A DNA stretch of 64,000 nt, taken from Perna viridis. Lineage: Eukaryota. Location of the stretch: assembly GCA_037379345.1 (NCBI GenBank), contig CM074519.1, positions 22,718,103 to 22,782,102 of the forward strand, written 5' to 3'. The notes below the pieces were generated by a model. That model ran no database searches, was not told the DNA's origin, and saw nothing but the letters and a program-made list of their open reading frames with translations. Shown piece by piece: positions 1 through 64,000 of the stretch (its first letter is position 1; every line of letters starts with the position of its first letter). A program made the translations under genes and the position numbers.

Positions 1-1274
1 ATCTATTTTTGTATTATTGGGACGTTTCGGAATGGATTAAGACTGACATGCATGGAAACAAATGCTCCTTCTGGGTTGGCCGTATCATCACACATGTCTC
101 TTGATTTATTTCCTGAGAAAAAGTGATACTCCTGACGTCATTTACAAGTTTGAAAAGAATATAAAAAATATTTAAATTGCAAAATAGCTATTTAATGCAT
201 TTCCTTTTGAATAATTACATTTGATTTAAAGTTTTAAGAAAACCGCCTCTAATCAGTGGCTTCACTTTTTCATTAAGTCATCTCTAAAGGCAGATTAGTC
301 TTATAATACTGCAGAGTCCAGCTTTTGTGTACAAATCAAATGTTTCTAAGAAGCAGAAACCAATCGAATTAAGTTTCATTTTATAAATTCCATGTATTTT
401 TAACCTTGTTTCACCGAAAACCTGTCTTATCTGAAACCAAAATTTCAAGCGTGTGGGTTCGGTTTATACTGTCTTACTTGTATCTGTGACTTGTTCTTCG
501 CCTATTTAAGGTAATTTGAATACTTACCCCCAAGAGAAATATATGCATCGACAGTGGCTGGGTTTGATATATCGATGGATAGCTCAACTTCCTGATTTAA
601 TAATTTGAACTTCAATTTAGGTGTCACAGAAATACTTTTCACTTTCAAAAGGACATTCCATTCATCAACAAAAATCCCAGTCAGAAGCTAAACGTAAAAA
701 GACAAATAGATCACAGACTAGATAGAGGTAACTGAGTACATTCATGACATTTTCAATGTCAAAGTAGTTCTGGATAAAATTCAGTTGTGTAATGTGGTGT
801 TCTATTACACCGTTTGTCTTAGTTAGTTTAGTTATTTAGTTTTTGTTTGCTTTTAGTTAGTTTAGTTATTTAGTTTTTGTTTGCTTTTATACTATGCTAA
901 AATAGAAGTGTTTCTTTCTCTGTTTTTTTTTTTCATTTTATAATTCAATTCAATTCTTCCCTTCATCCCGTATAGCTTTGTTATATTTAAATACATTACT
1001 CTGACTGAAAATTAAAAAAAAAAACATAAATATTGAGAATAAAAAAAAGAATTCTCACAGTTGACAGGCTTGGACTTCCAATATATATCTCAGCGTTACT
1101 ATCAATAGAAACGCTAAAAATACTGCTTTCATATCTCCAACGGACATTCGCATCTAGCCAAACGTTTGCTGCAGAGGATATCCTGAAATTGATGATATAC
1201 ATTAAACGCTCTCTTTTTTCAAAATTATAAATATAAATTTCCCTTAGTAATGGGCGGTTTAAATCAGTTGTCTA

Positions 1275-1752
1275 CTTTGCCAGAGCATGTCGAAACTTCG
1301 CAGACTTTTTGTATCGCGCTCTAGAACTCAAATATGCTCCTGGAACAGGTTTATGTTGCTACACGATTGAAGTCATCACTACAGAAGATTTATGGTCGTC
1401 ATCATGAACTCTTGGATCGTTGTGGTGTATCCACCAGCACCATGAAAACTGATTTATTCAACGGGTCATAGTTTTCCTTTCCTCGTTTTTCTACCCCGGA
1501 CTTGAATGTGTATGTGCAACTCGGCGGGTGTTTCTAGAAAAGCAGATGACGCTTACCCTATCGGTGCACCTGGTCCAAGTTCCCAGTTTTTAGTACAGTC
1601 ACAATTGCTCATTTGCTTTTGTTACTTTATATGTATGATTTTAGTTACTTTATGTTTTTTGTTGTGTGTGTCTGTTTTCTATGTCTGATATTTATACCTG
1701 GGTTGTATTCTTTTGATTACCGCTGTAACCTTGGTTCTCTTGATTACCCTTC
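1275..1752 (+). mobile_element. PLE 3' fragment: RT C-terminus (RLKSSLQKIYGRHHELLDR...) plus structured 3' UTR
   Basis: Aligns by eye to 33695-34107 and shares the common 3' end TTGATTAC(T/C)CT. More decayed RT sequence may extend to ~1080. Confidence 0.8.
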
Positions 1753-4115
1753 CACTCTGAATGGTAAAATATATGTTTTCGATTTTCAAGCGTTTTCCTA
1801 AATAGGCTACAGAAAAATCTGTTTTTTTAAATGAAATATGCAGAAAACTTGGATATTGTAAAATGATGATAACTGTCTGGCAAAAATTGAATAACCATTC
1901 GTTCACGTACATCTTTAATCACAAGTTTAAAGTGGAAGAACATTTGTTAATGTATCTTTGAATATTTCAATGGTTCTATTTGTATGCAGTTTCATACACA
2001 TATACATTAACCAAATTCTGAACTGTTTTACCGTATGTTTCATTAATTCCCATTTTATTATTTACCCCTTATCTCTAAAAATACCATGCAAAATTGTCCA
2101 CATGGGGTGGAAGGGGGCATTGGTCCTGGAAGTTTTCTTTTACATTTGTGGATAAGCATCATGGAAGAAGATTTTACTGGTACCCTGTGAATTTACTCAG
2201 TATAACCCATAGTGTATTGGGAACCATTTTTCATTTTTTAGACAGCCAATATTTAATGACTTGTCGCATTACTAGTGGCTTGAAATGAAGTTTAACATCA
2301 ACGAAATATGACGACTGTTGGTATGTATTGAGAGAATGTACATTTGTGTTTTGTTCAACAATAGACACAACATAATACGACAACCGGAACAAAATATGAA
2401 TAAACAGGAAAATTATCCATGGTAAACCTTATCTGGAATAAATCATAAACTAAATGGGTTTTATTTTCTTGTAAATGTAAATCTAGTGTATTTATTTTTA
2501 GTGTTGTAGAATCTGCATTATATATATTTAAATGGTATTAAACTGAATAGCTTTTATTTATCTACGTACAAGATACTTGTCCAATTTTATAAATAAAAAG
2601 TGGGAAATATAACCGAAATTATTCATTAATATCTTTCGCTTATGAACTATAATATTATTATTGAAATACATGCTTGGTGTCAGCTTCCAGATCTGTTGAA
2701 ACAGCTGACTGCTTGACTGAGATTTTAATATTCTTACATTCTGATATCTCGCTATGTATTATGGTCGTGAAAATATATGAAAAAGATCCATACAAAAGTT
2801 TGTCCTTTTTTGCAGAAAATAAAATTCCTTTGGAAGAATTTTATCTATATAGAACCTTCTATGTACAATTTTTAGAAGTCTGCAATGTAGGTATCATCAG
2901 TTATACTAAAACCTGGAATTCGTCTAGTATTCACATAAATGAGATGTATATCAATTTAAATACATAGAAATAAATGAAAAAAAAAATAAAAATAAATAAA
3001 TAAAAATGTATAAATATTTATTTATAAAAAGAAATTCACAAAATTTGTTTTACTGCTGAAATTGTACATTACAATAGGGAATATGCATATTAAAATTAAT
3101 TAGTTCTGTTGGAATTAAGGTAAATAATTTTAACTGGTTACTGTGGAAACAATCAATAATTGCCCAGGAGATTAAACCTAATAAATCAAGTACAGATATG
3201 TTAACTGGAAAATATGATGTAAGGTAATCATGAAATACGACACTACTTTATAAAGATTATTCCATCTAATTTATGCTAAAACTATCAATTTTATTGCATT
3301 AAGGAAACTATTTTTGTTCGGTAAAACGACAAACTGTAAATACACTATTTGTGTATTGGACAGACCTATCATAGCACTTCTTCATATATGTTGAAAGAGT
3401 TATCAAGGGAACCAAGGTTATAGCGGAAATCAAAAGAATGTAATCCAGGGACAAAGACCAAACATGGAAAACAGACATACACAACAAAGAACATTAAATA
3501 ATTAAAATCATACATACAAAGTAACAAAAGTAAATGAGCAACTTGGACTTTGAAAATTGTTTTTGGCCAGTCGGAGTACACGACAATAAGATAATAAAAT
3601 AATCTGTATTCATTGGAGTTTATTCTAAATTTTGGAATATCAATAGGTGACGCTGCTGGTTCTAAAATATTGTTTCCACTTTATATTTCTTTGTCTTAGC
3701 AAATGCCTTGTTAGTGTGTAAAGTTTCATTAATTCTGATCAACTACTATTTGGACGCATCTATAGGCTTTTGCATGGTTTTCGCCGAGATTGGGTGTTAA
3801 AAGCTTAAACAAGGATGATTTTGCAAACAATTTTTATTTATCGAACGAGATTGGTTCTCGTTATCTAGAAGATTACACGTTCTGTAAAGAGTTAAAGGAG
3901 CAAGCATTCAGAGAATATAACATCGCTATACAAAGTTCCCTGCCGCAGAAAAATATGTGTAAAAAAGAAAAAAAAATTCCAAATGTGATAACAAAACACA
4001 ATCCATAAAAGTGAGTCTGCATTAATTTTCGAAACTCACAGACCAATACTCATTAAAACATAAAAGGACTGAAACAAAACACTTTATCTGTAACTGGTCA
4101 TGATTAAGCAAGTTA

Positions 4116-4495
4116 CAGTCCTTGAACCGATCAGCGCAACGATTTGACGGATCGATGACCATTGACTGATCGATCACTGATGGGTCGATAACCGATGACC
4201 GGTGACCAATCTGATCGCAATTTTATTATGTAAAATGACGTTAGATTTGTTTGAAATAAAAGAAATGTAAAATAAAAGTAATAATTGAATTTTGAATATA
4301 TTACATTATGTCAATATGTGTAAAATTGACAAAGAAAACAACAAAAAAACGTAAAAAAAACAGTGACCGTTCTGTGGTCACCTGATGCGATCACAGGTAT
4401 AATGTATCGGTTTGACGGGTCGATGACTGACCGGAAACTGATCGGTGATCGATGACCGATCGCAATGTTTGTTGCACGGATCGGTTCAGGTACTG
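4116..4495. mobile_element. MITE family 1 (TIR CAGTMCCTGAACCGATC, TA flanks; Tc1/mariner-like)
   Basis: Terminal inverted repeats, TA on both sides, internal GATCGGTCA repeats. Confidence 0.85.
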
Positions 4496-4967
4496 TACCT
4501 CGTACATACATGCAAGCATGACGAAAGTAAGTGGGGAAATGTTTTTGAATGAATGTTCCCAGCCCATAGGCCATAACTCAATAAAACATCATCAGACCAG
4601 CTAGAAATTCGAACTTGAACTTGTTACGGTAGTGCAAGGTATCAATGTATATTCACAGAAATAAACGATATTGATTCTTTTATATAGATATACTTTTTGC
4701 GTACATTTCTTAGATTTTTAATGAATGTTCCATGCATGTTTAGACAGCAATTTTATGTAATGCCTTAGTACAACTAGTACATTTTCTAAAATTTTAATTT
4801 TTATTATGATTTTTATTATTTCAAAATTGGTTTATTGAAATATTTAACTCAATGTATTTTAACGAAACTTTACATATTAATTTACATATTTTATATTTAC
4901 ATATCTTCTACTTGTAATTTATTATTATTATTGTTTATACATAAGCCTATGCTAATATTATATACAG

Positions 4968-5140
4968 TGTGTATGTGTGATGGTGTATGTTGGTGTGTGT
5001 GTGTTTGTGCGTGTATGTGTTGGTGTGTGTTTTTATGCGTGTTTGTGTAAGCGCGTGCATGTTGTATGATAGCGGTTAGTGGGTAAATGCGTGCATGTGT
5101 TTAGTGGGTAAATGCGTGTATATGTTCGTGAGTGTGTAAT
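4968..5140. repeat. Imperfect (GT)n low-complexity tract; other microsatellites are (CA)n at 13298-13319 and (TA)n at 35843-35872
   Basis: Direct reading. Confidence 0.8.
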
Positions 5141-5311
5141 GTTAAGCGCTTAGTGTAATATTTAATTGTGTTAGATAAGCGCTATATAAAAACTTTGTCA
5201 TAATAATAAATAATAATAAGATAAAACGTTTCTGTTCAGATAAGATAAAAAAGGTTTCACCTTTGTTCCAGTATTTTATATTTTAAGGAGAAAACACATT
5301 TTGTTTCATAT

Positions 5312-6207
5312 TTACCTGTATGTAAAATCTTTATGACCACTCCAAAGCATAAATGTTTTCTTCTCTGAACTGATGTTGATAGTTTTTGGCAAAGACAACC
5401 CTATACCATGTGGACGGATTTGTAACCCAGTTGAGTCTTGAAGAGATTTGAACACATTAAAATTCTCCAATATGTTACGTGACTCCGGGGGAAATAAAAG
5501 GAAAATAGTACCAGCATTGTCTTGACAAAAGTCAACAAGAAAACATAATTTGTTTCCTACAACTGGAGCCGGAAGACGTAGCTCATGCTCAAAAACTGTT
5601 ATCTTCAAACCTGAACCGAATCGGAACACGTTATAAAGATGCTCATTGTAAACAGGGGCTCCTTTACATTCTAGTATATCGTTAACCTTATTGCCCGGAA
5701 TTAAGTCAGTTCTTAAGTCGGTCATGGAAAGTATTGATGAACCCGATTTACTAAATCGAATCCATTCCGGAAGTGTATCATATAGGCGTTCAAATACGGT
5801 AGGTAAAAACGAAGCTATCATTGCATGAACATCTCGAGGAGTAATTGCAAAAAGGAAACAATGATCAGATCGCTTATTTTCAATTTTGATGTCAATGTGT
5901 TCAGAATATTTCAATGCCCCAAAGGCTAAGTCGATGCCAGATGCGGTATTAGTAACTTCTAATCCTGATATTGAAACAGGTATTGAAACGAAGCCTATCT
6001 CAACAAATACTACGCCGTAGGTGTAGTATATACTATTATTAGATGATAGTTTAAACCAATCAGATGTTGAAGAGAGGAGAATACTGCGGTTTTGACCAGT
6101 ATGTCCACATGATACGACCTCCAGCAATGCACATCCTTTCGGTAATAATCTTCTGGCAATTTTATGTACTTCAAAGATGTTCTGTTTACTACTGGATGTC
6201 CCATCGC
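5312..6207 (-). CDS. Gene A terminal exon: ~298-aa C-terminal domain of unknown family (GDGTSSSKQNIFEVHKIARRLLPKGC...KDFTYR*)
   Basis: Longest ORF in the window (300 aa). AG acceptor at 6209-6208 in phase 1, matching the upstream EGF exon; stop at 5312-5314. Confidence 0.85.
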
Positions 6208-6604
6208 CTATCAAAACAAGAGAGTATTAGTAATCAAATACATTCATTCAGCAGTATTAAGTAAATGGTGCCGAAAGATTAGATAACACTGATTCATATT
6301 GGTAAAAAAAAAAACATTTGGTTGAAAATGCAATGGAACGGTAAGTTACTGCTGCTTTTGCAAATCAATTCTCTTTTTTGTTCAAACATGTTTAATGTAA
6401 TACGTTAAATTTTGTTCCAAATAAAAAGCCTTTTCGACTACTTTTTCAATTTCAATTGTCTTAACTTTGGGGGCTTATATGGATTTCAAATTTGTTGTTT
6501 TCATTTAAGGTATTTTTTCGACTTCGCTTTGTTTTGTGTTTGTCTTTCCTTTTCTTTTTTTTTTTGTTTTGTTTTGTTTTTGTTTTATTTTGTTTTGTGT
6601 ATTA

Positions 6605-6772
<168 letters not shown>

Positions 6773-7860
6773 CTATAAATTTAAATTTCCATGAGATGTT
6801 TAAAACTGGATTAAAAAAAATCGTGGTGCAATAGACACTCAGCAGTATACAATAGTACATAGAAAACACGCCAATTCAAAAATATTTAAGTAATTTCGAA
6901 AACTTATTTATAATGCCTAAAGTATTGTTTACATGCGTTTAATTTTCTACTTTAGTGTTACATTTTCATAATGGAAAGGATCGAAAAATAATATTTTTTG
7001 GCAAACAGTTATGAATATTGATCATGATCGTGCTTCATCAAATAAAGTCAATACAAATTTTCAATTTCCTGTTAACTAAGAGCATATATATATAAAACGC
7101 CACCTAATCTTTTTTGGGGGGAAGGGATGGGGTCGGATAATTGATTGTTGTTTTCTTATTCGAAATTAAGCTCCATTTATGTTTTGTTTGGAAGTAATGA
7201 TTTTTTAATAGTACTTTTATTTCATCAACGTTCCAAAAGAATAAAAAATAAAATTTATACAAAGTTCTGATAAATGAAAACCATAATATTTAATCAATAT
7301 TTACAAAACTATTACCTTTTTCACAAATGATATTAAAAACAATAATCACTCTTAAAGCATGTGACCTTAAAAGTGATATGCTGTGTGTTTCAAAACATTT
7401 AAAAGTTTTTGTTTTCGATCTAAGCTAATAAAAACACAATCATTTAGATTTTCGGGGAAAAATGATATTAAAAACAATAATCACTCTTTGACGAGCAAGG
7501 AAATATAGAAGTTTCATTCTTTTTCGATTGTCTAATTTTGTTTCTTATTGCCTTATTGTAATATACAAATACAAAAAAAATGTTTTTCATTTAAAAAGGT
7601 ACAAGGCGTCAAAGCTGCAATAAGAATCGTCTTAGAAACAAAACCTACATATCAAATTATGCACGGGAATAGAAAGGTACATGAGTAAGATCTTGAGCTA
7701 ATTAATATATTGTCAATGCAGGGATCTTGAGCAATTATCGACACGAAGAATATATAACTCAAATGAGACCAAAATCCATTTGTATTATTGAAGTCAAAAC
7801 TAAACTAAAGGAATATTTCTTATACTGTCTCTTAGAGAGAAAAGTTGTAGACTGTTATAC

Positions 7861-7983
7861 CGTGACAGGATTTTCCATCAAATCCAAGCTGGTACCCATT
7901 TCTACATTCACAGCGAAAGGACTTGTATTCATTCACACATTTCTGACTGCAGGATATATTGTTCATCAAACACTCGTTCTTGT
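7861..7983 (-). CDS. Gene A exon: Ca-binding EGF-like (xKNECLMNNISCSQKCVNEYKSFRCECRNGYQLGFDGKSCH)
   Basis: 123 bp, AATAG acceptor and GTATAA donor, phase 1-1, 6-Cys pattern. Confidence 0.88.
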
Positions 7984-7986
7984 CTA

Positions 7987-8582
7987 TTACATATGGAGAG
8001 AAAAGTTGACAACTCTGAATGAAAAGTCATCACGTTTGTTGTAAAGTTTGATACATTGTCTTTCTTTGCCATCGACCTCTAAGTATTGGTCAAGATATGA
8101 GGCTGACCTCACATTGTCTGTAGTATCCTTTACTCCAAGTTTTGTTAGTTAGATGGGATGTATCAAATCCCCGAAACTAGGATTGTTCAAAGATAATTTG
8201 TCATTGATATAGCGAAAACTGAGATTAAAAGAATTAGCTAAACGATATTCTTTCTTTCTGATCAGATCAGCTATAAAGTCATCCACAAAAGAGTGGAGGA
8301 ATTGGTCAGCAAGCAGAATACTTGCAGTTTGTTGAAAAACGCGTACACCACATTGGACAAATCTGTTGTCGATAAAAAAAATCCAGCATTTTGGAGACAT
8401 CTTCAACTGTATATTTGGAATATGATTTCGAATTATTTGTTACAAAGTATGAGGAATCTCTACCAGGAACTATATATTTGTATCTAGGTGTACCATCTTT
8501 TTTTTTTCGAGAAACAACAGTGTATAATGTTTTTATGTCGGGATTTAACTGAGTATGTGGAATAGTAGTATACAGTGTTGAA
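7987..8582 (-). pseudogene. Decayed Penelope-like (PLE) reverse transcriptase fragment
   Basis: Translates to STLYTTIPH...FIDNxFVQCGxRVFQQT[GIPMG motif deleted]..LLADxFLHS...SFRYIND(for YIDD)...KLYNKRDDFSFRVVNF, with frameshifts. Confidence 0.88.
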
Positions 8583-9426
8583 TAGCATAACATATGATTA
8601 GTCCAAGTAAATTTCTGTATTACCTGTGATATCAATTTATTATCTACCCCAGTCACGTTCAGAAACATATAGAATGTGTTTATATGCCTTTGTAATAGTA
8701 CAGGGACAATATACAGGAAGTAATGTAAAGTATACAAACACTTTAACTCAGGTTGAGTGTAACACTTAATGGTCTCAGAACTTTTTACTACACATATAAG
8801 TTGGAAAAATGTAACTGTTCAAACAACAAGAAAAAGAAACGCTCAATTATCAAAGGTGAAGCTTAACGCATAAGGTAAATCCCCGAGGTAAAACAATACT
8901 TTACACCATAATGTATACAAAATGGCAAAAATGCGTAAATAATTGAATATAAAAAATGCATGGATATAAATATGATGAAAAAATGTTCATGACAATATAT
9001 ATGTAAGAGATCAAATAAACGACGGTAGCAAATATAGGTCATGGTAGTTTACTTCGACATTTTTAGTGTGGTAATTGGACATATCACTTTTTGACGTAAA
9101 AATCACGTGACTATTCAAGCTATAAAACTGCATTTTAAAGCATATTTTGTCAAAACTAGGTATTTGTAGCAGGAATGAATTATTTTTTTTTTGAAAACAA
9201 AAGTAAGTTTTATATATACTCAAATTTTGACTGGCAGTTTAAGTTTATTCTCAAATGTTATTATTAATTAGAGTTAATGTATGTTTTCATATCAAAGGGG
9301 AACATAGTGTATACTTTTATGAGATATGTCCACATTTATTTCAGTTGCACACCATCTAGGCGAATCCTGAACAGAAATTTAAAAAAACTAATGATTACTG
9401 AATGATAATCTTTGGAAAAAACATAC

Positions 9427-9552
9427 GCTGACACAGTGCAAATGTTCCATTGTATGCTCTTCTGAAACCTGTCATACATTTGCAGTCTCTAGCATAACTA
9501 TCCCTCCCACACGTTCCCGGCCAGCACCAACGGTTAAAAGAAGAGCAAGCAT
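9427..9552 (-). CDS. Gene A exon: EGF-like Cys-rich module (ACSSFNRWCWPGTCGRDSYARDCKCMTGFRRAYNGTFALCQ)
   Basis: 126 bp, TTTTTAG acceptor and GTATGT donor, phase 1-1, 6 Cys. Confidence 0.8.
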
Positions 9553-10471
9553 CTAAAAAGTGGGTATACACATAGATATGCACTTATTACTATATGTATT
9601 TGTAAATAGCCAATCAAATTTTTAATAGATTCCATTTACATCATATAGTAAGTCCACATTATACAAACAAGTAGAACTGTTATCGTATGATCTAGCCTTC
9701 AGATATTCTTAAGGTGTTTGATATCAAATAAAAATATTTCAATATATGTTAACATATATCATTGTAATATGACATTTAAATTCTTTGATAAAAATGTATA
9801 CAGTTTTACAAGGAAAAAGTAATTAAAAACAATACAGTGAAACCTGTCTAAACCGCCTCTTTTTGGTTTGTAGAACTTGTTCGGTTTAGACAGGTGTTCA
9901 GTTTGGCCATGAAGTTCGAACTATTATGAAAATACTTCATAGAATATCTGTTCTAGAAAAAATACAAATTAACACAAAATCATGGACACAAAACCAGGTC
10001 AGGCAAATTAAAGCTTACACATTATTAGATCTATTAGATAGAACCATCTATTCTTTATTTCATAAATCCAAGAGTTCGTCAATTGTCCTATCATTGCAAA
10101 GTGAACTTATTTCTGTCTCATCTCTTACAAAAAATGAATTTGGATTTTGATTTTGACTATTATCGAGATTGTCAATGGATGTTGTAATAATTTGTAAAGT
10201 ACCTTGTTGACGTCGCTTTGTCAAAGACGTCGGTGTGGAAGGAAGTAGTTTTAATTAGTCTATATCGTTTGTCTCTATCGCTAATATTATACAAAACTAC
10301 ATATATACCTTAAAAACGAAAATAAAATGTTTAAAAATCAATCATTTAGTATGCTCACGAAACTGCACTATTTTATTACAGGCCATATATTCCTTTTAAA
10401 ACACTATTTACTACTTGGGGATTGCTTAAAACGAATCACCTGGGAATGCTCGTAACTTAAAACAAATTTAC

Positions 10472-10570
10472 TTTCGCAAAATGGTCCTGTAAATCCAGGC
10501 GCACAAAGACAATGATCTGGTTCTAAACAGGTTCCACCGTTGGGACATGTTGTCGATCCATAACAAAGTG
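10472..10570 (-). CDS. Gene A exon: EGF (ALCYGSTTCPNGGTCLEPDHCLCAPGFTGPFCE)
   Basis: 99 bp, TTTCAG acceptor and GTAAAT donor, phase 1-1, EGF consensus. Confidence 0.9.
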
Positions 10571-11340
10571 CTGAAACATGAAATTGTTGTACAGAGGAAC
10601 AACTTAATACAGTTATGTTTCTACCCATAAATATGTGTGATCTATTTTTTTTTTCGTTGAAATATGTGACCTATTTATTTCTACACTAAATGAATTTTTT
10701 TTTTATTAAAATATTGACATAATTGTTCGAATGAAATATGGGAATATTTGTATTAAAATGTAAACACACAAATTATTTAACAAAGTCGAAAAATCACTAT
10801 TTTTTCTAACTCACTTAAAATTGTATAGTTTCATGTAGGTTATTTTTATTGGTGTGGAAAAAAAAGAATGCATAAATTTCATAGAAATGCAATTGCATAA
10901 AGAACCATAATGTTAGATCTAACTCTGGTGATAATGCTTTACTTGTGATAGTTGTAACCAAATATGCATTTGTATCTAGTATCAGTCTTTTTAAAAACCA
11001 GGCAGGAGGCGATTCATGGATGTCAAAAATCCCCTAAGCTTATATTTCTTGTACAGAAACAGTTATTGATCACATAACCAGTCTTAGTTTTTCATTTGGT
11101 CGTTGTGCTTTTGAGATAAAAATTTGTATATTTATATAATGTCCATCTATAAAACTAATCATTTTGGAACCTATTCAAATCCATTTAGGTGAGAAGTGCC
11201 ACCCCTACCCTTGAAAAAAATACTTAAACATGAACCAAAATGCCAAGTTTTAGCATAAACAATATAGAAAGACACACTAGGCAAGATTATTTAAGATATT
11301 GATGTATCCAATATATATTTTCATCACAGGTTCTTTATTC

Positions 11341-14300
11341 GCAGTTTTAGGATGACAATGATGAACTTTCTGTGGTAGATAACGATTTATAGTGCTGCGG
11401 ACAAGTATCAAAAAGTGCTTTAGTTTTCGAGTTTATTGGGCTAAAGGGAAAACGGTTATGTTATATGTTAATGGAAAGATAAATCAATGCAGTTTTTGAA
11501 TATCATTCTTTTTAAACTGAAAAATGGTAGAGTTTTCTGCTATTTTGTATTAACTAGAGATAGGATCAAAGATCAATTGATCCCAATACCCTTTGATAAG
11601 TAACTTAAGTGAAATAATTTATTGTAGGTATTAGGAAACAAGTAACATGTAAAGGTCACATGTATAGAATTTCAAAAATGTAAAAAGGAACCTTTTCTGT
11701 CGACTGTTGACTATTTAATCACAGAACAAAATCGCCCCTAAAAATGATTGAATGTAAGTGCAGTTTCAATGATTAATAGATAATAAGACACCGTAGCGTA
11801 TTTCAAAGTATATCCAAATATTCTTTACCGAATACCAAATAAAATAAACACAACGTTTTTGATTCGAACTGCAACATGAGCTTTACAAAATGTGTTTAAA
11901 GGTGCAAATGTTCACATATTTCAACTACTAATAATACTAAAATTGTAAAATACGAAATCATTTTCCGGACAACCTGTTCTGTTTCCGAACTGTTGGTACA
12001 ACAGAAAAGCATGAATATTATTAAAAGTGACATACTTTTTAAAATGATAATTATTTTTAAGCAGATAAATACAAGATTTTATAAAAAAAAAATAAAATAT
12101 TTTTCATTGTTATTCAGTAATCGAGCGCTCAACAATGTTCTTTGTGAGGAAATTGGAAGGAAGAACGGGAATCCAAAACAAACCACCACTAATACAAAAA
12201 AAACTCATAAGAATAACATATACAAATTTAAAGAATCAACTGGCAAGCTAGGGTTGATAAAATAAAATGGTGGTTTGGGCCAGGTTTATTGACTTGATAT
12301 CAATTTTAACGCTTTTTTCTGTTTTTCCTTCAGCACCCTCGAACTGTTCTTATATAAATGATGTCATTCCGGTTTAAACAAAGGAGGGAAACTCTGGCAT
12401 TCCTTAAAAGTCATCTAAATGTAGGATCTGACGATGAAAAAGAGAACGTTACAAATATTTTTTTGAAACTGGATTAATTCAAATAATATCGGCTTTTACT
12501 ATCATATAGACCGAAGAAGGTTTCCAAATTATGAGTTGCTTATTTTCGATTCCTATCTTCGTTAGGCAAAAGGGCAACTGTCCTGCCCTTCCATTGTGTG
12601 AAGGGAAGGGGACAAAGCCGTAACCCTAGGGTAGCGAAGATGCTTTTACAGCTGTGATCCCATATATAGTTAAATCAACTAACTTGCTTATTGGTATTTA
12701 GATTATAACAAATCAAAGTCAGAGTGAACCATAAAGTGGCTCACTTATTCATTCTATACGTGAAGCAGACAGACATGCTTAGCTGCCCGAAAATTAAAAC
12801 TATAACATTGTAATTGTAATTGTTCAAAACAACTTCTCTACTTTTTCAAGATATGAAAATAGAAGTAACGCACAATTCAATGCACAAATCACTTATTACA
12901 ACTGCTCTGTACATGAATGTTTACGCCGCAAAAAGGGAAGTTCAGAACAACTTATAGACAGTTAATATACAAGCGATAGATCAGAGCCCCTCTCTTTTTA
13001 ATATTCTTGATTCGCCCCTGACCTTGACAATGCTGTTTCCTTTGAACTAATATTCTATAACAACTATGTTACCATTGTGTCCTATTCATACGGCTACTTA
13101 AACTGGGATCTTTTTGAAAGGTCTGAGCTTCTTTCTTCTTTTTGCGTAATAATTTTTACAAGGAATCTGGTTCCTTTTTATCAACTCGTTTAGTACAATC
13201 CGTTCAAAGCAGCGGCATGGGATTGGTACCCCCTTTTTATTGGAAAATTTGTCATTTTCATTTTTTAAATTAACAAAATATGGTTAATAATATCCTATTA
13301 CACACACACACACACACACCCTTTTCTGAGGAACCCCAGCTGACACCCTCCTTTTTACAGTGTGGATATTGCATTATAAGCATCAGTCTGGTGCACTGTT
13401 AAACACCATAAGACGTAAATATTGTGACAACATACATGTACATGTTTGCACATGCTTCACTGCAAAGTTCAAAGTTCATAGTTTCTGTATTGTCAACTTT
13501 ATTACGAAATCCAGCCTTATCATGGGCCTTAAACCCCCAAGTCGCATTTTTTGTTTGAGAATCACTGATACATGGTTAAATCTTTACGATATCATTTGAA
13601 GTCAAATCATATTAAGACAAATGCAACAAAAAATATGTATGATTTTTGTATGTGCAAAAATAAACCACAAAATTTTAAGTTTTTTCATCAAAACGTAAGG
13701 TAGACTCGATACATTACATGTGTCTCTGTTCATAAAAACAGTCCGGAAACTAGACAAATTGTCCGGAAACAATCCTGTGTTATACATTTTTAGTACAATT
13801 AATAGTTTATGTAAAAATTTGCGACTTCAAACTTATTTTGCAAAGCGCATGTTGCAGATCGAATCGAAAACGTTGTGTTTATTTTATTTGTTATTCAGTA
13901 AAGAATAATTAGATAAACATTGTAATATTCTACGGTGTCTTATTATCTCTTAATCATTGAAAATGCATTAAAATGCAACCAATTTTAAGGGCATTTTTTT
14001 CTGTGAATAAATATTACACTTTTGACGGAAAGAGTTCCTTTTCACATTTTTGAAATTCTATACATATGATCTTTACATGTTACCTGTTTTCCGTTACCTA
14101 CAATAAACAATATCACTTAAATCGCTTATCAAAGTGTATAGGGGTCGATTGATCTTTGACCCCTCCTCTAATTAATGCAAAATAGCAGAAAACTCTACCA
14201 CTTTTCAGTTAAAAACGAATGATATTCAAAAACTACATTGATTTATCTTTCCACTGACATATGCTTTTGTCGTATACCCTGTAGGCCCATTAAAGTTCGA

Positions 14301-14365
14301 AAAATCCTTAGAGGTCCGCAGCACTATCAATTTATCTAAAAGAATGATCATCTTAAAAAAGTGCA
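11341..14365. mobile_element. Foldback-type non-autonomous DNA element with ~600-bp inverted arms
   Basis: ~11341-11980 is the reverse complement of ~13735-14365 (for example GTGCTGCGGAC/GTCCGCAGCAC and TAATAAGACACCGTAG/CTACGGTGTCTTATTA). Confidence 0.75.
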
Positions 14366-14830
14366 TCCTTTAGCAACATTTATTTCTTTTGTGGAAAAAC
14401 GAATTAATGGAATAATACAGATGTCAAAATGTAGGAAGCACGTTACCATCTGCCTTGTATCAATAGTGTCTTGAGACAGACTAGGAATGAAAAAAAATTC
14501 GGACAATTTAAAAAGCAGTATTGTTAACAAGTTTATGAAATGACATGTTCTTGAATTGTGTGACTTACATGTAGTTCTGGATGATTTTAATTTTTAACAC
14601 ATTTTTCCCATCATGTACTTCCTTGCAAAACTTCCATCTACACAATTCTCGTAATAATGCATGATTAAGGAAAAACATTTCCCATGAAAGCTCCTTCGAA
14701 TTTTTTTTCATCTAGGTACTAGGTCTCTAAATAATATGCACACATTATTACAAAGTAAGGGTACCATATTAAATCATAATTTATATATTGCAAGACATGA
14801 TAAAAGACTGCCGAATATTGCGTCACTTAC

Positions 14831-14911
14831 CTTCTGAACAGTTTTTTTCCGATGTATCCTTTACAACATTTTTTATGAAAATGTATCTCTACTTTGGTCT
14901 TTGATATTTGC
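14831..14911 (-). CDS. Gene A exon: second half of EMI-like domain (RQISKTKVEIHFHKKCCKGYIG[K/N]CSE), with an apparent +1 frameshift in an A7 run
   Basis: TTTACAG acceptor and GTAAGT donor; CCxGY motif. Length is 81 bp where 80 bp is needed for a phase 2->1 exon. Confidence 0.75.
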
Positions 14912-15686
14912 CTGTAAACGTCAATTGTAATACTTACATGAGGCAAGACAATTATTACAGGTACCACTTTCAATAAAAATTTAGATAGACTTCTGAGTAA
15001 TTTTGACAGTTCAGGTAGAATTCTGTCCTAATAATATGCCCTAATAAAATAAATATAACCTGTCTTTTTTTAATCACTGAACACCCTTATGATCGTAAAG
15101 AAAACATGTACAATGTAAAACGATTTTTTTTCCCACTGTATGCCTTTAACTTATAACGGTGCTAAAATGCTTTTATATGCTACTAAAATATAGCCTGATG
15201 ATTTGAAAAGGCACATTAAAAATAGGTTCTTACGTTGTTCATTTACTGTGTTATTTCATTATTCAATTTGGTCATTTATCTACGTTAATTGTGTGAAAGG
15301 ATTGTCATAGTTTTACCCCCTCTTTAGTCTACCAAGGATATACTAATTCATGAATATCTCTGCGGGCTTTTTTCTGAAAGCAGACGACTCTTACCCTACC
15401 AGTGCAGCTGGTCCATGCTCCCAATTTCAGTGGCGATAAGGTTGCTCATTTTACTTTTGTTTCTTTGTACCACTTATATTCTTATTTTTTTTTGTTCAGG
15501 TTCTTAAATATGTGCGTCTATTTTCGTAGTCGAATCTTTATTTTTTTACCATATTCTTTTGATTATCGCTTCGAATTTTGTTCTTTGTTATTCTTCCTTT
15601 TCTTTAATATCCAACTTTTTTTTAAACACTGTGTATTAAAAAGTAGATACAATATTTTAAAATATGATATCATAATGTACAAATAC

Positions 15687-15803
15687 CTGTATCTAGCGCA
15701 TCGGCTCCAACCAAAAACTCCACATTTTGCCGTGTAGTATTGTGAGGTATAAACTGTTTTTGTGGTGCTTTCGTTGTAACTGCAGTCTTTTTGTAAGGAT
15801 ATT
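15687..15803 (-). CDS. Gene A exon: first half of EMI-like domain, copy 1 (ISLQKDCSYNESTTKTVYTSQYYTAKCGVFGWSRCARYR)
   Basis: 117 bp, TTTCAG acceptor and GTATTT donor, phase 2-2; CGxFGWxRCxRYR motif. The frame differs from the ORF-track frame. Confidence 0.8.
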
Positions 15804-17543
15804 CTGAAATAAAAAGTATAATAATAATAATGCAGCTTCTCATTTGATAATTTGTAGACTGCAAATATTAATTACTTTAAAATAATTTTTGTAACCATCT
15901 TTAGGTTCATCACCCAGAAGTGTTTGAAGTCAAGATACATAATATTTGAGAATAGTACAGTTTATTTTAGGATATAAAATGAAAGTTGATCGATAAATAA
16001 GTTCTCCTGTCCGTGCGAGACTCGTACGAGTAGTCAATGACGTTAAAGCCCTCCCCCCAAGTGGTAAATAAATTCTGATTTTTATTTCTGTAAATAAAAC
16101 GATGATTTGATACATCCATCATTTTTGTATTCAATCAAAAATATGGCGTATTTCGAAACATAATTTTTGTCCGTACTTAATCTAATCTTCGATTCAAATG
16201 TTTACCTTCGTAAAAAAGTTGGCTAAAGAGATAAGAAAATTTCAATTGATAGCTGTGGTGGATTTTCTCATTTCATCTACTGTTACTGAGAGAACACTTG
16301 CACTTTCCCGTAAAAATTGGAATAATTAAATAAAGAGTTAGTGAACAATGATATCTTACATATACTGTTTGAAAAAAAATATTTTATAATTATAATTTAT
16401 CGAGATTAAGAGATGATTGAATATTTCTTGCAGTTTGTTTATATCAAGTTACTGTGTTGAAGTAACCTGTATTTAACAACTGGACGTGCAGTATTGCGTT
16501 TTTCGAGTGTATGATTTTGATTTATAACTGTAAACGAAAGCTTTTATATGCTACTGAAATATAACCTCACGATTTGAAAGGGCAAATTGAAAATAGTTTC
16601 TTACCATATTCTTCTACTAATGTTGTACGAACAATTTAAGACATGGAAAACATAGATATCATTTTGATAGGAATGGCTGTTGCTTATGTAAACGTTGGTT
16701 TGGAATGAATAGAAATGTCAAAATGTAGGAAGCACGTTACAATCAGCCTTGTATCAATAGTGTCTTGAGACAGACTAGGAAAGAAATAAAATTCGGACAA
16801 TTCAAAAAGCTGTATTGTTAACAAGTTTATGAAATGACTGGTTCTTGAATTGTGTGACTTACATGTAGTTCCGGATGATTTTAATTTTCAACACACTTTC
16901 CCATCATGTACTTCCTCTCTTTTTGTAATCACTGAACACCCTTATCATCGTAAAGAAAACAGTTTTTATATGTACAATGTAAAACGATTTCTTTTTTTTT
17001 CGACTGTATCCCTTTAACTTATAACGTTGCTAAAATGCTTTTATATGCTACTAAAATATAGCCTGATGATTTTAAAGGACACATTAAAAATAGGTTCTTA
17101 CGTTGTTCTTTTACTGTGTTATTTCATTATTCAACTTAGTCATTTATCTACGTTAATTGTGCGGAAGAATTGTCATAGTTTTACCCCCTCTTTAGTCTAC
17201 TAAGGACATGATAATTCATGAGCATCTCTGCGCGTTTTTTCTGAAAGCAGACGACTCTTACCCTACCAGTGCAGCTGGTCCATGCTCCCAATTGCAGTGG
17301 CGATGAGTTTGCTCATTTTACTTTTGTTTATTTGTACCGCTTATTTTTTTGTCAGGTTCTTTGATATGTGTGTCTATTTTCGTAGTCGAATCTTTAATTT
17401 TTTTACCATATTCTTTTGATTATCGCTTCGAATTTTGTTCTTTGTTATTCTTCCTTTTCTTTAATATCCAACTTTTTTTTAAACACTGTGTATTACAAAG
17501 TCGATACAATATTTTAGAATATGATATCAAAATATACAAATAC

Positions 17544-17660
17544 CTGTATCTACCGCATCGGCTCCAACCAAAAACTCCACATTTTGCCGTGTAGTATTGA
17601 GAGGTATAAACTTTTTTTGTGGTGCCTTCGTTGTAACTGTAGTCTTTTTGTAAGGATATT
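17544..17660 (-). CDS. Gene A exon: EMI-like first half, duplicate copy 2 (ISLQKDYSYNEGTTKKVYTSQYYTAKCGVFGWSRCGRYR)
   Basis: Near-identical to 15687-15803 with splice sites and frame intact; first Cys changed to Tyr. Whether it is used is unknown. Confidence 0.55.
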
Positions 17661-20619
17661 CTGAAATAAAAAATATGATGATAATAATGCAGCTTCTCAT
17701 TTGATAATTTGTAGACTGCAAATATTAATTACTTTAAAATAATTTTTTGTAACCATCTTCATGTTCATCACCCAGATGTGTTTGAAGTCAAGGTACAGAA
17801 TATTTTATGGTAGTACAGTTTATTTTATGATATAAAATGAAAGTTGATCGATAAATATGTTCTCCTGTCCGTGCGAGAGTCGGAAGAGCAGTCAAGGACG
17901 TTAAAGCCCCCCTCCCCCCTTAGTGGTAAATAAGTTCTGATATTTATTTCTGTAAATAAAACGATGATTTGATACATCCATCATTTTTGTATTCAATCAA
18001 AAGTATGGCGTATTTCGAAACATGATAAGACTAAAAATTTGTTTGTCCGTACTTAATCAAATCTTCGATTCAAACAAATATTTACCTTTGTAAAAAAGAT
18101 GGCTAAAGCGATAAGAAAATTTCAATTGATAGCTGTGGAAGATTTTCCCATTTCACTTACTGTTCCTGAGAGAACACTTGCACTTTCCCGTAAAAATTGG
18201 AATAATTAAATAAAGAGTTAGTGAACAATGATATCTTACATATACTGTTTGAAAAAAAATCTTTTATTATTATAAATTATCGAGATTAAGAGATGATTGA
18301 ATATTTCTTGCAGTTTGTTTATATCAAGTTACTGTGTTGACGTAACCTGTATTTAACAACTGGACGTGCAGTATTGCGTTTTTCGAGTGTATGATTTTGA
18401 TTTATAACTGTAAACGAAAGCTTTTATATGCTACTGAAATACAACCTCACGATTTGAAAGGGCAAATTGAAAATAGTTTCTTACCATATTCTTCTTCTGA
18501 ATTATTTCATTATACAACATGGTCATATAACTACGTTAATTGTGTGAAAGGATTGTCATAGTTTTATCCCCTCGTTTGTGTACCAAGGACATGATATTTA
18601 ATGAGTATCTCGTCGGGCTTTTTTTAGAAAGCAGATGAATCTTACCCTACCGGTGCAGCTGGACCATGTTCCCAATTTTAGTGGAGTCCTGGTTGATCAT
18701 TGATTTTTGTTTATGTGTACCAGTTATGTTGGTTTTGTCAGGTTCTTTCATTTGTTATGTTTGTCTGTTTTCGTAATCGAATCTTTATTTTTGTACATAT
18801 TCTTTTGATTATTGCTTCGAATTGTTTGCTTGTTTTGTTCTTCTCTGTCTTTAATATTCAACTTGTTTTAACACTGTGTATTAAATTGTGGATAATAAAG
18901 CAGCGCGACATATAATAATTTGCAGACTACAATGATTAATTTTCTTGAAATTCTTTTATTCATCTATATGTCCAACACTCAAAAATGTTTAAGTGTCAAG
19001 GTTAAGATTGTTTAAAAGTAAAAGAAAAAGGTGATCGATGAATTAATTTCGATATACATTGTTGTTAATAAAACGACGATATTCTGTATTCATTTTTTGA
19101 TATTCAATAAAAAATATTTTAACTTGAAACTTGATAAGACTACAGATCTGGTTGTCCGCACTTAATCTAAGCTTTGATTCAAATGTTTACATTTCTTTAA
19201 AAAGATGGGTTTTTTTACGAAAGCGACAAGAACATTCAAAATATTAGCCGAGGAAGATTCTTTATTATTTCACCCACTGGATGAGATAAAACTTGTGTGC
19301 TTTCACGTAAAAAATGGAACAATTAGATAAGAAGTCAGTGAACGATAATCGAGATGATTTTTTACTTCTTGCAGTTTGTTTTTATCAAGAGATTGTGTTG
19401 AGGTGACCTGTATTTTACAACTTGTCATGACGTATCACTGACCACACTGATACGTTGTGATCAGCTGTTTGAAAAAGTTATTTCAGTTAACGATAAAATC
19501 GAAGAACAAACTCGAACTGTAAATTGGATTTGCTTTGCGTGATTTTAATTTTTGGAGTATTTGGTTTTTTTTTTTCGAATAAAACAAAACCTTTAGGAAT
19601 TCGTTGTTAAATGTAATGTCACCTTTCCCCTCGGGTTCTTATGACACCATATTTAGGTATTAATTTGACCAATAAAATAAATCTATATTTATACCGTCAG
19701 CTTGGGCGCCGATCATAAAATTGATTAAAATATAACATGTGGCACCACGGAATTAAATTCTTGAAGGATTTTAATTAGATGTATTTCCTACCAAGAATAA
19801 GGTATAGGATTAGATATATTCATGAAAGATGAATATAGCTTGTTGTTGTTATTTATTTCATTTTTATTCAACTGAATTAAATCAAAACATCACTCCGGAT
19901 AAATTTAAATAGCACTTACATTGCTTCGAAATAAACCGTACATTTTCACGCATGTCATGGTTCATTGATCGTCAATGTTAAGTTTTTAGTGGATTCTTTG
20001 TTGAGCCTGTTTCTCCTGCCTAGTCTTTGTCCCTGGATGGCATTCTTTTGATTTTTGCTAGAATCTTGGTTCCATCGAATACTCTTACTTTATTACTTTA
20101 TTACTTTATTTTTTTCCTGAAATCTTGTTTGAAATGAGGACGTTTATTCCTATGGAGTATTTTTTGGCATATGTTTTGTTAAAGTGCAAAATTTGAACAC
20201 AGCTAAAATTTAACAAGTTTTTCCGTCTCAAAGTGCGAAAAAGTCTTACGCAAAAAGGAGAAAGTACGTTTTAGGTGGAAATCGGCCCTGATACAGTTTT
20301 TCTTAATTTTAGCTGAAAATAGTCTTAAGGTATGCAATTTATAGAAATACATTGCTTTTTACATTTGCCTTCTTTTTTTGCGGAAGAAATAAGTTTTGTC
20401 AAATGACGTTACGTCACAATTCAAAATATAACACTACTTTTGTCGCTAGTTCTAAATACGTGTAATAAATAAATGGATTAAATGTTATTCATTTTATTCA
20501 ATATACGAATAAAAAAAGTACTGGTATCTACTGTCCAGCTATTTAAGTAAAATTCTCCATTCACTTTTCGATCACACTGCTATCACTATCATTTTCATTA
20601 ACGGGTTCCAGAATTACTG

Positions 20620-21110
20620 TAGCATCTTTAGTATGATCTTTCCACCATCTAATTCCGTTTTAATAGCTAAGTACCAACTTATGTTTGTTATATCTGCATA
20701 TGTACCAAATCTACCAGATTTGCACAGACAATAACAAGGTGTATTAACACCCTTATCATATATTATCCAGCTCATTTACTTTTTACTAAAGATATGTCTA
20801 CTTTGTATTTTAGCTACTAAAAGCCCTTTATCATAAGCGTCAATTAGCATTTCATAGTCCCCATCCTGATTGAAATGTTCTTGCGTATACCTCCTTGCAT
20901 GTTTAACCTGTTTTTATTTGAGGTATCTCATGTTCAGTATATCTAGGAAAACCTTCTAAATGATCCGACGAATCCTCGATTTTCACCCATTTGTGAGACC
21001 TTTTATTCTTGTTCTTCTTTTTCTACTTTCTCGTTCAAGATATTGCATCTTAGCAGCCTTGTCTTTTTCTTAATCTCCAGAACTCAAAGGCGGATTAAGA
21101 AAATCATAGA
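20620..21110 (-). pseudogene. Decayed C-terminus of a SWIM-finger-containing DDE transposase (PIF/Harbinger-ISL2EU-like group)
   Basis: Manual translation: PPLSSGD..AKMQYL..W..FPRYTE..ARRYTQEHFNQDGDYE..LLVAKIQSRH..KK*..WI.Y..CYCLCKSG..WYLA, with stops and frameshifts. Family assignment is from recalled motif similarity. Confidence 0.65.
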
Positions 21111-23824
21111 CAAATTGAAAAAAAAATGGAGTTGAAGTGGAAATGGATGAAAAGTGTTGTAGCTCTATATCCACTATAATTAAAATTCGTTGACAAAATA
21201 ATAAAATTTTATCATGATATATATACATATATTATTTTCTATCAGACTAGAACTGGGTATCTCTGTGTCAGTAGACACGTACGCTACCGATTTAGCTACA
21301 TTGACTTCTTGTTGATCAATGGTCTAAAATTTAATATATTTGTTATTGGTGAATATTTTAAAACGTCTGCTGTGCTATTCTTTTTTCTTTAAGCTTTCAA
21401 ATGTTGTAATGTCATACTGATTCAAGATTTGCTATTTTCTTGACTTCATTTTTCTTTTGCAAAATCACAGATAGGTCTATATGGCGATTCGGCATAACGC
21501 CAGGACCATGGCGGAAACATGCCGGGACCATGCCGAATGTTTCGGACTGACGTTGTAGCAGACTACACGGTTTTGCATATTGCAGTTTGGTCACATTCTT
21601 TGATCAGAGCAAAACTAAGTTTTTGTCACTTCTCTGTTATTACTATTTCAATATTTGAAAAAGTTTCTGGTCAAAGCTAGCGGCCACGTCGGAAAATGAT
21701 GTTAAAGTCGAAAAATTAAGTACATGTCCGCGTTTTCCGTGTCCGGAGCCGATTTTTATCTTATTTCATCACTTGCTGGTTCATTAATTTACCATATTAC
21801 ATTCTCGTGAGTAACTGTCACAATAGAATGGGATCGATCAATTTACAATTTAAACACCTTGTATATTGTCAGCCTACGTTTTATTCTAAAGAGCAAAACG
21901 TTTGTGATTTATTTTTTAAGGTCTGTACAGATGTGCATTGCAATATTAATACTTTGCTTTTTGCTATTATTTTGTGTTTGTTTTAATAAAGGATTTGCGT
22001 ATCAGTTGTTTTTTTTTCTTTTTTTTTTTTTGGCTAGCTTATAGAAACATAGCTTATAACATTCATCTTTCGGGGTCGATATAACTTGTTGTCTTTTGTC
22101 GCATTTGTTGTTTGTTTTTCTGTATCGATCTCAAGAATGAAATCCACATTCAACCATATTTTATAGTTTATTTGTATTTTCCCGGGTTACAGAGCGCTCA
22201 CATGTATTACCCCGCCTAATACTTTTTGTGCTTGTCGAAAGCCTGGAACCTGTAGTCCGGTGATTGTCATTTTGTGTTTTTTTTTTAATTTTCATTTATT
22301 TATTTATTCGTTTTATATTTTTTTCTATAGATTAGGTAAATTTTCGTTTTTTTTATGAATATTTACATTTCATTTATAGTGGGGCTTTTTACAGTGTGCT
22401 TGATGGTAAAGGTTTTGTGAATCTTTGAAGACCATGTGGGGACCTAGTTAAATTGTTCGTTGCATGGCTTTTAGTGGATGACGTCCCATTTTCTATCATA
22501 TCATATCTCCTTTTTTATATCACATGTGTATGCTTAATCCTTAGTATATTACATCACTACGAAATTCTGGAATACTCTGAGGATACAAATTTTTATGTAA
22601 GGTACAACGATACGTAAAGGAGTAGTCACGTGATCAGAATTCAGGAACAAATGTATGGCATGTAACAATTCTATTACAAATCAATGAATGGTTTTTATCG
22701 CAGACTAAACCACCTGTTAAATACAAAATTTTCTAAATCATTTTGCAGACAATGGACACGAATGTGTCACAGAGACATCAACCCCAAACAACTGTAAAAT
22801 TCTCAGGTCTATTGTTCTCGGTGTTCGAAAAGTCTTTATCGACTAATGTATTCACTTTTTAACTTAGTGTTAAAGATATTGATCGCGTGAAATCAATTAC
22901 CTAAGTTTGCTATGGACTTTTGTTAAGCATTAGTTTGTCGCTATAGACAAAAAAGTCAACTCCTATTCAAACATGTCATAGCTTCAATTTTATTATATTC
23001 TTGCATATTTTTTTCAAACATCTGTAAGAATATAATAAAATAGAATTTTTAAAAAGTTGTAAAAATGCAATAAAATTTTAATATAATTTAAACTTTTATT
23101 TTAAAACAAAAGACTTTGTGTCTTTCGTTACAAATACCCGCAATGATCATAAAAAGGACAGTTTTTTTATGTTACTCCAAAAAAGCGTCACATAATTTGT
23201 TCAAACCCTATATTTATAATGACGATAATCAATATACTAATTTTGAGTCTCCAACATTTTTTCCTATATGTCACTGTTTTTCAGTTATCATTACAAGGTT
23301 AAGATCAAGGTTTTAGGTCACGGAAACCTTCGATCTTGAAATTTTTAAACAGATAATATACATTGTATCGTCAACGATTAATTGTAAAGTGTATACGACT
23401 TGCGATTTAATAGTAATAGTGGCCAATCGATACTGTGTCGTTTTAGACTGCAAACTTGCATTACCGAGGAAATTTCAGACTTCTGGTAACAGAGATTTTG
23501 CAATGTCCCATTTTTTTCACCTTTTCCCTGCTTTTTGCGGCCATATGAAAACGGTTTCGAAAAGCATATGTTCAGTGTCAGATGTTATCGAATATGAGTG
23601 CAAGGTTTTGTAAGAATCGGGAAATGAAAAATACCTAAATAAAACAATTAAAAAAACAAAAACAAAAAACAAAGGAACAAAGAAAACAAAACAAAAACGG
23701 TTTGAAAACAATGGTTCACGATCGGTGATTTGATATTAATCAGCACAAATACAAGAAAACAAAAAAGATGCAGAGAAGACCTTACTTATAACAACAATTA
23801 ATAATAATAATAATAATGAAAACA

Positions 23825-25842
23825 ATAAACGGCCAAAGGCCGATGAATGGTCATATATTCCCCAAACCCGAATTATTCTCTCGACATGCCCATGCAATTA
23901 CAACTATACCATTACAGCAAACTGGCCATCACATGACAGAATAAAAGGCACTATACAATGTTTAAATTGGGAACATAGCAAACCAGTCATAACACAGATT
24001 ATTTACGTTTCCACGAAACGTGTAGAAGCCGTTTCCAGACTTATTTTTTGAGAAAATGTATCATCAATTGAACCGCATATAATTACATGTAATTGGGGTA
24101 GAGTAAAGAACTTGGATATCAAATTTCATCGAAATCGAACAACTTTGATTTTTTACCGCGGTGGCGGTCTTTTGAAAAAAAAGCGGTCGATACGTAGATC
24201 AAAGTATCAACTTGACAGCAGACTTGAAGGCGGCTTAAAGAACCTTAGAATAAATTTACATCGAAATCGGACAAATGTGATTTTTTTTTTACGAGGTTGC
24301 GGTCAATTACAAAATGCCAACCGATACGTAGCTCAAATTGCGAATTGAGCCGCAGATTATTAATCGGGATGGCTCTAGAACATAGATATCATTTACCTCA
24401 AATTATATCAAAATCGGAAAATTTGAATTTTCGACCGACTTTGCTGACATTATGAAAATGACGACTGAGACGCACGCTATTTTGTTTTTTTTAATTCTGT
24501 TTTGATTACTGACCTTAACATTTTTTTTCGGAGAGTAATTCCAACTTCCTCAAAAGTTTTAGGTTAGACATATTTATTTAAGTATATAAGCACAAGCAAA
24601 TACAGTATACATATACACATGTACATACAAACTCATGGTAGGATTCGGAACGAAGCTAAATAGCTTGTACAAAGTTCCGCGTCCTTACGAGTAAAAATGA
24701 TTTTCTTAACTGACTAGTGAATAAAACAAACGAAAACCTTGTACCAGTAAAGTATCAAATGTTCCTGAATCCTATTTCTAAAAGTGTTAGTGGAGCTAGA
24801 ACTGTGAGGAAGTTTGTGTCACAGTTCATCTGTTGCTGGCAGAACGTATTCAGAGAAAAAGTTAGTTCTCGTGCAAATTTCTAAAATATTTTAAAATTAT
24901 CTAGTTTAATGTCCATGCAAGGATTGAACCGAATTTGGAATTAACGACTGCAAATACTTTGGAGTTTCCTCGATAATAATCTTATATAATAATATGAGTC
25001 CATGTTTTCCCTTCTGTCCGAAATTTTTACCCGTCCCCTTTTTTCTTAAAGTTTGTTGATAGATGTTCATTTGGTCCCTCCCGTCACAATTTGCATAGCT
25101 TCTATGTGAACATTTTCTATCGATTAAGCCACAGATTCTTAATTGGGACGGCTTAAATAAACATATACATCAATTGTAATCAAAATTGTCGACCAATGTG
25201 GAGGCAATTTTGAAAATGGCAGCGGATACTTAGCTCAAATTGACAACTGAGCCGCAAATTATTTATTGGGACAGCTCAAAGAACCTAGATATTAATTTTT
25301 ATCCGAATCGGACAAATTTGAATTTTCGAACGCGTTGGCGGTCATTTTGAAAACGGCGACCGAGACGCACGCGATATTCTTTCTGAATTTTAATAAACCA
25401 TTAAGCTAAATTTATATATCAAGTTTCGTCAAATTATGATCTGCAGTTTTCGAGATATATGAGTTACAGAATTTCGGTGTTAAAGATGGGTACGTGTTGT
25501 TCTGTGGCCATTAAAAAATATCGACAACTACAATAAACATTTCTGCATCCTTCGAAGAGCAGTTCTAACTCTCTGTGAAGTTTCTTCTCAATCGGATGAG
25601 TCACTTTTGAGAAAAAGGACGGACACTTTCAAGAATTTATTTGACAGGAGATTTAATATAATGATAATAATAATAAGAAGAAGAAACACAGTAAAAATAA
25701 TAAATCACCGCCGCTTCGTGGTCGGCGACTTAAAATAATAATACCGAAGAAACGGTGCAAAAGCAATAAAGCGACTTACTAAGAAGAAACACAGAAAAAA
25801 AAAAACAATAAGTCACGTTCACTTCGTTGTCGGCGACTTAAT
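23825..25842. mobile_element. Helentron/HINE-like non-autonomous element(s) with internal repeats and a triplicated terminal hairpin
   Basis: Repeated AAATTTCATCGAAATCGGAC / GAAAATGGCGG units; (AAT)n-AAGAAG followed by an AAGTCACC..GGCGACTTAA hairpin motif repeated at 25700-25842. Confidence 0.55.
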
Positions 25843-26660
25843 AAAGGTGAATATCATCCATATAAAGGTATTGGAATCGCCGTAAATATAACCCCTTTTA
25901 TTATACTTTTAGTGCTGAGTTTTCTGCTAAGAAGATTAAATGCAGTATCAAGACACAGGAAGGTGCAGTGTTGATTGTCAATATTATTCTAAAAAAAATT
26001 CTGACTGTATATTTATTTGGTATTAGTAGCAAAAGGGTCGTCATAAATGTTATTGAGAAATAATCTAAAATAAATGTATTCCCAGTTAGACTAGGCAGTA
26101 CGTTGTTGAAACCTTCATAAGATGATTCTCTGTTTATAAAATCAAAGAAAAACATGTAGTTTGTTAATAATATGAACTTACGTCAGACAATAGCCATATT
26201 ATAGAAGGCTTTATTAAATAATAATATTGTTTTGGCCAATTTAATTCAACAGAAATTAAAACTGTAATATTTGGCAATATTTTACCGAAACGTCCCGAAT
26301 GTCCATTTTCATATACCACGATTGTCGTTTTGTAAACAAAACAAAATATCGGAACGGGACATCGCCCATTGTTTTAGCAAAAAAGTCGATTCCGTAGAAA
26401 AAGAACGAAACAAAGTCATCTTAAACGTAAAGTAAAGATAGATCAGCAGAAAAAGTTTGAACTTTGTATAAGCTTGAAATTGTTTATTTGAGCAAGGATC
26501 TGTGTTGAATAACTGCACATTAAACTTTAATTTCAAGATTCTATATTTGTCCAAGCCGTGTGGTATTGTTAGCGAGAAAGAATATGATGGCAAGAATTAT
26601 CAAAAATAAAAAAATTCACATACATGTATTTATCACATTTAGACACTAATTACATGTCTA

Positions 26661-26985
26661 CAGTACCTAAACCGATCAGTGCAACAAAAAACGCGATCAA
26701 TGATCGATCAGTTTCAGATCAGTCAAACCGGTGATCACTGTATTTTACGGTTTGAGCTGTTTTCCTTGACAATTGTACACATATTAACCTATGCAAAAGA
26801 TTTTATAAAACATCAGTTGATACTTTATTTCACATTTCTGTATGAAATAAACAGATCATCCGTCATTTTACATAACAATACTGCAGTCAGATCGGTAAAT
26901 GGTCATCGGTCATCGATCCGTCAGCGAGCAATCAGTCAGCAGTCATTAATCCGTCAAATCGTTGCATGGATCGATTCGAGGATTG
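26661..26985. mobile_element. MITE family 1 copy
   Basis: Same TIRs and internal motifs, TA flanks. Confidence 0.8.
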
Positions 26986-29900
26986 TAATATCGCTAAAAT
27001 GAACTTAATTATTTTGACGAATATTGTCCCTCGCGGAGTATCAAGCTGCGCTCGCACGCTCGTGCAATATGACATCTTTTGTGGCTAATATTGATACAAT
27101 AACCGAAACTATATAGTATCAGCTGGCTAAAATAAAATAAATTTACTAGCCTTGTGTAAAAAAAACCCTCGTCTTTCGATTTTTGGAAACAGTCTGTAAT
27201 ACATAAAACAGAATAACAATTTGTGCGGTTTCATGTATGAACTAATATAAGGGATCACGCAGGAGTCATAAATTATAGTGAAAATGTATATACGTGCAAA
27301 GTGCAGAGTTTGGTTAAGGTAGTAGACCGATGTTCCCTTAAAATTTTCCCATAATTCATTTTTCTTTTTATATGTACATAATATTTAATTAACTATAGTA
27401 CGTCTCTTGACAAATTTTAAAGACATTTTACTGTGCAGATTTTGAACAGTATGAACTATTGAAAAATCTTAATTATTGGCAAATCTTGATCATACTTGGT
27501 GTTTTGACTGGATATTTAAGGTAACAACTGAATATCAACTCAAACTTACTTAAAAAGAATGACCATATCATATTTCAAATGATTTATTTTACAATTTATG
27601 TTGTGGGTGAGGAAATTTTCAAATATTTGCCCCAATAAAAACCTCTCTTTTGCAAAAAAAAAACTTTTGATTCAATCTCCGTACTAAAAAGATATTTTTA
27701 GACTATTCATGTACAAAACCGTACACGAAGTTTATATGCAGAAACGTTCGTCGGCAGTTTGTTTTTTAATGTTTAACTGATGTTTAATGTTGAGGTACAG
27801 CTTTTGCATAATTTCTTTATCTGTCAAATTAATGTCTTAAACGATGTAAGTAAAGTATTAAATAAAAAGGTTACCGAGTACCAAATTATGATTGCTTATA
27901 TTAAAGAAAGAGTACTGCCCAGCACAAAATGACGCTAATGATGTCTGCATGATTGGACAAAATTATATAATGAGCACAGATATATGCTGAACTCATCTAC
28001 ATAACGAATGTAGAAAGCTATATAATAAATTATAGTAGTAACTCCAAAAAGGTAAAGAATTATATAACTGGCAAGGTTATTGGTAAACCGTACTGTTTTA
28101 TATTTCATATGTAAGGAATCTCTGTATTCAAACATTTTCCAACCTAATGTAAGATATATTCCTAAATGTACGCATTTGAAACATTTCATCAATACTTCAA
28201 TTTCTAAGTTAACAAGGAGCAAAGTCGCTTGTTATTGAAGTTGAACCCTTGCTTTGAGTTGTTCCCCTTTTACATCAATGTATCTTTGAAGTTTGAATAT
28301 CATGAGTCATTCAAAAGTTCTAGAGACTTTCAAACTTTCTATTTGGATTACCTATCTTACTCCAGGTAAACTACCTGAATACTCGATGCCTCGTGTTGAT
28401 CTTAGATCAGGTCGAGAAGTGTACATAAGATAAATAATTGTATTTTGTAAAAAAAGTCTGATTAATTCTATGTCTATGTGACCAATTACAACGCAGTGGT
28501 CTTCATACAATATTTAGATACAATACCAATTCACATAAATAGTAAGAAGAAATATGTTTCATGTATTTATTATCTGATTAAACTCGGCTAATAACCGTGA
28601 TATTGTAAATTGTTTGTAACATACAAATGTAAACGTGATTGAATTTTAACGAATGCGATCATTCTAAAATTTCACTATGTTATGTATTATGTTTTCATAC
28701 TTTATCCAATAATAATATTTTACTTATAATGTAAGTAGTAATGTTATGAACAAAGGACTGAGTGCACTTCGCATTTATTTTAAAAAATGATATTGATTAA
28801 CTATAATTAATAACATAGACAGAATAAAATTTCATTCCTATTGACCTTCGTTCCGTGAAATGCAGTGTCTTCCAGGAACTAGTACTAAAAACGTGACGAT
28901 GATTAAAATCTATAACTCACCTGTGTTCCAAAAACCAAAACGTTTATACACTTGCAACAGTCACAAGTCTAATTGCATAAAGATAAAAATTTGAAATAAC
29001 AAACTTGAAATAAAATGATTAAATAAATGAAAGTATTTTTATCATTTCATTGTAGGTATAACTCAATTTCATGGTTTTTGTTTCATATATATCTAATAAC
29101 ATAAAGTTAACCTACCCAATGCACGCAAAACTAAAAAGCCACAGAAAAAAGTGTTTTTTTATCCATGCTTGTCTCAAAGAACGTAATGAGTGCATTTCAG
29201 ATCTGAAAACAGTCCTTCACATGTCAAATATGATCTGATATTGTCTTTTTAAATTATCATTTTTATTTAGTGCGACAGCGGGTTATATCTTTAGCAAAGT
29301 TTATCCAGGTAAAATATTACGGCATTTCTAATGGTTTGACAAATACTACTAACAGTGACGATCTCTAATGCAGAAAAAAAAAAAAAAAAAGAAAAAAAAA
29401 AAAAGAAAAAACAAAACAAAACAAACACATATAACACGACAAAAGAATACGAAACAATGACAAAGAACGAATAATTGAATAATATATGAAACATGCAATG
29501 AGCACACACCCAAACAAAAACAGAAGAAAACACAGACAAACAAATATATAAACAAATCCTTGAAGCACGGATAAATTTTCCTATATTCAAGTTTCCGTGA
29601 CGTACAGTGAACTACGCTCATGAATCAAAATGTGTTTAAACTACAAAATACAAAATGATTTTGTTGAATTTGTTGAGCATTTGTCTATAACAAAAGTAGA
29701 CGGAAAAGTATACAGCCTTGAAGTAGCTTGACTCGAATATATTATATACGGTACCAATATTATATATACAACCGACCCAATACCTCTTAAAAACTTTGAA
29801 CTGAGCCAGACAAAAAAGTAATAGTGCACGGACATTGTTATTGCATATTAGAATTAGTGCGAAAATATCATTATCACAAGAAACATGGAATGAAGTGTAC

Positions 29901-30290
29901 CTGAGACTTTATAATTTCAAGAAAGCTTGAAACACCTTTCAAATTAAGGATAAACTTGAAAAAAAATTGTTATTATAAAAAAAACAGTGCCAGTTTATTT
30001 GGTGGCAAAGAGGACTCATTAATCCTTTCCTCTGGTTTAAGAAAAAATGACATAAAGTATCACTATTACACCCCATTCAGCCCCCCTCCCCGATATTTAA
30101 AATGGAGCACCGGAAGTTTATCTCGGTCGATTTTTAATATCCCTTATATTCACGTGAGCAATAGGACCCGGACTATAACACATAACATGACAATGGTGGC
30201 ATATGACATGAAAATTACAGACCTATTCCAATCCAAACCGCTGGATTAATTTTAATAAAACTTTAAGGAAATTCTTATTATGTAACTGCC

Positions 30291-31123
30291 TTTTAGCTCA
30301 CCTTCGGCCAGGTGAACAATTGCCATCACTGGGTGTCCGTCGTCGTTTATCGTCGTTAACAATTTTTCAAAACTCTTCTCCTCTGGTACTACTTGACCAA
30401 TTCAAAACCAACTTGGTTTGAATGTTCCTTGAGTTATCCTGGAAAGAATTTATGTGGGATTTGTTTTATCCGTCAAAAAATATGGCCACTGTGACTATAA
30501 ATAAACATAGGGATCAGATAGTGGATTTCGCCTATATCTCCTAAACCGTTTGGTTTCTGACATAGGTAAAAGTGTTCAGAATGATGATATCTAGCTGCGG
30601 TCAAATTTTCATTTTAATCCGTTAAGCTATGTTGGAGCTATTGCCCCTTTTCAACGTTTTTTGCTATTTTTAATGTTATTTCTTTCAAATATCTTCTCCT
30701 CTGACACTACTTTACGAATTGGAACCAAATTTGGTACGAATGTTTCTAGGGGTATCCTGCATAGAATGGAAGCAGTAATTTTTTTATCCGTCGGAAAACA
30801 TGGCCGCGGTTACTATAAATAGAACATAGGGTAGTTTTTTTCTCAAATATCTCCAGAACTATTAGGTTTAGCCAAATTCTTTTTAATAGCTAAAATGATC
30901 CTCATCATTGGGTTTACGAAAGTCTTTAGGCATAAAAGTTTTCAGACGACTCCTCGTAAGAGCTATTGACCTTGAAAGGGGAAAAATGGCAGGTTTTTTT
31001 TGACAGTTTTTAGCCAAAGTCTTCTTGAGTCAAAATTGTTGGACAACTTCTTGTTAAATTTATTGTCCTTGAAAGACAAAATTCAACCAGGTGAGCGATT
31101 CAGGCTCCTAGGAGCTTCTTGTT
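30291..31123 (+). mobile_element. Helentron-associated non-autonomous element (HINE/DINE-1 type)
   Basis: 5' TTTTAGCTCACC subTIR with palindrome, GTC microsatellite, two ~317-bp internal repeats, and 3' CAGGTGAGCGA..GGCTCC-TA-GGAGC hairpin followed by TCTTGTT. Confidence 0.8.
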
Positions 31124-33586
31124 CATTTTTTAAGGAAAGAATCATAGAATTATCACAAAGAAGTTGCCGTTTGCGTATTTGGATGGTCAATGGTAAATAT
31201 TTTGTAAGCCCACTTAATCTGCCTGGTGTGTTTTATGAAACTTCGGGAAATCATTATAATGAATATGTAATACCATTGTGCTACTCTTGTTTAAATCTGC
31301 TATCTTGATTTTGTTGTTTTAGTTTTCATAGCATAAACTTGATTTTCTGTGAACTCATTTGAATGGTTGGATATATCTATTCTAAATCTTATCATTAACT
31401 GTTCAAAAAGATTTTTTCGTGAAAGGATGTTTTTTTTTCAATATTTTTAGAAATTATTTACCTGAACAAAAGTGAGCTTTTTATTTATCACTCTATATTA
31501 TTTATTCACTTCAATGAAGTAAACTGCAAACTTCATACAATGCTTTATGTATCTTTTTCACACTTATAATGTGAATACGTTTTGGGTGTGTATTAGATTA
31601 AAATAATAGAAATCAGTTGTTATAGGGTTGTGTGTGTAATTCTAGTTTTGTTCCAAATACAGTTTTGAACAAAAACATATCTTAAAATAAAGATGGAATA
31701 AGATCGGTTCATTGCAACAAAAATGCCAGTAAACCAACGTTGGCAAGAGACATTGGGCATAGATATACCAAAGCCTTGTAGGTCGACTTTAAATACATTG
31801 GAATAGAAATACATGTTTAGACAAACATAAAACCGAATCTGTATGCGGATATTCAATAAACCACTGGTAAGCTCAGTAAAATGGTAAAATATAACTAAAG
31901 CATAATTTCTAGTTGTTCCAAGTGTAACAGCCATTCATCAAAATCTGCATTTTTTATTGAGTTTGTATTCATATGTACCTCTGAAATTTCGTAAACAGCA
32001 TGACAACTAATGGAAAGATTCTTTAATATTTATGTTACGTTCTTATTTCTTGAAATTGTGAACAGGTTTTATTTGTCAATAGTTATTAAAATAAACTGTA
32101 AACCATATAAATGTACAATCATTCAAAACCTTGAATTTTGCATTTCACTACTCACGGTCTTCAATGTTTCTGCAATTACGAACAAGCGCTGTACTTATAT
32201 TTTGACAAACAGGCAGAAATATGTTTTAAAAACTTCACGTATGATCTACAAAATATTCCTCTGGGGACGGGGTTATGCTGGCTCATTTTTTCAGTAAATA
32301 TATGCTAATCTGTTTTCTATACTAGATCATATGTGATATGCTATTTTGGCATTATTTAGCAAATAGTTCATATTGCAATATATGGACCGAAGCGTAGCTG
32401 AGTTCTTATGAATTTGTTGGGGCGACAAACCGGTCCATATATTGCCATTTGACCCGAAGTTTTTAAAACATATTTCTGCCTGTTGGCTAAAATATAATTA
32501 GAGCGCTTATTTGCTATATTTTTAAATATAGTATATTCTAGATCATTCGTGTGAAGAAAATTAAGGGAAACATACACAACTTCTTAAATTATGCCGTCAT
32601 TATCTTAACCTGAAAGCATGGCGGTCCATATAATTTCTTCTCGGTCCATATGGCGTTATATGGACCGGCAGTTTTATCTAAAAAAGTAAACAAAAAAATC
32701 GTTAAATTATGATATTTTGGCATTTGTTGGGGGTGAAGCCCCATGTTTGCAACATAAGTATACTATTATCCTTGATTAGGTTAATATTCATATGTTTACT
32801 GCATAGGTTACTGTAATAATATCTTTCGCATGTATATACATAGTAATAGCTCCTAACATAAAAACTAGTTGACCGTGAACTTTATCAAACCAACCCTAAA
32901 GACCTCATTAACTCGACCTCGGGAGCCCTGATTTCTTTGGTGAAAAATCGTTATTTTTATTTGTTATATTTTCTTGAAAAGAAGCGAAATATCACATTCT
33001 ATAGCTTTTTCAGCTTATTTATAGTAGCTACCACTAAACTGTTTTAAATACGCCATTCCATGATGTACATATATAATCATTTGGTTTATCTAGTCATATT
33101 AAGAATATATTTTGATAATTAGACTCCATTTGTAGATAAATGCAAGCATTCCGGGGATTGAAATCCCTCTTTTGTTTGTAAGTTTTGTAATTCCTGTGCA
33201 CAAATGAAAAGTGGAGATGGTTACCTGAAACACCCCTTTAACCATTTCTGGCAGGATCCCCACTTCTGAAACCGTCCCCGAGGCTTAACGATTGAAATCT
33301 TATAAAGTTTTGGTTTTTTTTTAAACCTGGTGCGTTTCTTAACTTTTATATAATAAATATTATGTTTTCGTTCATCAAGATGATGGCGTAAAATTACAGA
33401 ATATGAATAGGATTGAGTCATTCATTTTGTAATTACATGCCATAAAATGATATCTCAGATTATACTTGTTCTAAAGTGTTTACCTCAGTCGCATAAGGTT
33501 CAGTATTGTTTTTTTTACAATTTGATTTGTATGCATGTTTTGAGCAACTATAATAAAAATGTCATACAGATTAATGATCGTCTTAA

Positions 33587-34107
33587 AGAGTAATCAAGGG
33601 AACCAAGGTTAGAGCGGTAATCAAAAGAATGCAATCCAGGGACAAAGGCCAGACATGGAAAACAGACATACACAATAAAGAACATAAAGTAATTAGGCTT
33701 CTGGAACAGGATTATGTTGCTACAAGATTGAAGTCATCAGTACAGAAGTTTTATGGTCGTCATCATGAACTAGTGGATCGTTATTGTGTATCCATCTGCA
33801 CCATGAAAACTGATTTATTCAACGGGTCATAGTTTTCCTCGTTTGTCTACCCCGGACTTGACTTTCTATGAGCAACTCGGCGGGTGTTTCTAGAAAAGCA
33901 GAGGACGCTTACCCTACCGGTGCACCTGGTCCATGCTCCCAGTTTCTAGTGGAGTCCGAGTTGCTTATTTGCTTTTGTTACTTTGTACGTATGATTTTTA
34001 GTTTCTTTATGTACTTTGTTGTGTATATCTGTTTTCCATGTTGGGTCTTTGACCCTGGAATACGTTCGTTTGATTACCGCTATAACCTTGGTTCCCTTGG
34101 TTACTCT
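33587..34107 (+). mobile_element. PLE 3' fragment with an inverted copy of its own 3' end at the 5' junction
   Basis: 33587-33694 is the reverse complement of ~34000-34107. 33695-33832 encodes LLEQDYVATRLKSSVQKFYGRHHELVDRY..FNGS*. Confidence 0.85.
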
Positions 34108-35343
34108 TAAATAAATAAAGAAAACACATTGACAGCCAAGAATGAAATGGAAGTTTTCGTAGGCAATGTACGCAGAGTACCTCACACAATATATGTTCGG
34201 CACCTTGATACCAAATAGATATCAATCAAATAAAAAGGTAGGCGCTCGACGAAATTAGGTTTCCCATAAAAGGTAAATATCTATTTTATTTGTATTAATG
34301 ATATGTCAAATCCACGAATTCACGAATCAACATAATGTTTTATTTTTTTAATTTTTTTTTCTAAACTTCTAAAGTAAAGTATTTTCACTGTGTAGTACTT
34401 AATAAATCGTATATCTAAGGTATTCAACAATGGTGCACTTTTGTTTTATGTTGAATTATCATATCAGTAAATAAATACGTTACAATGCCGAAGATAAAGT
34501 GATCAGTTAATGAAGAATGGGATTTCGTCCATCCGGTTAAAAATATGTATTTAGTACATTTTAAATTAAATTATCATTTTTTTGCCTGTTAATTCCATTG
34601 AACAGTATTTACAATTTTATCATTTTGGTGTAAACTGATTGTTAAAAAAAGCTTTATTGTGCAAAACTGTTTAATGTGCATGTAAACATTGCATAATCTG
34701 GGTGAACACAAGTTGTTTATTATCTCAAGGACGCCAAGCTACTTCCTTCTTCAAATCTTCAAATAGAAAAATAAGTATAGCATATGCACCTTTGTCAGTC
34801 TAGAAAAAAATCTCAGCATAATTTTTCTCTTGATATATTTTCCCATAAGATAAAATCATGAATTTCTCACTAGAAAGAAGGGTTAATATTGAACATAAAA
34901 AACTGTCAATGTTTTCATTCTTTGAGACATGCCGCTGTTGATAAATATGTCGACGTCGATATTTCAACGATTATCATACATTTGCAGTTTTATACGCTTT
35001 TCCAAAATATTTGTATTTCACAATATAAACATATTTGTGTGTTTTCATATTCCCAATGTTATTTGTGTTAAAGTTGGTTTTCTTTATCTTTTCCCCCCAG
35101 AACAACAAAAAAGCATTTGTTCTCTGTTTTGACAAAGTTTTACGTGGACATGCATTTGCGTCCAGAAAAAAAAACGAAGCAAAAACAAACAAACAAACAC
35201 ACAAACAAACAACACCACCATAGAATAATAAAAACAAATTTCATGAACGACAATCAATATGCAGTAGTTATGTTTCTCTTTTGTAGCTTAGTTTCGCCCT
35301 AAGCTCATTTTGGTTTCAACCGTATAGATTGTTAAAGGCTTTT

Positions 35344-35839
35344 TGATGCATGTCACAACAAATAAGTTTACGTTATCTTCCCTGTATCAATTTGATCCGA
35401 TGAAGCAGTGTAGCGAATAGAGTCGTCACATTCTGAGACGTTGTATAATATTGATTTGTTGTGACATGCATCATTAATTTGATCCTCTATACTACTTAAT
35501 AACACCTAGATGAACTGTCCCGTACTACCATACATCGTGTACTAAGCTAGATTAATCCTACGAGGAGGAATAACCCGGCCAGCTAAAGTTACATTTTATA
35601 TAGCCTAGCTGGCCGAGTGGTCTAGGGCGCTGGACTTTGTGCAGGCGGTGTAGCCATAGATGTCACAGCGGAACGAGTTCGAGTCCCGCGGAGGGAACAA
35701 CCAAAAATTTGCATCACAAATTTGACAGTTCTAACATCGTTGGGAATTTTTCAGACCTTTCTATACGTTTACATATCTTCCCTGTATCAATTTGATCCGA
35801 TGGAGCAGTATAGCGAATAGAGTCGTCACATTCTGAGAC

Positions 35840-35872
<33 letters not shown>
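35344..35872 (+). mobile_element. tRNA-derived (Pol III) SINE-like element in a permuted, partial-tandem arrangement
   Basis: A box TGGCCGAGTGG at 35610-35620 and B box GTTCGAGTC at 35677-35685; 69-bp direct repeats at 35374-35442 and 35774-35842; (TA)n tail. Confidence 0.75.
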
Positions 35873-35876
<4 letters not shown>

Positions 35877-36595
35877 AAAATTACTGAACACGATGTTTGC
35901 TTAAGTTATTAAAGCTTCCAATGTTAGAACTTTAGCATATCTTAACAATTTCGCCCTAAATATCCTACATATTTCAGTCATGTATCGTATAATCATTTTG
36001 AGCATTTTGTAGTTTTTTGTAGTTGTATTTTCAAGAGTTTATTAAAAAAAAAAGAACAATTTGATAGATATGTCCCAAGATACACAATTTTTTTATCCAA
36101 TCAGAAGTCGTGTTACATCTGAAATTAAATATTTATAAACAATGGATAAATACTCCAATAAAAGATTTTTTGAAATATAAATAATGGTGTTACAAATTTA
36201 TGTGCATGCAATCGAATATTTATTTGACAAGATATTGAACATTCCTCTAATCAGGAAGTGTTACTTAGATAGAACTAAACAGAGCATTAGATTTATCACA
36301 TTTAGTGTTTGTAAAGATATTGAGTTATCTGTTTTGTTATCTTCAAACTAGAGACACAAAAAGTACGAAAAAAGATGCATGACAAAAAGTAAACATGACA
36401 TATTATGACAAGGGAAAGATAGTAAACGCGAAATTAAAGCGGGTAAATATTCATAATATTAAAGATAAGGTTAGGTTATGATTGACCGTTATCTATGAAG
36501 AGGTCATCCTTTAGCTGATAAAATATTGATTTCACAAATTTAATTTAAAAAAGATACATATATTATTACATAGCATTAGCACATCGATTCCTGTT

Positions 36596-36836
36596 TTATG
36601 AGCAACTCGGCGGGTGTTTCTAGAAAAGCAGAGGACGCTTACCCTACTGGTGCATCTGGTCCATGCTCCCAATTTTTAGTGGAGTCCGAGTTTCTCATTT
36701 GCTTTTGTTATTTTGTATGTATGATTTTAGTTACTTTATGTATTCTGTTGTGTATGGCTGTTTTCCATGTCTGGTCTTTGTCCCTGAATTGCATTCTTTT
36801 GATTACCGCTATAGCCTTGGTTCCCTTGATTACTCT
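36596..36836 (+). mobile_element. PLE 3' UTR copy (5'-truncated)
   Basis: High identity to 33866-34107. Shorter or more diverged copies lie at ~3395-3550(-), ~15330-15575, ~17200-17430, ~18560-18820, ~49780-49895(-) and ~55500-55690. Confidence 0.85.
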
Positions 36837-36842
36837 TTTTAT

Positions 36843-37060
36843 TAAATTCGGAAATGTGCCGTTAAAATTAGTATAAAATAATTAAATTAAGCTATCGATT
36901 TAAAATTCGGATATTCCCGATAAAATTCGGTGCGTACGATAAAATTAGGATGCACAGCGTATTTAAAGTCGAGGTTGTTCCCATTTAAATTCGAACTTGT
37001 TCCTAACTAAATTCGACGTTGTTCTCGGTTGAATTCGGTGATGTTCCAGTTAAATTTTCA
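36843..37060. repeat. Degenerate ~20-bp minisatellite with AAATTCG core
   Basis: About 9 recurring TAAATTCG(G) motifs. Confidence 0.6.
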
Positions 37061-40000
37061 TTAATTTTGTTTAAAATGTGTCACTAATTTCTTTTGAAAC
37101 CTAAATTTTTCACGAGTGTAGGTGGCGCCCTTCGTAAAGAGAAAATGCTAGTGCCCGGAGTAAATGCTTTAAAGACGCGGTAATTTGTAAAATTTGAAAG
37201 TGAACAGGCTAACGTGAGTAATAAATTAGCATACAATAAAAAAGAATTTTTATCATATATGATAATATTAATTGATTATTGAAAATGAATAAAAAGTAAT
37301 AAATAAAAAATGCATTATAACGGGAATTTGTTAATAAACAATTATATTTCAGCTCCTCATTTTTAAACATACGATTGCAAAAAAAATATTTAACTATTTT
37401 TACACAAAAATGCTCAACAAAAAAATAATAGTCTGGCTATAAGGAATAATGCATTATTTCAGAACTTCAGTCTCAGTAATAAAAAAAAAAACAGAAAAAC
37501 AAAAAACGAAAAAAAAAACGCTCGTTCTTAAGTCAGTGGTCGTAACAAAACATGGTCTCCGCGCGTATTTTAATTAATACAACAACTTATAAACTAGAAA
37601 AAAAAGTATAGTTGTGCGATATAACAACGACCAGAGAATGTCAAATAAATTTGTTTGGGTTCCACTTCTCGTCCTTTTTAAATTATTGACTTGAATGCGT
37701 ATACTGATTTAGCTGCACCATCAAAAATTCGTCTGTGTATTTAAACAAAATCTTATTCATTTGTCTTACATATTGGATGGTTGTTTCAGATTATAGCGCC
37801 CGTACAAAAATAAAATAATAATGAAATCCTATTCTAGTATTATGTCTCTGTTCTAGAAAGGCGAGTTGTAAAATGGTGTGTTTTGTTATTCAAAATCTAT
37901 ATTGTATACAGATAGTTGGTTAATAAAAAAAAAACAAAAACAAAATTAACAACGTAACCTTGGTAAATTAGATTCGTAGGTACATGTATATCGCTCCGAG
38001 GAGACACTACACAGCAAAGGGGCGGATATAGGATCTCAGGTTAGGGGTGGGCGTAAAAAGAATTAAAAAAAATTGCGAGTACAATTTGTGAAAAATCAAG
38101 ATTTTATGCAAACAAAAAAAAATGTGGGTTTTTTTTCAATTCTAGGGCGGCGTACGTCCGGCACGCCCGTCCATGAATCCGCGCCTGCAGCATTTGATAA
38201 TAAAGAAATGCAATCAAATCATTAAATTTTCTGGAATTTTAAGCATCTTCATTCTTACAATTCATTCTTTTCATTTCTATATTTAAGCAAAGAATTGAGT
38301 CAAATTACCAACATACAAACATGATTCTCGTCGTGCAAGACGGGATAAATAATTGAAAGCTAAACACGGGGAACCAGCAGTCGATTTACATGGGTAACAG
38401 TCAAGAAAATAAAGGTAACCGTTGGTGATTGGACAAGTCGCTCGTTTGGCTGAAATGAGGATGAGCATCCGCACTCGGCACGGGATTGCGGCTCTTAAAC
38501 TAGGTAGACCCGGGAAAAGAAAAAATAAGAAGACAGAAAATAAAAATAATGTTCTTAACAGATGAATATTATTTAGAATAACTTAGATAACATACTATCT
38601 TGCGTGTGTTAGAAATACTTTCGAAGAAAAAATATAGAATTAATCGTGTTACGGAAATATGCGGAATCTACCGAAAATACACGATAAAGCTTCATTTCGC
38701 GCGCTTTTCACACTTCTCATTAACCATCCTTTACTGCTGCACAAATTTAACGAAACTTTATAAAAAGGAAAGTCTCCATATGAAGATGCCCATGAAAATC
38801 AACTTATTCTCAAATGTCAGGAGAGTAAAATGATTAGACTTTAACGTTTTGGTTAATATTTCTCTTTGGTCAAAATCCTTCTATACCTCTGGGTTTAAAT
38901 GAAACTTTATGAATTAAACGACACTATATAATGATAGACATGAATAAATATTATTCCAACACATATATATGATTATAATTTGACAGTTTTGTTCCACATT
39001 TATCACAAGCATATCTCGTAAACAACTTCATGGATTTTCAAAATTCTCCTACATAATCCCAACCAAACGTCGTTTTACAATCGAATATTGATGGACACAT
39101 TAAACTAGATATAATTCTTGAACAAAAATTACAATTTAGATTTCCATCATCTGCTGATATAAACGTTTGTATTTTCACATTAACACAATTAATCCAACAT
39201 ATCAGTTTAGTAAGTAACCTGTAAAGTTGAATATTCACTTTAATTACTACTTTCACTAGGAGGAATTTCGTTCAGGAGATTACCAATTCTCATTGAGCAT
39301 TTATAGTTGCGACTCTTACAGTTATCCAAGTATCTACCATAATAAAAGAAAAAAAAGCTGTCTTTTGTTACTGCTTCATTAATTCATTCATTTCTTTACT
39401 TGATCAACTTAATTTTGGTTTTTGACAACTATAATACCATTTTCATCTTCAATTACATAGCAAGCATGTAACCAACAGAAATCTCGTAAAAGTCAATAAA
39501 CTAAGTATCTTAAAGTACAATTAAAGCTAAGAGACAGCTAGCTTTTTGAGAAAGCTATTGCTTGTTACATCTCATTGTTCACCTCACATTAGAAATAATG
39601 CTTCTGTCCGTTATCAAATCATGACTCGAAAGGAACGTCCTTAATCGTTTTTAAATTCGTGGCTTCGACATATTTTTTTTTATTTTGAAGCACAGGGAAG
39701 TATCTCTCCAACCCGACTGACTGGTCATTTCACTGTCCGAGTGGAGCAGTGGAGAAAACAAGATATTAAACTCAAATATTTCATTTATTGGAGCTGCGAA
39801 AAGTTCTTGAAAAATTTTTAATAACTTATAATAAACCATTAAGCGAAATAAAAATAGTTAAAGGTGTTCTGCTCTTCCTTTCCCCAATAGGGTGTGCAAG
39901 TCTCGTTCTAGTTTCATTTTCATTTCCGCTATTTCTCATGTAGAACATATTGAATTCCGGAGACCGATTAGCATTTGTTGTTTACTAACTTCTTTTCAAA

Positions 40001-40180
40001 GATTTGTCATTTTTACTGTATTTTCAAACCAACATATATTGTGCTTTTATTGTAATAAAGGCTCTGTAAATGACTATTTCAATGCATTTGTATGGTGTAA
40101 AAAAAAAACGTTCTCGTGAAACCACAAAGTCACGTGACGAGACTTACAAACCTTATGAGACTGCCAAAAAGTTGGTGAGT

Positions 40181-40680
40181 AACGTAATCTGCTTCCTGTA
40201 TCTGTATCTTGTTGATATCATAAGCGACCCAAGGATCGCTTAAATATAGACCCAGGTCACCAGCGATTGATATGCGCAATCATAAAGTTTAATTGAGATA
40301 ACCTTATCTATGTTTTTATTTTATTTCATAAGCGGCAATTTACTCATATATTCAGTGGCGGATCCATAAATTTAGGTAAGGGGGGCCCAAAAAAAAAAAT
40401 TCTTGACAGGATCACCGGTGAGGATCCCGAAGTGAGTGTTTTTCATGATTTAACACACAATTTTTCAACAATTTTTTTTTCTAAGGGCCGGTACTCCGGG
40501 CCCCCAGGATCCGCCACTGATACTGTGCATATCCGTCGTTGGTGACATGCGTCTATATTTTAGCAATCACAGGGTCGCTTATGATATTGACCAGGGAACC
40601 AGATTAGTGGTGACCCGAGTCTATATTTTTGCCATCCCAGGGTCTCTGTTGACCAGGGTACCAGATTAGTAAGTAACGTC
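40181..40680. mobile_element. MITE with a nested CAGTGGCGGATCC-TIR MITE (40353-40519), upstream of gene B
   Basis: Inverted GATATCATAAGCGACCC / GGGTCGCTTATGATAT; inner perfect 13-bp TIR. Confidence 0.65.
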
Positions 40681-40980
40681 ACATAAACAAATGCTTAAAT
40701 TGTTTATTTTCATCACTAAAATTATTTTTTACTCAATGAAACTGTAACACCGCTTACCAATCAATAAGTCTTTCATATTTATGGAGCAAAGGCAATGAAA
40801 AAAAAGATGATCAATTTTTGTCCTCTGACCCCCTTAATATTCTCAGGTCGCTCCCGATCTTCTCGTGTCTGTAATTAGTACGACCGCTACCGGTAATATG
40901 ACTAAATACCAAAAAAAAATCACTCTTATTGTAATATTCAAGTTTCTCTCCCCTATACTATAATACCCTGTTACAAAAAA

Positions 40981-41396
40981 ATGGACAGTAGTAGCACCAG
41001 CCCCAGTGACGGGGAGGAGTCAGACTCAGAACCTTCAATGTTTTGGTGCGAAGCTTCAAAGAATGGTCCTAGATCGAAACGTCATTTACCAGTCTGTGTT
41101 TCTTTCTGGAAACGAAATTATGTAGAAAAAGAACTTCACATTTACTATGAAAATGACTTTTGTGTTACATTGCAGGAAATACTGAATAAATTGCCTAAAT
41201 TGCAAAATGCAAATGCAAGCGCCATACAGGAGGAGGCAATCACGATTTTGAAGACACAAAAATTTTTACCCAACCTAAATAATCTACTATTAGATCACCA
41301 TCATAACATTGCTAAACAAAGTCTTACAGAATCGTTGCAGGAAATTGAGAGCAAATTCCCTTGTCTTGAGCCTGGTTTTGAGACTTCATCCTCAAG
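40981..41396 (+). CDS. Gene B exon 1 (orphan nuclear protein; MDSSSTSPSDGEESDSEPS...)
   Basis: ATG-initiated 142-aa ORF; donor AG|GTTTGT in phase 2. Confidence 0.75.
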
Positions 41397-41890
41397 GTTT
41401 GTGAGATAGGCTTTGATCATAGAGTAGATCTCAACAATTTCAAAACAGAAGCCAATCTACTGGTCCCTAAAGTTTATTCCTCAATGAAAATTGTTGTATG
41501 GTAGGTCATTTTTAGAGCAATATTTTACTTGCGGGCGAGAACAACTCTTTGATTAATATAAAAAAGAGCTGTAAGTTTTGACTGATTTTAGATTTATTTA
41601 TTACCTAGATTATCCACATGAACAACTCAAGCCATAATCTTTTAATCTTTGTGGGTCAAATCTTTAATTTGTTTAAAATTATCTTCGGATCCCACAATTC
41701 AGGTTCTTTGAATTTACTTAACATAAAACTGAAATAAATCCAATCGCACAGTTTTCTGAAATTATAACAAATGAATATACATGTACATGTTCATAAATAT
41801 GTTGACAATTAAGATACACACAACATGTACATGTACATTATAAAATAACATCAAACACAATTACAGTACATTGTAACTTGTGTTGTAGAA

Positions 41891-42169
41891 CAGTACCTCA
41901 ACCGATCAACTAAAATTGCCATTGGTCATCAATCACCGATCAGTTTCAGATCAGTCATTGATCTGTCAAACTGATCTTTTAAACTGGTGATTGCATCACA
42001 TGATCACAGAGAGGTTAATGTATTTTACGGATTTCGTTGAAATTCTTAAATTTACATGAACCGATCATCCATCATTTTACATAAGATTGGTCACCGGTCA
42101 TTGGTTATCGATCAATCAGTTAGCAGTCATCAATCCATCAAAAAGCTGTGCGGATCAGTTCAGGGACTG
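41891..42169. mobile_element. MITE family 1 copy (gene B intron 1)
   Basis: CAGTACCTCAACCGATC...GATCAGTTCAGGGACTG-TA. Confidence 0.8.
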
Positions 42170-42350
42170 TACAAATGTACACATATGTAATGAAATTTTC
42201 TTAAAGTTCAAATGGTATCAATAAAAACTATGTTTATGTATTAATTTTTGTATGTGTATGTCATGATGTGCATATGGTATGCTTTAATGCAGCTGATTTT
42301 TGAAGGATTATTGATACCATGTACATTTGTACTTATATGCTATATTTCAG

Positions 42351-42530
42351 TTTGTCTCGTCCACAAAGATCACACATATTTTCATCTCTACGTCAATATA
42401 TATTTGCAATTGAGAGAATGGTAGATACCATTATAGAGAAAAGACAGTCTAAGGATAGAACATTTACTTATGAAGACTACTACACCAAAATTGTGTCAGC
42501 ATTTGCAACTATATGTGGATTTCAAGTTGA
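42351..42530 (+). CDS. Gene B exon 2 (LSRPQRSHIFSSLRQYIFAIERMV...ICGFQVE)
   Basis: TTTCAG acceptor and GTAAGT donor, phase 2-2, open frame. Confidence 0.8.
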
Positions 42531-44550
42531 GTAAGTTGTTCCAATATACTTTTTTGATGATCAAGTGCTTCTAACTTTACCCCACTGCATCCACACATTA
42601 GAATGCAGCTTACAGTACAGAAAGAGACATACCATGACTGATCACTGACATAGAGGTTACACCATTCTGTCAGTGATAACCCACAATTTTTTTATCGAGA
42701 GATATTACCAATTCATTGTTTTACATAATGTAAATGGTAGGCTATGTCCAACAACTTCCAAAAATAATTTTTAAGAAATATAAAATGCTATTGGCTCAGT
42801 GTGATCAGTCATGGTATGTCTCTTTCTGTATTGTATATATGTGGGATTATTGCAATTGTCTATCCATCAGTCTGTCCATTATACTTCAGATTTTTCAGCA
42901 TCTATTGGAGGGAATGAGAAGATATTTGGAACATTGTTTTTGCTCGTCTACTTACACAGTGTCTTAACTTTCCTGTTTCCAGGTTCTTTGCTTATATTTA
43001 CCTATACTTCCTGTATACCATATAAAGTAATTTTTCAGGTGATGCATATGGACATTTTTGTAACAAATTTTGCAGTATCATGATTTTTCAATTTTTGAAA
43101 TGTTCTATTTTTGTGAATAAGCTGTATAGATATCGATATAAAATACCAGTGGCAGATCAAAGGGGGAAGGGTCCAGGAGTATGACTCTCCCTTTTTCATA
43201 TAAAATTTTGTCAATTTAGTGCCAGATTTAATATAGGCAAAAGGAAGCAAATAATAGCATGGAAACCTTCTGCCCTATATATATATATATATAAAGTATT
43301 TTTTGTCTTTATAAATAGTAAACAGATGCATGGTACTGTGCATTTCAACTTTAAGATAAAATGATATGGCATGTATAATTTCACCCTGGTCAATTTGGAC
43401 TTCAATGTGAAGAAATTTAAAAATAGGTAAAACAGTTAAAATATCATTACACTGTTAACATGGTTAAATGCTGTACAACAATTAAACCATAGGTATCAAT
43501 AATTGTTGAAAAGAGATTGTGTAGTAAATAAAATCATAATTAAACTATAATAAATGAAACAGAATGCAGCGAAACTAAATACAATAAAAGAAATCTTTTA
43601 GGACGTTTCGCAAATTTTAAGAACCATAATGTTAACCAGTGCAGGACAATTCAACCCAAAGACATTTCGGACCACGAAAACCAATAATTCTTTATGAATG
43701 CCAAACGTTTCGGCCAATAGACATATCAGACCGTGACAATTAGTATAATGCTCATAACAATGTTTGCTGGTATACTGTTCCATAACTTGTTGGTTCTTGG
43801 AAAGAAAGATTGTCACCTGACTTGTAACTGACACTGAGAAATTTTAAAGGATAATGAGTGCATGTTTCGGGATTGTCTGAGAGGTGGAATTAACTTGTCT
43901 GTTTTAGTGATGGTAACTTGGAATATTTGATTACATATGATATTATTGATCTTGTGTCTGATGTAGGCTTCTCCGATCTGGATTTTGTATCAACTGGACA
44001 GTGCCTCAACAATAATTTCAAAAGGGCAGGGTGCAGGTCCTGGAAAGGGCACTTAGGCATGATGTTTTGTTATCATATAGGGCATGTTTACTGAAATTAA
44101 CTTTTACAATCAAATATTTGCTTCATTATTTTCACATTTAGCAAACAGCGGATTTTAAATATTCATGATAATTTGATTATTTTCCTTACCATTTATGAAG
44201 GTTTGGATTGAATGTGGGAGGCTGTGACTTGAGCTACGAAAAAAATATGACCTAAGCATTTTCATGATCTCCTTGAATTTCTATTAGGAAATACCATATT
44301 ATAACAAAAGGGAAGCTGGAATTTGTTTTAGGGGTTGTAATTTAAGCTATTTAGAAATAAGGGTCTAAAAAGGGGCCAGAAACAAACATTTTTTCAATGG
44401 TATCCTTATATTTACTTGAGTACACTTGGATTGATTTAAGGAAGTTGTGACTTGAAATGCTTATAGGAATGAGGGGCCAGAAACAAACATTACCCTGATA
44501 TTTTGATTAAACTTGTGTGAATGAATCTTCTAAAATAGTACCAGAATATA

Positions 44551-44920
44551 CAGTACCTGAACCAATCCGTGCAACAAAAATTGCGATCGGTCATCGATCA
44601 CCGATCAGTTTCCAGTCAGTCATCAATCTGTCAAACCAATCCATTATACCGGTGATGGCAAACGTGACCACAGAGCGGTCACTGTATTTTACGTTTTTTT
44701 AATGTTTTCTTTGTCAATTTTACACATATTTACATAATGTAACAGATTTAAACATCAATTTATACTTTTATTTTACAATTCTTTTATTTCAAACAGATCT
44801 TACGTCATTTTACATAGCAAAACTGCGATCAGATCGGTCATCGGTCATTGATCCGTCAGCGATCAATCCGTCAACGGTCATCGATCCGTCAAACCGTTAT
44901 GCAGACCGGTTCAGGGACTG
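44551..44920. mobile_element. MITE family 1 copy (gene B intron 2)
   Basis: TA-CAGTACCTGAACC...GGTTCAGGGACTG-TA; near reverse complement of 4116-4495. Confidence 0.85.
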
Positions 44921-45219
44921 TACCATAGGAAGGTCTGATATTGATTTTAGAGGATGTGACTGGAACAATTTAGGAGTATGGACAACATCAATTCTGGTTA
45001 AACCCTTATCTTGTGTCAATATCTTATCACAGTTGAGATTTAAGGCTGTATATATCCAGATTGAATAGTGTGTCTATACTTGCCTCAACTGTCCAGTTTT
45101 ACCTCGGTGGTTGTATCAAAACTGCACCCTGCAAAGTATGTTATTGATAATATGACCACTAGATTTGTTTTAATCTTCAAGGTTAGTGATTTAGGATCAT
45201 ATATTGTTTATCATTTCAG

Positions 45220-45364
45220 GGAAGGAAATAAAAGTTACAAGTCAGTATGGGATCATTTTAGAGGAATGAATAAAGCCGTTTGTGCAAAGCCGTACTTACG
45301 ATTTCGTTGTACTGGTGATGATTTTTCTAAGACAACTAAGACTGATACAGTAACTGTTACAGAG
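45220..45364 (+). CDS. Gene B exon 3 (EGNKSYKSVWDHFRGMNKAVCAKPYLRFRC...TVTVTE)
   Basis: TTTCAG acceptor and GAG|GTATTT donor, phase 2-0. Confidence 0.75.
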
Positions 45365-46136
45365 GTATTTACAGAACAATATACACTACCGGTACTTATT
45401 AAATTTTCGCATAGTTATAACATAAAAAATACATGTAGTATATAGATGTTTCTTATATATATTTCTGAATGAACATGTCATCGTGAGGCATGTTAGTCTC
45501 ATCAATTTATTTTTGATTCAGAACTTCCACTGTTAAACCTATTAAGACTGGATAGTTATGTGTCATATTTTCATAAATATATTTATTAATTAACGTTTTC
45601 ATTGAGAATAATGTAGTCTTTGTCTATTAAACATAATAGGTAACCACTACCTTTTGAATGGAAGGTAGGGACACATTTTTGGGAAATCATGTAGTCCTTT
45701 GACAAGACTTACAAGTTTTATAGACTGCCCATCTGACCACATGTTGTACAGCAACTCATATTAGGGATTTTTTTTCAATAAAACTTTGGTCAATTGCTCA
45801 CATTGATGGAAGAAAACTCCCTTGAATTTTACATTAATTTTGGACATTCAGTTTTTGTATAATAGGACTTTTTGCATTGAAAAAATGGGTGCAGGTTCCT
45901 CTCTGTTTTCACGCTTGGGGAATGCTTAGATATTTAGTACAATTCTTTTGTTTGATGGCTTGCCTTGTGTCTCCCTTTCCCTGAAATAATACATTTCCTA
46001 TCTAAGAAGAGCTATGCTTTAATTTGAGTAATACCATCGGAATAACATGCATATTTTTTCCAAGGAAGGTTAGGTTCTTGAATAACCAGTGGAACAGCAA
46101 AGAAAGATGCATAAGTATATTCAACTTTTCCTGAAT

Positions 46137-46580
46137 TTTTATTCCCCTACAACCAAATGTTTGGGGAGGGGGTTATATAAGAATCTCTCCATCAGTCTGT
46201 CTCTCTGTACACCCCTCTCTTGTAAGCACAACTCATCTTAATATGATCAAGGGATTTTGGTGAAATTTTATAGGAAAATTGAGTATTATGTGTAGATGTG
46301 ATGAAGGAATATTCTTAAAATGGGAGGACTCCAATGGGAGATAATCCAACTTAAGGGTTTGCATTTTAATACCTCATAAGGGCTACTCCTCCTAAACTGC
46401 TCAAGGGATTCATCAAGGGATGAAACTTAGTAGGAAGGTAGGGCATCAAATGTAGATGTACATGAAGGAATACAATACTATTGGATGACTCTAAAAGGAG
46501 TAAATTGAACTGACAGGTTATAACTTCATTTGAAGCTGGGGTATTCTGATAGTGAGCTTGTTCACTGTATTTGTACTTTA
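46137..46580 (+). mobile_element. Decayed HINE-type element; a related copy lies at ~47815-48330
   Basis: TTTTATTCCCC..GGGGAGGGG hairpin start, GTCT repeats, shared internal repeats. Confidence 0.5.
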
Positions 46581-47439
46581 AAATTACAACTCTTTCACAA
46601 ATTGTATGATGAAGCAGAAAAAAAAGTGAGTGGAGTAAAAGGGGAAAAATCTTTTTGAAATTGTTTTACAAAGTGCCAAAAATGTTCAATGTGTTACAGT
46701 CCCTAAACCTGTCCGTGGAATTATTTGACAGTTCAGTGACCAGAAACTGACTGACCATTGCTTGGTGACCGATCTGATCACAATTTTTTTTCTATCCAAA
46801 TGAAGTTGCATATCAAAATAACATAACTAATAAGTTCTGGCTAATAGTCAAAAGGGAAAGTTATAAACAAGGTAAATTCGAAAAGTTTGAAATTAAGGAT
46901 GATTGATAAGTTATAAAGATTTTCAAAATTGTTTATTCTAAATTCAAAATATTAAATTCATTTTTTGCGTTTTATTTACAAGAGCTAATATGAAATTGTA
47001 ATTGAAATTTAAAAAAAAAATTGTCAAACAAGAAAAAAAAAGGCAAAACAAATCTTATCACACCATAATATATACAATGTATCTGGATTCATGTAATGTG
47101 ATGTTAGTTTAAGGGGTCACTAGTGGCTTTAAATAAATGAGGAATTTGATTCCTTATTCCACAGTCCTGTACCTAGCATGACAAAGTGTGAAATTGTTTT
47201 TTTTTTTTTTTTCACTGTGCATTGTAAAAAAGTCTGTTTGACTCATAATTTTCAGACTTCATACTATTATTATAACTAATTTTGTTTTAGATGACTGACT
47301 CTCAAATGTTTGCTCAAGTCATTTTATATGATCCTCTTACAGGATTCATACCAGTAGATAGTTGACAGATTGGAGTGAAATTACTTACACTAAAACTATA
47401 CACTTAAAAGTTGATTTGGTTAAATTTAATACTTTTCAG

Positions 47440-47763
47440 GTAAATAAAAGAGGCAGGTATACAGAAGCAGAGAAAAATAAGAGGAAACGGGGTGATGATA
47501 GCAACAGGAGAGCAAAGAAAAGAAAACAGTGTACTGTTTCATATTCATCTTCATCTTCATCTTCATCTTCTTCATCCCACGACTGTAATGTCATTTTTCC
47601 AACAACTGAAAGTCCTAGTATAGAGTATGATGTTGGTGAACACACCTTGGGACAACATGCTGGAGACCTCTTGTTGGATCTACATACACACTTGCAGCGA
47701 CATAAGGGCGAACAAAAACCATCAATTCTTTACATGCCTGGGATGATTGTTGATAAATCTTTG
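47440..47763 (+). CDS. Gene B exon 4 (bipartite NLS, poly-Ser, LGQHAGDLLLDL...MPGMIVDKSL)
   Basis: TTTTCAG acceptor and TTG|GTAGGA donor, phase 0-0, inside a 144-aa ORF. Confidence 0.8.
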
Positions 47764-48361
47764 GTAGGAATTTCTTACTTTCACTCGACAAGTTAATGTA
47801 CAGTCCAATTGAAAATGATTATATTCCATACATACAAAAACTAGGGATTGTGGAATGTAGGAATTACCCTGTATATATTTCTATTTTTTTTTCTGTCTAT
47901 TTTTTTTCTAAGTGGAAATCCTCCTAAACTACTAAATGAAATATCATATGACAGGTGGGCATCATATGTAGATGTGGACAAAGATATGTTAAAACTGTCA
48001 GAGGATTCCAAAGGGAGATAATTCAACTTAAGTGTTAACATTGTTAAAACCTTGCAAGTGCAATTCTTTTTTAGCTGCTCGATAGATTTTTATCAAATTT
48101 TATAGGAAGGTTAGGCATTATATGTAGATATGCAGAAAGGAATGTAATTACTGTCAGCGGATTGCAAATCAAGATAATCTGGTTTAGTGTTTTGCATGTT
48201 AAAATGTAATTCCTCCAAAACTTCAAAGATTCTTGATTAAATTTTATTGAAAAAGTAGGCATCACATGTGATTGTGTATGAAGAAATATAATTATTGTTG
48301 AAGGATTCAAAAGGGAGATGATCAAGGTTTCAGTTTTGCTTTTAAATTTTTACTCCATTTG

Positions 48362-48939
48362 AAAGGTGTAGTGGCATTAAGCTATGAGTATTGCCTAGAA
48401 GTATCACTTTGTTGTTATAACATAAAATTTGTTCATAACAAAGTAAAATTAATAAATACAAGGTAAAATAATATTTTATGGCATTAGTTCAATGTTTTAA
48501 GGTGATAATGGTGCCACAATTATGTGTCATTTAGCAAGAACTGCTGGGAATTGTAATTTTTTTTTTTTACATATTTACATCCAAAAAATTATGTCCACAC
48601 CCAAGAAACAACTTTATATTTTATTTATGATTAACAATTTAATAATGAATATATTCACCAAATATGAAGTTTTTACTTGTGTGTGGACACCATTTCCTTG
48701 CTAAAAGTATGGCCAGAAAGTGACAAAAAAGTACAAATTTTGACAGAATATCTGAATATTGGTAAATTTCAAGCAATTTTTCTGTTCTTTCAATACAAGA
48801 ATTATCAAAAGTCTTATGTTTTCTCATTTTTGATGGATTCAAGTCTCTTAATTCACAATTAAAATAATAATTCAACACTTTATAATTAATTTTCAGTTGA
48901 ATTTTAAGCCAATAAGACCTTTTAATGCCACTTCTCCTT
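48362..48939. mobile_element. MITE (TIR AAAGGTGTAGTGGCATTAA, Kolobok-like)
   Basis: 17/19 inverted terminal match. Confidence 0.55.
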
Positions 48940-49257
48940 TGTGGATTTGTGGTATTTTGTTTGCGAGTTTACTCACAGTACTTCTCATTTACTTATCACA
49001 CTTGATTAAATCTTATGACAGAGTATAAAATAGTCAAGGTTAGTGATTGAGGTTCTTTATGGTTTATTGTTTTAATATTTTCTTTGATAGGGCATAAAAT
49101 GAAAGTATTGCTAACCCTACCAACCATAACTTTTTGTTTTCACCTCTGACCTTAAATAATTTATTTGCCATTTGTTTACAAGTGCTTTTGAGTGTGACTC
49201 TAAAACAAACCAGTCAAAAACAAAACAAAAAAATGTGAAAAAAGTTTTCCCTTCCTA

Positions 49258-49716
49258 CAGCCCCTGAAGATCAGTGCAACTATTTGACAGATTGAAGACA
49301 GCTGACTGATTAATGACAGCTGACTGATTGAACCCTTACAGATGTAATGACAATTGATCAGTTCATGTAAATTTAAGAATTTCCATAGGAATAAATCCAA
49401 GATACATGTACTACAATATTAAATTTATCATAAATTTTAGATAGTGTAATCACATGTTGTATTTTGTTCAAAATAAAACAAACATAGAATGAAAGTAATT
49501 AATAGATGTTTCAATCTATTGCATGATGTACATATGTGTAAAAAATGACCATCAAAACAACGTTAACAGGATCCGTGAAATATATTGACCACTCTTTGGT
49601 CATGTGATGTTATCACCGGTTTAATAATTCAGTATGACAGGTCGATTACTTATCAAAACCTGATCGGTGATGATGACTGATGACAATTTAAGTTGCACGG
49701 TTGGGTTCAGCTACTG
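49258..49716. mobile_element. MITE family 1 diverged copy (gene B intron 4); a partial copy also lies at 46697-46800 (intron 3)
   Basis: Degenerate TIRs and the same internal motifs. Confidence 0.7.
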
Positions 49717-50300
49717 TTCTGACCTTATTTTTTAAGAGCATGGTAGCAAAAAAAACACAGGTATTGTTTGTCATTGTCTAAGAGTAGTCAAGGGAACCAA
49801 GGTTATAGCGGTAATCAGACGAATGTAGTCCAGAGACAAAGACCACACATGGAAAACAGACATACACAACAAAGAACATAAAGTAACTAAAATCAAACAA
49901 TTGATCAGTTAATCTAAATTATAGGTTTTCTGATGTCATACACATTTTAGATTTGTTTAATTTTACAAACCTTGCAGATGTACCACATTTAGGTGCAACA
50001 TGTGCGAGTAATCACATTTCTTAAGCGTTTTGAGTATGAACATGCAGCATTTTTTGGGTTATTATAATAATGGTTTGGCTCAGGTCCAAATTAATCATGT
50101 GTCAAAGTTGAGGTAGAATCCAATCCTTTGTGTGGTTAATTCTGCATAATAACAATTTGACTTAATGTATCAGTCTGAAACAAAGCAGGGTCTATTTTAC
50201 ATGTGTGTGTATATATATTAATAGCATAGAAATAACAATCAATCACTCAGTCAATCAGTCAACCAGTGAACTAAAACATGACCTGTTTATTTCTTTTCAG

Positions 50301-50474
50301 GTGTACCTGACTCTTCTTGAAATTTCTAATGAACATTTGGAAAAACTTGGCTGTGATGAAGAATTGACATGTGAAGATAGAGCTACCATATATTATTCAC
50401 TACCTTATGACATGTTTTATGAAGGGACCATTCCTTCTTTAGTTGAGACTTTTGTAAAGCTTAATAACATGTAA
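50301..50474 (+). CDS. Gene B exon 5, terminal (VYLTLLEISNEHLEKL...KLNNM*)
   Basis: Strong polypyrimidine/CAG acceptor in phase 0; TAA stop. Total CDS 1239 bp = 412 aa. Candidate AATAAA at 51184. Confidence 0.8.
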   Translation: MYLTLLEISNEHLEKLGCDEELTCEDRATIYYSLPYDMFYEGTIPSLVETFVKLNNM

Positions 50475-50711
50475 TCAGTTATAAAAGTACAAAGAATTTA
50501 CACTTGTGAAAATGTTTTACTGCCTCTACTAAATCAAGCTCTAAATTTTTTATTCCCCTAACGGTAAGGTCAAAGATTCCAATAATTATTATTTTTTGTG
50601 TGACTTATTCTCTTCTTCCCACAAATTGATGTCATGCTGTATTGGTGAACTAAATTTTGGAAGGAATTAAACCCCATATTTGAAGAAAAGAAAGGTTGGG
50701 ATAATTCAGCG

Positions 50712-51100
50712 TGAGCCTCTGTAAGAATCAGTCAGCGGATGAAACATGGTATAAAGAAATATATCATTTTGATAGTTTAATTTGACTATTTGCACCATTA
50801 TAATGAAAGAAAAAAGATAATTCACATGTTATATCCATATCATCTTTTTGTATTGAGTTTAAATTTCATTGAAATGCACTAAAAATGAATATTTCAAGGA
50901 CAGATAACTCTGTCTTAATTTTCATTTTTCTAACATTTTATTGAAAAATTTCTGAGCAAAGCCAGTGATGCAGAGACCAAAAAATGTATATTTTAAATAG
51001 AGAAAGTATCCTTGAGCGATATTACATTGTTATACCTATAGGATTTTTCCATGTATGTTTTTGATTTTTCCCATGTTGCCTGATTCTTAGAAACACTCAT
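50712..51100. mobile_element. MITE family 2 (TIR GAGYCTCTGTAAGAATCAG); other copies at ~55880-56180 and ~57345-57732
   Basis: TIRs plus shared interior (GAAACATGGTAT, TTCAAGGACAGATAACTC). Confidence 0.75.
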
Positions 51101-51750
51101 AATTATGTCAAGTTATTCTCTTTCAAATTCACACTGGTACCTTTCTAGCTGTGTTTTTACTGTTTGTGTAAGTAGTGATTGATAATAAACCAATTTCGTG
51201 AGTGTACATTTCTGCAATGATTCTTGACATTTACATGTCTTGGTCATGGAAGAATTTGTTTAGCTTCATGAGTTACTTTGTATGTGTTCATTTCTTATCA
51301 ACTTCCAGCTGCTATTTTAAAGATTTGGACTGAATGTTGTTTAAAGCCTGGCAAATGTAGCAATTTTAGAAATGTCAGATAGTGATTAATGTTAAAGATT
51401 GGTCAAATTTTGACTGAAGATTGGTTTTATTGTGTAAGGGTATTTGGTTCACTGTCCTATCATTTTCCCTTTTGTTTTTGTTCAAGTTAAGTGTTTACTT
51501 AATCACTAAGTAGTCATTTATTAACATATTTTCTGACCAACCAGTTTACATTTATAATCTACATTTTATATTTTTTTAATGAATATGATTCTAAGAATCT
51601 TTATATGTGTACAATAATAAGCTACATTGTAAAATAAGTTTTTGATGTATTGAAGGAATCGTTAATTCATCTATTTTTTTTACGTACAATGTATTAATAC
51701 CAATTTACAGTTTATTGACCCTAAACTGAAACTTTGTGGAGGTGGTCGAA

Positions 51751-52158
51751 TTAAGTAGTTGTATTGGTTAGAATCATGCAAAATCTGAGAAATGTGATAC
51801 ATCTCCAAAAAGGCTACATATTTTCATTTTGTTATTAAGTTGTTTTATGGGTCTATATTATAAAATGTGCAATTATTCATTCAAATCTGCCTGCTCTTAG
51901 GAGATAATCAACATTGAAAGTCCAATACATTCTTTTTTATTCAAATGTCATTTACAGAGTTATCTCCATTAATTTTGAAATCTACAGTGCATTGTATAAA
52001 GATTTTCTCTCTTAAGAACTCGGTTGATATGAAAAACCAAATGCTAATTTTCTGTTTACTATGACAATTCAAACAAAATATCAAAAATAAGAATATGTGG
52101 GATTTTCACTGTCTCATGAATCACATTTTGCATGATTTTTAGCTGGAGTGCTACTTAT
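51751..52158. mobile_element. MITE family 3; second copy at ~53300-53717
   Basis: TTAAGTAG..AATCATGCAAAAT / ATTTTGCATGATT..CTACTTA; shared interior. Confidence 0.65.
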
Positions 52159-52409
52159 ATTGTTTATTTATTTATTGATCTGACATAGATGTCTTGAATA
52201 AGAGTAATTTTGGTAATTTTCATTTATCAAGCTAATTTATGCCACTTTATACTTTTAACAAAAAAAGAAGGCAACACTGCACAGACATATTAAACTATAG
52301 AAGTTATTACTTTGATAAATATTGAATTAACAGTTATTATCCTCGACCATCCTTATGTATGAAAAATAAAGAAAATTTGATTGAACAATGTAACGAAAAT
52401 CCCGCTTAT

Positions 52410-52612
52410 GGAGGTAGCCCTAGGGTAAGGGACACAACTCTTGCAATAATTGGAACATTTGTATTCGGTTTTTTACAATAATCTCATGTAAGCATCAAAG
52501 TAACTTGGATCGATTTCATTCTGTTTCAGATGAAAGCTTGATTGCCTTTGTTGTAATTGAATATGATATCACTCATTTCAAGAGTTATATTCCTTACCCT
52601 AGGTCTACCTCC
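52410..52612. mobile_element. Kolobok-like MITE (GG...CC ends, TTAA-type flank); second copy at 54875-55046
   Basis: TIR GGAGGTAG.CCTAGGGTAAGG / CCTTACCCTAGGTCTACCTCC followed by TTAA. Confidence 0.75.
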
Positions 52613-53914
52613 TTAAAACAATGTAGGGTGCAACATCTTGTTAAATTGAATCGTTTTAGAGTGAGAAAAAAGCTGAATACTTATGATGAATACAGCGAAA
52701 CCTTTCTAAATCGAAACTCTGTATAGACCAAAACCCTGTCTAAAGAAAACATTTTTTAAAAAGTACTTTCACAATAATTCAAATGTATTTTGAACCTTGG
52801 AAAACCAAACAATGGCTAACCGAACGCACTATACAGTCCAAAGAGGAGTAAGTTCAGAATAGTTACATTATACATGCATTAATTATGTTTAAAACTTAAG
52901 GCTTGTCCCAAATAAAAATCTAGGACGCACGTTAACACATACAAGAAAGTCAATTTTCGTTATTTCAATACATTAAATACTTTATAAGCTGAAACTTACA
53001 ATGTAGGTATACGTATATTATGCAGTTCAGAGCGATAGTCAATCATTCAAATAATATTATTAAAATATGATATTTAAAAACGTCGAATAAAGATTCAAAT
53101 CATTTAAACACTAAAATAATATATACATCAATAACCATCAGTAGAAGGTTACGTTTTTACAAGAACGCATTTCAAGCATTTTAAGGCATTTCTATTGTCT
53201 GTGTGTAATGCTTTGTTGAAAGTACTTTCACAAATCGAAGATAAATAATCTCAACTAACAGTTTAATAGATCCAAGTGTTTTACCTCTTCTCTTGTTAAT
53301 TGGTAGTCTTGGTAAAAGACGTGCAAATTCTATAATATGTGATCCACCCAAAGAAAAGGCTACACTTCTTTATTTTTATTAACTATGTTGCTATAATGGT
53401 CTATATGATGAAATGTATTATTATTGATTCCAATCTGTCTGTGCTTAGGAGATAATCCACTTTGAAAATCAAACAGTTTATATAGTATTCAAGTGTCATT
53501 TGCAAGAGTTACCCGCCTTAGTTTGAATTTGAAAGTGCATTCCTTATAATGTATGTCTTCTATGAGCAGGGGTTTTATGAAAACCCACATGTTAATTTCT
53601 ATAATTTCTCTACTTTTTTTACTATAACATTTTGAACAAAATATCAAATTGAAAATATGCAGGTTTTCTAACCATGAATCGCATTTCCTATGATTCTTAG
53701 CTGGAGTGCTACTTAATAACTTCATTTGATTACTCTAGTAGTCAAAGCAATGTTAATTGTAATGAATAAATACATGGATTGGAGAAACGTTTGCACTTTA
53801 GTTCATCTTCAACCAGTCTTTTTATTTCAGAAGATGTACTGTAAATGATCCTAGGTGTTAAGAGAATCTCTGTTTTTCATTCTTTGTTAACTAATTATAA
53901 ATATGTGACCAGAA

Positions 53915-54147
53915 CTAAGGTATAGGATAGTTTTCGCAAATGAAGTTTAGAAGAACACTACAATTTTTTTCAGACCACTGTCCATTGAATTGGTTTTTAC
54001 TTTGAAATTCCATAGAGAGACATCTTTCTATTCCACTAAAATTCGTGGGTTGTCCTGGAAACCAAAAGGCAAAGTCAAGCTGGTCGCCATTCGTCCACTT
54101 GAATATTTCGCTTTCATTTTGGTTTGCACCTACCCACCAATCGAGTC
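53915..54147 (-). CDS. Gene C terminal exon: second half of C-type lectin domain 2 (LDWWVGANQ...WFPGQPTN...CLSM...WSEKNC...FICE)
   Basis: TTTCAG acceptor in phase 1; WVG, WxxGQP, WxxxxC and FICE CTLD motifs; TAG stop. Confidence 0.92.
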
Positions 54148-55077
54148 CTGAAACCGTAAAATATTGTTTATAGTAAAACAAAATACGGAAACAACATTAC
54201 CACTTACATACCCGTCCACATAAAATGCAGACACTGCCAATAGAAAAATGAATCCTGGTGTAAAAAAACCCACCAAACAAACAGTGCTTTTGTCAGTCTC
54301 TATGTGTTATATTTTTGCGTACCGATAATCGTATCTGTATTCAATCTGTACTTTTGATAAAAAAAGTACATTTTTCTCCCACTAAAATCAACGAAATCAA
54401 ACAAAATCAAGAACCATAACTCTTTCAAAGTGCAAATTTCATGTACAATCTAAATAATTTTTATCTCAAAAGCGCAACAACCAAATGAAAAACTTAGACT
54501 AATCATGTGAACAGAAACTGTTTCTGAAGATGAAATTAAACTGAATTCAGTGTATTTTTTTACATGCAGAGATCATCTTTTGACTGATTTTTATAAAGAC
54601 TACTACTTAATTAGTTGGTATGATAATTGCAATACATGTATGTATTGGATGAGAATTATTTTTTCCTGGAAACTATAAAAAGAAATAAATGATTCTTAAT
54701 TCATAACTAATAAGAAAGCATGCATCGACAAATAAGTTGTAGGGAAATAGCACACGATAATGCACGGAGAAGACATATATATTAATAAATTTTCATTTTT
54801 TTAATAATGATAACACAAATAAAGCTGATATTTATATTATTGAAGCAAAACTTAATAGATTCATAACGAATTAAGGTGGTAGACCTAAGGTAAGGGAACT
54901 AACTCTTGAAATCAGTGATATGTCTGTATTATATTCAGTTTCACCAAAGCCTATCAAGCTTTCATTTGAAACAGCGTGAAATCAGTCCAAGTTACTTTGA
55001 CGCATACATGTGATAGGGTTGTGCCCCATTTCCTAGGTATACCGCTTTAAATTGATATTCTATATTAAACATCTTAC

Positions 55078-55254
55078 TTAAATTTCTGATTTTCTTAGTT
55101 ATAGCTTGTTGCTTTTCATTGCTATCCAGAACTACTAATCTTCCATTATGATCTTCACATGTCTTTTTAGCATGACTCCATGGCAGTCTATTTGCGGACA
55201 ACTGTATACACGTTCTCAGACCCATCATGTACGAGTAACAAGTAGACGGACAGT
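55078..55254 (-). CDS. Gene C exon: first half of CTLD2 (DCPSTCYSYMMGLRTCIQLSANRLPWSHAKKTCEDHNGRLVVLDSNEKQ...)
   Basis: 177 bp, phase 1-1, CTCAG acceptor and GTAAGA donor; WxxAxxxC-xxxGxL motif. Confidence 0.9.
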
Positions 55255-56197
55255 CTGAGATTAATAAAGATAAAAATGATGTAATATAATGATAAAAAAG
55301 CATCTTCAAAATCTACAAAGATGCACACCGCATACAATTTAGCTTTTTCACAGTATAAACAGCTAAAACAGGTCATCAAGCTAGACTTATCCTACTAATA
55401 TAAATATCGCGTGCGAAATGAACTCAGAAACTTAACTACTCGTGAACGTCGATGTATCTCTCTGCACCATGATAACCTATGTGTTCATAGTGTCATAATT
55501 TTCCTTTACTCCTTTTTCGTCTACCCTGGACTTGAATTTTCGCATGCAACTCGTTGGGTGTTTCAAGAAAAACAGAGGATGCTTACCATACCGGGACATG
55601 TACACCTGGTCCATGCTCTCAGTTTCAAATAGAGTCCCTGGAATGCATTCTTTTGATTTCATTGGAATCCTTATTCCCTTCATTACTTGTTTACAGTGTT
55701 CACACAATTTCATTTTTTTTTTTTTGAAAAATTAAAAAGATAAATACAGGTCAATTAAATAATTTATTCAAAATCAATATCAATTAAAACGACACCATTT
55801 CTTGTTATCTGGGAAATATTTGTATTTTATGTTATTTAACTCGATGAATCATATATTTAAATAGACAATTGGTATTAAGTGAAAGTCTCTGTAAGAATCA
55901 GACAGTGGGTAAACATGGTATGATTAAACCTACCATCAGAATCAAGAAAAAAAGACAAGATTTTCCATATCATTTTGGTAAATTGATTTATATTTTCACT
56001 GAAATGCACTGAAAATGAACATTTCAAGGACAGATAACTCTGTAAAAATCTCACATTTTTCTAACATTCTATTTTTTGATTCAGATATCAAATAATGGTC
56101 TTACATTGTTAGTTCGGTGGGTTATTGACATGCATGTTTCTGTTTTTTCCAAATATTATCTGATTCTGACAAAGACTTACACTTATGATATACATAC

Positions 56198-56428
56198 TTT
56201 GTGTCGGTTTCTCGCAAATGAATCGCAGAGAACTGTTGCAATTCCTATGGAACCACTGAAAAGATCGACTCTGACGAACGAAAGCACAATTTAATTTCGT
56301 CCCATTAACACCAAATGAGGATTTAGTAAGTGTAGTAGTCCAATTATTGTAATGAAGTTCTGCTCCGTTTACCCATTCAAATTGTCCATCAGTTCTGACA
56401 GCGCGTAAACCTATCCACCAATCGAACC
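56198..56428 (-). CDS. Gene C exon: second half of CTLD1 (FDWWIGLRA...FEWVNG...CAFV...WFHRNC...FICEK)
   Basis: 231 bp, phase 1-1, WIGL and FICE motifs. Confidence 0.92.
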
Positions 56429-57747
56429 CTATGATCACGAAAAAAAAATACGTAATAATATTAGTACACCAAGTATGAAGTCATAAAATATTGCCTAAAG
56501 TCTATTTATACGGCATAAATTTACGGTACCACTGCTGGTGAACCTAAGGTCCCCGAGGGTATCATTAACCCAGTAGTCAGGTTTGTCTGACCCCGAATAA
56601 TATCATATTGTATCTATTCCATTTCTGGAATCTTGCAGTTTTCCAAATTTTAGAATACGTAAGACACCGAGGCTTCATTCCTTGCAGTGTATATGGTAGA
56701 ACCTCTCGGTGATGGATTTGCCTTCCTCTTTCGATAGTTTTGGTTATGAGTACTTCTTGTATACAACTAACATTTTGATTATGATCTTCCTACATATTTG
56801 ATTTTGATGCTGCTGATGATATAAAACTTGTATTTTTTGTATTATACAATGTGTCACACAGATTTTTAAGACAGTAAATTATGTAATTCAGCAAGACTAT
56901 ACTAATTAACTGATTAAATCAAACAAAATATATGGAACTGAGAAAAGCTGTCGAAGACAAATAAAAAAAAAAAACTTTCATTCATAATAAATTTAAGACC
57001 ACGAACTTCCTACGTATTTGATTCCGACGTTACCGATTTGAGGTTACTTCTTGAAATCATTGTTTACGGATGTTTGCTATAATCATACGGTTCGTATTTT
57101 TTTGTACTTACAGTACTAAAATGTGTTACTCGAATCGTTTGTTTTCTTTTTAGTTTTCTGTCGTTATGCATATGTTTCATCGTTTTACTTTTTGGGATGA
57201 TTCTGTAACTATTTATTCATTGAGTTTTCTCATAGTACTTCATTCATTGCATGAAACGTTTCCAGTAAATCTTGTATATCTATGAATCAAAAATCTGTCA
57301 CAAACGCAACTACTGTTTAATTAAAGTGCTAAATTAAAAATGCACTCAAGTGTCTGTCCCAGTAAGCACCAGGCAGTGGGTGAAACATGGTATGAAAAAC
57401 CCCATCATTTTGATATTGAATTTGACTATTTGGACAATCAGAATCAAGGAAACCGGACAAGATTTTCTATGTCATGCTGGACCATTGAGTTACAATTTCA
57501 TTGAAATGCCTTGAAAATAAACATTTCAAGAATAGATAACTCTTTCGAAAGCCTTATTTGTCTAAGATTTTATAGAAAAACTGCTGAGCACAACCAGTGA
57601 TGTAGAGATCAAATAATGGTATTTTCAAATTGAGAAAGTATATCCTTGAGTGATTTTACATTGCCAGATCGTAGGGGTTTTGACATGCATATTTCTAATT
57701 TTTCCTATTTTCCCTGATTCTTACAAAAACGTAAACTTAGTTATTAC

Positions 57748-57909
57748 CACTTGCATGTTCTTCTATCACATGATGTTTTCGTGTACTGTCTATGACAACC
57801 AGTCTCCCGCCATCGGCTTCACATGTACGACGAGCATCCCACCAACTCTTTTTAACATGATAGAAACTCAAGTAGCTACCGAAATCTAGACTGTAATCGT
57901 ATCCCTGAA
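57748..57909 (-). CDS. Gene C exon: first half of CTLD1 (VQGYDYSLDFGSYLSFYHVKKSWWDARRTCEADGGRLVVIDS...)
   Basis: 162 bp, phase 1-1 using the ATTAG acceptor and GTAATA donor; boundaries uncertain by a few nt. Confidence 0.85.
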
Positions 57910-58196
57910 CTAATATTATCAAAATATATATTTATTCTTTTCATTATGTTGTAAACTGTGCTGAATAAAAAGTAGGCTTCTATAAAAGCAAAGCTCAATT
58001 GATAAATTTAGGTCATAAAATTCTTAAAAAAAACATTAACGAATACTTTTCCGAGACCTACAAATTAATAGGTATGCACAATGAATTCGTCTGTTAAATT
58101 TGATTAAGATTAGTAAATTTAATGTTTAAAAAGGTTCACCCAAGTTACGAAATAATTGGGTGTTTGATTAAACGTATGCGTTACAGTTACATATAC

Positions 58197-58295
58197 CTTT
58201 GCAATATGCTCCCGAAAATCCGAACATGCACCGACATTGGTCTGGTGCTACACATGTTCCTCCATTCGGACAAGTCATTGATCCACCACAAAGGG
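58197..58295 (-). CDS. Gene C exon: EGF (ALCGGSMTCPNGGTCVAPDQCRCMFGFSGAYCK)
   Basis: 99 bp, phase 1-1, TTGTAG acceptor and GTATAT donor. Confidence 0.9.
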
Positions 58296-59120
58296 CTACA
58301 ATTATTGATTTGATTATTGAATATCATTCTTTAGAGGTTTAAGGTATGTTCATGATACAAAATATGAACGGTCAACCAACCACTGTAGTTAGATAAAACA
58401 ATATGATTTTGGTATTTGCATATGTATTATCAAAAAGGTTTCTCGCCGAGGAAGCGATCGAAGGCCATGGACTATTCACCCAGAATTCTTACCACAAGTA
58501 GGGCCAGTTTTGCCCATTGTTCAAATGTCCGAAATTTTAATTAGATTCTGTGGAAAAACTCCTCAAATTTTCCCAAAATCAGAAATTGTGGAGAAAAGTA
58601 CCAAAAGTAGTAACACAAATTTTGAAAATGCACTTTCGACAAGTTCGCTCATAGTTGAACACTTTAAGTCGAGTACTTCCAAAGAAGCACCGTTACAACC
58701 ATTGCATGGTTTAGTTTTTGTTTTTGCGTTTATGATTTAAGAAACCACGTTTTCTATCGGAGCAAGATGATCGGTCATGTGCTTTTGTCGGTGACTTTGT
58801 TTTGCAAATTTGACAGTATATATCGTTCGGAAGTTTTCAGATCCTTAAATACTATGTTTTACATGTATTGAACTTCTATGCCGTTTAAATATATTGCATA
58901 CTCTATACTACACCATAACTTAGAAACGGCAAAAAACTTTGATATGCAGTAAAGATCCTACTATTATATACTTAGTAATCTAAGTATGTCTAGAAACTGA
59001 TTGTTATAAACACTATTCATTATTTGTCTTACTTCTATTTGCACCAGAACATATGCTTTTATGCTCGGAATTAAAATAATCTACATTGGATATGTATTTT
59101 CTAATTTTTAGTCCAACTAC

Positions 59121-59234
59121 CTTTCTCACAAGTGAGTCCACCAAAACCATGAATACATTCACATCGATAACCTCCAACTTCATCCACACAACTGCCTCTA
59201 TGTTCACAAATTATGCCAATACAATCATCTATGT
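59121..59234 (-). CDS. Gene C exon: cbEGF (DIDDCIGIICEHRGSCVDEVGGYRCECIHGFGGLTCEK)
   Basis: 114 bp, phase 1-1, Notch/fibropellin-type EGF consensus. Confidence 0.92.
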
Positions 59235-59586
59235 CTGAAATGTGTTTACGAAAGCTCACAAATGAAATAAAAAACAGAAGGTGAAGGGAATGTTGAAAAC
59301 AATCTGCGAAAAAGCTACACATTCCCAAATTTTCGCGTTCATCTCATGAACATTATTATTAGTTAATTTGAACAGTAAAATCAGTACTTGGAACTCAACT
59401 TAACGTTTCTAGAGGCCATCGCAAAATACCTCGCCATTTTTTGTGGCAGGGTATAAAATGTAGTCATACAAATACAACATGCTTGATGACTAAATGTATA
59501 TACCATTATGAAATAGGAAAAGACTGATTTCACAGTGCATTCATCGTGGAAAATATTTATTGATAACTATTGACATGAAGACCTAC

Positions 59587-59709
59587 TGTGACACTCTGTT
59601 CCATTGCTATCTAATAAATAGCCATGTCTACAACTGCACTGAAATGATCCAATTGTGTTCGTACAAATTTGGGAACAGTTGGAAGCTGTAGTATTGCATT
59701 CGTCTATAT
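59587..59709 (-). CDS. Gene C exon: cbEGF ([41 protein letters not shown])
   Basis: 123 bp, phase 1-1, TTGCAG acceptor and GTAGGT donor. Confidence 0.92.
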
Positions 59710-60877
59710 CTGCAAAAGAAAGACGAGCATAGTGAATTATGTCTTAAAATACTCAGTCAGAAAAGATTTCACATAGATCAGCAACAAAAGTGTAGTTTAA
59801 TGAAAATAAAACAGAAATATATATATTGAGAATTTGTTTAGCTTATCATTAATTCATAATGCAAGTCTGAAATATACTGGCTACTTTCATTTTTGCCGGT
59901 TTAATCATGACTTTGCAAGAGCGAATAGTATTTAGGATTTTCCACTGAAATGGGAAATAAATTTTATCAATATCCCTATTTATTTATCAACACTCATATC
60001 TTATATTTTACTATTATATCTATACAATTGTTTTGAAAGGTATTGTTTCGAAATTTGGTAAGAATTAAAACCAAATTAAAGGTTTTAAAATGTAAACTAT
60101 AATAAATATATAACTCTAAAACAAAGTCAGTACAGAAATTCCCAACTTTTTTATAGACATTTTTGTGTGTCCAGTAAAAATGTATTACACGATGATGTTT
60201 GATCGACTTTAGCTACGTATAATAGTAATATCTGTTTTAACGTATGCACTGGAAGATTTTCATTTGGCGAAATACAAGTATGAGTTCGATAGTCCAGGCC
60301 AAGTTTTGGTTACATAATTCTAAATCAATATACAGTTCCCGTGTTGCAAAACGAAATTAATAAAACATTCAAGATACATTTGAAATCTGCTACTTTTACA
60401 GTATACGTAAAAGAATATGCAGAGGTCAGAATAACTACAGCAATATTGAATGACATGTAACATTTCTCAGTGTAATCAAGATAACCGGATTGGCAATACA
60501 GTGTGCGACATTGACTTTCCAGGAAGAACTTATATTTGAGAAAATGGAAGATACATTTCTAAATCCAGTAAACTGAAATTTATCTGTTTACTTTTCACAT
60601 TTAATGGCACCATACTAAGTCAACTGAAGTTGTAATAGAAGACAGAGAAATTCGTTTGATATGTATTTAGATAGATAAGCAAAACTAGATTAATATACGT
60701 TTTTTTTTAAGAAATTTTGATAAATCCGATATATTAGGGAAAAAATGTCTCATTCTAAAACAAAATACCGTAGCATCGTTTGTGATTGTAACTGCACTGT
60801 TCTAATGTAATCTAATTCCTTTCACACAAGAAACAAATATGGATATTGGGTTGAGCAATGCCGAAGTTTGCATTTGA

Positions 60878-61080
60878 CTGTTGTTGAAGTACTATTATTC
60901 GTGAGGTACCAATTTTCGTGGTTTTCCTGGGTAGACTAAACCACAAAAATTGGTTCCCAACAAAAAAGTTGATGGGTATACTGAAATCCTAAAAAAACAC
61001 GAATTCAAGAATCCACGTACTTGGGTTCCTTCCCTAATCCACGAAAATTGGTATCTATGAATTGAAGAACTTTCACTGTA
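60878..61080. mobile_element. Short Tc1/mariner-type MITE
   Basis: Inverted GTACCAATTTTCGTGG / CCACGAAAATTGGTA. Confidence 0.6.
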
Positions 61081-61262
61081 ACTGTCATAATATCTTCCAT
61101 CATCAAAAGTAAAGTTTGTTTGTATTATCATTGTATTTTCATGATACGTTCATAATTTCCAGCATATTCCGACCGGAAAGTTATACTATATTGTTTTGTT
61201 ACTTTGAATTCATGGTTCTCCGTAAATGGTCTTAAATCTAATTATTCATAAACTATCTTTAC

Positions 61263-61385
61263 CGAAGCATGTTTTCATGTCGTATCCAAGCTGGTATCCA
61301 TTCTCACATTTACATGTGAATGACTTGTACTCATTCACACAGAACTGATTACAACCACCATTTTCTACCAAACATTCATCTATGT
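61263..61385 (-). CDS. Gene C exon: cbEGF (DIDECLVENGGCNQFCVNEYKSFTCKCENGYQLGYDMKTCF)
   Basis: 123 bp, phase 1-1, TTTCAG acceptor and GTAAAG donor. Confidence 0.92.
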
Positions 61386-62399
61386 CTGAAATAAAACAAA
61401 TAAATATCGACAATAAGGATTTAGAAAATCAAATAATACTAATATCTTCGCACTTTCATCACGTAATCCCTTTTCATATTAATTTGTAGAAGAAAGAATT
61501 TACGTACGATTGGTTTACTGAGCATTTACAAACACACATTAAAAAGATGAAAATCGAAAAAAAAAAGAAAACAAACAACAAAAACAGATAAAAACAGATT
61601 GAAAAAAACTAAAAAGCTAGTCTAATTGTAAATTACGATTAATATTAATTGAATTCCATTATGCAGTTTAAGAGAAGTTGTAGAACAGATAATTATCTCC
61701 CTTTTCTCGATCATTGGAAATACCAACATTGTTTTGCATAGGGAACCCTTGAACAAATCATTCGGATGGATAAACAAAATAGAAGGTACACAATAGCATC
61801 AGATAATAAAGAATTTGAGAAAAACTAAAACAATTTAATTCAATGGTCTTCCAGATTAGAAGTTGTCACGGATGAACTGACGGATAGACGGACATGCAGC
61901 ATGCAGTATCTATCACCAGCATTTCAGGAAGTAGTTTAAAATCATGTATATACCAGAAATTATAAAATAACTAAAATACCATAGTGAAATATTGGCTGGC
62001 AGTGATATGACCGTAACAAAACTAACATAAATTTAACAATTTTAGGGCAAGACAAGAATACACAAACAACATCATGGGTGCATTGAGCCTGTAGTTTGCT
62101 TAACTATTGCATGCGATCTGGTATATCTCAAACTACATTTTGCGATTGAAGATTGCATTTACAATGGATAATTTACGATAATAATAACAGTAAAAAAATT
62201 GGGTCATGTGTGTATTAAACCTGTAATCTGTTTAACTGTAGCAGCATGCGATTTGGTATTATTTAAACTGCATTTTTCGATTTAGGATTACATTTACAGT
62301 GGACTTATGTCCATTATACATAAAAAAAAACCAATTGTATGTTTTGTCTATTTTTTTCTAAAATAATGTATATAGCTATCAAATAAATCAAGGTATTAC

Positions 62400-62522
62400 C
62401 TTTACAATTTTTCAAATCTGTAAGAAGTATCAGACCATGTTCACATTTGCAACGATACGATCCTGGAATGTTCTGACATATATTGCTACAATTCCCGTTC
62501 TGTTCCAAACATTCGTCAATAT
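62400..62522 (-). CDS. Gene C exon: cbEGF ([41 protein letters not shown])
   Basis: 123 bp, phase 1-1, TTCAG acceptor and GTAATA donor. Confidence 0.92.
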
Positions 62523-62731
62523 CTGAATAATTACAGAATTTTGCATTTGACCATTTGTAAAAATAAAAAAAAATAAAATAAAAGGGAAATATCTGGACAT
62601 ACTGGTATATAGAGATGCAGTGCATACATCATTAACAATTATGAATTAGTGTAGTCAGGCTTCAAGTGGTACATAAACATGTAATACCTAGGTTGATATA
62701 ACTTTATGCTTCAAACTTCAAACATACCAAC

Positions 62732-62845
62732 CTGATCCACACAGATTTCCTTCAAATCCTTGCGCACATTTACATCTAAAACGCCCAACTTCATCCACAC
62801 AAGTGCCTCCATTATTGCATATTATGCCAAAGCAATCATCAATGT
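62732..62845 (-). CDS. Gene C exon: cbEGF ([38 protein letters not shown])
   Basis: 114 bp, phase 1-1, TTGCAG acceptor and GTTGGT donor. Confidence 0.92.
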
Positions 62846-63417
62846 CTGCAATGCATTTAAAAACACATATTTTGGCATAACAAATAAAAACGTCAAAAAG
62901 GGTAACGACTCCATTATGGACGAACAAATTTACACGAAAAGTAGACAAAAGTAGATCTCATCATGCTACACACTTTTACCCCTCGTCAGAATCGGTTTAG
63001 GGAATGTATGCAAGACACTGCTGTCTGACCCTAAGTTCTATTTTAGTAAAAGCGGCATTATCTAATCATCCTACATCAGGTTAGGGCAAAAAACCGTGAG
63101 AAACATTCATTCCAAGTTTGGTTTTAATTGGTGACTTCTAGGTTACCTTTGGACCTCTAGAACAGACCATAAAGTGACATTCTAGATACCTGCTTTTTTC
63201 AGATTCAACATCCACGTCCTATTTTTTGTTTCTTGTTTTTTTTTTTTCGTTATTTTTCCATTTCAATTAGACCAAATAAGTAGTCCCTTTTCATTACTTA
63301 TAAAAAGGTTGTTTACAAAATATTGACTTTCTTTCGATAAATCTTCTGTGAAATATAATTGTAGATACCACGACAACGACTATTCAAATCGACAACGAGT
63401 AATAAAATCTTAACCAC

Positions 63418-63540
63418 CTTGACAAGATATCCCATCCTTCTCTAGATAATAACCATGTCTACAACTACATTCATAGGATCCAATTGTGTTTGTACAGATT
63501 TGGGAACAGTTGGAAGCTGTAATATTGCATTCATCCAAGT
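63418..63540 (-). CDS. Gene C exon: cbEGF ([41 protein letters not shown]); gene continues beyond the window
   Basis: 123 bp, phase 1-1, TTTGCAG acceptor and GTGGTT donor. Confidence 0.92.
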
Positions 63541-64000
63541 CTGCAAATAAAAAGTCGGTAAATTATACTTTTGAACAGACCTGTATACAGTCAAAACATG
63601 AACTCATACATTTCAAATAAATTGATAGCAACAACATATTATTTAGCCACACGAATACACTGATGACCATAAATTCCCAGCGCCATCATGACTTCAAAAG
63701 ATTACATCGAAATAAAACTACTTAACTACGTATCACAAACCATAAAGTTGTCACAGCTGTACCCCTCTTATCTTTTGTTGTTTGTTTTAATTCTGATGTT
63801 AGCAGGGATACTCTTAGCGTAGGTGTTGGTTACTGTAATTTTCTATCTTGTTTCAAACTGAATGCCATATAATAAATACAATCATGCACCTTGGTTTATA
63901 TATGTAATTTTCAAAACCGAATTCAGATCATATATTAATTGAACTAACCACATCATGTACAATAAATATATTACATAAATGACCAAACAATTATGACAAC

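Follow-up and report, generated by a model that had tools for sequence, protein, structure and literature searches.

A tRNA-Leu-headed, non-coding repeat family of Perna viridis with the copy anatomy of Penelope-like elements and a candidate Neptune-like helper

How does a tRNA-like head come to lie in the middle of an inserted repeat, rather than at its beginning as in an ordinary SINE? This question is raised by an insertion at positions 35344-35876 of a 64,000-nucleotide stretch of Perna viridis DNA (contig CM074519.1 of assembly GCA_037379345.1), hereafter the window. An earlier note on this DNA had described the insertion as a circularly permuted Pol III element, copied from a circular or concatemeric RNA, possibly by the machinery of the Penelope-like elements (PLEs) abundant in the window. 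We followed up these claims at the locus itself and across the 723-Mb AT-rich assembly of the species.

Read along the forward strand, the insertion opens at its 5' junction with 20 bp that repeat unit positions 13-32 in inverted orientation (35344-35363, - strand), forming a perfect inverted pair with 35454-35473 (E 2e-4 against the window). All further features of the unit lie on the + strand. First comes a 5' redundant part (35362-35442), a second lap with C-type subfamily alleles that encloses hairpin 1 (35383-35398); it is followed by an internal start signal 2 (35436-35485), comprised of AGAC, an AT-rich spacer and a TGC-ATCA..TGAT-CC hairpin, and by a likely relic (35485-35518), a stretch resembling in its letters the 5' UTR and ATG of the PLE family C discussed below (TCTATCC..ATGAACTGT; alignment p ~0.01-0.03). 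The unit end (35573-35589) is complementary to the head, 35576-35585 being the exact reverse complement of 35606-35615, and is predicted to form an end-closing stem. Next is a joint (35594-35602), in which T4, the putative Pol III stop, directly precedes ATATA, the putative Pol III start. The tRNA-Leu-derived head (35603-35695) contains an A box, TGGCCGAGTGG (35610-35620), and a B box, GTTCGAGTCCC (35677-35687). Beyond it lie an internal T5 (35747-35751), which in this copy lies 145 nt past the head, could act as a Pol III terminator and has to be read through by the template; start signal 1 (35753-35798), with AGAC, a spacer, a TGT-ATCA..TGAT-CC hairpin and T-type alleles; the start signal 2 used by this insertion (35836-35842), AGACGTT and then TA; and finally the (TA)n target microsatellite (35843-35876).

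Several observations of the earlier note thus stand: the inverted left junction and the right end in (TA)n, the two boxes with the complementarity of head and unit end, and a 69-bp block present twice at a spacing of 400 (35374-35442 and 35774-35842, 97% identity), which grows to ~90 bp at 92% identity when gaps are allowed. Others needed amendment. Its count of ~1.17 units of 400 bp was right in that the insertion is a partial tandem, of ~1.2 units, but the family unit is ~408 bp, relative to which the window copy has an 8-nt deletion. The unit does end at a T-run/ATATA joint, as its proposed terminator implied, but the longer T5 at 35747-35751 had been overlooked. The stem behind its self-closing ends is indeed predicted, but the hairpin alone is mildly stable in the window copy (z -1.9; 9 of 200 shuffles equal it). 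A flanking target-site duplication (TSD) was looked for at the window locus and none was found; an 11-bp direct repeat (35292-35302 and 35949-35959) lies 41 and 73 bases outside the insertion and is probably a chance occurrence, not a TSD. Overall, the locus represents 1.2 units, truncated at the 5' side, from a non-coding repeat family with a tRNA-Leu head. Elsewhere the window holds exons that encode C-type lectin domains and an EGF domain of the calcium-binding type (54992-56480 and 62314-62628, both - strand), a local 1.6-kb tandem duplication of 92% identity (15059-18498, with partial copies on to ~19350) and a 304-aa open frame with no Pfam match (5312-6226, - strand).

That the insertion belongs to a dispersed, non-coding and non-autonomous family, and is not a one-off duplication, emerged from the genome. 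A whole-stretch search returned 2,322 candidate copies, with a median divergence of 3.7% from their majority sequence; exact matches numbered 2,795 for an 18-mer of the head and 2,864 for a 22-mer of the tail, with 0 for the reversed controls. The tail motif was absent from metagenome contigs. The head can be aligned to genes for tRNA-Leu(TAG) and tRNA-Leu(CAG) in this assembly, with none of 1,000 shuffles as good; the TAG anticodon is kept in one subfamily, the window copy reads TTG, and ARAGORN called no tRNA in the window. The genome also contains a tandem tRNA gene array at C6 6.66-6.79 Mb, whose 1,087-bp unit holds tRNA-Leu(TAG), and tRNA-Leu(CAG) repeats ~560 bp apart at C8 24.28-24.34 Mb. 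At least 1,708 of the 2,795 heads (at least 61%) are preceded by an upstream unit end, a lower bound because that end had to match exactly, so that the internal head noticed in the window characterizes the family and sets it apart from an ordinary SINE.

The ends of the copies provided the next clue. Counting unit positions (u) from u1, the base after the 3' end of the window copy, we mapped 502 de-duplicated segments from 414 loci, 245 of them with a 3' end in (TA)n and the remaining 257 being inverted or rearranged pieces or ends that lack TA. As many as 217 of the 245 (TA)n-abutting 3' ends fall at two internal AGAC sites, u319-332 (93) and u402-6 (124), contrary to the random permutation that had been expected; among loci picked without the tail motif the same two sites hold 55 + 46 of 119. 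The AGAC sites are ~83 nt apart (u318 and u401), and each is followed by a TGY-ATC..GAT-CC hairpin. The 5' ends are scattered round the unit, giving variable 5' truncation and partial tandems, with a peak at u179-184, where the predicted end-closing stem has its base (20 versus 5.6 expected), and a smaller excess at u161-166, the presumed RNA start (14 versus 6.2 expected). An inverted piece stands on the 5' side in 36 of 85 sampled insertions, and the length of the redundancy, which ends in (TA)n, differs from copy to copy. This anatomy of partial tandems, inverted 5' pieces and two 3' ends is that described for PLEs (PMC8557442), as the earlier note had suspected, and not that of random permutation. 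At the family level, then, we are dealing with a real, non-autonomous, retrozyme-like and tRNA-Leu-headed PLE.

An ordinary LINE-dependent SINE would share the tRNA head and the simple-repeat end, but its expected form is at odds with heads that are mostly internal, two internal 3' ends, frequent inversions and the failure to find a TSD. Likewise, the tandem units have few mutations in common (33 rare variants shared versus 587 unshared), which argues that the arrays are not late DNA duplications. Both explanations are already largely refuted and have very little probability left. On C1, composite clusters of units and PLEs (L061, L063, L067, L071; L031-L034; L057-L060) were themselves copied several times within larger duplicated segments.

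If the family is copied by a PLE, which one? The window itself offers a Naiad, with DKA and CxC motifs and a C-terminal RT, represented by fragments at 8000-8584 (- strand), 1278-1751, 3391-3549, 33583-34108, 36594-36838 and 49779-49899. Its RT piece has 11,434 candidates in the genome, and many of the window fragments are bare 3' ends. Naiads are reported to prefer (TA)n (PMC8557442), which would suit a passenger of this element; but the 3' end of the window Naiad is GATTACTCT and lies away from TA repeats, and the AGAC-hairpin motif was absent in 25 of 25 loci of the one Naiad family examined. Passage on the window Naiad is hence as improbable as the SINE and duplication alternatives, and the suggestion that the PLE abundant in the window is the helper finds no support, given its different 3' end, its lack of a TA target and the absence of a common signal. 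The matching candidates are two autonomous families, B and C, which were found via the neighbours of unit copies and are located elsewhere in the genome, the 64-kb window containing no B or C sequence.

Family C has an 897-aa frame with an RT, a CX4CxxC linker and a GIY-YIG domain at the C-terminus (Pfam scores just below the cut-offs), and the layout of family B is similar; a PDB search with family C gave no match. Copies of the tRNA-headed unit lie directly in front of one family C copy (L181, C9 8583k-8586k), which has the 897-aa open frame. A C-terminal GIY-YIG with a CX2-5CxxC linker is reported as a Neptune feature common to Nematis (PMC8557442), and we term B and C Neptune-like from domain layout alone, Nematis having the same layout. 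Both families show the order hammerhead-like core, AGAC site 1, hairpin, AGAC site 2, hairpin, ATG; pLTRs carrying it include those of family C at L247:1270-1540 and of family B at L292 and L284, and family B has short internal repeats upstream of the core. Copies of B and C end at either AGAC site, in (AT)n, and their sites are ~82-84 nt apart. The candidate cis-signal is thereby present at six sites across three families. Stem position 4 is A-U in the hairpins of the unit and G-C in those of B and C, and the hairpin behind the second site of family C was predicted before it was found in the retrieved sequence. Within the unit the motif, which was defined after the sites had been seen, occurs only at the two mapped ends, and 3 of 20,000 shuffles contain it; a profile built from the B/C sites scores 2.6-3.2 bits on the unit.

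Beyond the signal, the unit has TCTATCC and ATGAACTGT, behind hairpin 2, in common with the start region of family C. Overall, homology of the unit to B and C has modest statistical backing. Local alignments of the unit with B and C are mostly not significant (48-126 of 1,000 shuffles as good); global alignments are matched by 6-56 of 2,000 shuffles (p 0.003-0.03) and are best in register among 34 rotations. The unit was present in 16 of 49 loci picked by Neptune (B/C) and in 1 of 25 picked by Naiad (p 0.007), a co-location that could arise from the shared (TA)n target alone. There are 12 unit-B/C junctions without (TA)n between them, 6 in the same and 6 in opposite orientation, and shared targets with later deletions could likewise yield such fusions. 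A closer third helper was sought with the N-terminus of family C, and only B and C were recovered among the 30 top and 20 divergent of 76 matches. Taken together, these observations make it highly probable that the helper is of the PLE class and, a little less firmly, probable that it is one of the Neptune-like families B and C, whose enzyme likely mobilises the unit in trans.

What RNA would such an enzyme copy? Here the joint between successive units is informative. No more than 119 of 268 contexts (those from one array not being independent) show T5-ATATA, the others having T4, T6, T4 plus A, C or G, or an ATA start. Joint substitutions concentrate on the fifth T (24 of 173), and the ratio of T4, T5 and T6 is alike in both subfamilies (10:12:2 and 13:17:2), whereas the internal T5, unlike the hypervariable joint, stands unaltered in 270 of 300 copies. 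The A and B boxes are intact, and the joint pattern fits the ends expected of a Pol III transcript. In 85 arrays, drawn from 90 of 97 two-joint matches, 53 of 93 pairs of neighbouring joints have the same sequence, where permutation gives 22.8 (0 of 20,000 reaching the observed value); if all pairs had been alike when inserted, neutral decay would by now have left about half of them so. Rare joints recur two or three times inside one array, and rare variants are common to units within insertions 4.3 times more often than between insertions. The repeated copying of one template, anticipated in the earlier note, is thus borne out by the arrays; read most simply, the template is a Pol III monomer that runs from ATATA to U4, is joined a single time and serves for several laps of copying, and we regard repeated copying of one monomer as likely.

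Whether the ends of that monomer are covalently closed is a finer question, on which the genome data are compatible both with a covalent circle and with an end-paired linear RNA. Linkage across the head holds (r 0.59-0.78 for the main markers), for which reason frequent jumps between different RNAs at the head were rejected; a strong stop at the head was also rejected, the excess of ends there being only twofold. The two redundant parts of the window copy carry different subfamily alleles, and the same holds for 6 of 55 scored array pairs; copying therefore does switch between molecules at times, and a single circle cannot explain every insertion. A circle as template seems to us just short of an even chance. 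In the linear version, which our main account includes and which we consider somewhat less probable than the circle, the reverse transcriptase would jump on each lap from the 5' to the 3' end of the same paired-end Pol III monomer, with no circle at all. Such a 5'-triphosphate RNA needs no ligase, its end stem is predicted with a pairing probability near 1, and both the small 5'-end excess at the presumed RNA start and the occasional subfamily switches, that of the window copy included, fit it. Yet most passes cross the joint (95 of 129), the linkage is unbroken at the head, and rare extra bases are repeated exactly lap after lap, which untemplated addition on each lap would not achieve unless the base belongs to the RNA end.

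Transcript data bear on a further alternative. One RNA-seq run yielded 3,008 unit reads in 1,559 million letters, on both strands and at even depth, 67% of them continuing into other sequence, i.e. read-through; no start or end peak of a discrete unit RNA was seen in this library, which may miss short or circular RNA, and back-going unit reads exist of a kind that genomic tandems also produce. In addition, the internal T5, with a predicted hairpin before it, precedes both start signals and should stop most Pol III transcripts ahead of them. Neptune-dependent copying of long read-through transcripts of tandem arrays, from Pol II or leaky Pol III, would make the tRNA part a passenger and leave the unit without RNA ends of its own. 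The resemblance of the RNA-seq to read-through, T4 and T5 both being weak, ambiguous stops, the 97 places with two joints and the reported transcription of PLEs themselves as multimers (PMC11167929) speak for this view. It is nevertheless unlikely: arrays could then only shrink, and the joint variants recur in both subfamilies exactly at the predicted boundary of stop and start.

Searches were also made for a ribozyme. On the window and 19 of the first 30 loci Rfam reported only fold-back miRNA artefacts, a null that is uninformative because Rfam also missed the hammerhead-like motifs of B and C. Hand-made descriptors for hammerhead, HDV-like, twister and pistol ribozymes found nothing canonical on the unit, and judged by these the unit appears to be without a recognisable ribozyme. 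A hammerhead core look-alike without U4 lies at u126-152; the canonical core is lacking in 188 of 189 segments, one having CTGATGA..GAAA. An old unit copy (L005:590-645) has this canonical core just before the joint, either by chance or as the ancestral state. A true retrozyme with a degenerate or unrecognised ribozyme, whose multimers are cut to monomers and closed by RtcB, would read CGAGGA..GAAA before the joint as a hammerhead variant with the TATA/T-run/ATATA hairpin as stem III. The U4-less look-alike, the single canonical segment, the blindness of Rfam to even B and C, and the reported union of a Pol III promoter with a hammerhead in Sm-alpha (PMC6765202) lend it some colour; but neither stem I nor a proper stem II can be drawn, the core is missing in 188 of 189 segments, the HDV-like, twister and pistol descriptors were empty, and the variation lies in the T run and not at the would-be cut site. 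We consider this explanation very improbable, more so than read-through copying.

We therefore favour the account of a non-coding Neptune passenger, a Pol III monomer with joined ends copied on successive laps, to which we assign a probability of about 0.68. Pol III would start at ATATA or ATA directly before the head, sometimes read through the internal T5 and stop at T4 one unit on. The two RNA ends are predicted to pair, with indirect support, and would be joined once per molecule, most likely as the covalent circle weighed above or else by a jump of the reverse transcriptase across the paired ends of a linear RNA. A Neptune protein may then bind the hairpin ~25 nt 3' of AGAC, nick (TA)n and begin reverse transcription inside the RNA. 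As a pattern, the outcome is plain in the copies, which end at either site, run through the head and truncate anywhere on the 5' side, often with an inverted piece. The apparent permutation would follow because initiation is internal, the hairpin 3' of the start being inherited only on the next lap. For a Poseidon PLE two internal start sites were reported in vitro, requiring RNA 3' of the start (PMC11167929), which would explain the permutation seen here. In its boldest form, held tentatively and somewhat below the circle itself, the unit would be the pLTR of a PLE with a tRNA promoter in place of the hammerhead, a ribozyme-free Pol III circular RNA copied by Neptune RT in rolling-circle fashion.

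Parts of this arrangement have precedents. Animal non-LTR retrozymes resemble the unit in being 170-400-nt, non-coding, head-to-tail and pLTR-related, with proposed PLE enzymes and circular RNA intermediates (Cervera and de la Pena 2020, PMC7229834; Li, Clavereau, Pollet 2026, bioRxiv 10.64898/2026.07.22.740005); they are described with a type I hammerhead per unit (PMC7229834), whereas no canonical core was found in the unit here, in which a tRNA-Leu promoter occupies roughly the place of the hammerhead-like motif of B and C. The non-autonomous Chlamys PLEs (MRC1; Craig et al. 2021, PMC8557442) are likewise reported to be non-coding, to have pLTRs, to insert head to tail in multiple copies, to resemble an autonomous family at the 3' end and to target microsatellites, but belong to green algae and the N-terminal-EN clade, a tRNA promoter not being mentioned in the text searched. 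In schistosomes, Sm-alpha and Sj-alpha are reported to have a Pol III promoter inside the tandem unit and to propagate only as tandems; they differ in an active hammerhead, and no helper is named in the text searched (PMC6765202). The TRIMp3 elements Helenus, Ajax and Cassandra (Kojima 2024, PMC10886601) are described as non-autonomous retroelements with a small-RNA promoter in the middle of the terminal repeat, but depend on LTR machinery with PBS, PPT and 4-5-bp TSDs, none of which was seen for the unit. Poseidon PAc of Anolis (Frangieh et al. 2024, PMC11167929) reportedly has two internal RT starts that set its genomic ends and an AT-rich target; it is autonomous and starts in an AC-rich stem-loop without target homology, whereas the start of the unit lies next to TATA, which might base-pair with the (TA)n target. 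Finally, the tRNA-related amphibian repeats PolIII/TAN, OAX and Rana/polIII are described as tandems of 200-360 nt or longer with a tRNA-like part and no matching SINE (PMC10702118), a likeness taken from their descriptions; that source states no connection with PLEs. Short non-autonomous Penelope elements are named, but not detailed, in a survey of butterflies (PMC6685494), and Penelope goes unmentioned in the searched text of a survey of bivalve SINEs (PMC11481361). In the full-text literature, to which subscription papers, supplements, Repbase and Dfam do not belong, we found no description of a ribozyme-free PLE passenger with a tRNA promoter.

How PLEs choose an internal start and how their tandems form are given as open questions in the field (PMC8557442, PMC11167929). 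On these the family offers a minimal PLE substrate of 408 nt, a candidate cis-signal with a compensatory stem change, and a joint that serves as a per-molecule barcode, a record that a single RNA was copied repeatedly. A class numbering thousands of copies escapes any SINE catalogue in which a tRNA head at the 5' end and TSDs are required. Should the RNA prove circular, Pol III would here be the source of a circular RNA that arises with neither ribozyme nor splicing. If our account is true, the family would represent a third SINE-like partnership beside SINE/LINE and TRIMp3/LTR, and it may take in old tRNA-related repeats that form tandems in animals and lack an explanation.
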